DNA from: a virus
Strand: one strand, 5' to 3'
Virus record (IMG/VR): IMGVR_UViG_3300032236_001304
Coordinates: 1 to 64,000 of that record
DNA: 64,000 nt
Notes under the pieces: model-generated
Seen by the model: the letters and a program-made list of their open reading frames with translations, nothing else
Told to the model about the DNA's origin: nothing
Database searches by the model: none
Position numbers and translations under genes: made by a program
In this document: one piece after another, positions 1 to 64,000 of the stretch
Position numbering within the stretch: the stretch's first letter is position 1
Layout: the number at the start of each line of letters is the position of its first letter

Positions 1-44
1 AAAACGATATGATTGAAGGTCCTTTTGATGATTTTGAATTATAA
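1..44 (+). CDS. 3' end of a gene truncated by the window edge
   Basis: Open frame ...NDMIEGPFDDFEL* ending TAA at 42-44. Confidence 0.4.
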   Translation, partial: NDMIEGPFDDFEL

Positions 45-57
45 ACATAAATAGGAT

Positions 58-195
58 ATGACAATACAAACTGCAATAAAACTAATCAATAAAATGATTA
101 AGATAAGTAAAGTCAATATACACGTTAACCTACCTAATAAGGAAAAACAAAACTTTACTATCCATATAAACGAATTGAAACCGTCTAACGAATAA
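58..195 (+). CDS. small hypothetical protein (45 aa)
   Basis: ATG58-TAA195, MTIQTAIKLINKMIKISKV...; below the ORF-track cutoff, on the same strand as all genes. Confidence 0.5.
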   Translation: MTIQTAIKLINKMIKISKVNIHVNLPNKEKQNFTIHINELKPSNE

Positions 196-510
196 CGGCG
201 TATCATTAAATAATTTCTAATAAAAGTGTTAATTATTAGACCGTATCAAATAACGGCTATAAGTGTATCATATATATAAATCCGTATATTGATATATAAA
301 GAGACAAAAATAAGGTAGTCCGTATAAGAATTAAACACTTTTACCCACTTTCCCCCACAATTCAACACACATAAGGGTTACAAAGAGAATAAAATAGATT
401 GAAAGCGTGTTAGAAAGCAGAATAGACCTTATCCATTCATTCAGTCGGACCGCAAAATTTTTTAGGGGATATTTTTACACACTTAGTTCACATAAAAAGA
501 TTCGATATAA

Positions 511-542
511 TTTGGCTGATAAATAATATTTTCGTATCTTTG
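511..542 (+). promoter_or_regulatory. Bacteroidota-type housekeeping-sigma promoter
   Basis: TTTG (511-514), 20-nt spacer, TATCTTTG (535-542); matches the -33/-7 consensus TTTG/TAnnTTTG. Confidence 0.75.
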
Positions 543-548
543 TATAGT

Positions 549-649
549 AAACGGGTTAGGACAGAATAATACAATATTCTCAAATGGTTGCTTAGTTACT
601 CCTTTTACAACTCCCTCAAATAGTGACCTCCTAACCCGTTTCTTTTTTT
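549..649 (+). ncRNA. candidate small RNA closed by a 13-bp terminal stem, with CU-rich anti-SD-like motifs
   Basis: AAACGGGTTAGGA (549-561) is the exact reverse complement of TCCTAACCCGTTT (629-641), followed by a T tract; begins right after the promoter. Confidence 0.5.
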
Positions 650-660
650 AAACTAATCGA

Positions 661-1020
661 ATGAATATAAAACAATTCAATAGAAATCACGCACTTAGAG
701 TAATGACATGGTGCAAAGTGAATGTGGGCGTGAATTACAGAAGGTCCTATTTGCCGGTCTTAGAATGGCATAGTAAAGGTGAAGACTGTGGCGATTATGA
801 TTTCGAAGATAATATAATTTCAGTTTATAAAAATCAGCATAATTCAGTAGTGGAAATTATTTCTACAATTATACATGAATGGTGTCACTATAAACAAAGC
901 ACAAAAAAATACTACGAATACGATGAAATTTTTGATTACCATGAAAATCCCTTTGAAATTCAAGCAAACGAATTGGCGGATAAATTGAAGTGGAAATGCA
1001 AAAAGGACCTGTTTCGTTAG
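661..1020 (+). CDS. HExxH zinc metallopeptidase-like protein
   Basis: IIHEWCH motif plus downstream NPFEIQA (probable third Zn ligand Glu). Confidence 0.65.
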   Translation: MNIKQFNRNHALRVMTWCKVNVGVNYRRSYLPVLEWHSKGEDCGDYDFEDNIISVYKNQHNSVVEIISTIIHEWCHYKQSTKKYYEYDEIFDYHENPFEIQANELADKLKWKCKKDLFR

Positions 1021-1093
1021 AAATTATCTAATTAGTCCCCGGTGTGAAATGAAAAATATCTAATAAAAACGAATATATTTAGATTTTTTCTAA
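1017..1093. promoter_or_regulatory. two TTAGA-N5-TCTAA palindromes (operator-like)
   Basis: TTAGAAATTATCTAA 1017-1031 and TTAGATTTTTTCTAA 1079-1093. Confidence 0.4.
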
Positions 1094-1110
1094 TATGATA
1101 GGGGAAAATG

Positions 1111-1224
1111 CATAAGTCGTTGATTTTCAATGATTTATGTAAGTAATTGAATGTCAATGAGTTATGCCGGTCCCCTTATATATGTTTTTTTATCATATGT
1201 AACTTGTTGATTATCTATAAAAAA
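1111..1224. repeat. tandem palindromes TAA-N4-TTGA-N3-TCAA-N4-TTA
   Basis: Full copies at 1113-1137 and 1140-1164, degenerate copy at 1200-1224; another full copy at 16579-16603. Confidence 0.7.
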
Positions 1225-1245
1225 CTTTTAAAAATAGTTTACTTA

Positions 1246-1279
1246 TTTGCCTTTTGTATTGATATTTTTAGTATCTTTA
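1246..1279 (+). promoter_or_regulatory. probable Bacteroidota-type promoter
   Basis: TTTG 1246-1249 and TATCTTTA 1272-1279 (22-nt spacer) upstream of the 1327 ORF. Confidence 0.45.
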
Positions 1280-1326
1280 TGTATTGAGTTGAGAGAGAGA
1301 CTCCTAATATTAAAAAAAATCTATAT

Positions 1327-1698
1327 ATGAATAACAAAATGACTAACCAATTTACCGACATCGCTTATAATACAGCTCGTAATGAGAGACCTGTATATAT
1401 TAATTTTTCAGCTACTAAATTAAGTTCGGCGGTTAAACCGAATACGATTGTAGAATTTACCGATTATATGGGTCGTAAGCATAAGGTAATATGTAGAAAC
1501 AAACCTGAAATGTTGAAAGCTATGCAGTTTTTTAGTATGTTGAAAAAAGAGTCCGCTTTTATTTCAATTGTATTAAATGATTATCCAATGTATCGTACTA
1601 ATAAAAAACACGCTACATTAGTTAAGCGTGAATTGAAGCAGTACTTGAAAATGAGTCCTAAGCAAATTGATAATATCCTTTTAATGAATTTGAAATAA
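1327..1698 (+). CDS. hypothetical protein
   Basis: 123-aa ORF with A-rich leader. Confidence 0.7.
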   Translation: MNNKMTNQFTDIAYNTARNERPVYINFSATKLSSAVKPNTIVEFTDYMGRKHKVICRNKPEMLKAMQFFSMLKKESAFISIVLNDYPMYRTNKKHATLVKRELKQYLKMSPKQIDNILLMNLK

Positions 1699-1794
1699 TT
1701 TGCCGGTCTAAATAAGGCCGGCTGAGCTGGGACCGTAAGGTTAGGGGCTCGGTAACTATCCCAATAAGGTTATTCAAAGTAACCGAAGCAAATT
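1697..1794 (+). ncRNA. candidate structured RNA (multi-stem, GNRA loop, possible pseudoknot)
   Basis: GC-rich intergenic island with complementary segments 1697-1703/1788-1794, 1702-1709/1715-1722, 1721-1727/1747-1753, acc-GTAA-ggt 1732-1741, 1728-1732/1759-1763, 1768-1773/1779-1784. Confidence 0.5.
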
Positions 1795-1821
1795 TCAAAA
1801 TAACAATAAAAATATTAATAT

Positions 1822-2205
1822 ATGAAAATTACAAATCAAACTAAGGTAACAAGAAAAGGTGCTAGTATTCAATCAACAATAGTAGGTAGAAACGCATTTC
1901 GTCGTAGTGAATCAATTGTAGTAAGTATTAAAAAAGAATGTGTATGTGCTACGTATGATGGCAAATTTACATTAGAGATTACCACTACTGAAAAACCGGG
2001 TAACGATATGGACTGGAATAAGAAAACAGGTCATTGGTCCGATTATCAAAAAAAGTTAATCGTTGAAGCTGGTGGTACTATTACTACTTGGGGACACGTA
2101 TACTTTAAGCGTATGTATAGCACGTATGGATTAGCCGCGGCACAATTTAATAGAATGATGAAGTTAGCGGTATTATTAACTAAAACACCAGAACATTTAA
2201 AATAA
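1822..2205 (+). CDS. hypothetical protein
   Basis: 127-aa ORF. Confidence 0.7.
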   Translation: MKITNQTKVTRKGASIQSTIVGRNAFRRSESIVVSIKKECVCATYDGKFTLEITTTEKPGNDMDWNKKTGHWSDYQKKLIVEAGGTITTWGHVYFKRMYSTYGLAAAQFNRMMKLAVLLTKTPEHLK

Positions 2206-2206
2206 T

Positions 2207-2314
2207 ATGATAACAATTTTTGAGGCATTAGTAATATCAGCCATTACAATTATTACCTACGCATTAGTATTAACAATCAAACAAATTAGAGATGAGAAAA
2301 AAGAGATCAGATAG
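2207..2314 (+). CDS. small single-pass membrane protein (35 aa)
   Basis: MITIFEALVISAITIITYALVLTIKQIRDEKKEIR*; fills the gap between neighbours; not in the ORF track. Confidence 0.6.
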   Translation: MITIFEALVISAITIITYALVLTIKQIRDEKKEIR

Positions 2315-2609
2315 AAATCATTTAATATACGAAATTATCAATGTAGAAAATGGTAAGCGTTATATAGGTGTTACGCAATGTATAGGTAGAGCGTTTAACT
2401 ATTCAGCATTACGCCGTTTCCAAAAACATATGAGCAGAGCTAAGCAAGAGAATAAAGACTGGGCTTTGTATAAAGATATGAAGAAGTGGGGTCCTGATGT
2501 TTATGATGTTTACGTCAAAGATGTAGTGAGAGGAAAGAAAGAAGCACATAAATTAGAGACCTTCTACTTACAAAATTTTAAATACGAATTAAATTCAACA
2601 CATAAATAA
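2292..2609 (+). CDS. GIY-YIG nuclease-domain protein
   Basis: LIYEIIN...RYIGVT, R..H, conserved Glu and LN at the C-terminus. Confidence 0.7.
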   Translation: MRKKRSDRNHLIYEIINVENGKRYIGVTQCIGRAFNYSALRRFQKHMSRAKQENKDWALYKDMKKWGPDVYDVYVKDVVRGKKEAHKLETFYLQNFKYELNSTHK

Positions 2610-2616
2610 TAAACAT

Positions 2617-2904
2617 ATGAGTAAAGAACTAACAAACGAACAGGAAGCAATGAGCCAATTATTTTCGGTATTATGTGCGGTAGTACAAAGTGATAGGACA
2701 CCAAAGGTAACAGCAGAAGCAGTTGTATCAACATTACAAAAATTATTTGAAGCAGAAGATGGTCCCTTTCAAGCTAATGATAATATGATGGGCATGACTA
2801 TGGCAATGGTAGATGCAATGAATGGCATAGTAAAGAAACGAAACAAACAAATACAAAGGATAGCGGAAGGCAATAGTATATTGGGTGACATAAACTGGAA
2901 CTAA
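2617..2904 (+). CDS. hypothetical protein
   Basis: 95-aa ORF. Confidence 0.7.
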   Translation: MSKELTNEQEAMSQLFSVLCAVVQSDRTPKVTAEAVVSTLQKLFEAEDGPFQANDNMMGMTMAMVDAMNGIVKKRNKQIQRIAEGNSILGDINWN

Positions 2905-2959
2905 TATAGCCGGTAACAAAAATAATTTCTTTAAACAATAAACAATAAATAATAAACAT

Positions 2960-3526
2960 ATGAGTAACGCATTAACAACAAACATGAAAACCTTAGTGAA
3001 TAACAATAAAGCTATCTATGATATAGTATATAATGGTATTAACCACAATCATAAAAAGCAAATTGCTGAATTCGTAGCTAGCGAAGTAAATACAATTAAG
3101 CAATTCATTAAAACTGACTTCGGATTTTGTGGTGAATTAAGTTTAGCTAAGAGAATGGCAATTGATGAATTACAAATCAAATTAGATAAGTATATGAATA
3201 AAATTAAAGTAGCACCTAAAAAGGTAGCGAAGAAAGTAAAGGCTAAGAAAGTAAAGCCGGTAGCAAAAAAGAAAACTACAAAGCAAACTATATTAGATAA
3301 GTACACAAAGCAATATAGTATAGTGACACAATACAGCGATAGCTTACTACAAGACGTATATAGTGTAGTATATAAAGGACAAACAATAAAAAGATTTGTT
3401 AACGAGAATTTAGCTAATAAATACATAGGACAAGAGGTCTTAGTGAAAGTAGGTGAGCATAACATAAGAACTGCAAAAAAGACAAAAGCGTTAAATGCTG
3501 AGTTAAGTGCAGAATTTGAAGGATAA
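2960..3526 (+). CDS. hypothetical protein with Lys/Ala/Val-rich basic linker
   Basis: KVAPKKVAKKVKAKKVKPVAKKK segment. Confidence 0.7.
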   Translation: MSNALTTNMKTLVNNNKAIYDIVYNGINHNHKKQIAEFVASEVNTIKQFIKTDFGFCGELSLAKRMAIDELQIKLDKYMNKIKVAPKKVAKKVKAKKVKPVAKKKTTKQTILDKYTKQYSIVTQYSDSLLQDVYSVVYKGQTIKRFVNENLANKYIGQEVLVKVGEHNIRTAKKTKALNAELSAEFEG

Positions 3527-3580
3527 TATTTTTTCTCTTTATAGGTTTTTTATTTTTTCTTTTTCATTTTTTTAGATTTG

Positions 3581-3609
3581 CCGGAGTGTTTCTACACTCC
3601 GGTTTTTTT
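3581..3609 (+). terminator. intrinsic terminator
   Basis: CCGGAGTGT-ttct-ACACTCCGG perfect 9-bp stem followed by T7. Confidence 0.9.
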
Positions 3610-3644
3610 ATGCCCTGAATTTTTTAGGCTCATTTTCACGCCTC

Positions 3645-3712
3645 CTCTACAACATAGAGCCAGCAAGGGTCCTACATAATATACAATGCTCTACAATTCA
3701 ATGCCAGCAAGG
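3645..3712. repeat. direct repeat CTCTACAA-N6-GCCAGCAAGG x2 (44-bp period)
   Basis: Copies at 3645-3668 and 3689-3712. Confidence 0.7.
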
Positions 3713-3866
3713 CTTTCAACGGGGTGGAGCTTCTCCATTTCATGTAATTAGACATATCAAAAAAAATTTATATATGTGCCTAGTACACATATATTGTGGG
3801 GTAAAAATTTTCACTCTAGGAAAGTTATATACTTATATGTGTTACACACAAACTAACTATGTTATA

Positions 3867-5150
3867 ATGAAGAAAATATATGTTTACATACCAATAGAGA
3901 ATGGACTACTCCATAGTTTTGATGAATTGGATTCTTTGAACATTACAAACGATAATAGAAAATTTAATTATCAATATGGGGGGTATGATGTAATAGTAAG
4001 AAATGAAAACTATTGGTGGGACCAAAGTATAGAATTAGAAACTGATGGGGTGCATATTATTAAATCTATGGTATTTGATAATGATAAGCATATTATACAT
4101 AACCTTATTAAAAAGGTAGAATATAACGATGAACTAAAGATAATCATCATAGGGGGTAATTTAGAACATTTTATTTTTTGTAGTAATAGTTTAAACGATG
4201 AAAAATATCTAATCCATAAAATTTCAGAAAGTAAAAATATTAAGCTATTACATAACATCCCGTTATTAGATATACCCAATACCCAGTTCTATCCTAAAAT
4301 ATTCATAAACGATTATATCAATATACAGAGATACGCCGCAGACCAAAAATTTATAGAGGCCTATTACTCACTCCGTCATATCTTTCCTAAAATAAAAAAA
4401 GAAAAAAGAATTGGAGTACATATAGGAGGAATCAATACTCCCATATCCGATAGAATAAGTTTAGTAAGGGGATTGATAGAGAAGGGTATGATAGATAACC
4501 CTAAGTTGTTTTACACTACACCTATACACCATCAATACGATACTCATTTAGAGGTATGTAATGAATTAGGTTATCCGTTTGAAAAGTATAAGAGGTTTGA
4601 TACTACGGACCAGGAAGCCCGTCATTCACTTTGTTATATACGAAAGGTTAATTATAGACCAGTTCGTTATCTAGCCCAAGCCACTATGTTATCTATGGAT
4701 TCGGATATAGAGTTGGTATATGAAACTAATATACAAGAAAATTCGGTATATCTATCTAAACTTACGGAGAAATCCTTAAAGATGTTCGCCCTCGGTAAAC
4801 CTTCGATGAATATAGACCCGTTTTATTATTGGATTACAAAAAAGTATGGGTTTGAAACTTATGATGAATTATATGGAGGAGAGTTATTAGACCATTTTGA
4901 TTTGTATAAGAATTTAGCTTATCACGACAATCTATCCGCTCCTCAAGAAATAATAGTTCATAAGACACCTATTGGTTGGATGGGTTTATTCGTTAAGAGA
5001 ATTGGTGAGTTATTAGATATGAGTGATACGGAGTGGAGGGAGTTAATGGATAGAATGGCAATAATATCTCAAAGGAATAGAGAAAGATTTGATTTACTTT
5101 ATTTTGAAGGTGGAGTGATAGATGAGTGTATAAAGTTAGGATGGATATAG
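3867..5150 (+). CDS. phage 'ET..TEK..KP' family protein, putative GT-B/GT10-like glycosyltransferase
   Basis: LVYETN...KLTEKSLK...GKP...GFETYDELYG; start moved to in-frame ATG3867, downstream of the ATACTTAT motif at 3829-3836. Confidence 0.55.
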   Translation: MKKIYVYIPIENGLLHSFDELDSLNITNDNRKFNYQYGGYDVIVRNENYWWDQSIELETDGVHIIKSMVFDNDKHIIHNLIKKVEYNDELKIIIIGGNLEHFIFCSNSLNDEKYLIHKISESKNIKLLHNIPLLDIPNTQFYPKIFINDYINIQRYAADQKFIEAYYSLRHIFPKIKKEKRIGVHIGGINTPISDRISLVRGLIEKGMIDNPKLFYTTPIHHQYDTHLEVCNELGYPFEKYKRFDTTDQEARHSLCYIRKVNYRPVRYLAQATMLSMDSDIELVYETNIQENSVYLSKLTEKSLKMFALGKPSMNIDPFYYWITKKYGFETYDELYGGELLDHFDLYKNLAYHDNLSAPQEIIVHKTPIGWMGLFVKRIGELLDMSDTEWRELMDRMAIISQRNRERFDLLYFEGGVIDECIKLGWI

Positions 5151-5198
5151 TGCCGTTATTTACCCAACCCCTTAATTTCCCTTATATTATTTTTTTAT

Positions 5199-5228
5199 TT
5201 CAGTTTATTATTGTATATTTGAGTATAA
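5199..5228 (+). promoter_or_regulatory. promoter with -7 box TATATTTG; near-duplicate of 8424-8453
   Basis: 28 of 30 nt identical to 8424-8453. Confidence 0.6.
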
Positions 5229-5240
5229 AACATTACTATT

Positions 5241-5975
5241 ATGAATACTATTGATTTCTCTCAACCCACAATCATTACAGCTAAACAATACGGTAAAACC
5301 ATTACAATCGAATTAGACCATAGTGACACTACTATTGACGAAGTGTTTGATGGTTTCTTAACGATACTGAATGGTTTAGGGTATTTACCTTCTACTATCA
5401 ATGATTACCTAAAAGATAAGGTAGTGGATATATATGATGATGAACATACCATTATTAAAAATGCTCTTTATACCGATGATGATAAGGATGAATGGTTTGA
5501 TGAAGAAGAGAAGTATTCCCGTATGGATATCATTGGTCAAAATGGTAATGAAGGTCTACATTATGATGAAGATGAAAATCCTTGGGGAGAAGATGAAGAA
5601 ACTTATTTAGCTACCGACGAGGATATTGAGGAGTGTGAGTATAACGAACTAAGCGAAGTGAGTGAGTTGAATGATAAGTTAGAATTACCGAAAGAGGAAT
5701 ATAAAGGTATCTATGTAGAGAAACCACATTTTGATTGGGATGATGAAGAATTGGATTGGCCCGTAGCTAATGATAAATTAAAAGCCGCCGTACAAAGATA
5801 TAGTGAAGAAGTAAAAAAGAGACATACACCAATTAGTGATTTCGATAGGGCAAATGGTTTTAATGGTAAATCTCTATTTGAACCATATAAAAAGAAACCA
5901 AATCAAAAAGTAACCGAAAAGAAAATGAATAAGAGTGTTGTAAAGAAAGGAAAGATAAAGGATTTAAAGAAATAA
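5241..5975 (+). CDS. acidic hypothetical protein
   Basis: 244 aa, D/E-rich centre with IIGQNGNEGLHY, basic tail. Confidence 0.7.
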   Translation: MNTIDFSQPTIITAKQYGKTITIELDHSDTTIDEVFDGFLTILNGLGYLPSTINDYLKDKVVDIYDDEHTIIKNALYTDDDKDEWFDEEEKYSRMDIIGQNGNEGLHYDEDENPWGEDEETYLATDEDIEECEYNELSEVSELNDKLELPKEEYKGIYVEKPHFDWDDEELDWPVANDKLKAAVQRYSEEVKKRHTPISDFDRANGFNGKSLFEPYKKKPNQKVTEKKMNKSVVKKGKIKDLKK

Positions 5976-6071
5976 TATATAGGGTTTACAAAATTTCGAA
6001 AAACGACTTAGACCCCACCCCATTTCCGCACCACCCCTCCCCTTAAATTATTTTAACCGATACTTATTGGT

Positions 6072-8411
6072 ATGGGTAGATTTGAAATTAAATTGGTTAA
6101 AAGATTAGACCCTCGTCCTAGAGTTAATATGTTTTTTACGGATGAGTTAGTAGAGTTATACGATACCTTATCATTTCAATCTGATAGTTACAATGTACGA
6201 AAATTTTTAGTTAGTAGAGAATACAATGGTAAATTAATTATACCCACCATACCTCCTGAAGTTTCTCCCTTAGTTATCTTTACTTATAATGGAAAAGGAA
6301 TACATGAGTGGTTAGTAGTAGAAGACTTAAATAAATTCAGTTCTATTACAATATTCATATTATCTACCGAAATGTATCCATTCACTTATGCTTCGAGTGA
6401 GGATGAAACTAAATATGAAAAGTGGTTTAAATCAAATAATATAAGAGTATTTTCATATTCACTACACAATAAAGATTTGTGGTATGATTATAGTTTATGG
6501 GAATTATCTTTTGATTGGCAATTAAAAACCTTAGTTAAGTTACATAAAGAGGATGAGGATAAAAAATTTAAATCAGCTAGTAAACGTATTGGTATTCACA
6601 TACATAGAAGAAATACTACACGAGATACAATTGTAAAAGGATGTATTTATCATAATGGTATAGATGATACATTACTAATAACTTTAAAAAATATTGGTGA
6701 ATTAGATATTACAGAGGATGATAGGTCTATAATAAATGAGTATTTAGATTTATATGATTTGCATACCGAAATGAAAATGCCGAAAAACATTGATAAATTT
6801 TATGAAGAATTATTTAGATTAACCCAATGTTCTCAATCAGAAATTGTAATGGAAACTTGGTTAGAAAATTGTGATCCATTATATGAAAAGTTTACAGAAA
6901 AAACTTTAAGATTATTAGTTGCCGGTAAACCCTTTATGTTTTCTGACCCGTATTCATATAGATTATGGAAAGATTATGGATTAGAAACTTACGATGAATT
7001 GTATGGTAAAGAATTAACTGATATATACAATACGTTCAGTTGTAGTGATAAAAAACTTAGACCCTATTTGTATGATTTAATTTATAGAATAAAACAATTA
7101 GCCGATTTACCTGAAGTAGAATGGAAATCTATATACACAAAAAGTTTAGAAAGGGCAGAACGTAATAGAATAAAACACAATACTATAATACCTATTTGGA
7201 AAAACATAGATAAATTAATAAATGATAGTCCACCCGTTAAACCAAATAAAAGAATATACACAACATATAATGAACAGGATAATATTTTTTCTACATCTTT
7301 ATTTGAACAAAATAAATATGAAGTAGTATACTTACAAAATTATTCAGTTAATGATGTAAATAACATATTAGATAGAGTTGATGATGGTGATATTTTTATT
7401 TTATTTGTAAATGAATTGTTTAATAAATTTAAAGGAAAAATAAATACTGCAAAAAATATAATTATAATAGCGGCAAATATGCAAGAGGTAATAGATTCAA
7501 ATGTTAAAAGAGATATTATTACTATGTATAATACAGAAAATTGTAAAGTTTATTTTTTAAATACTATTTTACAATCTTATTTTTCAGAATACGAATTATC
7601 ATTTCAATCCGGTGTTTCTACTTTTTCAAATTTATTTGGTGATATAAATTATATTGATAAAGATAGAACACAAAAATATAATTTTTTTAATCGTTCTATG
7701 AACATTAGAAGATTAAAAGTTTACGAGTTGTTAAAAAGAAATGGTTATGTTCCTGATACAGCCTATACATCGTTTGGTATGATATTATTATTATCAACGG
7801 CAAAAAGTGATATAAAATGTGCAAAAGATTATTTAGAATTAAGAAACGGAAATTTAGAGAAATATAAAGAATTGGGATTAGAAATAGATGTTGATTATAT
7901 TGATTCATTTGTAGATGAGTTTTCTTTATTAGACTACGATAGAGAATATATTAGAACTAACTTTAATGGTCCAGAATTAAGTCAATATCAATTTATAAAT
8001 AATTTAGCAAGTGAGTGTTATGCTGGATTTGCCATAGAAAGTAGTGAAGATACGTTTAGAAATCAACCAATTAAAGTTTCAGAAAAAACAATAAGATTTT
8101 GGTTTTATAGACAAATTTTCTTAACATTGCAAGAAAGAGGATTAACCTCAGAATTAAATAAAAATGGTATAGAAACATTTGAAGATGTATTTGGATTGAA
8201 TAAAAATTGGGATGAAACGGAAAACGAATTAGAAAGAATACATTTATTTGTAAAAGCAATATTATGGTTTAATTCATTATCATTAGATGAAATTAAAAAA
8301 ATATATAATACTCCACATATAAAATTAAGATTACAAAAAAATTATCAGTTTGTAGTTGGTGCATTTAATAAAGATAATCTATCATTGGAAATATTAAATA
8401 AAATAAGTTAA
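6072..8411 (+). CDS. double-domain 'TEK' family putative glycosyltransferase
   Basis: Two units: IVMET..FTEKTLR..GKPF..GLETYDELYG and AIES..VSEKTIR..GIETFEDVFG. Confidence 0.55.
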   Translation: MGRFEIKLVKRLDPRPRVNMFFTDELVELYDTLSFQSDSYNVRKFLVSREYNGKLIIPTIPPEVSPLVIFTYNGKGIHEWLVVEDLNKFSSITIFILSTEMYPFTYASSEDETKYEKWFKSNNIRVFSYSLHNKDLWYDYSLWELSFDWQLKTLVKLHKEDEDKKFKSASKRIGIHIHRRNTTRDTIVKGCIYHNGIDDTLLITLKNIGELDITEDDRSIINEYLDLYDLHTEMKMPKNIDKFYEELFRLTQCSQSEIVMETWLENCDPLYEKFTEKTLRLLVAGKPFMFSDPYSYRLWKDYGLETYDELYGKELTDIYNTFSCSDKKLRPYLYDLIYRIKQLADLPEVEWKSIYTKSLERAERNRIKHNTIIPIWKNIDKLINDSPPVKPNKRIYTTYNEQDNIFSTSLFEQNKYEVVYLQNYSVNDVNNILDRVDDGDIFILFVNELFNKFKGKINTAKNIIIIAANMQEVIDSNVKRDIITMYNTENCKVYFLNTILQSYFSEYELSFQSGVSTFSNLFGDINYIDKDRTQKYNFFNRSMNIRRLKVYELLKRNGYVPDTAYTSFGMILLLSTAKSDIKCAKDYLELRNGNLEKYKELGLEIDVDYIDSFVDEFSLLDYDREYIRTNFNGPELSQYQFINNLASECYAGFAIESSEDTFRNQPIKVSEKTIRFWFYRQIFLTLQERGLTSELNKNGIETFEDVFGLNKNWDETENELERIHLFVKAILWFNSLSLDEIKKIYNTPHIKLRLQKNYQFVVGAFNKDNLSLEILNKIS

Positions 8412-8414
8412 TAA

Positions 8415-8446
8415 TTTGGTTAGTTCAGTTTATTGTTGTATATTAG
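8415..8446 (+). promoter_or_regulatory. Bacteroidota-type promoter
   Basis: TTTG 8415-8418, 20-nt spacer, TATATTAG 8439-8446. Confidence 0.6.
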
Positions 8447-8461
8447 AGTATAAGATATAGT

Positions 8462-8716
8462 ATGGCACATTTAATACCCGGTTCACAACTTATACCCATT
8501 CCACCTAAACCCATCTTTGTAATGCGGTTACACAATTCTATGGATGATATGACCTATAATAGAACAAGAGAGGATATACATAAGTCCGAATTAGTAAAGG
8601 AATACCACGTCATTGTAATTAGAAGTGATAAAGATAAAGATGAGTTTGAGATGTATAATGCAGATAAGATAGAAAGACAAGATTGGAATAAAATAGTTAA
8701 TCAAATATTAAAATAA
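8462..8716 (+). CDS. hypothetical protein
   Basis: 84-aa ORF after promoter. Confidence 0.65.
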   Translation: MAHLIPGSQLIPIPPKPIFVMRLHNSMDDMTYNRTREDIHKSELVKEYHVIVIRSDKDKDEFEMYNADKIERQDWNKIVNQILK

Positions 8717-8717
8717 A

Positions 8718-8945
8718 ATGAGCGAACAAACACAACAACCACAAGAAGAAACACAAGTACAAGAACCACAATTAGAAATCCAACCAGTTAATTGGTATGA
8801 GTTTGATTGGGATAACAAAATTAAAACAATAGATGATATTAAAGTTATCTTTAAGAGTTTGAAAATGACAGTTAGTGATAAGGCAGAAGAATTTGATGTA
8901 TTAAAACAATATATCAAAGATGAAGTAGCTTACCAAACTAATTAG
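8718..8945 (+). CDS. hypothetical protein
   Basis: 75-aa ORF, closely spaced with the previous gene. Confidence 0.65.
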   Translation: MSEQTQQPQEETQVQEPQLEIQPVNWYEFDWDNKIKTIDDIKVIFKSLKMTVSDKAEEFDVLKQYIKDEVAYQTN

Positions 8946-8983
8946 TAAGTTTCCATATATTTATTCCTAAAAGGAGTAACATT

Positions 8984-9112
8984 ATGGCAAAAGCTAAATC
9001 AGCGGGTTCGAACAACAAGGTTTCATTCGGAAAAAGAAAAACAGGTTCCGCACAGAAATCTTACAACAAACACAGTCCAAAGCCAAAAACTTATCGTGGA
9101 CAAGGAAGATAG
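8984..9112 (+). CDS. small basic protein ending YRGQGR (42 aa)
   Basis: MAKAKSAGSNNKVSFGKRKTGSAQKSYNKHSPKPKTYRGQGR*; AAGGAG SD at 8971-8976, ATATTTAT at 8957-8964; YRGQGR tail recalled from small proteins of T4-like aquatic phages. Confidence 0.75.
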   Translation: MAKAKSAGSNNKVSFGKRKTGSAQKSYNKHSPKPKTYRGQGR

Positions 9113-9114
9113 AA

Positions 9115-9858
9115 ATGTTTAGTAGAGAAGTAACAAATGATTATGGTTCTTATAGTAGAGAAAATGATACTACCATTTTATTTAAAGGAGTATTTGACAA
9201 AAACTTTATAGAACTAAAGACAGTTGACCCTAATACGGAAACTTACAAAGTATTCAATTGTCCTTCTCAATCTATTAATTTCGCAGTAAAGTTGGGGAGT
9301 AATACATATATTCCCCAACATTTATTTGATAGATTAGTAACAGCATATAAAGAAAATAATCCATACTATACCGTAAACGATTTACTTACAATAGAAATGG
9401 ATTTATCTAAAACAATTGCATACATAGAAGGAAAGTATGGTGCAAAGGTAGAAACAAATACAATTACATATGTAGGTTCAACGACATCATTTACATCATC
9501 CGCAGCTAGTGGATCACCATCAGTTACCGGTTCTACTACAAATGTTAATGCAACTACAAAAACAGGTGTAAGTAGTAAGTTAGGTTTAGCAGGAGTTACA
9601 TCATTATCGTTTCAATTTTACAATGATAACATTTCCACCTCTTTAAATGAAGAAGCTATTATACAACATATATTATTTTTATTTGATGAAACAAATGTAA
9701 GAATTAGTGGAAAATATACTAATACTCAGTATCAAAGGAACGATGATTCACAAAGTGTTATATTAGAAAATCTACCGGCATCAACCGATGTAGTTAAGCC
9801 AGTTACAACAAGGGTTACTAATTTAGATGATTATCTAAGAGATGTACAACGAACTTAA
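9115..9858 (+). CDS. hypothetical protein with S/T-rich linker (possibly virion-associated)
   Basis: 247 aa; STTSFTSSAASGSPSVTGSTT segment. Confidence 0.65.
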   Translation: MFSREVTNDYGSYSRENDTTILFKGVFDKNFIELKTVDPNTETYKVFNCPSQSINFAVKLGSNTYIPQHLFDRLVTAYKENNPYYTVNDLLTIEMDLSKTIAYIEGKYGAKVETNTITYVGSTTSFTSSAASGSPSVTGSTTNVNATTKTGVSSKLGLAGVTSLSFQFYNDNISTSLNEEAIIQHILFLFDETNVRISGKYTNTQYQRNDDSQSVILENLPASTDVVKPVTTRVTNLDDYLRDVQRT

Positions 9859-9870
9859 TATTTATATTAT

Positions 9871-10281
9871 ATGGACATCAATAAGTTATTAAAAATTACA
9901 AATATGTACGCTAAAACTAATTGGAGAAAATATTTTGATGAAGGTGCCTCTCCGGCGGTTCATCAATATCTAACTGAAAATGGTGACAGATTATACCCTT
10001 GGATTCTAAAAATTATACAACAAGCAGTTGAAGATAATTTAGAAGAAGTGGCATTGATTAAGTTCACCGATTCTAAAATGTTTGCTACTATCGATAAGAG
10101 TGAGTATAAGGACCTCCTAAATAAAATGATGGAATACTTTATAGAAAAAGAGCAATACGAACAATGTGGAGCTATAAGGGATTTAATTGTATCTATCGAT
10201 AATCCACCTCAACCTAAACCTAAAAGGAAATATACAAAAAGAAAAAAAGTTACAGATGATTATACAAACACAAATATTTGA
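9871..10281 (+). CDS. protein with C-terminal UvrB/UvrC-like motif
   Basis: FIEKEQYEQCGAIRD resembles E.YE.AA..RD. Confidence 0.55.
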   Translation: MDINKLLKITNMYAKTNWRKYFDEGASPAVHQYLTENGDRLYPWILKIIQQAVEDNLEEVALIKFTDSKMFATIDKSEYKDLLNKMMEYFIEKEQYEQCGAIRDLIVSIDNPPQPKPKRKYTKRKKVTDDYTNTNI

Positions 10282-10918
10282 TAATATACTTTCTGTTGAA
10301 GAACAAGATATTTTATTAGAGTTTATGGAATCCGATTATAAAAATTGGACATTTTTACCATATATTTCTTTGGATGAAAAAGATGCTAAGATTGCAATTG
10401 ATGAAGGAATACTAAAGCAATTCCCAGCATATACATTTGATATTACAAAATCAAATTCATTAAAATATGAAAATATATTTAATATTTTGAAAAAAATAGA
10501 ATCAAATGTATGTAAAAATATAGGGGTTAAATTTCAACAAAATTATAGATATAAACTAAATTGTCAACCACCAATAGATAATTATACGATTGATGAATTA
10601 TATAAAAATATTCATTATGATAGACAAACTCAACATATGGTAATACTCTATTATGTTAACGACAGTGATGGCGATACTTTACTTTTTAAAAATAAAAGAG
10701 GACATGATGCACCTGCAAATAATAAAACAAAAAAAGAATGTCAGGATGGTATATTTGACAACGTAGAAATAATACAATCAATTACACCAAAGAAAGGTAG
10801 GGCAGTGATATTTGATGGAACATCATTGCATACGGCAGGTTGGTCTAATACGCAAAATAGATACGCGGTAAATCTAAATATAATATTAGAAAATAATAAA
10901 AAAACAAATTTAATATAA
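10256..10918 (+). CDS. 2OG-Fe(II) oxygenase
   Basis: HYD..LYYVNDSDGDT..FDGTSLH..R; probable start ATG10256 (MIIQTQIFDNILS). Confidence 0.8.
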   Translation: MIIQTQIFDNILSVEEQDILLEFMESDYKNWTFLPYISLDEKDAKIAIDEGILKQFPAYTFDITKSNSLKYENIFNILKKIESNVCKNIGVKFQQNYRYKLNCQPPIDNYTIDELYKNIHYDRQTQHMVILYYVNDSDGDTLLFKNKRGHDAPANNKTKKECQDGIFDNVEIIQSITPKKGRAVIFDGTSLHTAGWSNTQNRYAVNLNIILENNKKTNLI

Positions 10919-10922
10919 AATT

Positions 10923-11459
10923 ATGACAACATATATACCGAATCTTTTAACAAAAGAAGAATGTGAACATTTAGTAAAAGAATTTGACAATGAAAAAAAT
11001 AAATATCCAAACGGAGATGATACAAGTGACTTAACAGGTAATTCACTTGGATATTCAAGTAAAAATAATGAATTTAACAAATATTTAAATAAATTAAAAC
11101 CAAAAATATTGGAATTTTATCCTGAAAATACTGACTTGGCCAATGTCAACACATATGTTAGAGAGTATTTGAATAATTCAAAATTGGGTAGACATATAGA
11201 TAGAATGGATATTGGTGCAACGCTTTCATTATGTTTGGAATTTAATATAAAAAATGAATGGCCATTGTGTGCTGAAATAGAGGGAGAGGCAAAATGTTTT
11301 AATTTAAATGTTGGAGATGGATTATTAATGACAACCGCATATAAAACACCACATTGGAGAGATACAATGTTTTGTGATGAAAATGAAAGAGTAGTTCAAC
11401 TTTTTATACATTGGAAAGAAACCGAATATGTAACTAAAAAAATAAAAACAATACTATAA
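10923..11459 (+). CDS. 2OG-Fe(II) oxygenase
   Basis: REY..LGRHID..GDG..HWR..VQLFIHW. Confidence 0.8.
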   Translation: MTTYIPNLLTKEECEHLVKEFDNEKNKYPNGDDTSDLTGNSLGYSSKNNEFNKYLNKLKPKILEFYPENTDLANVNTYVREYLNNSKLGRHIDRMDIGATLSLCLEFNIKNEWPLCAEIEGEAKCFNLNVGDGLLMTTAYKTPHWRDTMFCDENERVVQLFIHWKETEYVTKKIKTIL

Positions 11460-11460
11460 A

Positions 11461-11994
11461 ATGGTAACAAAATATGAAAATGTATTATCGGATGAGTTAT
11501 ATATTGAAGTAATCGAATATGTTAATAATATTATAAAAAATAAAAAAACAAAACTTACATCTTCTAATTTAGAATGGGATGATAAGCTTAAAGGAAATAG
11601 TGAAGCAGTTTTAAGATATGAATTTGATAATAGTGATTCATTAATTTTTAAAAAAATAAAAAAAGAACTAGAAAATAAAATTCCATATTTTATACAAAGA
11701 ATGGTTTTACATTTGTGGCCTAATTTAAGTTATATAACTTGGCACGATGATAGTCAATCTACTGCCGCATTAACTTTATATTTGAATAAAAATTGGGATG
11801 ATAATTGGGGTGGTTATTTAATGTACAAAGAAGATAATGAAATAAAGGCAATTAAACCGGAAAAGAATTTAGCAGTTTTACAAGAAAATAAAGTTGGACA
11901 TTGTGTAACAACAATTAATATGGGAGCAGATACTAGGATATCATTACAATTTTTTTTAAAGCAAAATTTAAAAAAAATAAAAACATTACTTTAA
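11461..11994 (+). CDS. prolyl-4-hydroxylase-like 2OG-Fe(II) oxygenase
   Basis: WHDD..LYLNKNWDDNWGG..HCV..RISLQ. Confidence 0.85.
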   Translation: MVTKYENVLSDELYIEVIEYVNNIIKNKKTKLTSSNLEWDDKLKGNSEAVLRYEFDNSDSLIFKKIKKELENKIPYFIQRMVLHLWPNLSYITWHDDSQSTAALTLYLNKNWDDNWGGYLMYKEDNEIKAIKPEKNLAVLQENKVGHCVTTINMGADTRISLQFFLKQNLKKIKTLL

Positions 11995-12021
11995 TCTATT
12001 TAAATTAATAAAAAATATAAT

Positions 12022-12600
12022 ATGGCATTTACACATATAGAAATACCAAATTTTTTAACAAAAGAAGAATGTAATAAAATATTAGATTTTTCTTTAAATA
12101 ATTTAGAATTAAAACCAGGAGTAACTGGTCCAACTGGGGAATTATCAAAATATAGAAAATCAAGTATTGAATTATATCCGTATTATAATAAATTTCCATT
12201 TTTATTAGAAAAAATAAGTAAAGTAGTTGATGAATATATAAATGTAAAAGGACATGATTTAGAATATAGAAAAGAAAAATTTCAATTCACACAATATAAA
12301 GTAGGTGAATATTATAATTGGCATGGGGATAGAGAACCCGGTGGTAAAAATGATATTTTAATTTCAGGTCGTTATTGTACTATTGTTATACAATTAAATG
12401 ATGAATATAATGATGGTAATTTAGAATTGGAATTATTTAATGGAGAGCATGTAATAGTTGAAAAAGGAATAGGTAATATGGTTATATTTTTAGCTGAACT
12501 TAAACATAGAGTAGTTCCAGTAAGTTATGGTGAACGATATACCTTAGTAAATTGGATAGGTATTAAACCAAAAGAAAACTATAAAAAAACATTAATATAG
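12022..12600 (+). CDS. PKHD/P4H-type 2OG-Fe(II) oxygenase
   Basis: QFTQY..YNWHGD..QLND.Y.DG.L..HRVVPV..GERYTLVNW. Confidence 0.85.
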   Translation: MAFTHIEIPNFLTKEECNKILDFSLNNLELKPGVTGPTGELSKYRKSSIELYPYYNKFPFLLEKISKVVDEYINVKGHDLEYRKEKFQFTQYKVGEYYNWHGDREPGGKNDILISGRYCTIVIQLNDEYNDGNLELELFNGEHVIVEKGIGNMVIFLAELKHRVVPVSYGERYTLVNWIGIKPKENYKKTLI

Positions 12601-12656
12601 TTTAGGTAAAATTAAAAAGTAGATATTTATATTAAAATAATAAAAAGAATAATAAT

Positions 12657-14156
12657 ATGAGAACAGTATTAATAGGTTCGGATTTTATGTATGATTCCAA
12701 TGGTAATTTAAAATTATTGGAAATAAATACAAATATAACTTGGGAAGGTTTGATGAAAGTTGAAGAAACCGCTGATATATTTGATTTAACAGGTTTAGAT
12801 ACTTTTGTTAAAACTAATAATTTTAGTCAAATACACTATGTTGGTGATATTGTAGATTTAAGTAATTTATTAAAATCATATTGTGATGAAAATTCATTAT
12901 TATATTCTTTTTATCATGTAGGTGGAGATGCTTTAACCGTTCCATATATTGAAGATGCGGAAGACATATTAATAATAAGAAGTGCATATGATACAACTGC
13001 ATTAGTAGATGATACATATTGTGCTGATAAGATTAATTTTATGAATCTTATTAAAAATGAATCATTTGGTTCTCAATTTGCTGTAATTAATGATAATAAT
13101 ATTTTACAAAACAATATAACAGAAATTATTGATAATGGAATTCATCCAAATTTTATTTTAAAAGCAAGTAGCCCTCATTATGATGTTGAGGTATATCCAA
13201 AAGTATTTAAAGTAACAAACCAAACTGAATTAGATACTTTAATTGCAAATAATGTTACAAATGAGTATTTCTTAATGCCATTTTATCTTAATACAAATAA
13301 AACATATAATGGACACCTTGAAATTATAAGAAGCTATAATTTATTAGTTCCACCAAATTTAGAATCAATTCAAATTGGACAATATACTAAATTAAACGAA
13401 AATATATTATTAGATAATGTTACATATAATGAAACAACATTTGAAATTGATGCAATGTATAGAGATAGTTATGTATCAGTTCAAAAAATGTCAGCATTAC
13501 CAAAGGTATTAGATACCGATTTAATTGAAATGGCAGATGGTACATTTAAAACTCCAGCTGAATTAGTAGTAGGTGATTTATTAAAAACAATAGATATTCC
13601 AAATCCTAATAATGAAGATACAGCAAATCCTACTATGAATTATGGTATTACATATGATACATTTATTGGTGGTACAAATTATTCATCAAAACCATTATTA
13701 GCTAAAAAACAAATTAATTCATTTGTAGTAATAAATACTATTACATTTGATGATGATACTAACTGGTATGATGCTGAGTTTTCTTCGTATTTAATAAACA
13801 GAAATGATAATATACAATTTGAAACTTTGATGGAATTAAAATCTGGTGATATTATGTTATTGATAGATAGTTCATCTGAAACATTAAATATTGTTGAAAA
13901 AACAATTAAATCAACACATACAACAAAACAAATTTTTAGTGGTTGGGAATTAACTGTTGAAATTCCTCACTTATTTTTAACTAAAAATCCAGAATCCACG
14001 GTTAATGCTAATTCATATGTTCAGTATGTTGCTGTTCAACACAACGCAGCTTGTCCATATGGTGCATGTTCACCTTGTAGTAATCCATGTGCAAGTTGTC
14101 TTAAACCAAATCCATATTGTGCACCTCAAAATGTATGTGTTTCAACGCATTGTTAA
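12657..14156 (+). CDS. circularly permuted ATP-grasp-like domain + Hint domain + 36-aa Cys/Pro-rich C-terminal peptide
   Basis: GSDFMYDSNGNLKLLEINTN resembles the glutathione-synthetase motif RSDYM..LKQIEINT; Hint motifs LIEMADGTFK..ELVVGD, ELTVEIPHLF and VQHN; then AACPYGACSPCSNPCASCLKPNPYCAPQNVCVSTHC. Confidence 0.7.
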   Translation: MRTVLIGSDFMYDSNGNLKLLEINTNITWEGLMKVEETADIFDLTGLDTFVKTNNFSQIHYVGDIVDLSNLLKSYCDENSLLYSFYHVGGDALTVPYIEDAEDILIIRSAYDTTALVDDTYCADKINFMNLIKNESFGSQFAVINDNNILQNNITEIIDNGIHPNFILKASSPHYDVEVYPKVFKVTNQTELDTLIANNVTNEYFLMPFYLNTNKTYNGHLEIIRSYNLLVPPNLESIQIGQYTKLNENILLDNVTYNETTFEIDAMYRDSYVSVQKMSALPKVLDTDLIEMADGTFKTPAELVVGDLLKTIDIPNPNNEDTANPTMNYGITYDTFIGGTNYSSKPLLAKKQINSFVVINTITFDDDTNWYDAEFSSYLINRNDNIQFETLMELKSGDIMLLIDSSSETLNIVEKTIKSTHTTKQIFSGWELTVEIPHLFLTKNPESTVNANSYVQYVAVQHNAACPYGACSPCSNPCASCLKPNPYCAPQNVCVSTHC

Positions 14157-14188
14157 TATAATAAATTAATTTAATAAAAATACAAAAT

Positions 14189-14281
14189 ATGTCAAAAATA
14201 ATAACCGATTCAGATATCAATATAATGAATACAACATTAAACCAAGTGGGTGCATTAATTATTGCGGTTCATACTTCTTAA
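14189..14281 (+). CDS. small peptide (30 aa)
   Basis: MSKIITDSDINIMNTTLNQVGALIIAVHTS*, A-rich leader; not in the ORF track. Confidence 0.5.
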   Translation: MSKIITDSDINIMNTTLNQVGALIIAVHTS

Positions 14282-14307
14282 TAAAATAATACTAAAAATA
14301 AGTTATA

Positions 14308-14634
14308 ATGGATTTAGATTTTAAAGAAATTACCAGTGCGTGGTATAATAAATTTGTACATACAAACGAAATGAAAGAATTGGCAGATAATAGATTAAAT
14401 ATCTGCTTAGATTGTCCATCTAAATTGGAGGGTATTACAGGATTTCCATTTAGATTAAGATGTGGTGAATGTGGTTGTCCATTAAAAGCAAAAGTATATA
14501 CGGATAAAACATATTTAGATGAAGGGGGTTCTTGTCCATTAAACAAATGGAAAGATATCGAAATAGAACACTTTAAAAAATATAATAAGGCAGAATTCAT
14601 AAAACCGGACAAAAACAAAAAAACATTATTGTAA
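14308..14634 (+). CDS. Cys-rich Zn/Fe-binding protein
   Basis: RLNICLDC..CGECGCPL..K..CPLNKW. Confidence 0.7.
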   Translation: MDLDFKEITSAWYNKFVHTNEMKELADNRLNICLDCPSKLEGITGFPFRLRCGECGCPLKAKVYTDKTYLDEGGSCPLNKWKDIEIEHFKKYNKAEFIKPDKNKKTLL

Positions 14635-15321
14635 ATGTCATTATTAATTAATGATGAATTAATATGGGTTTCAACTCCCAAGTCTGCAAGTACTTCTATA
14701 TTTAATGCTTTTTTAAATTCTAAATTAAACTTAAAAAAAGTAAATGGCTGGGAGTGGAATCAAAATGCACATTTGAGTTTGAACATATTAAAAAATGAAT
14801 TTGGTGATAAAGAAAGTGTTTGCATTACAAGAGATTGGTTTCAAAAATGGATTAGTGCGTTAAATTATATTTGGGATGTTATTGAATATTCTACTCCATT
14901 TGAAACAATATGTAAATGGGAAGAATTAGATAATACTTTTATATATAAACTATTTGATGAATCTTTTTTAAATACATTACATTTTTGCAGTAATGAAGGT
15001 TTAATGGTTTGTTTTCGTAAAATATTATTAAATCCAAATAATTTTACAGATAAGGATTATGAACCTTGGTTTAGAATGATGGGGTTGTTAATTTCAGAAA
15101 AATATTACAAAAGTAATCAAAAATGCACTTACGAATTTGATATTAAAGATATTGATAAATTTATCAATTTTATTGAAAATAGATTTGGTGAAAAACTTGT
15201 ATTAGAAAATACAAATAAATCAACAAGAAGAGAAAATAAAATAATCTTAAATGATGAATTAAAACAATTTGTTTGGGATAATTTTGAAAAAAGATTTGAG
15301 AAAACAAATCATTTAATATAA
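14635..15321 (+). CDS. sulfotransferase family protein
   Basis: PAPS-binding loop STPKSASTS and ITRD..KWISA. Confidence 0.7.
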   Translation: MSLLINDELIWVSTPKSASTSIFNAFLNSKLNLKKVNGWEWNQNAHLSLNILKNEFGDKESVCITRDWFQKWISALNYIWDVIEYSTPFETICKWEELDNTFIYKLFDESFLNTLHFCSNEGLMVCFRKILLNPNNFTDKDYEPWFRMMGLLISEKYYKSNQKCTYEFDIKDIDKFINFIENRFGEKLVLENTNKSTRRENKIILNDELKQFVWDNFEKRFEKTNHLI

Positions 15322-16581
15322 ATGAAAAATACAAATATAATAATATATGTTCATCATTATTATTGTGATTCATTATTATATAAATTAATACATAATACTA
15401 GCGATAAACAAATTTATATAGATGATACTAAAATTGGATATGTAATTTGTAAATATAAAAATATTTCAATTAAATTAGTATTTAATCCAAATATACACGA
15501 TGCGAGTGATGGCTATCATTTAATTGATTTTTATACAACAAAAAAACAAAAATTTATAGATACAAAATACAATAATATTGAATTAGATTCTATAAACAAT
15601 TTAGATGATTCAATTTCGGTAGCAAATGTTATTTATAATAATATCAAAGATAAAAAAGATTGGATTGTACTTTTTTTAAGAACAGAAAAGTTATTTTATA
15701 AATACGAGAACAAATTAAATGATATAAATTTTCTTAAAATAGAAAATTCATTAGAACAATTAAAAAATCATAAAATAATATCGGATAATTGCTTTTTGAA
15801 TGATATCATTGAAGTTAGATATCCAAATTATTATTTTGCATTTACTAATACAATATATCAATGGAACGAAATGATTGGTATTAGATGGTATTATGAATTT
15901 AATCAAATTTATAATAATTTAAATTTTGAGTATAATATAGGGTATTCAGTAAGAAATTTAAAAGAACATAGAACAAAATTATTAATAGAATTATCAAAAC
16001 TAAAAATTAATAAATTATTTTTAACTAAAAGTGATACTGCACAATATGGTGAATACTTTAAAGAACTACCACTTTTAACAAATATAACTACAAATTCAAC
16101 AATAGGAAAAGAAGATTTTGATAATTTAAAATATATACAATTTTCATTTAATATTGGATTAGATTTATTTTTTAGAATTTTTTCAAAATCAAAAATGCAA
16201 ATATTAGATGAAAGTTGGGCATGGTCAACCGGAGATTTTACATCACAGTATTTATCAGAAAAAACAATTGGATTAATAATGGCAGGCATACCATTTATAT
16301 CAATACATCCATATCCATTAGAATTGTTAGAAAAAATTATAGGAATTAGAGAACATCCATTTAAAAAAGAATCAATTTATATAAAAGGAAATCCGGTTAA
16401 AACTGCCAATTTTATTAAAACTTTTATGGATGATTTTGAAAAAAATTATATATTGTGTAAAGATTGGTTAGATGAATGTAGAGAATTATTTTTAAATAAG
16501 ATAAACACAGAAAATTCTTTGTTAGATTTAATGCTTATTTCTTTTAAAAAGGAAAATAACGTAAGTATTAAATTATTATAA
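15322..16581 (+). CDS. 'TEK' family putative glycosyltransferase
   Basis: ILDES..YLSEKT..AGIPFI. Confidence 0.55.
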   Translation: MKNTNIIIYVHHYYCDSLLYKLIHNTSDKQIYIDDTKIGYVICKYKNISIKLVFNPNIHDASDGYHLIDFYTTKKQKFIDTKYNNIELDSINNLDDSISVANVIYNNIKDKKDWIVLFLRTEKLFYKYENKLNDINFLKIENSLEQLKNHKIISDNCFLNDIIEVRYPNYYFAFTNTIYQWNEMIGIRWYYEFNQIYNNLNFEYNIGYSVRNLKEHRTKLLIELSKLKINKLFLTKSDTAQYGEYFKELPLLTNITTNSTIGKEDFDNLKYIQFSFNIGLDLFFRIFSKSKMQILDESWAWSTGDFTSQYLSEKTIGLIMAGIPFISIHPYPLELLEKIIGIREHPFKKESIYIKGNPVKTANFIKTFMDDFEKNYILCKDWLDECRELFLNKINTENSLLDLMLISFKKENNVSIKLL

Positions 16582-16605
16582 TTAATTGATTATCAATAAG
16601 TTATA
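16577..16605. repeat. palindrome of the 1113/1140 family at the cassette end
   Basis: TATAATTAATTGA-TTA-TCAATAAGTTATA. Confidence 0.65.
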
Positions 16606-16622
16606 AAAAATACCCTTATTTA

Positions 16623-16654
16623 GTTGGTAAAGTCATAAAAAAGTCGTATCTTTA
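16623..16654 (+). promoter_or_regulatory. Bacteroidota-type promoter
   Basis: GTTG, 20-nt spacer, TATCTTTA 16647-16654. Confidence 0.55.
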
Positions 16655-16678
16655 GGTATAAACCTTAAACACTAAAAT

Positions 16679-17287
16679 ATGAAGATTTTATCAATTATTG
16701 GTATTGTATTATTATGTGCATGTAATAAAGATGTTACACAACCAATACCAACACAACCCACAATTACATTTTCAATTGATTCGGCTTTAACCGCAAATGG
16801 TAAACAATCTTTATCTAAAGATAATAATGGGTTTTATCATTTAATATTATCTACAACATCAAATCAAACATTAAGTAGAATAACTGGTAAATTATTAGTA
16901 GATGGTAAACCCAATAAAACACCATCGGCAGTTGATTATGATATTGAATGGACAAGTTCACATTTTTGGGTAATAAAAGCAGGGGAAACCATTGGTAAAG
17001 TAGTTAAAACTTACTTTAATCCATATACAGGACAATTACAAACATCACAATTACCAAACTTAATTTCACAATCAGATGTTGTAGTTCCAATTGTAAATTC
17101 ATCATCTTATAGTGATGTAACTACCGGTGAAGTAAATACAATGTTTGCTCCGGTATATCAAATGAAAGGTGATACGATTACTGTCGTAGGTAAAGTTGTA
17201 TATAGTATTGAAATCCCTAAAGATAAATTATTTTCTACAATAAAGATGGATTCCATTCAAAAATCTATAAGAATTATTTGTGATTAG
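16679..17287 (+). CDS. lipoprotein
   Basis: MKILSIIGIVLLCAC signal peptide with lipobox Cys. Confidence 0.7.
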   Translation: MKILSIIGIVLLCACNKDVTQPIPTQPTITFSIDSALTANGKQSLSKDNNGFYHLILSTTSNQTLSRITGKLLVDGKPNKTPSAVDYDIEWTSSHFWVIKAGETIGKVVKTYFNPYTGQLQTSQLPNLISQSDVVVPIVNSSSYSDVTTGEVNTMFAPVYQMKGDTITVVGKVVYSIEIPKDKLFSTIKMDSIQKSIRIICD

Positions 17288-17307
17288 AAAAAAAAGTTGT
17301 ATATTTG
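17277..17307 (+). promoter_or_regulatory. Bacteroidota-type promoter (probably leaderless mRNA)
   Basis: TTTG, 19-nt spacer, TATATTTG 17300-17307; ATG 4 nt later. Confidence 0.7.
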
Positions 17308-17311
17308 AGTT

Positions 17312-17614
17312 ATGATAACAATGCCACAAACACCGATTACTGACCATTCGTTTAAGAAGTGGGGAGCAATTAAAATAGAGGAAAATGATGGTGAATCCGA
17401 TTTTTATTATTGGATATTACCATTACCAAAAGAAGATGATGATTTTAGTGATAGACCTACACTTATATCGATAGCAAGTGATGAGTGGAAAAATATGGAT
17501 TTAAATGAGGGAGAATATTTGGTAACTTTATTTGATAATTTACCAATGTTAGAAACCGAGGAAGAAATTGAATTATTATATAAAATCTTAACTAAAGAAA
17601 ATTTAACAAAATGA
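17312..17614 (+). CDS. hypothetical protein
   Basis: 100-aa acidic ORF. Confidence 0.7.
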   Translation: MITMPQTPITDHSFKKWGAIKIEENDGESDFYYWILPLPKEDDDFSDRPTLISIASDEWKNMDLNEGEYLVTLFDNLPMLETEEEIELLYKILTKENLTK

Positions 17615-18252
17615 TTTATAACGAAGATTGTTTAGATACACTTAATCGTAATTTAGAATACGATTATATTATCACCTCTCCACCGGATTTTGATGAGATT
17701 GGTGCAGATACTAAAGATATAAAACCTTATATTGAATTCTTAAAAGAACGTTTTGCAAAATTTAATCCTAAAAACGATGTAGTAACAATATTCGTTTCAG
17801 ATAGGAAAGCAGAAGGAACTGTCATTCAAAAGCATAATATTATTTCTAATATAATGATTGAGAATGGGTGGCAATTAAAGACTCAAAAAATTTGGGTTAA
17901 AAAAGAAGATACAATTGATATGTACCGACATGGTTATACTTTTATTCTTACATTTGGTAGAAACAATTCTAAACATCCATTATTACCGGATGTATTTAGT
18001 GAACGATTTGTACCAGCTACACCAGAATATACTTACAATTTTTCACCTAATATTGTAAAACAATTTGTTGAAAAATATACAACTAAAAATCAAATAGTTT
18101 TTGACCCATTTATGGGTAGTGGAACTACGGCAATTGTATGTGTAGAAAATGGTAGAAATTATGTAGGTAGTGAAATTATTGAAATAACCTGTAAAATTGC
18201 TGAGAATAGAATTAGTAAAATTATAAATGCAGATAAATTTTTTAAACTATAA
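17611..18252 (+). CDS. N4/N6 DNA methyltransferase, beta-class motif order
   Basis: TSPPDF (motif IV variant) precedes FDPFMGSGTT (motif I). Confidence 0.8.
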   Translation: MIYNEDCLDTLNRNLEYDYIITSPPDFDEIGADTKDIKPYIEFLKERFAKFNPKNDVVTIFVSDRKAEGTVIQKHNIISNIMIENGWQLKTQKIWVKKEDTIDMYRHGYTFILTFGRNNSKHPLLPDVFSERFVPATPEYTYNFSPNIVKQFVEKYTTKNQIVFDPFMGSGTTAIVCVENGRNYVGSEIIEITCKIAENRISKIINADKFFKL

Positions 18253-18255
18253 ATT

Positions 18256-18957
18256 ATGAAACAAAGAACAAAAACGGCTGAAGAAATAAAAGCAAACTAT
18301 GATAAGTTTATTGCTATTATTAAGAAGTATTTTACCGGTGAAAGATTAGACAAGTTATTGTTTATGTATTCCGAAGATGAATTGGGTATGAATTTAGCAA
18401 TGTCTCCTGCAAGTGGGAGATTACTTTATCACAATTGTTATGATGGGGGATATATTGACCATATCTTTAACGTATGCAAAAATGCATTAAAAGTAAAAGA
18501 ATTATTTGCATTGCAAGGTGGTAAGATTGATTTTACCGATGAAGAATTAATGTTTGCCGCATTACACCATGACTTAGGTAAATTAGGTACAAAAGGAAAT
18601 ATTCATTATGTAAAAAATACAAATAAGTGGGAAATTGAAAATAGAATGGATTTCTATAAAAGAAATGATGATATCCCATTTATGAGTTTAACGGATAGAA
18701 CTTTCTTTACATTGCAACACTATGGTATTAGTTATACTGAAAATGAATATTTTGGTATTAAACTTACCGATGGGTTATATGATGAAGATAATGAAAAATA
18801 TTTAAAAACATTTAATGTTAAAAACACATTACGTTCAACCATTCAGTACATATTACATTGGGCAGATTTTATGAGTACAATTATTGAACGTCAAGAAGAA
18901 TTATCAAAACAGTCAGAAAAAACTGACAACTTTACTTTTAATGTTGGAAAATTCTAA
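18256..18957 (+). CDS. HD-domain phosphohydrolase/nuclease (YhaM-like)
   Basis: SPAS..YH..GGYIDH..HHDLGK..LHWAD. Confidence 0.8.
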   Translation: MKQRTKTAEEIKANYDKFIAIIKKYFTGERLDKLLFMYSEDELGMNLAMSPASGRLLYHNCYDGGYIDHIFNVCKNALKVKELFALQGGKIDFTDEELMFAALHHDLGKLGTKGNIHYVKNTNKWEIENRMDFYKRNDDIPFMSLTDRTFFTLQHYGISYTENEYFGIKLTDGLYDEDNEKYLKTFNVKNTLRSTIQYILHWADFMSTIIERQEELSKQSEKTDNFTFNVGKF

Positions 18958-19034
18958 CAAATTGTCAGTTTATACCCAATGGTATGAGATTTGTATTATA
19001 TAGAATATTATTAACAAAACAAAAACATTAAATT

Positions 19035-19442
19035 ATGTATTTAGTAGATTACAACAAATTGATTGAAGATTGGTTCACAAATGATTACAGCCAAAATTGG
19101 AAAACATCAGGTACAAAATCTTACAAAGTATCAGCACAAAGATTAGCAATTGATATTACCGATGAAACATTACAAATCGGATTATTAGTTCCTGGACATT
19201 CCGCAGAAACATTAACATTAGATTATGACTCTGATAAAATTAGGGTTAAATCTAAACCAAACGAAACAACTCCTTCTAAAATTGAAAATGAATTAGTATT
19301 ATCAATAGATGAAACATTAAGCATTGGAAAAGATTGGGATGGTGCACAGGCGGAAGCGACAATTACAAACGGTGTTCTTTATATATCTATTCCAAAGTTT
19401 GAGGAAAGAAAGCCAAAAAAATTATCCATTAAAGTTGGATAG
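19035..19442 (+). CDS. small heat shock protein (Hsp20/alpha-crystallin)
   Basis: VPG..AEATITNGVLYISIPK..PKKLSIK. Confidence 0.8.
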   Translation: MYLVDYNKLIEDWFTNDYSQNWKTSGTKSYKVSAQRLAIDITDETLQIGLLVPGHSAETLTLDYDSDKIRVKSKPNETTPSKIENELVLSIDETLSIGKDWDGAQAEATITNGVLYISIPKFEERKPKKLSIKVG

Positions 19443-19464
19443 TTCAGTTATTTTTAGTATCTTT

Positions 19465-19495
19465 AAGGGTAGTCACAAAAGACTACCCTTTTTTT
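19465..19495 (+). terminator. intrinsic terminator overlapping the next promoter (TATCTTTA 19458-19465)
   Basis: AAGGGTAGTC-acaaaa-GACTACCCTT followed by a T tract. Confidence 0.85.
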
Positions 19496-19499
19496 ATTT

Positions 19500-20390
19500 A
19501 TGGCAGAATATTCACAAGTATTACCCTTACGAACCGATATAAAGGTGGTAGACCAATTTGGATTCTTACCCCTATCAATTAATAGACCTACCAAAGAATC
19601 GAAGCTAAAGTGGCACGATGCATATCTTAACGATGGTATGGATGAACAACGCCGTAGTGACACATCAGAGTTTTTACCAGGCTATACATTCTCCGAATTC
19701 CACGCAGGCTTAGCTGAGCAAGTATATAAGTTTTGGAGTATGAAAGGTAGTAAGGTAGTTGACCCATTTGCAGGTAGAGTAACAAGAGGATTTGTTGCAA
19801 CTAAGTTAGGTAGAGATTATACCGGATTTGAAATTTCACCAAGAACATATGAAAGAGTACAAACACATTTTGAAGCGCATGGGGTTAAACCACATGTAAT
19901 TAATAGTGATGGTACTTTAATGGAAGAAATTTCAGATAAGAGTGCAGATTTAATTTTTACTTGTCCACCTTACTTTAATTTAGAAAGATACGAATCAGTT
20001 CCTGGTCAATTAAGTGATGAGAATAGATACGAATCATTTATGAGCAAAATTGATGTTTGTATTTCTAATTGCTATAGAGTTTTAAAGAGTGGAGCATTTG
20101 CATGTTGGGTTGTAGGTGATTTAAGGACGGGTGGTGAGTTTCAAAACTTTCATGGAGATGTTATCAATTCTTTCAAAAAGCACGGATTTAATCAGCACGA
20201 TATAGTTATACTAGAAAATATTTCACCATTCGCAGCATTACAAATTGGAAAAACTGCGGCAAAACGTTACACATCGAAGGTACATGAATACCTTTTAGTT
20301 TTCAGAAAGCCAGGAGATTATGAGATTCCAAAATATTGCTCACCTGATGAATTAGAACAAGAAACAAAATTAGCAGAATTTTTTAAATAA
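19500..20390 (+). CDS. N4/N6 DNA methyltransferase, alpha-class motif order
   Basis: VDPFAG precedes FTCPPY; HEYLLVFRK. Confidence 0.8.
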   Translation: MAEYSQVLPLRTDIKVVDQFGFLPLSINRPTKESKLKWHDAYLNDGMDEQRRSDTSEFLPGYTFSEFHAGLAEQVYKFWSMKGSKVVDPFAGRVTRGFVATKLGRDYTGFEISPRTYERVQTHFEAHGVKPHVINSDGTLMEEISDKSADLIFTCPPYFNLERYESVPGQLSDENRYESFMSKIDVCISNCYRVLKSGAFACWVVGDLRTGGEFQNFHGDVINSFKKHGFNQHDIVILENISPFAALQIGKTAAKRYTSKVHEYLLVFRKPGDYEIPKYCSPDELEQETKLAEFFK

Positions 20391-20396
20391 ACAAAT

Positions 20397-20579
20397 ATGA
20401 GATACAAAGAACAAATCAGAAAACAATTAGAGAACATTGAAATTAGAGTTAATTATTTGAAACAAGCAACTGAGGGTAGTAAACCAATTACACCTACGGA
20501 TGCTATTAAAATGATTGATGAAGTTTTATATAGTTTAGGTAAAGTTAACGAATTAGTAGATTTAGAAAGAGAGGGATAA
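20397..20579 (+). CDS. hypothetical protein
   Basis: 60-aa helical ORF, stop overlaps next start. Confidence 0.6.
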   Translation: MRYKEQIRKQLENIEIRVNYLKQATEGSKPITPTDAIKMIDEVLYSLGKVNELVDLEREG

Positions 20580-21667
20580 TGAACTGGCTAAAATGGTTGG
20601 TTGGTATTTCGGCAATAATCATAGCAGGTTGTGCCGCATTCTTTTCAGTAACAGGATTGGGTGTTCTATTTAGTGGAGCGGCCACTTCTGTTATGGTGAT
20701 GGCTGGAGCATTGGAGTTCGCTAAATTAGTGTCAGCAACTTATTTGAAGCAAGAATGGGACACTATTAAGGGATTTAACAAATGGTATCTAACATCGGCG
20801 GTCGCATTATTAATGTTAATCACATCAGCTGGTATTTTTGGTTATCTTTCTAACGCTTTTCAACAACAAAATCTTAAATTACAACAAGTAGATAGAGAAA
20901 TTGCAGTTTATACAACAAAAATAGAACAAAATCAGTCACAAATTACTCAACTAAACACTCAATTAACCAATTTATCCTCAACACAAGGTAAAATTTTGGA
21001 TAATGGTAAGGTAAATAATCGTTTATTAAAGAGTATTGATAGTAAAGATAAGCAAAGTGCACAAATTAATAAAAAAATTAGTGATTTGCAAGATGAAAAT
21101 TCTAAAAATAACGAAGAAATCAACAAAATTAAGATTTCTAACTTAGATTTGGAGAAAGAAGTGGGTGGATTCCGATTTGTAGCCGAAGCTTTTGGTGTAG
21201 AATTGAAAAAAGTAGTAAAATTCTTCATATTTTTGATTGTAATTGTGTTTGACCCGCTAGCGGTAGCACTTATTATCGCATTTAATGGATTAATTGCTAA
21301 AAAAGAAGAAGAAATTAAACATTTTCCTGGTCCAATCGCATTAGGTCAACAAGCTGAAGCAAAAGACTATGAAGCCGGTATGACTGATGATGAATTACGT
21401 GGTTTAGATGATTTAATGGAAGAAAACTATAAGAATTATGAGGTATATGGTGATAAAACCGAAGAAACCCCTATAATACAACAAAATCCAATACCATATT
21501 ACGAAGAACCTGATTTTAATTGGGATAACAAGAATTTGTGGATAAATAATCCAGCAGCAGTGAAATATTGGATGCAAAATGGTAATTCTATTCACAAATA
21601 CAATAAATTATATAGAGACCATCTAAAAGAGATAGATAATAACGATACAACAACAAAAACATATTAA
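20579..21667 (+). CDS. membrane protein with coiled coil
   Basis: Three N-terminal TM segments ([26 protein letters not shown]), heptad region, [12 protein letters not shown]. Confidence 0.75.
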
Positions 21668-21671
21668 AATA

Positions 21672-22196
21672 ATGCAACTAGGACAATATTCATATAGTGA
21701 TGGTGGAATAAAAATAATAAGTGAACCATCTCATAATACCGAATTAATTATAGGTAAATTTTGTTCTATTGCAGCAAATGTTACGGTATTTTTAGGTAAT
21801 AATCATAGAACTGATTGGATTAGTACATATCCATTTGGACATGCACATCAAAATACTTTTAATAAATTTAATGGGGAAGGACACCCATCTACAAAAGGTA
21901 ATGTAATTATTGGTAATGATGTATACATCGGAACATCAGCTGTTATTATGAGTGGTGTTACAATTGGTGATGGGGCAGTTATTGGAGCAAGTAGTGTAGT
22001 TACTAAAGATGTACCACCATATACTATTTATGCAGGAAATCCAGCTGTATTTAAGAAAAAAAGATTTAGTGATGAAGATATTAACTTTTTATTAGATTTA
22101 AAATGGTGGGATTTGGAAAATAGTGTTATAAACGATATTTCACCCATATTATGTTCGGGTGATATGCAAAAATTAAAAGATTACTTTAAAAAATAA
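21672..22196 (+). CDS. CatB/Vat-like hexapeptide O-acetyltransferase
   Basis: [41 protein letters not shown]. Confidence 0.9.
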
Positions 22197-22199
22197 AAT

Positions 22200-22832
22200 A
22201 TGTATTCAGTTATTATACCTACAATGTGGAAATGTGATAGATTCCAACAAACACTTAGAGAATTAAGTGCACATGAGTTAGTTGGGGAAATTATTTTAAT
22301 AGATAACACCCAAAATGATTTAAAACTAGAATTGCCAAAATTAATTCATATTTTAGAAGGAAAAAATACTTATGTTACCGCACCTTGGAATAAAGGAGTT
22401 AAAATATCAAAGTATGATAAACTTTTAATTCTAAATGATGATATTTTTATGAATTGGAATATTTTAGATATACTATATCCACATATTACGGAACAGATTG
22501 GTTTAATTGGTTTGGATGAAATTGAGTATAATACTGAACCAAATAAGGAGTTTGGGTTAGAACCAATTGAAAGAAGAAATGGTGGGTGGGGGTGCGCAAT
22601 ATTTGTTCATAAAGAAAACTATTCACCAATACCTGAGGAAATGAAATTATGGGGACAAGATGATTGGTTATTTGTAAAAGCAAGAAATAGAAGAAAACAA
22701 AACTATAAATTGGTGGGATGCAGAATAAATGGCGAATTATCAGTAACAAATGATATTTTGGATACTGACCCAATCATTAGAAAAATAAGAGAAAACGATT
22801 TACGATTAAAACAACAATATAATTTATTTTAG
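22200..22832 (+). CDS. glycosyltransferase family 2
   Basis: SVIIPT, EIILIDN, WNKG, LNDD, GQDDW. Confidence 0.8.
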   Translation: MYSVIIPTMWKCDRFQQTLRELSAHELVGEIILIDNTQNDLKLELPKLIHILEGKNTYVTAPWNKGVKISKYDKLLILNDDIFMNWNILDILYPHITEQIGLIGLDEIEYNTEPNKEFGLEPIERRNGGWGCAIFVHKENYSPIPEEMKLWGQDDWLFVKARNRRKQNYKLVGCRINGELSVTNDILDTDPIIRKIRENDLRLKQQYNLF

Positions 22833-22834
22833 TT

Positions 22835-23491
22835 ATGTACTTACAAACACCTTACAAAATCAATTACGATACAACGAAATATGATTTTAGAAAAATAGTT
22901 TCAGAAATGTTAGAAGTATGGGAAGGTGATACTACCCCATTAGAAGATTTACATACATTGGAACATTATGATTTATTAGTTAGAGAAAAAGACCAATCTA
23001 CAATTTGGCATAAAAGATATTATGAAAAATATAAAACACAATTCTTACCAACCTATTTAGAATTAGTTAAAGAACTTAAAGAAAGGTTTGGGTATGATGA
23101 AATTATATATCAGGCTATCCCAACGTTCAGAGTTCAATTAGCGGAAGGTAATTTAGGAGTTGGTGAATGGCATAAAGATAGTACTTACAATCATGGAGTG
23201 ACAGAAGTAAACTTTTGGATGCCATTTGTAAATACCAACGAACAAAATACAATATGGATGGAGAGTGTAGAGGATAAAGGTGATTACAAACCATATACGG
23301 TTAATTACGGTGAAATATTGGTATTTAGTGGTGCTAATCTATTTCATGGTAATAAAAACAATGATAGTAACCAAACTAGAGTATCAGTTGATTTTCGTTT
23401 AGTAGATCCAGCTAAATTTATACCAAATGAGGCAGGTTCAATTAATATGAAGGCAAAATTTGATATTGGTGGATATTTTGAAAAAATTTAA
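22835..23491 (+). CDS. StrG-like 2OG-Fe(II) oxygenase
   Basis: PTFRV..WHKD..H..EVNFWMP..LFHGN..TRVSVDFR. Confidence 0.7.
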   Translation: MYLQTPYKINYDTTKYDFRKIVSEMLEVWEGDTTPLEDLHTLEHYDLLVREKDQSTIWHKRYYEKYKTQFLPTYLELVKELKERFGYDEIIYQAIPTFRVQLAEGNLGVGEWHKDSTYNHGVTEVNFWMPFVNTNEQNTIWMESVEDKGDYKPYTVNYGEILVFSGANLFHGNKNNDSNQTRVSVDFRLVDPAKFIPNEAGSINMKAKFDIGGYFEKI

Positions 23492-23500
23492 TTAAAAATT

Positions 23501-23911
23501 ATGGCATATAGTGATAAAGTATTGGACCATTATAGTAACCCTAAGAATGTAGGAACTCTGGATAAGAGTAAATCTAATGTGGGTACTGGTTTAGTAGGAG
23601 CACCTGAATGTGGTGATGTGATGAGATTACAAATCGAAGTGGAGAACAACATCATAACAGATGCTAAGTTCAAAACCTTTGGATGTGGTTCTGCAATTGC
23701 AGCTAGTTCCCTAGCAACTGAATGGTTGAAAGGAAAGAGTTTGGATGAGGCAGTAACAATTGATAATATGGATTTGGTAGAGGAATTGAATCTACCACCT
23801 GTTAAAATACATTGTTCGGTGTTGGCTGAGGATGCAATCAAATCGGCAATTAACGATTATAGAAAAAAACAAGGATTAGAAGAATTAATTTTTGAAGAAA
23901 CTCACATATAA
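23501..23911 (+). CDS. iscU: Fe-S cluster scaffold IscU
   Basis: GAPECGDVM, FKTFGCGSAIA, LPPVKIHCSVLAEDA. Confidence 0.97.
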   Translation: MAYSDKVLDHYSNPKNVGTLDKSKSNVGTGLVGAPECGDVMRLQIEVENNIITDAKFKTFGCGSAIAASSLATEWLKGKSLDEAVTIDNMDLVEELNLPPVKIHCSVLAEDAIKSAINDYRKKQGLEELIFEETHI

Positions 23912-24243
23912 TGGTAACAATTTCAGAAAAAGCATTAAATCATGTAATCAATCTAATGGTGGAAGCCGGAATGACACCGGAAACACATAATTTAAGAGTT
24001 GGTGTTAAGGGTGGTGGATGTAGTGGATTATCTTATACAATGGATTTTGATGACATTATAACCGATATGGATGAAGTGGTAGAAGTAGATAGTGGATTGA
24101 AAGTAGTAATAGATAAAAAATCAGTTTTATACCTATTTGGAACACAACTTACTTATTCCGATGGTTTGAATGGTAAAGGATTTCAATGGGAAAATCCTAA
24201 CGCAAGTAGAACGTGTGGATGTGGAGAAAGTTTTGCATTATAA
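23911..24243 (+). CDS. iscA: Fe-S carrier IscA/HesB
   Basis: GGGCSGLSY, NPNASRTCGCGESF. Confidence 0.95.
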   Translation: MVTISEKALNHVINLMVEAGMTPETHNLRVGVKGGGCSGLSYTMDFDDIITDMDEVVEVDSGLKVVIDKKSVLYLFGTQLTYSDGLNGKGFQWENPNASRTCGCGESFAL

Positions 24244-24256
24244 ATGCTACTTATTA

Positions 24257-24288
24257 TTTGGAAATTAAATTAATTAAATGTATATTTG
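24257..24288 (+). promoter_or_regulatory. Bacteroidota-type promoter
   Basis: TTTG, 20-nt spacer, TATATTTG. Confidence 0.7.
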
Positions 24289-24305
24289 TTTAATAAACAT
24301 TACAT

Positions 24306-24923
24306 ATGATAAAAATAGTAACAGAAACATCGGTATTAAGAAAACCAATTCCTAACACACCATTTACAAAAGAAGAACAAGATTTAGCAACAGCAGCATT
24401 ATTAACATCCGTAACCGAACAACAAGGTTTAGGTATGAGTGCAAATCAAATTGGATTAAATAAAAGAATTTGTGTAGTTAATGTAAGAGAAACTCCATTG
24501 GTATTAGTTAATCCAGAAATTGTTGAAGAAGGACAAGATAAGTTAATTTATTTTGAAGGTTGTTTATCTTTACCTAAAACTATGAAAAAACCTATTAAGA
24601 CAGTTCGTTCTTATAGTGTTAAAGTAAAAGCAGATAATTTTCCTGAAGTATTAGAATTTAAAACAGAAACTAGAAATCATAAAGATATTAATGAATTATT
24701 TAGTGATGTTGATTTATTAGAATCGGTTTGTGTTCAACATGAAATTGACCATTTAAACGGAATTACAATTAGAGATAGACAATATACTGAAACTGTCCGT
24801 TTAACTTCATTTGCTAAATTGGGTAGAAATGAAAAACTTTTATTAAAGAAGGGCGAAGAAACACTTTCAGTTAAGAAAAAGAATTTATCAACTTACTTAG
24901 AACAAGGATGGGAGGTAGCATAA
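24306..24923 (+). CDS. def: peptide deformylase
   Basis: GLGMSANQIG, EGCLS, QHEIDHLNG. Confidence 0.95.
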   Translation: MIKIVTETSVLRKPIPNTPFTKEEQDLATAALLTSVTEQQGLGMSANQIGLNKRICVVNVRETPLVLVNPEIVEEGQDKLIYFEGCLSLPKTMKKPIKTVRSYSVKVKADNFPEVLEFKTETRNHKDINELFSDVDLLESVCVQHEIDHLNGITIRDRQYTETVRLTSFAKLGRNEKLLLKKGEETLSVKKKNLSTYLEQGWEVA

Positions 24924-24924
24924 T

Positions 24925-25197
24925 ATGATAATAACAATATTAATATTACTTACACTTACATTGACCTACATCATTTGGAATCTTCTAAAGAAATTAGAAA
25001 AATTAGAAGAATTAGTAGAAGCACAGGATGTAAAATTACAATATAATGTAGATAAACTTATTGCTATGTATATGGCAATGAAAGAGATTGATACCAATGG
25101 TGCATTTGAAAGTGATGATGAAGTTGGAACTATATTCAACGATTTAAAAGAAACTATTGAAAAAAACTTAAAAGAAATAGAAGAAACTAATGGGTAG
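24925..25197 (+). CDS. membrane-anchored coiled-coil protein
   Basis: N-terminal TM; FESDDEVG. Confidence 0.65.
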   Translation: MIITILILLTLTLTYIIWNLLKKLEKLEELVEAQDVKLQYNVDKLIAMYMAMKEIDTNGAFESDDEVGTIFNDLKETIEKNLKEIEETNG

Positions 25198-25918
25198 AAA
25201 GAAAAAAGACACCCGTTATTTTACGGAGCAAACAGAAGCAGCTATTATCGCATATAATAAATCCGATAATCAATTAGAAAGAAATAAATTATACGCTGAA
25301 CATATTCATTATTCATTTTATAAGTTAGCGGAGAACGTATTAAATACTTGGGGATTTACATACTTTGATGATGATAAAGAGGATATTAAACATGAAGTAA
25401 TATCATTCCTATTAGAAAAAATACATAAGTTTGAAGAGGGTAAGGGTAAAGCATTTAGTTATTTTACTATTGCAGCTCGTAACTATCTTATATTAAATAA
25501 TAATGCAAATTATAAAAGATTTAAAGCAACATCACAATTAAGTGTAATGCCAGATAGTTGGGATTTAGAAAATGATTTTAAACAAACGGCACACAATGAA
25601 GAATTTAAAACATTTAATGAACGAATGTTACAATATTGGGATTTAAATCTTAATAGAGAATTTACAAAGAAAAGAGATATTCAAATTGCAGATGCTGTTT
25701 TAGAATTATTTAGAAGAGCAGAGTATATTGAGTCATTTAATAAAAAATCGTTATACTTATTGGTGAGAGAAATGACAGGTTATAAAACACACTATATAAC
25801 TAAAGTTGTTTCTAAAATGAAAGAAACTCAAATGAAATTGTATTATCAATTTTTAGATGAGGGGGATATTACACAAGAATCTAAAGATCCATTTTGGAAA
25901 AGAGTAATTGTTAAATGA
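25190..25918 (+). CDS. phage sigma factor, T4 gp55-like (late transcription)
   Basis: RYFT.., KIHKF..KAFSYFTIAARN resembles the gp55 region-2 motif F(A/S)YFT. Confidence 0.65.
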   Translation: MGRKKKDTRYFTEQTEAAIIAYNKSDNQLERNKLYAEHIHYSFYKLAENVLNTWGFTYFDDDKEDIKHEVISFLLEKIHKFEEGKGKAFSYFTIAARNYLILNNNANYKRFKATSQLSVMPDSWDLENDFKQTAHNEEFKTFNERMLQYWDLNLNREFTKKRDIQIADAVLELFRRAEYIESFNKKSLYLLVREMTGYKTHYITKVVSKMKETQMKLYYQFLDEGDITQESKDPFWKRVIVK

Positions 25919-27609
25919 GAATATTAGGAATATCAGCTTTTTATCACGATTCAGCTGCAGCACTTATTGTTGATGGTAAAGTATTTTCAGCACAAGAAGA
26001 AGAAAGATTTACAGGTATAAAACACGACCAAAGATTTCCCATTAATTCTATTAAGTGGATTTTAAAACAAAATAAACTTAAGATTAATCAAATAGATAAG
26101 ATTGTTTGGTACGAAGATCCTAAAAAGAAATATGAAAGATTTAAGGAACAATACCATAAATATTTTCCTAAAACTTGGAGATTAACTAAAAAATTATTAA
26201 CTTGGAAATCTAATAATGATATTGATTCTATTATTAGAAATACTTTAGGTTATAAAGGTAATATAGAATATGTAGAACATCATCTTTCTCATTTAGCATA
26301 TTCATTTTATACATCACCATTTACCGATGCACATTTATTTTCCGTTGATGGAGTTGGTGAAAACGAAACAGCAGTATTAGGTTTAGGTTTAAAAGGTAAA
26401 TACATCCAACAATTAGAAAGAAACTTTTTCCCACATTCATTGGGTTTATTATACGCATCAGTTACGGCATTTTTAGGATTCAAACCTAATAGTGGTGAAT
26501 ACAAAGTAATGGGATTGGCAGCATGGGGAAATGATAAAGATGTTTATAGAGAACAATTTGAAAAGCTAGCAAAACTAAACGGAAACACATTAGAATTGGA
26601 TATGAAATATTTTTCATTCCATTATTCAGAAAGAGGTATGTTTACTTCTAAAATGGCTGAGTTATTTAATATTGCACCTAGAACACCCGAAAGTGAGATA
26701 GAGCCACAATATATGGACATTGCATTTTCCTTACAAGCGCATTACGAAAGATTATTCTTTGCAATGTTAAATAAATTTCATTCACACTACCCAATGGATA
26801 ATTTATGTTTAAGTGGTGGTTGTGCATATAATGGTTTAGCAAATGGTAAGATAACACTAAATACTCCTTATAAGAATGTTTATGTACCACCTGCTCCTTC
26901 TGATGCAGGTAGTGCTATTGGTTGTGCATTGTATGTTTGGAATAAAGATGTTACTAAAATCAATATGACAAACACAACACCCTATTTAGGACCACATTAT
27001 ACTCACGCTGATTATAGAAATGCAATTGAACAATTGGTCCCAAAGGATAAATGGGAAAACACTACTAATCCAATAACACTTACTAAAAAAGTTGCTAAAT
27101 TAATTAATGATGGTGCAATTATAGGTTGGTTCAAAGGTAATAGTGAATTTGGACAAAGAGCATTAGGACATCGTTCTATTTTAGCTAACCCAACTATTCC
27201 AGATATTAAACCTAAAGTAAATAGAGTTATCAAAAAAAGAGAAGGTTTCCGACCATTTGCACCTATGGTAATTGCAGATGAAGCTAATAACTACTTTGAA
27301 ATGTTAGGACAAGAAGTTCCTTATATGAATCAGGTATTTAAAGTTAAGGATGATTTTATTGCAGGTTTACCATCAATTACTCACGCCGATGGAACAGCAA
27401 GAGTTCAGACAGTAAAAAGAGAATTTAACACAGACATATATTTCTTACTTAAAGAATTTAAAAAATTAAGTGGATATCCTATTCTACTTAACACCTCATT
27501 TAATTTAAGAGGTCAAACAATGGTATTAGACCCTGTAACAGCTATTAAAACATTTTACGATTGTGAAATGGATTATTTGGTGTTGGGTAGTTATATCATT
27601 AGTAAGTAA
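25915..27609 (+). CDS. carbamoyltransferase (NodU/CmcH/TobZ family)
   Basis: HDSAAA, EEERF, HHLSH, DGVGE, EYKVMGLA, GGCAYN, EFGQRALGHRSIL, RPFAP, LNTSFN. Confidence 0.93.
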   Translation: MRILGISAFYHDSAAALIVDGKVFSAQEEERFTGIKHDQRFPINSIKWILKQNKLKINQIDKIVWYEDPKKKYERFKEQYHKYFPKTWRLTKKLLTWKSNNDIDSIIRNTLGYKGNIEYVEHHLSHLAYSFYTSPFTDAHLFSVDGVGENETAVLGLGLKGKYIQQLERNFFPHSLGLLYASVTAFLGFKPNSGEYKVMGLAAWGNDKDVYREQFEKLAKLNGNTLELDMKYFSFHYSERGMFTSKMAELFNIAPRTPESEIEPQYMDIAFSLQAHYERLFFAMLNKFHSHYPMDNLCLSGGCAYNGLANGKITLNTPYKNVYVPPAPSDAGSAIGCALYVWNKDVTKINMTNTTPYLGPHYTHADYRNAIEQLVPKDKWENTTNPITLTKKVAKLINDGAIIGWFKGNSEFGQRALGHRSILANPTIPDIKPKVNRVIKKREGFRPFAPMVIADEANNYFEMLGQEVPYMNQVFKVKDDFIAGLPSITHADGTARVQTVKREFNTDIYFLLKEFKKLSGYPILLNTSFNLRGQTMVLDPVTAIKTFYDCEMDYLVLGSYIISK

Positions 27610-27643
27610 GTTTTTAATTACACAATATTTATAAAAAAGATTT

Positions 27644-28066
27644 ATGGCAAATGTAGACATGAATTTTCCTTTATTTAAGGGAAAAACATTTAGTGATTTG
27701 TTGGGAGATATTTATGAGAACCAACAAAGTAAAAAGAAAAACATTTCAGGTCTTATCGAAGAAATGAGAAAGTTGGTAACTAAACCATCCGATGTAATTA
27801 CTATTGGTCCTATTATTACTCAATTGATAGAAGCTAGTATTAGTAATGATGACCACCTTATTAAAATTGCAAACATAGCACAAAAATTGGTATTAGCAAA
27901 CACTAAGAAGGCAGGTGATGAAGGGTGGTTAAGTGAAGATGATAAAAAAGCATTGTTAGAAGAAATGGACACGGTTGCAAAAGAAATCACACAAAATACC
28001 GAAGATAAGATTGAAGATTTAGAATTTGAGATTGAAAACTTAAAAGAAACATTAGGAAATAAATAA
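27644..28066 (+). CDS. helical hypothetical protein at the start of the late block
   Basis: 140 aa, preceded by ATATTTAT 27625-27632. Confidence 0.7.
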   Translation: MANVDMNFPLFKGKTFSDLLGDIYENQQSKKKNISGLIEEMRKLVTKPSDVITIGPIITQLIEASISNDDHLIKIANIAQKLVLANTKKAGDEGWLSEDDKKALLEEMDTVAKEITQNTEDKIEDLEFEIENLKETLGNK

Positions 28067-29373
28067 TGGCAACTAGTAATTTTTTATCATCACAGATTAT
28101 AAAAGGAGTAGGTGCAGCAAACACACCATTTGAGCAATTTGATATTGGTGTAGTTCATACCGTTATATTAAAAGTTGATGATATTAAAAAAGATATATCC
28201 GATAATGATATAAATTATAAAGGATATTCTATTAGTGATTTTATTACCAAAGATGGTTTATATTATGGTGCAATTTATTATAGATTAATTGGTGGTGGAG
28301 GAACGGAAGTTAATGAAAGTGATTTACCCCATGCTTTTCCACTTAAAAGAGAATTTTTAGCATTACCCGTTAAGGATGAATTGGTAAAAATATATAAATC
28401 GGGAGGTAAAGATTATTATGAAAAAATTACACCCGAAAATTCACCAAATTTTAATACGGCACCTGATTTGGTTATTTCAACTACAAAATTGACAAAAGAA
28501 GGCAGTGGTTCGGATAATACTTCAAAGGCAGATACATATGCGGAATCAAATGCTACAAATATACCAAATTCCGCAGCAAAGGGTGAAACAGAAACTATAA
28601 GAGCAGGTTTTAGTGGTAAGTACTTTAAAAAAAATATGAATATTCACCAATTAGCAATGAATGAGGGTGATACCTTATTGCAGGGTAGATTTGGTAATAG
28701 TATTCGTTTTAGTGGTTATATACATGATGATAAAGATAATGGAACACAATATCCAGCTATATTAATTCGTAATGGTGAAAATTCGGATAATCAACAGAAA
28801 AAAATATATGATGTAGTAACCGAAGATATTAACAAAGATGGTACATCAATTCAAATAACATCTGGAAAATATAAAACATTATTATCACCAACAGTTAAAG
28901 TTGCAAAACAAGCAAATGATCAATATCCATCATCGGACCAATTAATAGGTGACCAATTAGTAGTTAATAGTGGTAGAGTAATTGTTTCATCAAAAACAGC
29001 TGAGACTTTTTTGTTCAGTAAGAAAAAATTTAGTATCTTTACGGATGATGTTGTTACCATAGATACAGAAAAAGGTTATAAACTAATTTCTCAAAATGGA
29101 AATATTGAAATAAGTGCAAGACACAATAAAAATATTATATTTGGTGTTGCAACTGGTGGTAAGATTTTTCACGGTAGAGATGGTGCAGACCAACAAGCTA
29201 TCTTAGGTAACAAATTGGTAGATTTATTAGGACAATTAATTGATGCTATAAACGTAATGCAATTTCAAACTTTCTTTGGACCAACTTTTCCAGGACCTAT
29301 GGATAAAGCAACTTTAAATACAATAAAAGCTCAATTAAAAACTACATTATCTAAAAATAATTATTTGATATAA
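28066..29373 (+). CDS. baseplate hub/spike protein (gp5-like)
   Basis: EGDTLLQGRFGNSIRFS, beta-repeat C-terminal region, position before gp25/gp6. Confidence 0.55.
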   Translation: MATSNFLSSQIIKGVGAANTPFEQFDIGVVHTVILKVDDIKKDISDNDINYKGYSISDFITKDGLYYGAIYYRLIGGGGTEVNESDLPHAFPLKREFLALPVKDELVKIYKSGGKDYYEKITPENSPNFNTAPDLVISTTKLTKEGSGSDNTSKADTYAESNATNIPNSAAKGETETIRAGFSGKYFKKNMNIHQLAMNEGDTLLQGRFGNSIRFSGYIHDDKDNGTQYPAILIRNGENSDNQQKKIYDVVTEDINKDGTSIQITSGKYKTLLSPTVKVAKQANDQYPSSDQLIGDQLVVNSGRVIVSSKTAETFLFSKKKFSIFTDDVVTIDTEKGYKLISQNGNIEISARHNKNIIFGVATGGKIFHGRDGADQQAILGNKLVDLLGQLIDAINVMQFQTFFGPTFPGPMDKATLNTIKAQLKTTLSKNNYLI

Positions 29374-30488
29374 TGAGTTGGAGCCAGTTTAAAAAAGAAG
29401 TTGGAACAAAAATGAATTCGTATACATTTAAAGATGCTACGGAATTTGCGAAATACTTTACAAAAAAATATGATGAGGCGGTAAAACGAGGAACGGATAA
29501 TATAACAAAAAATCCGGTTAAGAAAGGTAATATAGAAATGATGGAAGCATCTATCATAAGTGGGATGTTACAAGGAATTGCAAGTACTAATCCGGCTATT
29601 TCAAAACAATCATATACTACGTTAGGTAATGGAGTTAAAGCATATTGGACAGGTGCAGAATTACAAATTATTGCAACACCATTAATACCTGCACCAGGAA
29701 CTATTGCAAATATAAAAACAACTAAGAATATTGTAACAAATCCAGGTAAGTTTTCAAAAGATGATATGGGGCCTGCAAAAAATACCGAAGTTTTTTTAAA
29801 TACTTTTATTTCTTTGGCAGATGCACATTTAGCTACAATAAGTGGTATGGCAGAAACGATTTCACAATACCCACCACCTGCACCGCCAGGAAAAGGAATT
29901 GTAATGTGGGCAGGTTACAAAGTTCCAAAAGGTAATAGTGATGAGGTAGAATTACCTTGGGATAGAATATTTAACGCAGGAAAAAATGCTCTTATTGCAT
30001 ATTTAAAAAAACAAAATGTTTCCGATGATGTTATTAAACAAGGATTTGGTGCGGGTTCAGGACTAATTAATGTAATTTACAATTTAAAAGATTATGTACA
30101 CAATGATGTGGTAAATAGAGAAAATATTAATTATTTTGTAAGTAGAGAAACAAAACTATATTTTGATGGAATACTTATCAACACGTTTTTATCGGTAATA
30201 GATACGGGATTCAAAACATTATCGTTTAAAGATAGAATATTATTCAAAGCAGGTAGAAACATACCATCAGTTAAAGTAAGAATTAAGTCCGCCGTTGGGT
30301 TTGCATTAGAAAATGTTTTTGATGGTATGTATGAGGAAGTTATTATCATTCGTAAGGAAACTAATATAAAATATCCACCAGGGTATATAGCTGATTATCT
30401 TGATGCTTTAACTGGAATGAGTAATTATATAACATCACAAGAAACTCCATTACGTGAAGCAATATTTAATAAAATTATGTCGTTATAA
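29373..30488 (+). CDS. putative virion protein
   Basis: Within the baseplate block; YPPPAPPG. Confidence 0.55.
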   Translation: MSWSQFKKEVGTKMNSYTFKDATEFAKYFTKKYDEAVKRGTDNITKNPVKKGNIEMMEASIISGMLQGIASTNPAISKQSYTTLGNGVKAYWTGAELQIIATPLIPAPGTIANIKTTKNIVTNPGKFSKDDMGPAKNTEVFLNTFISLADAHLATISGMAETISQYPPPAPPGKGIVMWAGYKVPKGNSDEVELPWDRIFNAGKNALIAYLKKQNVSDDVIKQGFGAGSGLINVIYNLKDYVHNDVVNRENINYFVSRETKLYFDGILINTFLSVIDTGFKTLSFKDRILFKAGRNIPSVKVRIKSAVGFALENVFDGMYEEVIIIRKETNIKYPPGYIADYLDALTGMSNYITSQETPLREAIFNKIMSL

Positions 30489-30533
30489 TAAAATTATTTA
30501 AAACAAATACTTATATAAAGAAAACAAACAATT

Positions 30534-31010
30534 ATGGATCAAAAAGACTTAATTAAGGCATTAGTGAAAGTATTAAGAGAAGATATCAAAAAAACTCTTA
30601 AAGAAGAAATTCGTAAAGCCGTACATGAAGTGTTAAACGAACAAGTTGAAACACCAAAACAAAAGGTGAATGAAGGTTACCAAATGAAATCAAAAGATGA
30701 TGGTAGTTGGGGTACAATAGATTATTCACAAAGAGCAGCAGCTCCGGTTAGACCTATGATATCTCCAGCGGATTTAGGATATGGTGATGGGTTTGATAAT
30801 TATATGCAGCCAGAAGTAACACCAGCTAGTAGTTGGGGTGGAAACGAAGAATATGGTTCATATATGCAAGGTCAACAAGAAGAACAAGGTATTCCGTTGC
30901 ATGTTAAAGCACAAATGGCAGCACAAAGAAATCCACAGGCAGCAGCACCTGTGTTAAAAGCATTAAATAGAGATTATTCGGCATTAGTAAAAAAATTCAA
31001 TAAGGGGTAA
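30534..31010 (+). CDS. hypothetical protein
   Basis: 158 aa; ATACTTAT 30507-30514 upstream. Confidence 0.7.
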   Translation: MDQKDLIKALVKVLREDIKKTLKEEIRKAVHEVLNEQVETPKQKVNEGYQMKSKDDGSWGTIDYSQRAAAPVRPMISPADLGYGDGFDNYMQPEVTPASSWGGNEEYGSYMQGQQEEQGIPLHVKAQMAAQRNPQAAAPVLKALNRDYSALVKKFNKG

Positions 31011-31015
31011 TGTAA

Positions 31016-31441
31016 GTGGCAATTCAATTAGAAAAAAAATTTGTAATTGATACACAAGATAAAAGTGTAGGATTAGCATTACCATTACGTGGAGCTGATA
31101 CTGGGTATTTTGCTGTAAACTATACTACAAAAGACCAAGTTAAAACTAATATTAAAAATCTTATATTAACTGAACCTGGTGAAAGATTGGGTAATCCTAA
31201 CTTTGGAACACCATTGAGAAAATATATTTTTGAACCTTATATGGAGGGTGAATTTGAAATGCATATAGAAGATGCAATTACAACTGCAATTTCTACTTAT
31301 ATGCCATACGTTAATATTCAATCCATCATATTTGATAATAATACAACAAACAAAGATAAACATTTGGTTAATTTAGAATTAAAATATTCAATAAATTTTT
31401 CAGCAGTTCCGACTGTTGATACATTAACGGTAACACTATAA
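31016..31441 (+). CDS. baseplate wedge protein, gp25/GPW family
   Basis: NLILTEPGER..PNFGTPLRKYIFE; GTG start. Confidence 0.9.
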   Translation: MAIQLEKKFVIDTQDKSVGLALPLRGADTGYFAVNYTTKDQVKTNIKNLILTEPGERLGNPNFGTPLRKYIFEPYMEGEFEMHIEDAITTAISTYMPYVNIQSIIFDNNTTNKDKHLVNLELKYSINFSAVPTVDTLTVTL

Positions 31442-31442
31442 T

Positions 31443-33473
31443 ATGGCACTACAACCGATAGATAAAAGTTGGTCTTCAAATAAAAAAGACATTAAATATG
31501 TAAACAGAGATTTTGCATCTTTAAAGCAAGCATTAGTTGAATTTACTAAAACATATTTCGCTAATACAAATAGTGATTTTACAGATGCATCTCCTGGTAT
31601 GATGTTTATAGAGCAAGCTGCGTATGTAGGTGATGTTTTATCATATTATACCGATGCTCAATTAAAAGAATCATTTATTAATGCAGCATCTAACTATAAA
31701 AACATTTTAAGCCACGCACAAAATTTTGGATATGTTCCTAAGATTAGTAGACCGGCAACAACTACATTAACGGTGTATCAACAAGTTCCATCTATAAATG
31801 TAGCGGGTAATTATGAACCGGATTTTACATATTGTGTTAAGATTAAAGAGGGAATGCAAGTTAAATCAAAATCAAATAACAATATTACATTTACAACAAC
31901 AGATGTAGTAGATTTTGGAAATTCAATAAATAGAACAGTATCGGTACTTTCATTTGACCAATCTAATAATCCTAATTTTTATTTATTAACAAAGACTGTT
32001 CCAGCTATTAGTGCAACACTTGTAACTGAAACATTCCCATTAGGTTCATTTACACCAAACCCTACTTTTAATATTGTAGATTCAAACTTTATAAAAGTAG
32101 TTTCAATTTCAGATAATTCAAACAATTATTATGAAGTTCCATATTTGGCACAAGAAATGGTGTATATTAAAGAACCAAATGCGGCATTATACGATAGTAC
32201 TTTAGTATCAGATTCGGATGTTACTCCTTACAATTTAAAGTTAATTAAAACTAATAGAAGATTTACTACAAGAGTAACCGATGTTGATACGATTCAATTA
32301 AGATTTGGAGCAGCAAGTGAAACTACGGCAGATGAAATGATTATACCTAATACTAAAAATGTAGGATTAGGATTAAACAATTCAATTAGTAGATTAGAAC
32401 AATCATTTGACCCTTCTAACTTTTTAAAGACATCCACATATGGTATTGCACCGTCTGGAACTAATAATCAATTGACGGTAAAATATTATAGTGGTGGTGG
32501 TATATCATCTAACGTAGCATCAAATGAATTACGAACAATATCTTTATTAGAATTTGATGAAGATTTATTAGCATTTAATACAATTACATCACCAACATAT
32601 CAAACAGCAAAAGCATCAATAGCAGTGGATAATTTAGTTCCTGCAACTGGTGGTAGAGGTATTGAAACATTGGATGAAATTAGAGAAAATGCAATTGCAA
32701 ATTTTGCATCACAAAATAGAGCAGTAACTAAACAAGATTACGAAGTTAGAGCATTATCGATGGATGCTGCCTTTGGTAGTATCGCTAAAGTATATGTAGA
32801 ACAAGATTCTGCGGCAGATATCAATCCAACACAAAATGTATTGAGAGATCCACAAAGTAGATCTGAGTTTCTTAATATGACAAAATCTTTGGTAGGAAAG
32901 AGTGATACTGAAATACAAACTGCAATAGATTCTTTCTTAAAATCCAAACATACTTTTAATGCAGATAATAACCCATTTGCAATCAATATGTACACATTGG
33001 GGTATAATTCTAACGGAAACCTTACAACGTTGAATAGCGCAACTAAAAACAACCTTAAAACGTATTTAAACGATTATAGATTGATTACGGATGCTGTTAA
33101 TATATTAGATGGATTTATTATTAATATAGGAGTAGAATTTGAAATAACAGTTTATTCTAATTATAATAAAAGAGAAGTAGTATTAAGTTGTTTACAATCG
33201 GTAACAAATTATTTTAATATTAATAATAGAAAAATAAATCAACCTATAAACATTAGTGAATTAGAATTAGAAATTGCTAATGTAGATGGTGTAGCATCCG
33301 TACCTAAAGTAAATATTACAAATATATGTGGGGATGGAACGGATAGTAGTTATTCTAAATATGTTTATGATATTACAGCAGCAACTAAGAATAAAATTGT
33401 ATATCCTTCATTAGACCCTTCTATTTTTGAATTGAAGTTTCCATCAACGGATATTAAAGGGAGAGCATTATAA
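31443..33473 (+). CDS. baseplate wedge protein, T4 gp6-like
   Basis: RDF..DFTDASPG..YVGDVLSYY..ESF; GG..ET.DEIR..QNRAVT..DY. Confidence 0.85.
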   Translation: MALQPIDKSWSSNKKDIKYVNRDFASLKQALVEFTKTYFANTNSDFTDASPGMMFIEQAAYVGDVLSYYTDAQLKESFINAASNYKNILSHAQNFGYVPKISRPATTTLTVYQQVPSINVAGNYEPDFTYCVKIKEGMQVKSKSNNNITFTTTDVVDFGNSINRTVSVLSFDQSNNPNFYLLTKTVPAISATLVTETFPLGSFTPNPTFNIVDSNFIKVVSISDNSNNYYEVPYLAQEMVYIKEPNAALYDSTLVSDSDVTPYNLKLIKTNRRFTTRVTDVDTIQLRFGAASETTADEMIIPNTKNVGLGLNNSISRLEQSFDPSNFLKTSTYGIAPSGTNNQLTVKYYSGGGISSNVASNELRTISLLEFDEDLLAFNTITSPTYQTAKASIAVDNLVPATGGRGIETLDEIRENAIANFASQNRAVTKQDYEVRALSMDAAFGSIAKVYVEQDSAADINPTQNVLRDPQSRSEFLNMTKSLVGKSDTEIQTAIDSFLKSKHTFNADNNPFAINMYTLGYNSNGNLTTLNSATKNNLKTYLNDYRLITDAVNILDGFIINIGVEFEITVYSNYNKREVVLSCLQSVTNYFNINNRKINQPINISELELEIANVDGVASVPKVNITNICGDGTDSSYSKYVYDITAATKNKIVYPSLDPSIFELKFPSTDIKGRAL

Positions 33474-34558
33474 TGGTATTATTTTATACAGCATCACAAG
33501 ATGCAACTATATATTTACAACAACCTTATCAAAACACTGGTATTGATGAAATGTTGGAAATATCTAAACAATATTACGGTGATACATCTGATATGAGTAG
33601 AGTATTAATTCAATTTGATAATATTGAATTACCAAATGTTCCATTTAGTGCATCATTACAATTAAAGATAACAAAGGCAGATGAAATTCCTGCTAGATTT
33701 AGTATTGAAGCATATCCAATTAGTGGTAGTTGGGAAATGGGTACTGGTACTCGTTTTGATAATTTAACTACTAATGGTGCAACTTGGATGTATAGAAATG
33801 GAGATGATACAAATTCTAATTGGTATACACATATGGATGGTATTACGGCATCATATGATCTGTATGTAGATGGTGATGCAAGTGGATGGGGTGGTAGTTG
33901 GTATACATCATCAGTAGTATCTCAATCTTTTAATTATAGATTAGATGATATTAATTTAGATGTTACTCAATTCTTTGAAAGATGGGCAGATAATGAATTA
34001 ATTAATAATGGTATTATACTTAAATTTCCAAAAAGTGCAGAAACTGATAATGTTGATTATGGTAGTATTAAAATATTCTCAAAAGAAACTAATACAATAT
34101 ATCAACCTAAATTAGTTATTACTTATTTAGAAGATGATGTGGTTAGTGGAAGTTTAACTACAATTACAGATTATGTAAATGCTAGTCAATATGATGTTCA
34201 ATATAGAGTGTATTCTCCTAATTTAAAAACAACATATCACAAAGGACAAAAGATAACAATAAAAATAGATGCAAGAGAATTATATCCAATCAAACAATTT
34301 AATTCTACATTTGCATACCAAGTTAAATATTACTTACCATCAACCGCATATTATAGTGTGATTGACACGGTAACAAAAGAAACCCTAATACCATACTCCG
34401 ATGCAAGTAGAGTGGTACAAGGTGAATATAACAACTTAATTAAATTAAACTTTAGTAACTGGCCTATTGGTAGAAATTATACATTATTAATCAAATCAAT
34501 CGATAGTGATGATAATGAACAAATTTTTGAAGTAGGTTCATTTGACATATACGAATAA
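33473..34558 (+). CDS. virion structural protein
   Basis: DATIY..NTGIDE..SWEMGTG..NNG..FSKET..PKL; follows gp6. Confidence 0.6.
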   Translation: MVLFYTASQDATIYLQQPYQNTGIDEMLEISKQYYGDTSDMSRVLIQFDNIELPNVPFSASLQLKITKADEIPARFSIEAYPISGSWEMGTGTRFDNLTTNGATWMYRNGDDTNSNWYTHMDGITASYDLYVDGDASGWGGSWYTSSVVSQSFNYRLDDINLDVTQFFERWADNELINNGIILKFPKSAETDNVDYGSIKIFSKETNTIYQPKLVITYLEDDVVSGSLTTITDYVNASQYDVQYRVYSPNLKTTYHKGQKITIKIDARELYPIKQFNSTFAYQVKYYLPSTAYYSVIDTVTKETLIPYSDASRVVQGEYNNLIKLNFSNWPIGRNYTLLIKSIDSDDNEQIFEVGSFDIYE

Positions 34559-35622
34559 TGGCAATAGAAAAAAAATATATCAATCTTTCGGATACATCTA
34601 ATGAAACTAATGTCGTTACTAAATTATATGTTGACCAATACAATACATCTGAATTAATTAAATCGGTAGATACGAAAGTTACGGAATTAATTCAACCATT
34701 ACCAAACGCAAATTTAGATTTAGTACCAAAGCCGGTTTATGATGCAGAATTATCGCATAGTGCAGATTTACAAAAACAAGTTAATAATTTACAAAATGAA
34801 GTAACTGATTTAACTACACAGGTTCAATCATTAACAGCCGATAGTAGTTCATTATATACATCAAATGATAATTTTAGGCTTATAAATGCAAAGTTAGAAA
34901 ATTCCGTAGCATCAATTCAACAAACGGTATTAGAATTAAGAACTAACTTAACTACATCATTAACTAAAGCGATTAATGAAGCAACAGAAAGAACTGCATT
35001 AGAAGCTGAAAATAATGGTTTGACTGCTCAAAAGAATGCATTAATTAAACAAATCGATACTTTAAATAATTTATTAGCACAAGCAAACGCAACAATACAA
35101 GTAGCACAACAACAATTAAGTGCAAAACAGCAAGCAATTGCGGCTGGTGGTGTTTCTACCGGTGAATTAGCTACTATTATATTTGATGCGGGTGATATTA
35201 CTAAATCTAAATTAACCGCAATGATAAACCAAGATTATAATGGTGGACCTAACGGTGTTCAAAATAAGTTTACTAAACCTGGTGATAATAATGGAGAAGG
35301 GTATGTTACTTATTTTGATGTAGTTGCAGGACCTAAAGATATTATAGTTGATACAAATGCAACGGGTGGATATACTATTGTTCCATGGAATTTTGGTGTT
35401 TCTTTACCGGTTACATTAAAAGCAAATGAAACAAAAAGATTTAATATGGTAGACCCTAACCAACAATGGTTAAATACATATCCTGGTAATGATGGTGGAA
35501 GTTTTTGGAAAGCATCTAAACCAACAGTATCTATGTTTACATTTTCAGTTGTAGTTAAAGATATAGACCCTAATGGAAAAACCGAAAATAAAAACTTTAC
35601 TGGTAAAATTTGGAAACACTAA
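34558..35622 (+). CDS. coiled-coil virion protein
   Basis: Long heptad region plus beta-rich C-terminus. Confidence 0.55.
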   Translation: MAIEKKYINLSDTSNETNVVTKLYVDQYNTSELIKSVDTKVTELIQPLPNANLDLVPKPVYDAELSHSADLQKQVNNLQNEVTDLTTQVQSLTADSSSLYTSNDNFRLINAKLENSVASIQQTVLELRTNLTTSLTKAINEATERTALEAENNGLTAQKNALIKQIDTLNNLLAQANATIQVAQQQLSAKQQAIAAGGVSTGELATIIFDAGDITKSKLTAMINQDYNGGPNGVQNKFTKPGDNNGEGYVTYFDVVAGPKDIIVDTNATGGYTIVPWNFGVSLPVTLKANETKRFNMVDPNQQWLNTYPGNDGGSFWKASKPTVSMFTFSVVVKDIDPNGKTENKNFTGKIWKH

Positions 35623-35625
35623 TAT

Positions 35626-36888
35626 ATGGCAATAAACGATTTTAAAAATATTGAAAACATTAATCTTAATTTAGATTCAACTGCTCAGTTAATCAATTCT
35701 AAAGATTTAAAGATATTCAAAACAAGTGCTAAAAACATTACTGATTTTGGAATGTCAAAGAATGATGTTATTGAGTTTAGAGTATATGATATTTCAAATA
35801 ATTTATTAGAACAAACCGGTGGAATAAAAGTAAGATATATCCATAAAAATGATTTATCAAAATATCTTAAAAGTGATGTTGATTCAAAAACACAAGAATT
35901 AATTTATGATATTGATGTTGAAAAATTAATTAGAGAAGCTGGATATGGTAATGGTGAATTTAAAGTATCTTTTAATTTTTTAAAGAACTATGTAGGAAAT
36001 GAGGATAAAAAACAAAGAGTTTGGATACATGAAGTTTCACCAAGTAGAACTGAAATAAGAATAATGCCTTTATTGAGCACAGATGATAGTTTAAATTCAA
36101 AAGTTATTCATAGATACAATTCTTTATTAGAAAAGGGAAATGAATTAAGAGAAAATATTTCTATTATAAAGAATGCAATAGATTCAATTCAAAATCAAAT
36201 AAGTGATTTAATAGATAACTATTTTGTATCAAAACATGGTAAAGTTTGGTTAGATGTTGTATTAAGAGATTATAAATTTAATGATTTAAATTATACGGCA
36301 TTTAAAGAAAAGATTTTTAATGATTTTAAAAATTCTGTGTATTATCAATTAGATGGAAAAGAATATAATATTAATTCTGCAAATTATGGTAAAAACTCAA
36401 TTAACCCATTTGATATAGATGAATTTTTATCTACATCAGATGTATTAGTATTATTACAAAATAGATTATTTGAATCAATTGAATATAGTGCATCTAAAAT
36501 TGCACAATACGATATTCCACAAATAATAAAAGATTATACACAAACTAAAGTAGATTCACAATTGTTACAATCATTGTTAGATACAAATTACACAACTAAA
36601 AGTAATTTAACACAAAACAATAAATTAGGAACAATTAAACAATCAACAGTTACTATTGATACTACACCTCCTGTTGAAAAGAAAAAAGAAGATGTGATTA
36701 TACCAACACCACCAGCAGAACCTCCAACACCACCGCCACCTACAAAGGGTGGAGTAAGTAGTGGAGCAGGTGCAGCTGGTAGTGGTAATGCTAGATATAT
36801 ACAAGATTACACAGCTGCCGATATTCATCAATTAGGTAGTACTGGAGAAAGAGTTAATAAAGCTTTAGTACAAGATGTATATCAATAA
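35626..36888 (+). CDS. putative baseplate protein
   Basis: EVSPSRTEIR motif, Pro-rich tail, gene context. Confidence 0.55.
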   Translation: MAINDFKNIENINLNLDSTAQLINSKDLKIFKTSAKNITDFGMSKNDVIEFRVYDISNNLLEQTGGIKVRYIHKNDLSKYLKSDVDSKTQELIYDIDVEKLIREAGYGNGEFKVSFNFLKNYVGNEDKKQRVWIHEVSPSRTEIRIMPLLSTDDSLNSKVIHRYNSLLEKGNELRENISIIKNAIDSIQNQISDLIDNYFVSKHGKVWLDVVLRDYKFNDLNYTAFKEKIFNDFKNSVYYQLDGKEYNINSANYGKNSINPFDIDEFLSTSDVLVLLQNRLFESIEYSASKIAQYDIPQIIKDYTQTKVDSQLLQSLLDTNYTTKSNLTQNNKLGTIKQSTVTIDTTPPVEKKKEDVIIPTPPAEPPTPPPPTKGGVSSGAGAAGSGNARYIQDYTAADIHQLGSTGERVNKALVQDVYQ

Positions 36889-36914
36889 AAATTAAATAAA
36901 AATATTTATACTCA

Positions 36915-39900
36915 ATGGGATATTTAGAAAATTTGTATTCAAAAAATATGACGGGTGGTAACTACATTCCGTTTAATTCATTAGATATTTTTAATGAAAC
37001 TATTAGTAGTGGAACTAGTGGTAATAGTGGTGGATATACACCTGCAGTCAAATCACCCGGAAACGATTTAAAAATATTTCTTACAAATACAAGTCAGTAT
37101 AAAGGACAAATGACCTTTAATGTTCAAAATCAGAACTATAATGAAGGTACATCGATTGCAATTGATTCAAACACAATTAATGATAGTTTATTAATTAAAC
37201 CAATTGTAAATGATGGATATACATTAAAAAATTATTTTCAATTTGTAAAAGGTTCTAATGGTAAGATTCTGTTTAATACTTACAATGGTAGAAATGAATT
37301 ACAAGGAACTAAGCAATTAGAGTTACCCGATACACTTGATTTGGGATTTGATTTGGATGTAACACCTAAAATAGTTACAAAAACAACAGCTACTAAAATA
37401 CAATCTGTTTTTTTAACTACTAATTATAATAATTCTACATTAAATAATGAATTAGAAGTAACTATTGGTTCAAATGATTTATCATCACCAAAAAAATTAA
37501 AAATAGGTGATTCGGTAGATATTTCAAATATTAACAATACATCATCCGATTTAAATATTTCGGTTAGTGGATTATCATCGTTTAATTTAAAAAATATTAG
37601 ATGGCAATATGCTAATAAATTTAGTAGTAATAGTGTATTTGATATAAATGATTTTAATATATTAACAGGTGATACAACCGCGGTAATAAAAAATACAATA
37701 TTCAATTCTAATATTGTATTATTAATAGAAGTAGTTCCTAATACTGCAAATTATCCTACACTAACATTAGATAAAAATACAATAACTACTAATATTGCGG
37801 AAAGTGTTTTTGCTAATAAGAGTGATTATTCAATTAATGTTGATTGTAAAATAACAAAAGCTGATTCGGTAAAAATTAAAACGCCATATAGAGAATTTAC
37901 ACAAACTGTAAGTAATGGTATTTTTTTAGATTTACAAAATGACTTTAAAAATAATGAAGGACAGTTTAAAGTATTATTGACACCATATTCAAATTTATAT
38001 GGTGATGGAATTACACAATCAATATTAATAACAATTGGTAAAGTATTTGATACTCCAATTATAGATAAAATAGATTATCCAACAAATGTAACAATACCTG
38101 TTTATAGTTTTGGTGATACTAATTTTACAATACTTTTTGAAAGTACGTTAGCTAATAAAGTATTAATATATCATACAAAAGAAGATGATGTAAATTTATT
38201 TGGCAAATTTAACGCAAATGATAAAATAATATTAAACTATAATTCTATTAAAGCATTTAATACAAATGCAACCTTAGATTTATTAATAGTTCCATATAAT
38301 GGAAACATTAAAGGTGAAATAGAAAGAATTAGTATTTCATTTGATGATCCTGGATTTTATGTTTCTACACAAAATTTAAAAGATGAATTATTTAATGCAA
38401 TTGCATCACAATTAAAACTTAATTTAAATAAATCAAGTTATTTAAATCATTTAACATCATTTGATGTAGATGATAAGCAAATTATTATTTCAAATTGGGA
38501 TACTGATACTAATACCTTTACTAAATTTAAAACCGATGAATTAGGTAATCAAATTCCCGATGGTCAAATAAGTAAAACTATTGTATTAAAATTATATGAA
38601 CCATTACCAACGAATATTAATAAAAATGATACTCTTTGGATTTCTGAATTAATGGCATTACCAATATTACAATCGGTTGTAATTAGTGGTAATAATGAAG
38701 ATAATTGTATTCCATTAAGAGCTGCTAATTTTAATATTGAAGTTGATTTTGTTAAAGGACAATCTACCGGATTTGAGTCATATGATAGTTTAATATTAAG
38801 TGGTTCTACTACATCTCAACAATTAATAGACAAATATTTAACTGAAAATTTTATTGATGTTAAAGGTATTAATATTAAGTATGCAAGTGGTTCTACTCCT
38901 ACATTTGAAAATTTTGTAAAGTATAGTAGTGCAGTTGAAAGATTAGCAAACTTTAGATATAAAAAAGAATTGGCTGAATGGTATGATGATAAAATCAATA
39001 CATTATCAGATGTAGCTACATCAACTACTACTGCATTAAATTTAGATATTCAAAATTATATTACTAAAAAAACAAATTTAGTAACTGGATTTGATGGTTG
39101 GGAAACATATCTAACACAAAGTGTATTTACGGGTTCTTTTAATAATAATATAGATGTATATAATAATTACTATACATTGGCAAGTGAATATGATAGAACT
39201 AACAATAATGCTTTAAAAAACAATTTACCATTACATATTATTGATGATAATAATAATTTAGATTATGTATTATTCTTAGATATGGTTGGTAATTATTTTG
39301 ATATCTTGTGGGCATATATTAAAGGTATAAGTGACCAACGTAAAATATCAGAACAAAAGAGTGATGGTATAAGTGATGATTTGTTATATCAATATTTAAA
39401 ATCATTTGGATGGGATGCTAAAAATTTAAATTCTAATAAACAACTTTGGGATTATACATTTGGTTATAATAATGAAGGTGTTACTGGTTCATTTACATCT
39501 GATGTTCATTTGGGTGAAAATAATACATTAATTACACCTGAAGCAGCTAATTCACAAATTTGGAGAAGAATTGCAAATAACTTACCTTATTTATTAAAAC
39601 ATAAAGGTAGTATTAGAGGTATTAATGCATTACTTACTTGTTATGGTATACCGGCATCTAATATTTCTATTATGGAGTTCGGTGGCCCTAATATACAAAC
39701 CGTAGAAGATTCACCTAAATTTATATACGATAGTTTAACACATAATTTAGTATTTGATAATGTAAGTGCTAGTTTAAATATTCCATTCAACGGAACACCT
39801 AAACCACAATCAATTGAGTTTAAATTTAAACCAAATGATTTTGAATCATATACATTTATAACAGGTAGTAATTTTAAAATAGGAATTGTAGCGAATAATT

Positions 39901-41699
39901 CAGGCGATGTAATTGGTAAAAAATATGGTTATTTAAAAATAAACAATCAATTATTTGATAATATATCATATCCGTTTTACGATGGTAATTATCATAGTAT
40001 ATTAATTAACAAAAGTGGTAGTTCAATTACTACATATGTTAAAACAAATGATAAAGACAGAATTATACATAGTGCTGAGTGGAATGCTACTATTGTAGAA
40101 AGTGATTACGAAAATACAACTACATTATCATTCACAGGATTTAAAGGTCATTTAGAAGAGTTTAGATTATGGAATACTAACTTAAGTGAGAGTGTATTTG
40201 ATAATCACGTAATAATGCCTGAGGCGATAAATGGTAATGATATTTATGGTTCTACAAATGATTTATTATTAAGATTAGATTTTGAAAGACCACAGAGTTT
40301 ATTTACTACTAGTTCAATTAATAATGTAGCACCTAATTTAAACTATATAGATTCAGTAGAAACTATTGGTTTTGCAAGTGCATCTAATTATCCATGGAAT
40401 TATGAAGTATTAGAAAGACAAGTATCTTTAACAATTCCTAATAGTGGAGCAAGTAGATATTACACTAATAAAGTAAGATTAGAATCACAACAATTAGTAG
40501 GTAATTTATCTCCAACAAAAAGAGCAACTAAAAAAGCATTTGAAACATCTACAAAAGATTCTAATAGAGTAGGTTTATTTTTCTCACCTAATAAAGATTT
40601 GGATTTAGATATTGCAAAATCATTGGGTGGTGAATCATTTGATGATTTTATCGGTGACCCTCAATATGAATATGGATATACAACTTATCCTGAATTAGAT
40701 ACTATACGAAACTATTATTTTGAAAGAGTAGGTGAACGAAACTTATATGAGTTTATTCGTTTAATTAAATTCTATGATAAATCATTATTTGTTAATTTAA
40801 AAGAAATGTTGCCAGTTAGAGCAAATGCTACAACAGGTCTTTTAATAGCACCACATTTATTAGAAAGAAATAAAGTTAAAATAAATAGACCCAAAGTTGA
40901 AGCAGAGAGTTTAGAGGGTATTGTAAAAGAAACTCAAATTACAGATTTAGTTGGTAATTATAATGTATTAGATAGTGAATTAGATTTAAGAGATACATTA
41001 AATAATATAAGTGCAATTAATGAAGATTTAGATGCGGAAATAAATGCAACTGATACCTACAATTTTGCTGCAGAAGATTTAACATATGAAGTTACAATTG
41101 ATAATGATTTGGGAAATGTAGCTAGTGCAGAATGGGAAACGTATGATGGAACAATTGATTATAATAGATATGCTGGAACGTTAACAACTGAATTTGAATT
41201 ACTTGGTTCTGGGCAAGTTGTTGGTATGGGATTATATGATGATTATGGATTTAATACTTATTTTACAAACGGATATGGAAAATATCATTATGAAGAAAAT
41301 GGTTCATTTAAATCTAAAGGTGTAAGAGGATTTTTAGTAACTAGAAAACATACTTATTTATATCCAAGTGCAAGTATTAATGGTATTGTATCTACGGTGG
41401 CGACTTCATCTTTTTCACAAGATTTAATTATACAAGATTTTAGTTCTAGTTTAGGATTACAAGGAGATCCTAATATAATTAGTATCGTTACAGCAAGTGG
41501 ATATTTACCATCTCATCATATTTATAAAGGTGAAAAACACACTGGTATGCAGAATTTGTTTTACAATGGTTCTAAACAAACAAAATATACTACAATAGAC
41601 GGTAAAGATGCAGTTGAAACATTTGTAACTAATCCAACTACATTACGAGTTACTAAACAAGGTAGAAGTAATAACGAACCAATCTTAGAAGTTGATTAA
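36915..41699 (+). CDS. large baseplate wedge-like structural protein (1594 aa) with LamG-like segment
   Basis: FLDMVGNYFD..NNLPYLLKHKGS..CYGIP..EFGG; FKGHLEEFRLW. Confidence 0.65.
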   Translation: MGYLENLYSKNMTGGNYIPFNSLDIFNETISSGTSGNSGGYTPAVKSPGNDLKIFLTNTSQYKGQMTFNVQNQNYNEGTSIAIDSNTINDSLLIKPIVNDGYTLKNYFQFVKGSNGKILFNTYNGRNELQGTKQLELPDTLDLGFDLDVTPKIVTKTTATKIQSVFLTTNYNNSTLNNELEVTIGSNDLSSPKKLKIGDSVDISNINNTSSDLNISVSGLSSFNLKNIRWQYANKFSSNSVFDINDFNILTGDTTAVIKNTIFNSNIVLLIEVVPNTANYPTLTLDKNTITTNIAESVFANKSDYSINVDCKITKADSVKIKTPYREFTQTVSNGIFLDLQNDFKNNEGQFKVLLTPYSNLYGDGITQSILITIGKVFDTPIIDKIDYPTNVTIPVYSFGDTNFTILFESTLANKVLIYHTKEDDVNLFGKFNANDKIILNYNSIKAFNTNATLDLLIVPYNGNIKGEIERISISFDDPGFYVSTQNLKDELFNAIASQLKLNLNKSSYLNHLTSFDVDDKQIIISNWDTDTNTFTKFKTDELGNQIPDGQISKTIVLKLYEPLPTNINKNDTLWISELMALPILQSVVISGNNEDNCIPLRAANFNIEVDFVKGQSTGFESYDSLILSGSTTSQQLIDKYLTENFIDVKGINIKYASGSTPTFENFVKYSSAVERLANFRYKKELAEWYDDKINTLSDVATSTTTALNLDIQNYITKKTNLVTGFDGWETYLTQSVFTGSFNNNIDVYNNYYTLASEYDRTNNNALKNNLPLHIIDDNNNLDYVLFLDMVGNYFDILWAYIKGISDQRKISEQKSDGISDDLLYQYLKSFGWDAKNLNSNKQLWDYTFGYNNEGVTGSFTSDVHLGENNTLITPEAANSQIWRRIANNLPYLLKHKGSIRGINALLTCYGIPASNISIMEFGGPNIQTVEDSPKFIYDSLTHNLVFDNVSASLNIPFNGTPKPQSIEFKFKPNDFESYTFITGSNFKIGIVANNSGDVIGKKYGYLKINNQLFDNISYPFYDGNYHSILINKSGSSITTYVKTNDKDRIIHSAEWNATIVESDYENTTTLSFTGFKGHLEEFRLWNTNLSESVFDNHVIMPEAINGNDIYGSTNDLLLRLDFERPQSLFTTSSINNVAPNLNYIDSVETIGFASASNYPWNYEVLERQVSLTIPNSGASRYYTNKVRLESQQLVGNLSPTKRATKKAFETSTKDSNRVGLFFSPNKDLDLDIAKSLGGESFDDFIGDPQYEYGYTTYPELDTIRNYYFERVGERNLYEFIRLIKFYDKSLFVNLKEMLPVRANATTGLLIAPHLLERNKVKINRPKVEAESLEGIVKETQITDLVGNYNVLDSELDLRDTLNNISAINEDLDAEINATDTYNFAAEDLTYEVTIDNDLGNVASAEWETYDGTIDYNRYAGTLTTEFELLGSGQVVGMGLYDDYGFNTYFTNGYGKYHYEENGSFKSKGVRGFLVTRKHTYLYPSASINGIVSTVATSSFSQDLIIQDFSSSLGLQGDPNIISIVTASGYLPSHHIYKGEKHTGMQNLFYNGSKQTKYTTIDGKDAVETFVTNPTTLRVTKQGRSNNEPILEVD

Positions 41700-41755
41700 A
41701 AATAATGTAAAGAAAAAATATTTTATATATTTATAAAAAGAAATAACAAACTATT

Positions 41756-42379
41756 ATGGCATATTTAGATAACACAACGATTACAGTAGATGCTATCCTT
41801 ACAAAAAAAGGAAGAGAAAAATTAGCAGCTGGTCAACCTTTAAACATTACACAATTTGCATTAGGTGATGATGAAATTGATTATAATTTATATGATGCAG
41901 CACATCCAAAAGGAAGTGCTTTTTATGATTATGCAATTTTAAAAACACCAATTTTAGAAGCATCTCCGGATGAAACACAAGCATTAAAATACAAATTAGT
42001 AACTTTACCAAAAGGTACAGTAAAAATACCTGTGGTTTCAATTAATGTTGCATCTATTGCAGCAAAAACTACCGGTGGTAAATTCCCTATCACTCCTTCA
42101 ACTTCACCAGCGGGTAATTTGAATGGTGGTTATACAGCAGTATTAGGAAATAAAAATGCTGGTACTATTGTTGGTGAAGGTTTAGCAAATGTAACAACAA
42201 CTTCAACTACATTTACAAATAGTGTAACTGCAACTGCTGAAGTAGTTAAAGGTATGACATTTACTTTCATTCCTAATAGTTCATTAACTTCTACATTAAC
42301 AACAACATTAACTATATTTGGTAACGAAACTGGTGGTAGTATTACTATTCCTGTAACCGTTACTTATGTAGCTGCATAA
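41756..42379 (+). CDS. virion structural protein
   Basis: VDAILTKKGRE..ITQFALGDDEIDY. Confidence 0.65.
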   Translation: MAYLDNTTITVDAILTKKGREKLAAGQPLNITQFALGDDEIDYNLYDAAHPKGSAFYDYAILKTPILEASPDETQALKYKLVTLPKGTVKIPVVSINVASIAAKTTGGKFPITPSTSPAGNLNGGYTAVLGNKNAGTIVGEGLANVTTTSTTFTNSVTATAEVVKGMTFTFIPNSSLTSTLTTTLTIFGNETGGSITIPVTVTYVAA

Positions 42380-42396
42380 AATAATAAAAAACGAAT

Positions 42397-43629
42397 ATGG
42401 CAACTTTAGGTACAAATACCGGAACACAATTAACCAATGATTTAGCAACGTATCTTAACCAACAGAAACAAAATGCTAATGGTACATTAGATACAACTCA
42501 ATTGGCGGCAATCATTAACAACTATCTTACAACAGGTGAGAAGTTAGTAATGGAAACAGGTACAACTACAAATTCAGTATATAAAGCATTTAACACAACT
42601 GATGTAGTACCTGCTAAAAATGAAATCGTAACAACTGGTATATTTAGTAATGGTAGTGGTAGCTTAAGCCAATTTTTTACAAGTTCTACATCAAATGTAG
42701 CTGGTAATGGTTTAAAATTTTATTCTGGTTCAGTTACTTCACCTTATTATTATAATGTATATGCATCATCTGCATCTACTGCTCCAGTTGAATTTTCAGT
42801 AGGATATGGTCATATTAGTGGTGCAGGTGTGCCAAATACAGCAGCAGATCCTAATTCAACTTTAGCTACTAAAGCTACTTATTTTCAATATAGAGCGTTA
42901 TTAACTGATACTGGTGAAAATTATTTTACATTTTATTCTGGTAGTACATTAGATGGATATTCATCAAACGATATTTATTTTATTAATTTAAGTAGAGCAA
43001 ATTACAGAGAAAGAATGGATGCAGGTAACTGGGAAATTCATTTGAGTGGCTCTAAAGGTATTTATACATTCATAGACAATAGTGGTGAAAAATTCAACAC
43101 AGTAAATAGTGGTACAAACGAATTTAATATCGTAAGTGGTACATTGAATTTAGGAACTACAAATCCAGCAACAATTGCTTCAGTTACAGCATCTAATGGA
43201 CAAGGATTTGGTAAATTCTATCCTGATTATGGTATTTTAGTATTCAACCCAACTGCATTAAGTGCTAGTGTTGGTGGTGAATTAGGTGGTTCTACTCAAT
43301 CTTCTTCATATGATTATTCACAAAACGATTTCTTAAATGCAATTAGTGGTGGTGCATATTTTGAAGCAAGAAGAATTGAAAACGTATCAACTGCACACTA
43401 TTTTGTAAGAGTTAATAACAGAGAATTCAATTTTTCAAATAACCCTACTTATACTGATGCTACTGGTTCATTTATTGAGCCTACTTTTACAACAGATCCT
43501 TTAACTTATATTACAACCGTTGGATTGTTTAACGATGCAAACGAAATGATTGCAGTTGCTAAAACATCTCAACCAATAGCTAAATCTTTCAGTAAAGAAT
43601 TATTATTGAAAGTTAAATTAGATTTCTAA
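42397..43629 (+). CDS. virion structural protein
   Basis: EFNFSNNPT..YITTVGLFND..AVAK..VKLDF. Confidence 0.65.
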   Translation: MATLGTNTGTQLTNDLATYLNQQKQNANGTLDTTQLAAIINNYLTTGEKLVMETGTTTNSVYKAFNTTDVVPAKNEIVTTGIFSNGSGSLSQFFTSSTSNVAGNGLKFYSGSVTSPYYYNVYASSASTAPVEFSVGYGHISGAGVPNTAADPNSTLATKATYFQYRALLTDTGENYFTFYSGSTLDGYSSNDIYFINLSRANYRERMDAGNWEIHLSGSKGIYTFIDNSGEKFNTVNSGTNEFNIVSGTLNLGTTNPATIASVTASNGQGFGKFYPDYGILVFNPTALSASVGGELGGSTQSSSYDYSQNDFLNAISGGAYFEARRIENVSTAHYFVRVNNREFNFSNNPTYTDATGSFIEPTFTTDPLTYITTVGLFNDANEMIAVAKTSQPIAKSFSKELLLKVKLDF

Positions 43630-43676
43630 AATATTGTTTGAAAGTATCGTAGAACAAAAATCAAACAACATAAACT

Positions 43677-43704
43677 AACCCAACCTTAAAAAAGTTGGGT
43701 TTTT
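43677..43704 (+). terminator. intrinsic terminator
   Basis: AACCCAAC...GTTGGGTT followed by a T tract. Confidence 0.75.
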
Positions 43705-43730
43705 GTTTAATAAGATATTTATAATAGATT

Positions 43731-44783
43731 ATGTTAAAACACATTCAAAAATCCGATATTAATTTACGACCATTTAAGGTTTATAAATCGTTTGGTGCAA
43801 ATGAAACGGATTATCCAGTAGCAATTGCAGAAGAATCTAGTGATTTAGGATATACTGATGATACTATTTTAGAAAGAAAGACATTATATCATAGAATAAA
43901 AACTATGTATTATAATGGTGATAATGCATTAAATCCATTTTTATCATACGGAACATTTAAACCAACTTATAGTAATTTAGAATCTGCAAAACAACGTTCT
44001 TTAAAAGATAGAGCATTGGTTTTAAAAATTCCACAAATTAAATTTGGTGAAGAAATAAAACCAGGTTCGATTAATTTATTAAATAATGATTTAAATGAAA
44101 TAATATATGATGATTCATATGGTAATTTAAGTTCAAATTATAATTCATATGAATTATTAAAGTTTGATATAGAAAATGCAGATTTTTGGTTTTACGATGC
44201 TGATTCACAGATTGTTAAAACTAAAATAATATATTGTGATGTTGAAGTGGGAGAATTATTAATAGCAACTTTAAATTCTATACAAGAAACTGTTTTTATA
44301 TTATTAAGAGTAGATGTAGAACTTGCAAAAATTTCATTTTTAGGAACATTTAAACATACTGATTTAAATTTATCTATTATTGGAAATGTTATTTATTCAC
44401 ATGGTGTTATTATATTAACAAGAGACACCGGTATAAATGAAGCAAGAGAAAATTCATTACAACAATATACGTTAGAATATAAATCTACGAATACTATTTA
44501 TGAAAATGAAATATTATTAGTAGTAGGTGAGGATGAATTTAATGTATCTACAAATAAAAGTTCACAAATAGAAATAGATGGTTCAATGTTCCAATCTCCA
44601 TTATTTGCAGAATATGAGTATAGTTCATCCGTAGATCCAATTGGTTCTTATTTAGCACCTTATATAACCACCATTGGTTTATATGATGAGAATATGGATA
44701 TGGTAGCAATTGCTAAGTTGGCAACACCTGTAAAATCGACACCAGACCTACCTGTAAATTTCTTAGTAAGATTTGATACTTAA
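43731..44783 (+). CDS. virion structural protein with C-terminus paralogous to 42397-43629
   Basis: EFNVSTN..PYITTIGLYD..AIAKL..VRFDT. Confidence 0.65.
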   Translation: MLKHIQKSDINLRPFKVYKSFGANETDYPVAIAEESSDLGYTDDTILERKTLYHRIKTMYYNGDNALNPFLSYGTFKPTYSNLESAKQRSLKDRALVLKIPQIKFGEEIKPGSINLLNNDLNEIIYDDSYGNLSSNYNSYELLKFDIENADFWFYDADSQIVKTKIIYCDVEVGELLIATLNSIQETVFILLRVDVELAKISFLGTFKHTDLNLSIIGNVIYSHGVIILTRDTGINEARENSLQQYTLEYKSTNTIYENEILLVVGEDEFNVSTNKSSQIEIDGSMFQSPLFAEYEYSSSVDPIGSYLAPYITTIGLYDENMDMVAIAKLATPVKSTPDLPVNFLVRFDT

Positions 44784-44786
44784 TAT

Positions 44787-45488
44787 ATGATTAAAATTTA
44801 TTATCATGTTTTTGCAAAAAATGGTGTTATTGATATTTTAAATGAACACTTTGAATTAATTGAAAAATATTTTAATTTTGAATACGAATTAAACATTGGA
44901 ATTTGTTACGATACTGAAAATAATTTACCAGAAGTTACTGAGTATTTAAATAATAAAAAATGTATAATAAGAAATACAGCGTCTGCAAAGGATTTGACTT
45001 CTGAATGGGTTACTTTAAATTTAATAGAGGGTGATAAACCTACATTTGCAGATGATGATATTATTTTATATTTACATACAAAAGGAATTACAAGAATTAA
45101 TGATGACTTGTATGATAATGTTTGTTCTTGGAGACAAATGTTAAATTATTTTTTATTAGAAAGGATTAATGATATATTAGTAATTTTTAATAATACAGAT
45201 TATAATATGTATTGTATTAGTAAACATAGTTATAATTCCGAATTAGAACCTGAACATTTTCATATGAATGGTAATTTTTGTGCATTAAAAGGTAAATATG
45301 TTAAAACCATAGATACCACATTAGGTAACAGATCTGCAAAAAATGATGTTGAAAATAGATTTTGGCAAATGGGGTTGGATAGAAATCTATATGAAGCATA
45401 TCCATTAAGAGGTAATATTGATTTTTATCATAGTTACTTTAAAAGAAAAGATTATGAAATAAAAGGAAAAACTATTATATTTATATAA
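44787..45488 (+). CDS. putative glycosyltransferase inserted in the late block
   Basis: IYYH..E..TL..LYLHTKG..WR..M..GNF. Confidence 0.5.
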   Translation: MIKIYYHVFAKNGVIDILNEHFELIEKYFNFEYELNIGICYDTENNLPEVTEYLNNKKCIIRNTASAKDLTSEWVTLNLIEGDKPTFADDDIILYLHTKGITRINDDLYDNVCSWRQMLNYFLLERINDILVIFNNTDYNMYCISKHSYNSELEPEHFHMNGNFCALKGKYVKTIDTTLGNRSAKNDVENRFWQMGLDRNLYEAYPLRGNIDFYHSYFKRKDYEIKGKTIIFI

Positions 45489-45499
45489 AACAAAACACA

Positions 45500-45712
45500 A
45501 TGGCAATTATAGACACATACAATAAAAGTGGAATAGCAGCAAAAATTGATAATAATGCTAAAACAGCAGGATTTAAGGCTAACGAACAACAAGGTGATCC
45601 TTCACAATTTGATTTAAGTGCAACTACTTTAGATAAAAAAGATTTAAACGGAAATGCAACCGCTCCTTATACTCCTAAGAAGACGTATGAAGATGTTACT
45701 CCTAGAAAATAA
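45500..45712 (+). CDS. hypothetical protein
   Basis: 70-aa ORF after ATATTTAT 45477-45484. Confidence 0.65.
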   Translation: MAIIDTYNKSGIAAKIDNNAKTAGFKANEQQGDPSQFDLSATTLDKKDLNGNATAPYTPKKTYEDVTPRK

Positions 45713-45714
45713 TA

Positions 45715-46119
45715 ATGGCAAAAAAAGTTACAAAAAAAGGTTGGGTAGCAAAAAAGAATGGTTTTAAAAGTGGTTTAGAAGATACCGTTTCCCAACAAAT
45801 AGAAAGTAAAGGAATTAAAGTAGAATATGAAACAGAGGAAGTTAAATATATCATCCCTGCTTCACCTCACACTTATCATCCTGATTTTAAGTTACCTAAT
45901 GGTATCAGGGTAGAAACGAAAGGTAGATTTGTATTAGCTGATAGAAAGAAACATATATTAGTTAAAGAACAAAATCCTCAATTAGATATTCGTTTCGTAT
46001 TTACCAATTCAAAGAACAAAATCAACAAAAAATCCAAAACTACCTATGCAGATTGGTGTGAAAAGAATGGATTTAAGTATGCCGATAAGGTAATACCAGA
46101 CGAATGGTTTACCGAATAA
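45715..46119 (+). CDS. T7 endonuclease I-like Holliday junction resolvase
   Basis: FKSGLE, YHPDF.LPNG, ETKGRF..DRKKH, DIRFVF, TTYADWC. Confidence 0.92.
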   Translation: MAKKVTKKGWVAKKNGFKSGLEDTVSQQIESKGIKVEYETEEVKYIIPASPHTYHPDFKLPNGIRVETKGRFVLADRKKHILVKEQNPQLDIRFVFTNSKNKINKKSKTTYADWCEKNGFKYADKVIPDEWFTE

Positions 46120-46151
46120 TTTGGTAAATTCAACTATTTTCCGTATATTTG
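46120..46151 (+). promoter_or_regulatory. Bacteroidota-type promoter (probably leaderless primase mRNA)
   Basis: TTTG, 20-nt spacer, TATATTTG 46144-46151; ATG at 46156. Confidence 0.7.
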
Positions 46152-46155
46152 ATAT

Positions 46156-47157
46156 ATGGAGATAATACAACTATTTGATAAATACATTGGACCAAGCAAA
46201 GCTCTTAAGAAAAATGAGCATGCATATCATTGTCCTTTCTGTCATCATCACAAACCAAAACTACAAATAAACGATAAAACCCATAAGTTCCATTGTTGGA
46301 CTTGTAATGCGGGTGGTAATCTTATGTATTTGGGTAAAAAAATTGGAATGGGTGAATTAGACCTAACTGATTTATATGCTAGATGTGGAATGAGTGAAGA
46401 GGTTAGACAGAAATTAAAAGAAGATTGGGGTGGTTCTATTAAAGAATTATTAGATAAAATTACAGCAGAACAAGAAGAAGAACAAGCTGAAAACACATCA
46501 CAATTATTTTTACCACCTGAATTTAAATCAGCATTAGAACTAAAAATAGATAAGAAAAATCCAATTGAAGGACATGCAATAAAATATCTTAAAGAAAGAG
46601 GTATAACTAAAAAACATATCATTAGATATAACATTGGATTTTGTCAAAAAGGATTATATGCAGGTAGAGTTATTATTCCATCATATGATAGTAGAAATCA
46701 ATTAAATTATTTTATAGCAAGAAGTATATTTCCTGATGAGAAACAAAAATACAAAAATCCTCCTGTTTCTAAAGATGTTATAGTATTTTCTAATCAAATT
46801 GACTGGAAACAACCTATCACTTTATGTGAGGGAGTATTTGATGCAATTGCTTTGAAAAGAAATGCTATTCCATTATTAGGTAAATTTGTTCAAAAAACCT
46901 TAATGGGTGCTATTAAAAATACTAACCCAGATGTGTATATTTGTTTAGATTCGGATGCACAAGAAGATGCAATGGTATTATATAACAAAATAAAACCATA
47001 TGTAAAGTCGGTGAAAAACATTAAGTTAGATGGTAAGGATGCGGGTGAAAATAGTTTCCAAAATATTTTGAAATATCAGAAAAATTCCGTAACTTTAAGT
47101 TGGGAAAGCGTATTAAGAGAAAAACTATATAATATAAGTTCTTCTATATTAAAATAA
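46156..47157 (+). CDS. DNA primase (Zn ribbon + TOPRIM)
   Basis: CPFC..HCWTC, YLKERGI, RVIIP, KYKNP, CEGVFDA, LDSD. Confidence 0.9.
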   Translation: MEIIQLFDKYIGPSKALKKNEHAYHCPFCHHHKPKLQINDKTHKFHCWTCNAGGNLMYLGKKIGMGELDLTDLYARCGMSEEVRQKLKEDWGGSIKELLDKITAEQEEEQAENTSQLFLPPEFKSALELKIDKKNPIEGHAIKYLKERGITKKHIIRYNIGFCQKGLYAGRVIIPSYDSRNQLNYFIARSIFPDEKQKYKNPPVSKDVIVFSNQIDWKQPITLCEGVFDAIALKRNAIPLLGKFVQKTLMGAIKNTNPDVYICLDSDAQEDAMVLYNKIKPYVKSVKNIKLDGKDAGENSFQNILKYQKNSVTLSWESVLREKLYNISSSILK

Positions 47158-47164
47158 ACAATAA

Positions 47165-50100
47165 ATGAATAAATTAAAAAGAATTTATCACATTGCAGAC
47201 ATTCACATTAGAAATCTAAAAAGACACCAGGAATATAGAGAGGTATTTGATAGATTATTTAATGACATAAAAAACAGGGGAACTGAAGATTCCCTTATTT
47301 ATTTAGCGGGGGATTTGGCTCACGCAAAATTAGAAATGTCACCGGAGCTTCTTAACGAAATAAATTATTTTCTTAAGAAATGTTGTGAATTATGTCCTAC
47401 CATATTAATCGCTGGTAATCATGATTGTAATTTGAATAATGCTGGTAGATTAGATGTATTGAGTCCAATTGTAGAAGCATTAGATTTACCTAATTTAACT
47501 TATTTAAGAAATACTCAAAGTTATACCTATGGGGGTGTAAGATTTGATACTTTCTCTATTTTTGATGAGAAAGAAAATTGGGTATTTGAACCATTAACAT
47601 CTGATACTAAAAATATTGCATTGTTTCATGGACCTGTATTAGATGCAACTACTGATGTTGGTTATACAATTTCATCTCGTCATTTTACATCAGAAATGTT
47701 TGATGGATATGATTTAGCCCTATTAGGTGATATCCATAAAAGACAAACTATGATTTCACCTAAAGGTTGTAAAGTAGTTTATCCAGGTTCTTTGATTCAA
47801 CAAAATCATGGTGAAGCATTAGATAAACATGGTTATGCTATTTGGAATATGGATGATTTATCAGTTGAATATGTAGATGTTCAAAATGATTATGGTTATT
47901 ATACTTTACATGTTGAGAATGGTATAGTACCTGATGTAACTGATATGCCTCAGAAACCTCGTCTTAGAGTGTTTGTATCTAAAACCGATGCAGCAGATAT
48001 TAAGAGAGTTACTACTGAAATTAAAAAGAAATATAAAGTAGATGAGTTTACTATTACTCGTACCGACACTTTAGCTCGTTTAAGGACGGGTAATAAGGAT
48101 GGTAAGTTGAATGTAGGTAATGTGAACGATCCTCAATACCAAGCTGGTCTTATTAAAGATTACTTAGGTAGAAACTATATGTTGGATGATGAAACATTGG
48201 GTAAGATTGAGGACTTGAACAATAAACTAAACAAAAGATTAAATGATGATGATTTAGTTAAGAACATAGCTTGGAAACCAATTCGTTTTGAGTTTGATAA
48301 TATGTTCAGTTATGGAGAAGATAATATCGTTAACTTTGAAAATATGAAAGGGTTAATGGGTGTGTTCGCTCCAAACGCAAGTGGTAAATCTTCTTTGTTT
48401 GATGCATTATCATTTTGTATATTTGATAAGAGTAGTAGAGCTTTCAAAGCAGCTAACATTCTAAACAATCGTAAAACATCATTTAATTGTAAGTTAGAGT
48501 TCGATATCAATGATGAAAGATTTTTTATTGAAAGAACCGCTAAAACAAGTAAGAAAGGTGATTCAGTTAAATGTGATGTAAACTTTTGGAAAATAGAAGG
48601 TGATGAAATTGTAAACCTAAATGGTGATGAACGTAGAGGAACTGATAAAGTAATTGAATCTTATTTAGGTAAATATGAAGATTTTGTTTTAACTGCATTA
48701 TCTTTACAAGGAAACAATTCTCTATTCATTGATAAATCTCAATCAGAAAGAAAGGATTTATTAGCTCAATTTATGGGTATTAATGTCTTTGATAAGTTAT
48801 ATGACTTAGCAAGTGAAGATATTAAAGAAGTTCAGGTTTTATTAAGAAATTTTAAGAGAACAGATTTTACATCAGAGTTGGCAACAGCAGAAAGTAAATT
48901 AGAATTATTAAAAGATGATTACGAAGAATTTGAAATTGAGAAAGAACGTTATGAAGATAGACAAGATGAATTAAATGAACAAATAACTAATTTATCAGCT
49001 CAATTAGTTCCTATGGATGGTAATTTAGATATTAATGATTTGAATACCAAAAAACAACAATTACAAAATAGTTTAGAGGAATTAAAAGAATTAAGTATTA
49101 CCAAAGCTACAACTCTTAGTGATATTGTTGCTAAGGTAGTAGAACTAAAAAAATTATTAGCTGAAAAAGAAAATCCTAATGGTGTTAATATAGAAGTTGT
49201 ATATTCTAATTATCAAAAAGAACAAAAAGCATTAGTTGAAGCAACTAAAGTATATGATAATGCAAAATTACATTTAAGTTTAGCAAAAGAAAAGATTAAA
49301 CATTTGGATAATCATGAATATGACCCTAATTGTAAATTTTGTTGTGATAATACTTTTGTAAAAGATGCAATGAATGCAAAAAACACATTACCTCAAATAC
49401 AAGAGATAGTAAATCAAGCTATAATAGATTGTACTGGTATTCAACAAACATTGGATACTATGGAAGGTATAGAGGAACAATACAAAGAAGTAACGGAATT
49501 AAAAGCTAAAATACACAAAGGAGTACAAGCACATACAAATAAAACTTTAGAATTTAGTGGTATGGTTACTCAAAAAGAGTTATACGAAGCACAATTAACA
49601 GCAGTTGATTTAGATATTGAAAGATACTATGCCAACGAAGCAAACATTCAAAACAATGATTCTTTAGAGGAACAAATTGATATTAAGAAACAAGAATTAG
49701 CTGGAGTTAGTAAAGACCTAAGAGAGATAGCAACTAGATTATTAGAGTTAAATGGGCAGATAGTTCAAACACAATCTTACATTACATCAGTTACCGATAA
49801 GATGGCTGAAGCAAAAGATTTAGAAGAAAAGTTCCAAATCTACGAATACTATTTAGATGCAGTTAAAAGAGATGGTGTTTCATATGAATTGATTGCAAAG
49901 GCTCTACCAGTGATAGAAGGTGAGGTAAATAACATCTTACAACAAATTGTAGAGTTCGGTATCGTTTTTGATATGAGTGGTAAGAATGTGAACGCTAGGA
50001 TTGTTTATGAGGATCAGCATTGGCCATTAGAAATGTGTAGTGGTATGGAAAAGTTCGTTAGTGGATTGGCAATTAGAGTTGCACTTATTAATGTATGTAA

Positions 50101-50311
50101 CTTACCTCGTCCAAACTTTTTAGTAATTGATGAAGGATTTGGAACATTAGATAGTGATAACTTACAATCTATCTTTATGATGTTTGATTATCTTAAAACA
50201 CAATTTGATTTCATTAATATCATTTCTCACTTGGATGCAATGCGAGATGTAGTAGATACATTAGTTGAAATTAAAAAAATAGATGGGTTCTCACAAATAC
50301 AATATAAATAA
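47165..50311 (+). CDS. fused Mre11/SbcD-Rad50/SbcC (gp47-gp46) recombination nuclease
   Basis: DIH, GD and GNHD phosphoesterase motifs; Walker A APNASGKSS; CKFC hook; SGME signature; Walker B IDEGFGTLD. Confidence 0.92.
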   Translation: MNKLKRIYHIADIHIRNLKRHQEYREVFDRLFNDIKNRGTEDSLIYLAGDLAHAKLEMSPELLNEINYFLKKCCELCPTILIAGNHDCNLNNAGRLDVLSPIVEALDLPNLTYLRNTQSYTYGGVRFDTFSIFDEKENWVFEPLTSDTKNIALFHGPVLDATTDVGYTISSRHFTSEMFDGYDLALLGDIHKRQTMISPKGCKVVYPGSLIQQNHGEALDKHGYAIWNMDDLSVEYVDVQNDYGYYTLHVENGIVPDVTDMPQKPRLRVFVSKTDAADIKRVTTEIKKKYKVDEFTITRTDTLARLRTGNKDGKLNVGNVNDPQYQAGLIKDYLGRNYMLDDETLGKIEDLNNKLNKRLNDDDLVKNIAWKPIRFEFDNMFSYGEDNIVNFENMKGLMGVFAPNASGKSSLFDALSFCIFDKSSRAFKAANILNNRKTSFNCKLEFDINDERFFIERTAKTSKKGDSVKCDVNFWKIEGDEIVNLNGDERRGTDKVIESYLGKYEDFVLTALSLQGNNSLFIDKSQSERKDLLAQFMGINVFDKLYDLASEDIKEVQVLLRNFKRTDFTSELATAESKLELLKDDYEEFEIEKERYEDRQDELNEQITNLSAQLVPMDGNLDINDLNTKKQQLQNSLEELKELSITKATTLSDIVAKVVELKKLLAEKENPNGVNIEVVYSNYQKEQKALVEATKVYDNAKLHLSLAKEKIKHLDNHEYDPNCKFCCDNTFVKDAMNAKNTLPQIQEIVNQAIIDCTGIQQTLDTMEGIEEQYKEVTELKAKIHKGVQAHTNKTLEFSGMVTQKELYEAQLTAVDLDIERYYANEANIQNNDSLEEQIDIKKQELAGVSKDLREIATRLLELNGQIVQTQSYITSVTDKMAEAKDLEEKFQIYEYYLDAVKRDGVSYELIAKALPVIEGEVNNILQQIVEFGIVFDMSGKNVNARIVYEDQHWPLEMCSGMEKFVSGLAIRVALINVCNLPRPNFLVIDEGFGTLDSDNLQSIFMMFDYLKTQFDFINIISHLDAMRDVVDTLVEIKKIDGFSQIQYK

Positions 50312-50331
50312 TATTTATATTAAATACTACT

Positions 50332-50991
50332 ATGTTTAATCAAAACTTATTTGATGAATTAAAAACCAAAGGGTTTTTAGAACTTAAATTAGAAAATTTA
50401 TTTCCAGATAGATTTGCAAAATTTGTAGAAATTTCTACAAAATTAAAAAAAACAAATTTTATTAATGCATGTCATACTGGGATAGATAATAATTGGTCAC
50501 ATAATGTACCATTTAATGAATTAGAAAAAATTAAAGAAAGAGGATTGAATAGTAATTCAATTTGGCAATTTTGGTTTTTTGATGGAAATTTAAATTTATA
50601 CATTTCACATGAAGATATTATATTTTTAAAAAAATTAATTACTGATATTCGTGATATTATTTATCCATTAGATGTTTTAAACGCCGATGGTAGAAACGAT
50701 GGTAATATAGAATTAACACTATATAATAAAGGTTGTTTTGTAGGTCCACATGAGGATGGTAATGGTGGAGATAAATTATGTAATCTTTTAATTTATTTAA
50801 ATGAAGATTATGAAGAAGGATTTGGTGGAGAAATTGTAATAAATGATAATATAATAAAACCATTATTAGGAAATATAGTAGTATTAGATTTCTTATATGT
50901 AAATCCAACACATTCTGTTAACACAATAGTAAAAGATGGGTTTAATAGATTTGCATTAATCACACCATTCTTTAAAAATGAATATTTATAA
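50332..50991 (+). CDS. 2OG-Fe(II) oxygenase (P4H-like)
   Basis: PHEDG..LIYLN..GGE..HSV..RFA. Confidence 0.8.
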   Translation: MFNQNLFDELKTKGFLELKLENLFPDRFAKFVEISTKLKKTNFINACHTGIDNNWSHNVPFNELEKIKERGLNSNSIWQFWFFDGNLNLYISHEDIIFLKKLITDIRDIIYPLDVLNADGRNDGNIELTLYNKGCFVGPHEDGNGGDKLCNLLIYLNEDYEEGFGGEIVINDNIIKPLLGNIVVLDFLYVNPTHSVNTIVKDGFNRFALITPFFKNEYL

Positions 50992-51009
50992 AAAAGAATA
51001 TTCAATAAA

Positions 51010-54000
51010 ATGGCCGTTGATATAAAAGTTGCTCCGGATGAGAAATTAGAATTAGTACAAACATACGTTACAGATACTAATCCAAATTCAGATTACTTTG
51101 TTATAAGTGAACTACCTGATACATTTTCAGGTGGTAAAAATGCATTCTTAATAGCAGGTTCAGATAAATTATTAAGCAACACAGAAATAAAAATTCAAGT
51201 TAGAGATGCAGCAGGTAACGTTTGTTATATAGAGTTTTCAAATGGTTTACCAACTGAGTATTATGAAGGAAATTCTAAAGTAGTAGCAGTATATGTATAC
51301 CCTACTTTAACTGCATTTGGTCCAGCAACAATTACAATATTAGGTCAATTAAAAGATACGCCTCCTGAATGGAATGGGTTATATAGTGTAAAATGGCAAA
51401 GACAGGTTAATATAAATCCTGCATTAGCTAACACAACAAGAGTAAGATTATACAAAAGACCTGCGGTTTCAATTAAAGAATTATTACAACCACTTTATTC
51501 AATTGTAAGTGGAAGTAAAGTAGCATCATTAGTTACTCAATCATTTGCATCAATTACGGTAAATCAATTAGAAACATTTGCTGGTGATGTAAAAAGAGTA
51601 AAGGTATATAGAACATCGGCGGGTGATATATCTGATTATGAATTAATACAAGATATTTCAATAGAAGCTAAAAATCTTTTAACTACATATGCGTTGAGTG
51701 GTAGTGTAGTAGGAAATGCGGGTTTATTTGGTCCTGATAGTTTAAGTAAAGTTTGGAATACCGGTTCTTTATATGCAACATTAAATTCGACATATGTAAC
51801 AGATGGGTTAGAATTAACAGGTAGTGGATATTTTAAATATACATCATCATTAAATTTATTAAGTTCAAATACATATGAATTAGAATTAGATACATTTTAT
51901 ACAGGTTCAACTGCTACAAATTTAGTAGCATATATTAGTGGTACTCAAAATGGAGTAATTCCAATTACTACATTTAGTGGTTCAACTCCAACTAAAAACT
52001 TTGGAACAACTACAATACCATTTACAATTCCAAATGATGAACCAACGGCAAGTTTATATCTTTCACAATCAAGTGGAATTAACCAATGGCATGTTGGAAA
52101 CATATCATTAAACCTTTCACAAGATACAGCATTTTCACCAAACGAAGTTAGTTTTATTACATCAATGCCGACAGTATTGGGTAACGAAACATTTAATTTT
52201 AAATTTGAATTATATGATGTAAACAATAATTATGTACCAGTTGCAGTGACAGCAAGTGCATTATTTAACGGTGGTAATAACAATATTGGTGGAACATTAT
52301 TAATAGTTAGTTCATCAACATCAGCATCAAATGCATATACATCAGCATCTATATTAGCATTATCACAATCGGTAAGTGGAACAATTGGTATAGTAACTGG
52401 TAGTGTATCATTTGTAAGTACATCGGTTTCATCATCATTATCACAATCGTTTGGTGCAACTGCAGCAGCTAGTGCAAGTTTACAAAGTTCATCTTTATAT
52501 ATTAGTGCATCGGTTAGCGGCACTATTTCAAATGTTTCTCAAAGTGCAAGTTCATCATTATCATTAGTTTCTCAAAGTGTTAGTAAAAGTATTGCATCTA
52601 TAAGTGCATCGGCTGCAAGTGCATCTAATTTTAACTATGCATATACAACGTATTTAGATGGAAATATTTTTACAGATTCAACCGGTAAATTAATTAAAAC
52701 GCCGGCGACATCATCTACTCAAAATGGATTATATACAGGACAACAATACTTAGGATTTTATAGTGGAAGTAGTTGGAAAACCTATATGGCTAACAATGGT
52801 AATTTCTATTTAACATCATCGGTAGCAGGTGGTGGTTTTATGGCATGGAATGCAGCTGCAGCAAATTTGGCAATAGCAGGAAATATAACAATATTAGGTG
52901 GAGATGCAGCAACAACTGCATCAGTAACTACTGCTGTAAATAATGGTACTGCCTCATTAAGTCAATCATTAGCACCAAATATATTTACAGATTCAAATGG
53001 TAAAATTGTAAGACCTCCAACAAATCCTGCTTCAAATTATGGTTTATTTTTAGCGAGTGATCATTTAGGATTTTATAGTGCAAGTGCAACCGATGGTGGG
53101 ACTTGGAAAACTTATATGGATAATAGCGGAAAATTTTATTTGACAGGTTCTGCTTCAAACTATCTTAAATGGGATGGCAGTGTATTAACAATAGCTGGTG
53201 CAATTAATATTGTTGGTGGACAAGCAGCAACTGATATTGCAAACGCAGCATCATCTGGTTCAAATGCATTATCATATGCAGTTGCAAATAATGCAACTGC
53301 ATCTGCAGCAGCCGCATCACAAGCAGCAACTGCAGCATCAACGGCAGCAAACTACGCACTTATAAATGCAAATACATCATCGATATCTGCAGCAGCTACA
53401 GCAGCTGGTTTTGCACTTATAAATGCAAATACTGCATCTATATTTACAGACTCAACCGGAAAAATAAATAAAACACCTGCAACCGGTTCACAAACTGGAT
53501 TATTTTTAGGTGATTCATATTTGGGTTATTACAATGGTAGTAATTGGAAAACCTATATGCAAAATAATGGTAATTTTTATTTAAGTGGAACAAATGGATA
53601 TTTAAGTTGGAATGCAGGAGCAGATACATTAGGAATTAAAGGTGATATTATTGCAACAAATATTACCGCAACAACAACGGGAAATATAGCGGGTTGGAAT
53701 ATAGATGGTAGTAGATTTTACAAATCAGTAACTAACGTTGGATTACTTGAAATTAAATCTTCTGATAATACAATTTCAATGTATGATACTGCTAATAATT
53801 TAAAATTACAAATAAATCCGACTAATACTCAACCTACTATAACAATACCAAGTAATACAACAACAATTGGTGCAGTTCAAGGAACATTCAAAATTCCACC
53901 TGGCGTATATACAAATAGTCAATATTATTCTGAAACAGTTGCATCATTTACATTAACGGGTGCATTAAATGAAGTATTCGTAGATGATATAGGTCCTAAA

Positions 54001-54999
54001 TTTTATGATAGTGCACTTAGTGCAGCAGATAATGCAATGAATTACTTTGGTAACTATTGGAGATACTTAAAAGTACAAGGTGTTAAATATTATTTGTATT
54101 TACAATTAATAAATCAATCAACAGGACAAGCAAGACAATATACTATTGCATATATTCAATGTGATTTACCATATAATCCAGCAGATGGTGCATCAAATTA
54201 TAAAAATGGTTCTTTAACTACATCACCTGCACTATTTTCAAATTTAGCAGCTGGAAATTATACATTAGGATTAATACATTATGCGGAAGCTACTCAAATA
54301 GCTAATCCATATGTACCATCTTCTCCAGGTGATGGTATAACAGTTTATCCATGGACATCTACTCAAAATGGTGTTCTTAATGTAACGTATGGTTCATCAA
54401 ACGCATATTCTGTATTAAACGCGGGTGGATTATCTTTGTATCAAGGTTCTCAGAATTATGTAAAAGCAGTTTCACCGGGAAGTGGTACGGATGCATATTT
54501 TACAGTTAAAGGAAGAACTAGTTTTATAAATTCAGTAACCATCGGTGGTACATTGAATGCAAACTTTAAACAATTCCAAATTACACATCCATTAGATAAA
54601 AATAAATGGTTATTTCACTCAGCAATAGAAGCACCAAGAGCGGATTTGATTTATAGAGGAACAATTGAATTATTAAATGGAAGTGGTAGTGTTAATATAG
54701 ATAGTCAATCTAAAATGATGGATGGTACTTTTGTTGCATTAACAAAAAATAGACAATTATTTTTACAAAACAATGTTAGTTTTGATAAAGTAATTGGAAC
54801 AATAGATGGTGCAATTGTAAATGTAATTTGTGAAAATAAAAATTCAAATGATAAAATTGGTTGGATGGTAGTAGCAGAAAGAAATGATACTGAAATTTTA
54901 GCATCTAAATTATATAATACAAGTGGTAGCTATATACCAGAACGATATAAAGATTCTGTTTTTACAGAAAATTATACAATTGATAGTGGTTCAATTTAA
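51010..54999 (+). CDS. tail fibre / long structural protein with internal repeats and C-terminal chaperone-like domain
   Basis: S/A/T-rich stalks, three IFTDS.GK..WKTYM..G.FYL repeats, C-terminal KQFQITHPL..L.H..IEAP..YRG. Confidence 0.7.
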   Translation: MAVDIKVAPDEKLELVQTYVTDTNPNSDYFVISELPDTFSGGKNAFLIAGSDKLLSNTEIKIQVRDAAGNVCYIEFSNGLPTEYYEGNSKVVAVYVYPTLTAFGPATITILGQLKDTPPEWNGLYSVKWQRQVNINPALANTTRVRLYKRPAVSIKELLQPLYSIVSGSKVASLVTQSFASITVNQLETFAGDVKRVKVYRTSAGDISDYELIQDISIEAKNLLTTYALSGSVVGNAGLFGPDSLSKVWNTGSLYATLNSTYVTDGLELTGSGYFKYTSSLNLLSSNTYELELDTFYTGSTATNLVAYISGTQNGVIPITTFSGSTPTKNFGTTTIPFTIPNDEPTASLYLSQSSGINQWHVGNISLNLSQDTAFSPNEVSFITSMPTVLGNETFNFKFELYDVNNNYVPVAVTASALFNGGNNNIGGTLLIVSSSTSASNAYTSASILALSQSVSGTIGIVTGSVSFVSTSVSSSLSQSFGATAAASASLQSSSLYISASVSGTISNVSQSASSSLSLVSQSVSKSIASISASAASASNFNYAYTTYLDGNIFTDSTGKLIKTPATSSTQNGLYTGQQYLGFYSGSSWKTYMANNGNFYLTSSVAGGGFMAWNAAAANLAIAGNITILGGDAATTASVTTAVNNGTASLSQSLAPNIFTDSNGKIVRPPTNPASNYGLFLASDHLGFYSASATDGGTWKTYMDNSGKFYLTGSASNYLKWDGSVLTIAGAINIVGGQAATDIANAASSGSNALSYAVANNATASAAAASQAATAASTAANYALINANTSSISAAATAAGFALINANTASIFTDSTGKINKTPATGSQTGLFLGDSYLGYYNGSNWKTYMQNNGNFYLSGTNGYLSWNAGADTLGIKGDIIATNITATTTGNIAGWNIDGSRFYKSVTNVGLLEIKSSDNTISMYDTANNLKLQINPTNTQPTITIPSNTTTIGAVQGTFKIPPGVYTNSQYYSETVASFTLTGALNEVFVDDIGPKFYDSALSAADNAMNYFGNYWRYLKVQGVKYYLYLQLINQSTGQARQYTIAYIQCDLPYNPADGASNYKNGSLTTSPALFSNLAAGNYTLGLIHYAEATQIANPYVPSSPGDGITVYPWTSTQNGVLNVTYGSSNAYSVLNAGGLSLYQGSQNYVKAVSPGSGTDAYFTVKGRTSFINSVTIGGTLNANFKQFQITHPLDKNKWLFHSAIEAPRADLIYRGTIELLNGSGSVNIDSQSKMMDGTFVALTKNRQLFLQNNVSFDKVIGTIDGAIVNVICENKNSNDKIGWMVVAERNDTEILASKLYNTSGSYIPERYKDSVFTENYTIDSGSI

Positions 55000-55009
55000 A
55001 ATAAAATAA

Positions 55010-56023
55010 ATGTTTGATTTATTAGTTACAACCGGAGCAGGTAATGTTCCGATGGGTGGAAGTGATATATGGGTAAATAATTTTTTAGAAAATGTAGTAC
55101 CATTTTTAAATTACGATACTGTATTATTAATTGATGGTAGAATGCCTAATGGATTTGATCCTGATTCTATTCCGTGTCAATTTTGTTTTTCAAAAGAACA
55201 ACCTCTATTAGTAGAACCGCTTTTAAGAAATTGTAGAAGAATACATTTTTTACATAACAATTATTATCGTAGAGATGAATTATGGGAATATAAACATAAA
55301 TTTCATACAATATTTTGTCACGCTTACATCAAAGAAATTATAAACACTAATGTAGATTTAGGATTAGATAGAGTATACTTACCTACTACAATGGATTTAC
55401 AATGGGAACAGGATGTAATGAATCAATGTAAACAAATTGTTTGGATTGGGTGTAATGATGGTTTGGTACAAAAAGATTTTAAAAATAAAACAATACAAAT
55501 ACCAAATTATTATGAGTTTCAAATCCGTAATGAATATAATTGGAATACAGATAAAATAGGATATGCAGCACGTAGTGAGACAAGAAAGTGTTTTCATTTT
55601 TTAGATAAACATAAAGGATACGTTTGTACAGACTGGATGGGATATGAAAATTTAAAAGAAGGATTAAATTTAGATTTGAAAAAGGTAAGATTTTATCCAT
55701 ATAATTTGGATAATCACAAAAATTTCTTTAACTTAGACTTTACGATATTTCACGGTTGTTATGTAAACGAACCTTTTGGTTATTCTATATTTAACGCAGT
55801 AGATTATGGTAAGCTTCCAATACTAAACAAATATTGGATGCCAAGAATACCATACAAATATAGAGCATCAACAAAAGAAGAATTTAATAAAATGTATGAA
55901 ATAATGTGTAATGATTTTGAAGTTGAAAGACAATATCAATTCAAACTATTAAAAGAAGCATTATCTATATATGATAATAAAAATGAATGGATAATGAAAA
56001 TAGTTAATCTGTTAAATAAATGA
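55010..56023 (+). CDS. GT-B (GT4-like) glycosyltransferase
   Basis: GGSD near N-terminus; EPFGYSIFNAVDYGKLP. Confidence 0.7.
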   Translation: MFDLLVTTGAGNVPMGGSDIWVNNFLENVVPFLNYDTVLLIDGRMPNGFDPDSIPCQFCFSKEQPLLVEPLLRNCRRIHFLHNNYYRRDELWEYKHKFHTIFCHAYIKEIINTNVDLGLDRVYLPTTMDLQWEQDVMNQCKQIVWIGCNDGLVQKDFKNKTIQIPNYYEFQIRNEYNWNTDKIGYAARSETRKCFHFLDKHKGYVCTDWMGYENLKEGLNLDLKKVRFYPYNLDNHKNFFNLDFTIFHGCYVNEPFGYSIFNAVDYGKLPILNKYWMPRIPYKYRASTKEEFNKMYEIMCNDFEVERQYQFKLLKEALSIYDNKNEWIMKIVNLLNK

Positions 56024-56757
56024 AAAAAAAATTATTAGTTGTAGGATGTTCATATTCCGCAAAAGCAAAACATAATGAATATATTGTATGGTCGGATTTT
56101 TTAGAACAGGATTTAGATATAGAAATAGATAATTTTGCAGAACATGGAGCTAGTAATATTTTAATACGAAGAATATTACAAACAAAATTAGCAGAAAAAA
56201 AATATGATTATGTAATTGTTCAATGGAGTACAATTGATAGATGGGATTATCCTAAAACAACATATCCAACGTACCACCCATTTGGTTCAGATACATCGGC
56301 ATCAGGATATAAAGATGCTTTTTATATGCACTATTATAATAGTTATGGAGCAATTATGGATACATTAGATAATATTATTTTAGCACAATATATGTTAGAA
56401 AAATACAATACACCATATACAATGATTTCAATGGGTAATTTATTTGAAATGGAAGCTTCAATAGAAGCAATTAAAATATTATTAACCAATAAAGGAGATT
56501 ATACTACAATTAAAACTAATAATATTTTAAATAATACACCCAATAATTCAGATTATGATAATATTAGTTCAGTATTAAAACTTATAGATTTTTCTAAATT
56601 TAATTTTACAACAATTCCAAATAATTATTTTGGTGGAGGAATGATTGAATTTTTATTAGAAAAAGGAGATGCACCACAATTTAAATTTCATTATAATACT
56701 GAACAACATAAAATTTTTTCGGATGAATTTATAAAACCAATTTTACAAAAAATATAA
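56020..56757 (+). CDS. SGNH-like protein
   Basis: VGCSY, N.A..GASN, VQWS..R, HY..H. Confidence 0.6.
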   Translation: MKKKLLVVGCSYSAKAKHNEYIVWSDFLEQDLDIEIDNFAEHGASNILIRRILQTKLAEKKYDYVIVQWSTIDRWDYPKTTYPTYHPFGSDTSASGYKDAFYMHYYNSYGAIMDTLDNIILAQYMLEKYNTPYTMISMGNLFEMEASIEAIKILLTNKGDYTTIKTNNILNNTPNNSDYDNISSVLKLIDFSKFNFTTIPNNYFGGGMIEFLLEKGDAPQFKFHYNTEQHKIFSDEFIKPILQKI

Positions 56758-56764
56758 TATAAAA

Positions 56765-57601
56765 ATGGAAGAAAATAAATTATATATAATAACCGGTGGG
56801 GATTCGTTTAGTACGAATACACAAAATATGGATAATATGCATTCATTGAGAGCATTATTAACATCAACAAATATAAACTATTTTAATCATTTAGAATATG
56901 ATTATAGATCAAATGGAATTAATGCAGAATTTTTTAATTTAGGTTACCCATCGGCAGGAAATCATTATATTTTAGATACCGTAAAAGATAAAGTTAATGA
57001 ATTATTATCAAATGGAATTGAAGCAAAGAATATTATAGTTTTTACTCAATTTACATATTTTATGAGAAATTTAGAATCATTAGATACTGAAAAAATTATA
57101 AAAAAAGAACATATTGCAGATTATTATCAATTACACCAAATAAATTATTCAAAAGATGAAATATATAATATTGTATATAAACATTTAACTGATATACTTG
57201 ATTTTGGTAAATGGTTAGATGAGAAAAAAGATATTAAATTCAAATTCTTTTTTCCACATGATGTATTTAATGTTAAAAATAATATATTACAATTATTATT
57301 AAATAGAAATGAAAAAATAAAACAAAAAATATTAGAATTAAAACCATATTTTTTGTATAATGATCCAAATACATTAGCGGGAATATACGAAAATTATATC
57401 AAAAGTAATCATGATAATATATGGTCAGCATATGTATCTAATACCGATTTACATTATAATTCAATTGTATATTATTATTGGTATATAGAAAAAATAAAAC
57501 CATTTATATTTCCACAAGAAAATGTTAAACATATAATAGAAGAAGAAGAATTAGAACAACAAAAAGAAGAACTTAAAAGAATTTTTTTAAAAAAATTATA
57601 A
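56765..57601 (+). CDS. SGNH-like protein
   Basis: GGDSFS, NLG..SAGN, QFT..R, DLHY. Confidence 0.55.
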   Translation: MEENKLYIITGGDSFSTNTQNMDNMHSLRALLTSTNINYFNHLEYDYRSNGINAEFFNLGYPSAGNHYILDTVKDKVNELLSNGIEAKNIIVFTQFTYFMRNLESLDTEKIIKKEHIADYYQLHQINYSKDEIYNIVYKHLTDILDFGKWLDEKKDIKFKFFFPHDVFNVKNNILQLLLNRNEKIKQKILELKPYFLYNDPNTLAGIYENYIKSNHDNIWSAYVSNTDLHYNSIVYYYWYIEKIKPFIFPQENVKHIIEEEELEQQKEELKRIFLKKL

Positions 57602-58357
57602 ATGATAACAAATAAAGATTACATTAAAGAATTTATTTCTAATAATCAAGAAATAGATGATTACGGAGACCAGGTTTTATTAAGTGTTCCATATCGATGG
57701 TCACACGGTGCTACAGATGACCATTTAGGTGACGGTTTAATTATATATTCACTTATTCAATATATGAGAGCAAAGGTATGTGTTTGTTTAGGAAGTGGTG
57801 GCGGATTTATACCAAGAATTATGACACAGGCTAGATATGATTTATGGAATCAAAATATATTTGAAGGTAATGGTGATTTTAATCATGGTGATATTGGATG
57901 TACTTATATTGTAGATGCTGCAAATGGAATCGGTGGTAATGTAAATTGGTTAAAAGAAGAATCATTCTTTAGAAGAACATTTTGGCCTAGAATTATAAAC
58001 GATACAACCGCAAATGCATTTCATAATTACTTTGTATTGAATGATATTAAGATAGATTATTTACATATTGATGCAGGGCATAGTTATGAAAATGTAAAAG
58101 AAGATTTTGATTTATACTCTCAATTGATGAGTGAAAATGGAATCATTTCTATACATGATACTGACCCTAATTATGCAGATAAATACATAGTGACAAATGA
58201 AGTTAAAGATAGGGGTGATTTTGATGATTGGAATGGACCAATTCAATTAGCAAAAGAAATAGATACTACAAAATGGGAGGTATTTAATTTATTTAATTTT
58301 GGTATATTAAAAAATAAACCAGCATCAACTGGATTAACATTGGTAAGAAAAAAATGA
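57602..58357 (+). CDS. class I SAM methyltransferase (Methyltransf_24-like)
   Basis: LGSGGG, IDYLHIDAGHSYE..DF, GIISIHD. Confidence 0.8.
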   Translation: MITNKDYIKEFISNNQEIDDYGDQVLLSVPYRWSHGATDDHLGDGLIIYSLIQYMRAKVCVCLGSGGGFIPRIMTQARYDLWNQNIFEGNGDFNHGDIGCTYIVDAANGIGGNVNWLKEESFFRRTFWPRIINDTTANAFHNYFVLNDIKIDYLHIDAGHSYENVKEDFDLYSQLMSENGIISIHDTDPNYADKYIVTNEVKDRGDFDDWNGPIQLAKEIDTTKWEVFNLFNFGILKNKPASTGLTLVRKK

Positions 58358-59202
58358 TAAGATTAGTTACAGTAACAGGTAGTAGAACAAACACATTAAA
58401 ACATATGTTAAATCACTATAAAAATATGGTGGATGAAATGTATGTTGTTGTATATGAATGGGATGGATTTAGTACATATGATGAAGTAGAAAAAATTGTA
58501 AAAGAATTTCCAACTGCACAAATTATAAAAAGAACAACTAAAGAAAAGTTTAATTGGGAATATGTAACTTACTTATATAATCAAACTAAAATGTTATTTC
58601 CTAACGATTGGTGGATTATTTCGGATGATGATGAATTTCAAGTGTATTCAAAAGTAATTTCAGATATTATAAAAATATGTGATGAAAGTGGATATGAATT
58701 TGTAACCGGCGGATTTGTAGATAGAATAGGTAAGAACGGTACATTTGCTGAAATAAAAGAAGATTCTAATCTATGGGAGTTATTTCCAATGGTGGGATTT
58801 TTTAGATATCCTTTAAGTGGAGCATGTCCTAATAAAGTAACGATGTGTAAAGGATATATAGAACTTACTCCTGGTCAACATTATGCAAAAATAGATGGAC
58901 AAACCACTTGGAAATGGCAAGGATGGAATCATCCACTAAGATTTCCAACAACTCAAAACTTTACACAAGTACATCATTTTAAATGGGATAGTACAGTCTT
59001 AGATAGATTACAGGATGTTGCAAATGTTGGGCAAGTATATTCTTACTCAAAAGAATATCAAGAAATGTACGATGCTATAAAACTAAATAATTTTAAAATT
59101 GATATTTATGATGAGAGATTTTTAATGGAAGAAGTTAAAACACCAACATATTGGTCATACAAAAATTGGAACAAACTTTCTAAAATAATACTCTCCATTT
59201 AA
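58354..59202 (+). CDS. GT2-like glycosyltransferase
   Basis: HY.., WWIISDDDEF, FVDR, GQH, HHFKW. Confidence 0.7.
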   Translation: MIRLVTVTGSRTNTLKHMLNHYKNMVDEMYVVVYEWDGFSTYDEVEKIVKEFPTAQIIKRTTKEKFNWEYVTYLYNQTKMLFPNDWWIISDDDEFQVYSKVISDIIKICDESGYEFVTGGFVDRIGKNGTFAEIKEDSNLWELFPMVGFFRYPLSGACPNKVTMCKGYIELTPGQHYAKIDGQTTWKWQGWNHPLRFPTTQNFTQVHHFKWDSTVLDRLQDVANVGQVYSYSKEYQEMYDAIKLNNFKIDIYDERFLMEEVKTPTYWSYKNWNKLSKIILSI

Positions 59203-59234
59203 TTTGGTTTTTTAAATAAAATTTGTTACATTTA
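59203..59234 (+). promoter_or_regulatory. Bacteroidota-type promoter
   Basis: TTTG, 20-nt spacer, TACATTTA; ATG at 59238. Confidence 0.5.
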
Positions 59235-59237
59235 AGT

Positions 59238-60719
59238 ATGGTTAATCATAAATTAGCAATCATTGTACCATATAGAGATAGACGTGATCATTTAGATACG
59301 TTTATTCCACATATGAAGGAATTTCTTAAAGATAAAGGAATTGCTTACAAAATATTTGTCATTGAACAATCTGATGATAAACCTTTTAATTATGGAAAAC
59401 TTTGTAATGCAGCATTTAGTTTAATAAAAGATGATTTTGATTATTTTTGTTTTCATGATGTAGACCAATTACCAATTAATGATAGTTGTGATTATTCATA
59501 TAAAGAATATCCAGTACATTTAGCAACTAGAGCTTCTGCACATAATGATAGATTACCTTACTTACAATATTTTGGTGGTGCAGTTATTTTTACTAAAGAA
59601 GATTTTGAAAAAATTAATGGTTATTCAAATGAATACTATGGATGGGGATATGGTGATATAGATTTAATATTTAGATGTTCTCAAAAAGAATTAGATGTAG
59701 ATTATGTGTATGCATATCCAAAAGTAAATAGTGAATATGAAATTGGTGAAATGGAAGAAACGGATTCATTAAAATCAGAAAAAATACATTCAATAAAATT
59801 TGATGGAGAAACATTTTTAGAAATTAAACCAAACAAATTTTTAAAAAGTTTAACATCAGATAGTTTTACCGTTTCAATGTGGATTAAACCAGAAGATAAT
59901 TTATTGAAACAACAATACATTTTAAGTTGGCCGGGATTTAATTCAGGTGTATCATTAAATTTAGATAATCAATTAATTTTCAATTTTTGGAACTCACAAA
60001 AAATTTATTATTACAATTATAAAAAAATTAAACCAAACGAATGGAATCATTTAATTGTTAATGTAAACTTCGATGATAATAAATTAAAAATGTGGTTAAA
60101 TGGAATTGAATTACAACCAAACAAAGATGCATCGGTTAATTTTAAAACACCATTATTTGATTATTCGGAATCAAACATTTATATAGGATGTGGTTCAATT
60201 AATAAAGAATTTTATACAGGTGAATTAAGTAATCTTTATATGTTTGATTATACTTTAACACCAGGTGAAATAGAAAAATTATATTTGAATGGATTATATT
60301 TAAACAAATTTTTACAAACAAAATTTGAACCTGTGGTAAGATATGAATTTGATAACTTTTATAAACAATATTTTATAGATAAAAGCAAAACCCATAATCA
60401 CGCTAAAGTATTTGGAAAAGCAGGAACAGATTATTTAAAATTAGTATCAGAAGTAACAATAGAAAAAGTATCAGAAATTCCAATACCACATAGAGTAGCA
60501 GGTGAATATCAATCATTAGAGCACGATGGTGATTTAGATATCAAAGATAAGTTTAATGGATTTGATCCTGATACATTAGAAAATAAAAAGATTTTCTTTG
60601 ATGATATATTTTCAAAAAGATTTTCTACGGATAAAATAGGATTGAGTTCTCTTAAATTTAAATTAATTGAAAATGAAGAATTTGATAATAAAACAAATTG
60701 GATTAAAGTAATATTATAA
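59238..60719 (+). CDS. GT7 (beta-1,4-galactosyltransferase-like) with inserted LamG domain
   Basis: IIVPYRDR, FNYGKL, FHDVD, YFGG, NGYSNEYYGWGYGDIDL; LamG-like FTVSMWIKP..WNH..YTGELSNL. Confidence 0.8.
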   Translation: MVNHKLAIIVPYRDRRDHLDTFIPHMKEFLKDKGIAYKIFVIEQSDDKPFNYGKLCNAAFSLIKDDFDYFCFHDVDQLPINDSCDYSYKEYPVHLATRASAHNDRLPYLQYFGGAVIFTKEDFEKINGYSNEYYGWGYGDIDLIFRCSQKELDVDYVYAYPKVNSEYEIGEMEETDSLKSEKIHSIKFDGETFLEIKPNKFLKSLTSDSFTVSMWIKPEDNLLKQQYILSWPGFNSGVSLNLDNQLIFNFWNSQKIYYYNYKKIKPNEWNHLIVNVNFDDNKLKMWLNGIELQPNKDASVNFKTPLFDYSESNIYIGCGSINKEFYTGELSNLYMFDYTLTPGEIEKLYLNGLYLNKFLQTKFEPVVRYEFDNFYKQYFIDKSKTHNHAKVFGKAGTDYLKLVSEVTIEKVSEIPIPHRVAGEYQSLEHDGDLDIKDKFNGFDPDTLENKKIFFDDIFSKRFSTDKIGLSSLKFKLIENEEFDNKTNWIKVIL

Positions 60720-60729
60720 AATAAAGTAT

Positions 60730-60996
60730 ATGGCAAAAGAAGTAAAAACCGATAACTTAAGTATCGAAGAAAGAACAGTTTTGGCTTTAGAAAGACAAGC
60801 AAAAGCATATGAAAGAATGGCTGGTGCACAAGAAGACTTAGCTGATTGGTTTCATGGATTCGATAGAAAGACTTGGACTGAAAAGTTAGAGTGGTACTTA
60901 CATGAGTTCTATCAAATTATGAAAACTAAGCAAGTAGGTGGTTCTATATCTAGACCTGATAGAGGTTATGAGAGAGAAGCAGATGAGCAAAAATAA
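60730..60996 (+). CDS. hypothetical protein
   Basis: 88-aa ORF. Confidence 0.65.
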   Translation: MAKEVKTDNLSIEERTVLALERQAKAYERMAGAQEDLADWFHGFDRKTWTEKLEWYLHEFYQIMKTKQVGGSISRPDRGYEREADEQK

Positions 60997-62404
60997 AAAA
61001 CTAGCAGTTGTAGTTCCTTATAGAGATAGGAAATCACATTTAGATATTTTCATAGAATATATGGAAACCTATTTAAATGAATATGATTATTCTATTTACA
61101 TCATCGAACAAAATGATGACAGACCTTTTAATAGAGGTAAACTTCTTAACATTGGTGCAAAGGTAGCAATGAAAGAGGGATGTGATTATTTTGCGTTTCA
61201 TGATGTTGATATGTTACCACAACCTGGTGTTGATTATTCCTTTGCAGATGTTCCTACACATTTATCTACCGAATTAGATGGTGATGTTCCATTTTTAGAT
61301 TACTTTGGTGGAGTTACATTATTTAACGTACAGGATTTTAAAATCATTAACGGATATTCAAATGAGTATTGGGGTTGGGGATTTGAAGATGATGACCTAT
61401 TATATAGATGTATTGGTAAAGGATTATCATTAGAAACTAAAAAGATAGGATTACCAGAAAAAGAATTTTTAATTAACTATTTTAAATTTAATGGTTCATC
61501 ATCTTACATTAGAATACCATACAAAAATATGAGTTCGGTATTTAGTGGTGATTTTACTATTTCAATGAAAATAAAACCGGAAGATTGTAAAATAAATCAA
61601 AACGTAGAGTTTGATGAATATTATGCAGTATCAATTCCAGGTAGAAATACAGGTATATCATACACATCATTTAAAAGATATAAATCAGAAATTTGGGATA
61701 AGGAAGGCAATTCAAACTCAATTCAATCAGATATATTAGGAGAAGTTTGGTCACATTTAGTTATGGTTAAAGTTGATGATAAATTATCATTTTACCTTAA
61801 TGGTGAATTAATTGAAGAAAAGGAAATTGGATTGGAAATATTTAATTACACTACCGATTATTTTTATATTGGTGTAGGTAATCCAAATGAAGAAATAAAT
61901 AAATTTTATTTTAAAGGATTAATTTCAGAATTTGCAGTTTGGAACATTGGATTAGATGATAACAATGTAAAGGAAATATATGAAAACTCGTATTATAAAT
62001 CAATTCTAAATGATTATAGAAGATATAATAAATCTAAATATTTAAAATGTTATTATGATTTTAAAAACTTTAGAGATAATGTAATTCAGGATTTGAGTGG
62101 TAATAAAAATAATGGTTTTATTTATAACTGTGAAGATGGTTATTTGATTAATAAATTTGAAACTGAAATTGTAGTTCCAACAAGAAGAGATGGAAAATTC
62201 AAAACACTTAAACATAAATCAAATTCAACAATTGGTAATAGTTGGGTTCATTATGAAACAAGAAAAAACCAAAAGAGATTTTATAATGAAATGAAAGGAA
62301 ACATTGTAGATTTGAATATAGATGGGTTAAATAGTTGTAGATATAAATTAATAGATGAAGAACAACTTACTAACAAAACTAAATTAATTAAAGTAGAATT
62401 ATAA
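60983..62404 (+). CDS. GT7 with inserted LamG domain
   Basis: VVPYRDR, FNRGKLLN, FHDVD, WGWGFEDDDL; LamG-like WSH..YLNG..FKGLISEFAVW; probable start ATG60983. Confidence 0.85.
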   Translation: MSKNKKLAVVVPYRDRKSHLDIFIEYMETYLNEYDYSIYIIEQNDDRPFNRGKLLNIGAKVAMKEGCDYFAFHDVDMLPQPGVDYSFADVPTHLSTELDGDVPFLDYFGGVTLFNVQDFKIINGYSNEYWGWGFEDDDLLYRCIGKGLSLETKKIGLPEKEFLINYFKFNGSSSYIRIPYKNMSSVFSGDFTISMKIKPEDCKINQNVEFDEYYAVSIPGRNTGISYTSFKRYKSEIWDKEGNSNSIQSDILGEVWSHLVMVKVDDKLSFYLNGELIEEKEIGLEIFNYTTDYFYIGVGNPNEEINKFYFKGLISEFAVWNIGLDDNNVKEIYENSYYKSILNDYRRYNKSKYLKCYYDFKNFRDNVIQDLSGNKNNGFIYNCEDGYLINKFETEIVVPTRRDGKFKTLKHKSNSTIGNSWVHYETRKNQKRFYNEMKGNIVDLNIDGLNSCRYKLIDEEQLTNKTKLIKVEL

Positions 62405-63852
62405 TGCACAAATTAGGAGTATGTGTACCATATAGAAATAGAGAAGCTCATTTAAAAGAGTTTTCACCAAGAGTTCATAAATTCTTAAAGGAGCAAGGTA
62501 TTGAACATAAAATTTATTTTGCACATCAATGTGATGATAAATTGTTCAATAGAGGTAAAATGAAAAACATTGCAGCAAAACACGCATTTGATGATGGGTG
62601 TGATTATATTGTATGGCACGATATAGATATGGTACCAGAAGATGAGTCTTGTGATTATAGCTTCAATCCTGAGAACCCTAAACATTTAGCTGTAAGAATA
62701 TCTCAAACAGATTATAACCTCAAATATGAGGAGTATTTTGGTGGTGCAGTACTATTCACAAAAGAACAAGTTGAAGCAACTAATGGTTATTCAAATGATT
62801 ATTGGGATTGGGGTATGGAAGATGATGATTTATTTTGGAGATGTGTATTGACAGGAAACGCAGAACAACATTATTTATCAGAACAATTTAAAAATCAAAA
62901 ATATGGTTATTTCAATGGTAAAGATAGTTTTGTAAAAATTGAACCTAGTAGGAGTATTAGAAATCTTTGTTCACGTTCTCATTCAGTTTCAATGTTAGTT
63001 AGAGCACATCAACAAGAAGAAAAAGTTCCTATTTATTTAATTGGTGATGAAGATAGAAGATTTTGTGAATATCCAATACTTCGTAGACCAGGACATGATT
63101 GGGGTATATCTTATAACAATAGTAGAGCATTTACTACAATGTTATGGAACAACGAAAGAAACTTTTTATACCTTTGGGCAAAAAGATACGAACAACAATG
63201 GACATGGGTTACATTGACGGTAGATGATGATAATAAAGAAATTTCACTTTATATCAATGGAAAAAAGAGCGATGCCAGATTTGGTACAGGATTATCCTCT
63301 CCGTTGATTTACGAGGGGTTTTTAAAGAGGTATGGTACTGAAGCTTACTATTTAGGTACAACAACTTCGGTAGGTGAAAATGAGGTTAATAAGTGGTTTA
63401 AAGGTGATATTGCAAAAGTAATGATGTGGGATAGATGTTTAGACGAAGATGAAATTTTGGATTTTCCTAACGATGCAGTATTAGAATATGATTTTGAAAA
63501 CATAACGGATAATATTTTAGAAGATTTGAGTGGTAATGAAAATAATGGTATAATTCATAATGTTGAAATTAAAGAAGAAGATATTTTGAAAGTTCACAAT
63601 ACTATCTTACCTTTCCGTAGAGATGGTAAGTTTGAATGTTTACCACATCAAACGGAAGGATTGATTAGTGTAGGTGGTGTAGATAAATGGGCAAAGGGTG
63701 AAACAACTGCAAGAAATGAAAGAAGATATATTTTAGAAATGCAGCAGGGTAAGTATAATTGGAAAAATGATGGAATGAATAGTTTAGAATATGAACTAAT
63801 ATCAGTAGATGATATTGGTAACAATTCTGTAATAATAAATTGTAAAGCATAA
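62404..63852 (+). CDS. GT7 with inserted LamG domain
   Basis: CVPYRNR, FNRG, WHDID, YWDWGMEDDDL; LamG-like LYING..FKGDIAKVMMW. Confidence 0.85.
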   Translation: MHKLGVCVPYRNREAHLKEFSPRVHKFLKEQGIEHKIYFAHQCDDKLFNRGKMKNIAAKHAFDDGCDYIVWHDIDMVPEDESCDYSFNPENPKHLAVRISQTDYNLKYEEYFGGAVLFTKEQVEATNGYSNDYWDWGMEDDDLFWRCVLTGNAEQHYLSEQFKNQKYGYFNGKDSFVKIEPSRSIRNLCSRSHSVSMLVRAHQQEEKVPIYLIGDEDRRFCEYPILRRPGHDWGISYNNSRAFTTMLWNNERNFLYLWAKRYEQQWTWVTLTVDDDNKEISLYINGKKSDARFGTGLSSPLIYEGFLKRYGTEAYYLGTTTSVGENEVNKWFKGDIAKVMMWDRCLDEDEILDFPNDAVLEYDFENITDNILEDLSGNENNGIIHNVEIKEEDILKVHNTILPFRRDGKFECLPHQTEGLISVGGVDKWAKGETTARNERRYILEMQQGKYNWKNDGMNSLEYELISVDDIGNNSVIINCKA

Positions 63853-64000
63853 TGGGACAGTACGAAAAATTTGAAAAGGTAAGAAGACAACTAAATGATG
63901 TAGGTGCAGGATTTTGTTTAGCAAAATGGATGCAGGTAACATTACATTTACATATTGGACATAACCATAGTTGTCACCATCCACAAACACATAAAATATC
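63852..64000 (+). CDS. radical SAM protein, N-terminal twitch/SPASM-like segment (truncated by window edge)
   Basis: MGQYEKFEKVRRQLNDVGAGFCLAKWMQVTLHLHIGHNHSCHHPQTHKI...; FC.AKW..SCHHP recalled from phage rSAM N-termini; CxxxCxxC not within the window. Confidence 0.6.
   Translation, partial: MGQYEKFEKVRRQLNDVGAGFCLAKWMQVTLHLHIGHNHSCHHPQTHKI

Follow-up and report, generated by a model that had tools for sequence, protein, structure and literature searches.

We have identified a viral gene that encodes an ATP-grasp ligase, a Hint fold and a short cysteine-rich peptide on a single polypeptide, and comparison across its family suggests that the product is probably a self-processing precursor, in which an active ATP-grasp ligase is combined with a Hint domain capable of cleavage only and with a disulfide-rich product. 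The gene lies on the + strand at positions 12657..14156 of the window (the whole stretch of viral DNA analysed, 64,000 nt), with its stop codon at 14154-14156; it encodes 499 aa, as judged by ORF and translation, and is present as one copy in the 88,442-base record. Three parts can be distinguished: residues 1-280 (ATP-grasp ligase), residues 283-463 (Hint fold) and residues 464-499 (a 36-aa peptide with eight Cys residues, hereafter the cargo). When ORF and translation were re-derived, the coordinates and residues given in the original prediction for the ORF, the Hint domain, the His-Asn pair and the tail, i.e. a 36-aa, eight-Cys peptide at 14046-14153, proved to be exact. An AlphaFold2 model of the fusion protein, for which a 101-sequence alignment was the input, had a mean pLDDT of 90.4 and a pTM of 0.83. 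Folds, motifs, the pattern of conservation, the modular cargo and gene linkage were observed in this family, and the layout of ligase, Hint domain and Cys-rich peptide looks like an undescribed viral route to making and releasing small peptides.

The Hint domain and its predicted C-terminal cleavage

The Hint domain extends from K283, whose codon begins at 13503, to N463 (13503..14045, + strand), and was defined by structure matches and column counts. Inteins, BIL2 and hedgehog were among the Foldseek PDB matches of the fusion protein model (E about 1e-7 to 1e-5). With VIA-align the best match was BIL2 6y75 (Z 15.4, rmsd 2.4, 142 aa), which scored within 1 of inteins, and many inteins (e.g. 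2in0, 1zd7, 4e2t and 1dq3) gave Z 12-15, with residues 283..463 of the model lying on chain positions 1..last; comparison of the predicted structure with known Hint folds thus bore out the original assignment of region 283-463. In superpositions with solved inteins, K283 coincides with their position 1 and N463 with their terminal Asn. At the sequence level, the family profile matched BIL domains in the PDB as well as inteins, among them the KlbA intein 2jmz (E 2e-7).

The residues needed for the first steps of splicing, namely Cys or Ser at position 1, the block-B His and the +1 nucleophile, have been lost from this domain. Among 101 diverse homologues, position 283 was occupied by K in 40, H in 23, L in 16, S in 4 and T in 4, and never by Cys, and the +1 residue, A464 here, was found to vary (A39, L25, Y25, S17, T10 and C2, n=237), in agreement with the earlier claim that a nucleophile is missing from both positions. 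The absence of a TxxH motif from block B was likewise upheld for this protein (A373 and S376), yet the Thr position, placed via the HMM alignment to 2jmz, is Thr in 49/101 relatives; the His position is Ser in 65, Thr in 14 and Ala in 10 of the 101, its placement by the same alignment being alignment-dependent. Position 4 of block F, also located via 2jmz, is W430 here and Y in 53, W in 34 and F in 7 family members, with no Cys (n=101). Block F and the terminal His-Asn, both originally described as intact, are so in this protein, and the latter is general in the family; the F-block His, present here as H438, is itself variable (H41/D33 among the 101 homologues).

His462-Asn463 (14040..14045, + strand) is the predicted site of Asn cyclisation, with N463|A464 as the scissile bond, on the grounds of conservation and of structural equivalence to the last residue of inteins. 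In the columns for the 101 homologues H462 was present in 98/101 and N463 in 100/101, and when the set was extended to the 238 proteins that match the last 57 positions of the module, the module ended in Asn in 237/238 (HN 228, LN 3, SN 2, AN 2, QN 1 and NN 1). Judged from these sequence counts, the retention of the terminal Asn, and of His-Asn, is far above chance. Conservation of the module breaks off exactly at the terminal Asn, and the residues around the N-terminal junction of the Hint domain showed no conservation in the 101 homologues.

Asn cyclisation can run without the N-terminal splicing steps. Our proposal is that the side-chain amide of Asn463 would attack its own peptide bond to form a succinimide, in the manner of the third step of intein splicing, and that the resulting cut at N463|A464 would yield a free 36-residue peptide with a new alpha-amine. 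Cyclisation of Asn463 with release of the tail is well supported by comparison and we regard it as likely; the reaction would be confined to the C-terminus because position 1 is Lys, His or Leu rather than Cys. Two observations count against cleavage. An N-terminal Pro after Asn may cleave poorly, and Pro is the first residue in 16/237 cargos; in addition, the F-block His aids Asn cyclisation in many inteins, and its variability in this family also weighs against the reaction.

The ligase domain and its gene neighbourhood

Residues 1-280 (12657..13496, + strand) were assigned by fold matches to ATP-grasp amide ligases of the eukaryotic glutathione synthetase (GS)/GspS/YgiC-YjfC type, which substantiates the earlier naming of this N-terminal neighbour of the Hint domain as an ATP-grasp ligase, although no sequence model (Pfam, NCBIfam or the family profile against the PDB) recognises it. 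The domain was modelled with a pLDDT of 94.9. When compared with 48,161 chains by VIA-align, it gave Z 8.1 with YgiC, 8.0 with GSS22 and 7.9 with GspS, values of about 8 that VIA-align classes as 'middling', and the top 18 rows were all ATP-grasp ligases; Foldseek returned 25 matches at E<=0.001 (1e-6 to 1e-3), all those listed being in the GS/GspS clade. These best fold matches (GS/homoglutathione synthetase, GspS and YgiC/YjfC) differ from the present domain in length (370-600 aa vs 280 aa), share 9-14% identity with it and have no Hint fusion. The eukaryotic GS/GspS clade aligns from model residue 1 (Z 6.2-8.1) and classical ATP-grasps from about residue 55; because the alignment starts at residue 1, the E-x-N strand comes first, as in the rearranged clade. 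This motif, E22-I-N24 (12720..12728, + strand), lies at the very N-terminus and is invariant (101/101), as are R108, D118, P181 and R225, with K169 present in 100/101. The E-x-N region of pyruvate carboxylase 1ulz gave a weak, non-significant alignment (E 1.2). ArgX/LysX were among the weaker fold matches (Z 5.2-5.6), and the graspetide ligase 7mgv (Z 4.2) scored well under the GS/GspS clade. Three short relatives (P0147, P0157 and P0246) could be fragments or could consist of the ATP-grasp domain only.

According to PMC12568646, YgiC/YjfC are peptidyl-polyamine synthetases, homoglutathione synthetase acts on gamma-Glu-Cys, and the structural relatives of the ligase activate a peptide C-terminal carboxylate and join it to an amine. 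We infer that the present ligase would make one ATP-dependent amide bond involving the cargo, in which the amine could be the freed alpha-amine or the single Lys of the cargo, and the carboxylate could be either the C-terminus of the cargo itself, giving a ring, or that of one of two neighbouring gene products, a micro-peptide and a CxxC partner protein. We put forward a ligase reaction on the cargo only tentatively and consider any single version of it unlikely; the freed cargo amine, originally suggested as the substrate, is one of several possibilities. If the ligase serves solely its fused cargo, the arrangement carries a single-turnover cost, which counts against the proposal.

The gene for the micro-peptide (30 aa; 14189..14281, + strand), recognised by locus comparison, lies directly 3' of the fusion gene; a related ORF of 24-30 aa starts 9-44 nt past the stop codon in 87/91 loci by eye (80/91 by a strict pattern), differences by codon position numbered 1338/910/3482 in the 29-aa group, and the C-terminus of the micro-peptide is conserved. 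It is followed by the gene for the CxxC protein (108 aa, possibly a zinc ribbon; 14308..14634, + strand), identified by conserved adjacency, which adjoins the fusion gene in 79/80 IMG/VR loci and likewise in two distant loci, L081 and L093. When 58 distinct copies were aligned, five Cys residues proved to be shared by at least 90% of them, and the K-T-hydrophobic-hydrophobic C-terminus was conserved; no Pfam or NCBIfam family was found for this protein, DUF6171 being merely a lead. Four tandem 2OG-Fe(II) oxygenase genes (10187..12600, + strand; two matched by PF13640 and all four by PHROGs) lie upstream of the fusion gene, and the last three of their products end in the same tail as the CxxC protein, a tail that occurs in only 4/61 + strand ORFs of 90 aa or more across the window, i.e. 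these three oxygenases and the CxxC gene. A relative of the oxygenase at 12022 is present in 64/80 loci. Relatives of a 228-aa protein (14635..15321, + strand) are found near the fusion gene in 47/80 loci; its original description as sulfotransferase-like is unconfirmed because Pfam, PHROGs and NCBIfam gave no family match. Locus L104 carries a tryptophan halogenase (PF04820, E 4e-109) near the fusion gene, and a tail sheath gene lies 2-5 kb downstream of it in 8/93 loci, some of which overlap. That the oxygenases and other neighbouring enzymes tailor the cargo is conceivable, but we lean slightly against it.

The neighbourhood bears on what the ligase might join to the cargo. The amine or Lys of the cargo could be coupled to a C-terminus supplied by the CxxC protein, by the micro-peptide or by some protein of the virion or host, an outcome that we consider rather unlikely and in which the module would be a single-use machine for attaching cargo. 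The closest structural relatives of the ligase activate peptide C-terminal carboxylates, and the almost universal CxxC partner and the micro-peptide would both offer conserved C-termini; however, the same tail is borne by the oxygenases, which are unlikely ligation targets, and no CxxC gene was seen by eye in the ORF listing of L104, a double-Hint locus. Coupling would require of the cargo no more than a constant N-terminus or one Lys, which suits a hypervariable sequence, yet the 16/237 cargos that begin with Pro would present a secondary amine. The weaker fold matches include ArgX/LysX, whose partner is the zinc-ribbon carrier LysW, and attachment to the virion would be in keeping with the BACON domains or S74 chaperone of some cargos, which are typical of virion fibres and adhesins, and with the tail sheath genes 2-5 kb away in 8/93 loci.

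A broader reading, which seems to us unlikely, is that the single polypeptide acts as a peptide factory, in which the Hint domain would unmask the alpha-amine, the ligase with ATP would join this amine or the Lys to a peptide C-terminus, neighbouring enzymes would decorate the product and cassettes would be swapped. If the cargo's own C-terminus is used, the peptide would close into a ring, head-to-tail or tail-to-Lys, on a frame of four disulfides and would be the viral equivalent of cyclic cystine-knot peptides; if that of the micro-peptide or CxxC protein is used, a conjugate would result. The shared C-terminal tag would serve as the docking site for oxygenases, sulfotransferase-like enzymes and halogenases, and spare cassettes at the Asn junction would let some phages change the peptide.

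Variable cargos and spare cassettes

The cargo (14046..14153, + strand), described here from its translation and from family statistics, has eight Cys and a single Lys (K483, codon 14103-14105) and lacks both Asp and Glu. Confidence in the modelled tail was low, residues 466-476 falling below pLDDT 50, and a PDB sequence search with the 36 aa returned nothing below E 9.6. Across the relatives, cargos are freely exchanged and range in length from 7 aa to about 1200 aa, and two of the long ones contain BACON domains; those of 500-1200 aa would be poorly suited to ring closure. In all 197 short cargos the number of Cys residues is even (4 in 3, 6 in 50, 8 in 135, 10 in 8 and 12 in 1) and at least one Lys is present, against an expectation of 144.6, with exactly one in 150; 70/197 contain no acidic residue. 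When module pairs of 80-90% identity were compared, the non-Cys positions of their cargos were only 50% identical, and on this evidence the cargo is hypervariable, its sequence changing fast within a fixed frame of Cys. The original prediction had left the peptide as 'disulfide-rich or metal-binding', and the even Cys counts favour the former over the latter. We think it somewhat probable that the eight Cys form disulfides, of which there would be four under oxidising conditions, in what would be a variable functional product. Disulfides are not readily formed in the cytoplasm, and no signal peptide was seen by eye in the fusion protein.

In 6/101 relatives a short cargo is followed by a canonical Hint domain with Cys1, block-B His and terminal HN (5/6 above the Pfam cut-off), and in 4/101 a cargo is followed by Peptidase_S74 (one above the cut-off), so that the cargo is bracketed between autoprocessing sites; the second Hint domain of some relatives is matched by PF07591. 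At L081, a stretch of 31-44 nt coding for the final residues of the module is repeated at three further places, with a different in-frame cargo behind each copy, and these orphan cassettes start exactly after the Asn codon. L081 is the sole locus with spare junction copies (1/91 loci, and 0/11 further loci) in a scan at the DNA level of 102 loci, several of which overlap on the same contigs. No spare junction copies occur in the 64,000-nt window, where the junction 23-mer is unique and a repeat search was negative. Neither of the recombinase families PF00239 and PF00589 was matched in the complete 187,848-base L081 record, and programmed site-specific inversion is therefore unsupported at this locus; homologous recombination at the junctions is possible. 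One read run contained 21% of the words of L081:9000-11400, and its contigs end at the junction repeats and show no joints, a repeat-assembly effect that is uninformative on switching.

The purpose of the cargo might be diversification of the kind seen in polymorphic toxins or receptor-binding proteins, the module being a delivery or processing head and the cargo a toxin, an inhibitor or a binding tip; we rate this as unlikely, and it is compatible with the cleavage mechanism. Recombination at the module-cargo junction would swap the cargos, in the way known from Rhs/CDI systems, which have orphan cassettes. As described by Zhang et al. (2012; PMC3482391), PT-HINT domains (PF07591) are autopeptidases that directly precede a variable C-terminal module, with predicted release, and they share with the present family a constant N-terminal head and a swappable tail, the L081 cassettes resembling orphan toxin modules. 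This likeness and the fast evolution of the cargo speak for such a role, but the head is there a secretion or filament part and here a cytoplasmic-type ATP-grasp enzyme, the hosts of the genes are here phages, and the cargos are mostly Cys-rich peptides of 30-70 aa. Furthermore, no secretion domain or recognisable immunity gene was seen in the neighbourhoods of the fusion gene, orphan cassettes occur in just 1/102 loci, and neither PF07591 nor any other Pfam family matched the whole fusion protein at E<=1.

It might be argued that the Hint domain is a non-cleaving relic and that the Cys-rich tail stays in place as a binding or targeting domain of an ATP-grasp enzyme with another substrate. Inactive peptidase domains do occur in polymorphic toxins (Zhang et al., 2012; PMC3482391), and here position 1, block B and the +1 residue are all lost and the F-block His is unconserved. 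We nevertheless find this improbable. A relic would not be expected to retain Asn in 237/238 and His-Asn in 228/238 proteins, the last residue of the domain is the exact border both of conservation and of the spare cassettes at L081, and it is difficult to account for cargos flanked by a second autoprotease unless they are released. True splicing of the ATP-grasp domain to the tail, by the route of class 1, 2 or 3 inteins or of A-type BILs, is extremely improbable in spite of the Hint fold, the terminal His-Asn and a best sequence match to KlbA (2jmz), a class 2 intein lacking Cys1, as the flanks of the N-terminal junction are unconserved and nucleophiles are absent at position 1, +1 and F:4, the class 2 route being closed by the rarity of +1 Cys (2/237) and the class 3 route by an F:4 residue that is never Cys.

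Relation to known systems and significance

Of the known Hint proteins, A-type BIL domains offer a close parallel to a releasing Hint domain. In PMC4031507 they are described as having the Hint fold, a terminal His-Asn and no +1 nucleophile, as giving predominantly cleavage products and as residing in variable proteins, and the BIL of C. thermocellum (2lwy) matched our Hint model with Z 13.9. They differ in keeping Cys1, which forms a thioester (Amitai 2003; Dassa 2004, via PMC4031507), in cleaving at both ends or ligating, and in that no ligase fusion has been described for BILs. Ssp DnaB mini-intein variants (6frh, 6fre and 1mi8), examples of mini-inteins employed for cleavage at the C-terminus only, have the same fold (Z 14.5-15.0), but are engineered mutants of a splicing intein, whereas the loss seen here is natural and family-wide. 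The BIL2 domain of Tetrahymena BUBL1 (6y75, 6tmm; PMC8616854) dispenses a small protein module for attachment to Lys, but does so through a Cys1 thioester and independently of ATP, whereas the present domain has no Cys1 and is accompanied instead by a ligase of ATP-dependent type.

Graspetide RiPPs, with their leader-guided tailoring, resemble our system in that a ribosomal peptide is encoded beside ATP-grasp and tailoring enzymes and its core is released by proteolysis; here, in contrast, peptide and enzyme form one polypeptide, with a release that is predicted to be autocatalytic. The cross-linkable Asp/Glu of graspetide cores is absent from the 36-aa cargo, and graspetide side-chain links are excluded for the 70/197 short cargos that have no acidic residue. 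Tandem arrays of 2OG-Fe(II) dioxygenases with halogenases and sulfotransferases have been reported in cyanophages (Iyer et al., 2010; PMC2938197), and the tandem dioxygenases, the sulfotransferase-like genes and the L104 halogenase beside the fusion gene are reminiscent of them, but that report names no peptide substrate.

At 90% identity the family (E<=0.001) falls into at least 1076 clusters, and at 50% identity into 253 representatives; its members are found in public metagenomes of lakes and seas, on phage contigs as long as 335 kb. Pfam, PHROGs and NCBIfam hold no family for the fusion protein, and PHROGs matched nothing in nine relatives except S74 or Hint2 ends. A tblastn search of 50,697 phage records gave no match, so that described cyanophages lack the fusion gene at that sensitivity, and IMG/VR scans with P0176 and P0190 revealed no locus. 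Scans of cellular genome contigs found no relative with the A1 patterns and one with the A4 patterns, L093, a 93-kb MAG contig with a tail sheath gene, probably of phage origin; the absence from cellular genomes is weak evidence because each scan used two short patterns. A literature search that covered the main text of papers turned up neither an ATP-grasp-Hint fusion nor Cys-rich phage peptides released by a Hint domain.

The known roles of Hint domains are splicing in inteins, cholesterol transfer in hedgehog, and the release of toxins. A Hint domain limited to C-terminal cleavage, naturally and across a whole family, and combined with an ATP-dependent ligase is a design that we found in no paper or family library, and protein engineering could derive from it a compact tag that releases itself, or a peptide ligase or cyclase driven by ATP. 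Should cleavage prove real, the small disulfide-rich peptides made by large aquatic phages would number in the thousands, all different, and could be directed at the host surface, at competing phages, at grazers or at the virion itself; the system could also explain the rows of peptide-modifying oxygenases in such phages. If, beyond this, the single polypeptide does act as a peptide factory, this would fill in the substrate that is still missing for tandem dioxygenase arrays in the phages of seas and lakes.

The Hint domain and the reaction left to it

The fusion gene (12657-14156, + strand) encodes 499 aa, and translation of this ORF placed the codon of K283 at 13503, H462-N463 at 14040-14045 and a 36-residue tail with eight Cys, starting with A464 at the +1 position, at 14046-14153, all on the + strand and exactly where the original prediction had put them. 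In the AlphaFold2 model, built on a diverse alignment of 101 sequences (A2; a close alignment, A1, held 26), mean pLDDT was 90.4 and pTM 0.83, and the only poorly defined part was the tail. Foldseek against the PDB matched inteins, the Tetrahymena bacterial intein-like (BIL) domain BIL2 and hedgehog at E 1e-7 to 1e-5, and VIA-align gave Z 12-15 for about fifty intein, BIL and hedgehog entries, with BIL2 (6y75) at Z 15.4 (rmsd 2.4 over 142 residues), so that the Hint fold claimed for residues 283-463 is borne out by the comparison of predicted structure with known folds. The A2 profile also matched inteins by sequence alone (KlbA, 2jmz, E 2e-7; BIL2, 3e-4; a VMA intein, 9e-4). In many VIA-align entries model residues 283 to 463 superposed on the chain from residue 1 to the last; K283 therefore takes the place of the first intein residue and N463 that of the terminal Asn.

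This register allowed the catalytic positions to be read across the 101 diverse sequences. Position 1 (residue 283) is Lys in 40, His in 23, Leu in 16, Ser in 4, Thr in 4 and never Cys, in keeping with the predicted lack of a Cys or Ser there. The block-B His position, residue 376 by the 2jmz alignment, is Ser in 65, Thr in 14 and Ala in 10, which agrees with the reported absence of a TxxH motif. Position 4 of block F (residue 430) is Tyr in 53, Trp in 34 and never Cys, and the F-block His position (residue 438) is His in 41 and Asp in 33. H462, on the other hand, is kept in 98 sequences and N463 in 100. When the final 57 positions of the module were turned into an HMM and this was run over all 270 fetched proteins, 238 matched, and 237 of these end the module in Asn (HN in 228, LN in 3, SN in 2, AN in 2, QN in 1 and NN in 1), in line with the intact terminal His-Asn noted for the fusion protein. 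The +1 residue of the 237 proteins varies widely (Ala 39, Leu 25, Tyr 25, Gly 21, Phe 19, Val 19, Ser 17, Pro 16, Asp 12, Thr 10, Glu 10 and others), with Cys in only two. According to PMC4031507, splicing by any route needs a nucleophile at position 1, block F position 4 or +1; the fusion protein has none at any of the three. Since cyclisation of the terminal Asn needs no such nucleophile, it is the sole reaction left, and sequence and modelled structure together show a Hint domain to which only the C-terminal cut would be open.

The cargo behind the terminal Asn

Conservation stops at the terminal Asn. The cargo that follows measures 7 to 807 residues in A2 and up to about 1200 in proteins left out of that alignment; among the 237 proteins it is 30-39 aa long in 131, 40-49 aa in 39, 50-69 aa in 20, 100-199 aa in 27 and at least 400 aa in 6. 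Two long cargos (800-1200 aa; proteins P0176 and P0185) contain BACON domains, a type of carbohydrate-binding module known from the surface proteins of phages and Bacteroidota. In six relatives (P0179, P0182, P0190, P0203, P0232 and P0240) a short cargo precedes another Hint domain, this one of canonical type, with Cys1, block-B His, terminal His-Asn and a short Lys-rich tail; five of the six lie above a Pfam cut-off for Intein_splicing or PT-HINT, and two further double-Hint genes occur at the related loci L102 and L104. In four others (P0177, P0195, P0202 and P0247) a Cys/Tyr/Gly-rich cargo of about 90 aa precedes Peptidase_S74, above cut-off in one; this is the self-cleaving endosialidase chaperone typical of phage fibre tips. 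Both layouts flank the cargo with two autoprocessing sites. Such bracketing makes sense only if the cargo is to be cut free.

In every one of the 197 short cargos (20-70 aa) the Cys count is even (4 in 3, 6 in 50, 8 in 135, 10 in 8 and 12 in 1), a signature of full disulfide pairing, and Cys makes up 19.2% of cargo residues as against 0.6% in the modules. At least one Lys is likewise present in all 197, exactly one in 150, whereas pooled composition predicts 144.6 Lys-bearing cargos; not one of 2000 samples drawn at random from the pooled composition of the cargos placed a Lys in all of them, a figure that sequence relatedness inflates. The Lys persists across differing Cys frames and directly follows Cys-Pro in 96 of the 150 one-Lys cargos. 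Seventy short cargos have no acidic residue, and the final Cys is the last or second-last residue in 130. The cargo evolves faster than the module: in pairs among 96 eight-Cys members, non-Cys cargo positions are 50% shared where modules are 80-90% identical and 68% shared where they are 90-100% identical.

A complete phage of 187,848 bases with terminal repeats (IMGVR_UViG_3300001528_000621; locus L081) bears on the position of this border. The sequence encoding its last module residues, 31-44 bases at 9361-9404, recurs three more times, at 10056-10087 (inverted, 100%), 10503-10533 (direct, 100%) and 11032-11075 (inverted, 95% over 44 nt), and behind each copy lies a different in-frame cargo, of about 145 aa, of 51 aa with eight Cys and of 75 aa with six Cys. 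These orphan cassettes lie downstream of the fusion gene, with a gene for a CxxC protein among them (span 9361-11124). As read from sequence, they show the Asn codon being treated by evolution as a module border; by themselves they are no demonstration of switching, and in the single public run that contains part of the stretch the contigs simply end at the repeats. The serine and tyrosine recombinase models PF00239 and PF00589 matched nothing in the complete genome, so any cassette exchange would go by homologous recombination. This layout was found in one of the 102 loci scanned, and the window holds no spare junction copies.

The ATP-grasp domain and the genomic setting

Folded alone, residues 1-280 reached a pLDDT of 94.9. 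Alignment of this model to all 48,161 representative PDB chains ranked YgiC first (Z 8.1, 197 residues), followed by a glutathione-synthetase-like nematode effector (8.0), glutathionylspermidine synthetase (7.9), trypanosome and plant glutathione synthetases (7.5), Cp1B (6.5) and trypanothione synthetase (6.2), with TTLL, ArgX/LysX and RimK next. Foldseek concurred (E 1e-6 to 1e-3), as did language-model leads. With modest Z values and 9-14% identity, the assignment rests on the consistency of the list, whose top 18 matches are all ATP-grasp ligases as originally proposed for this domain, and on residues invariant in the 101 sequences (E22, N24, R108, D118, P181 and R225, with K169 in 100). 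The group from YgiC to trypanothione synthetase aligns from model residue 1, whereas classical ATP-grasps align only from about residue 55, consistent with the strand rearrangement of the glutathione-synthetase clade, which puts the E-x-N strand first. PMC12568646 describes YgiC/YjfC as peptidyl-polyamine synthetases and homoglutathione synthetase as joining gamma-Glu-Cys to beta-alanine; formation of the Cp1B acyl-phosphate depends on an R, D and E-x-N set, and the clade typically activates a small peptide at its C-terminal carboxylate.

The window comes from a phage. One strand carries all 67 real-looking ORFs of at least 100 aa, no tRNAs were found in the window, and it encodes a baseplate J-like protein (a weak match, E 2.8e-4, just under Pfam's cut-off), carbamoyltransferase, GT7 glycosyltransferases and a Mre11-Rad50 fusion, the last as a single ORF of 1048 aa (47165-50311) with Pfam matches to a Mre11-like phosphoesterase and a Rad50/SMC-like ATPase. 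The parent record (88,442 bases, estimated 41% complete) holds the fusion gene once. Among 50,697 phage records the sole DNA match was 170 bases of the carbamoyltransferase gene (Pelagibacter phage Mosig, 68.8%), and tblastn of the fusion protein against the same collection gave no match; nor did any Pfam, PHROGs or NCBIfam model match the protein. Relatives are numerous in metagenomes. Of the clusters scored in a large protein collection 1076 reach E<=0.001, every one unnamed; an exhaustive search of 50%-identity representatives gave 253; and IMG/VR has at least 80 loci, whose contigs reach 335,630 bases. One contig (IMGVR_UViG_3300042892_005961, 211,168 bases; L051 and L068) carries two diverged copies about 38 kb apart. 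The sole match in a species-genome collection, CAYPEJ010000017.1 (L093), belongs to a MAG labelled Anaeromicropila, and this 93-kb contig of higher GC, with sheath and radical SAM genes (the latter at 26.8 bits against a Pfam cut-off of 29.5, E 6.7e-6), is probably a phage binned into a MAG.

Two small genes accompany the fusion gene. That for the CxxC protein (108 aa; 14308-14634, + strand) lies within about 2.5 kb of it in 79 of 80 IMG/VR loci, most often on the downstream side at a distance of 116-221 bases. The distant loci L081 and L093 also have this gene, in L093 upstream and abutting; five Cys and a K-T-hydrophobic-hydrophobic C-terminus are kept in 58 distinct copies. In the window, a micro-gene of 30 aa (14189-14281, + strand) lies between the fusion gene and the CxxC gene, and a related ORF of 24-30 aa starts 9-44 bases past the fusion-gene stop codon, in 87 of 91 loci by manual count or in 80 of 91 by strict pattern. 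Its differences by codon position (1338/910/3482) are highest at third positions, which marks it as a real gene, and its C-terminus is conserved. Of the window's 61 + strand ORFs with 90 aa or more, only four have the K-T-hydrophobic-hydrophobic tail, namely the CxxC protein and three of the 2OG-Fe(II) oxygenases (10923-12600) among the four encoded upstream; on the oxygenases this tail is more likely a docking tag than a ligation site. L104 oxygenases have the same tail.

An oxygenase relative is present in 64 of 80 loci and a relative of the 228-aa protein encoded at 14635 in 47. At L104 a tryptophan halogenase (8843-10372; PF04820, E 4e-109) adjoins a double-Hint relative with Trp-rich cargo, and sulfotransferase-like and 2OG oxygenase genes belong to the same cassette. 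Iyer et al. 2010 (PMC2938197), in the text available, described cyanophage arrays in which tandem dioxygenase genes stand with those for halogenases and sulfotransferases, and proposed hydroxylation then sulfation of linked peptide substrates in bacteria, leaving the phage substrate unnamed there. In eight of 93 loci the fusion gene is followed, 2-5 kb further on, by the tail sheath gene (including L081, 11257-13254, and L093, 8044-10092), so that the cassette borders a structural module in those phages; in the window the fusion gene sits among oxygenase and methyltransferase genes instead.

Proposed mechanism and related systems

Our working model is that the protein folds and Asn463 then cyclises, cutting the bond to A464, so that the cargo would leave with a free amine and the 463-residue module would retain a succinimide end. 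We consider this cyclisation and release probable. Four disulfides would then form in the cargo under oxidising conditions, e.g. after lysis, a step we favour with somewhat less assurance. Given strong purifying selection on the ligase and its fusion to the cargo, we tentatively expect the ligase to act on the cargo. It may conjugate the cargo, through its amine, to either the micro-peptide or the CxxC protein at the conserved C-terminus of that partner, a putative reaction that suits all cargos and would explain the universal partner genes. Alternatively, it may close a ring between the cargo C-terminus and the new N-terminus or Lys, which suits short cargos, where the first and last Cys sit near the two ends, but is a poor fit for long cargos. 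By analogy with YgiC, amidation of the cargo with a polyamine is a third candidate reaction.

By analogy, the Hint domain would operate as an intein does in its C-terminal half-reaction. It is similar to the HINT autopeptidases, for which Zhang et al. (2012) predicted release of polymorphic toxin domains, and, in its His-Asn without a +1 nucleophile, to the A-type BIL domains. As these three classes are defined it belongs to none of them, having no position-1 nucleophile, no block B and no Pfam Hint match. The ligase is similar to the glutathione-synthetase/YgiC clade but far smaller, and no sequence model detects it. None of the papers searched describes the combination of ligase, cleavage-only Hint domain and hypervariable Cys-rich cargo with micro-gene and CxxC partner. 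As far as computation on sequence and models reaches, the original reading of a cleavage-only Hint domain is supported. Hint autoprocessing, already known, would here appear in a new architecture and a new host, and the whole system could turn out to be a new kind of peptide-making machine.
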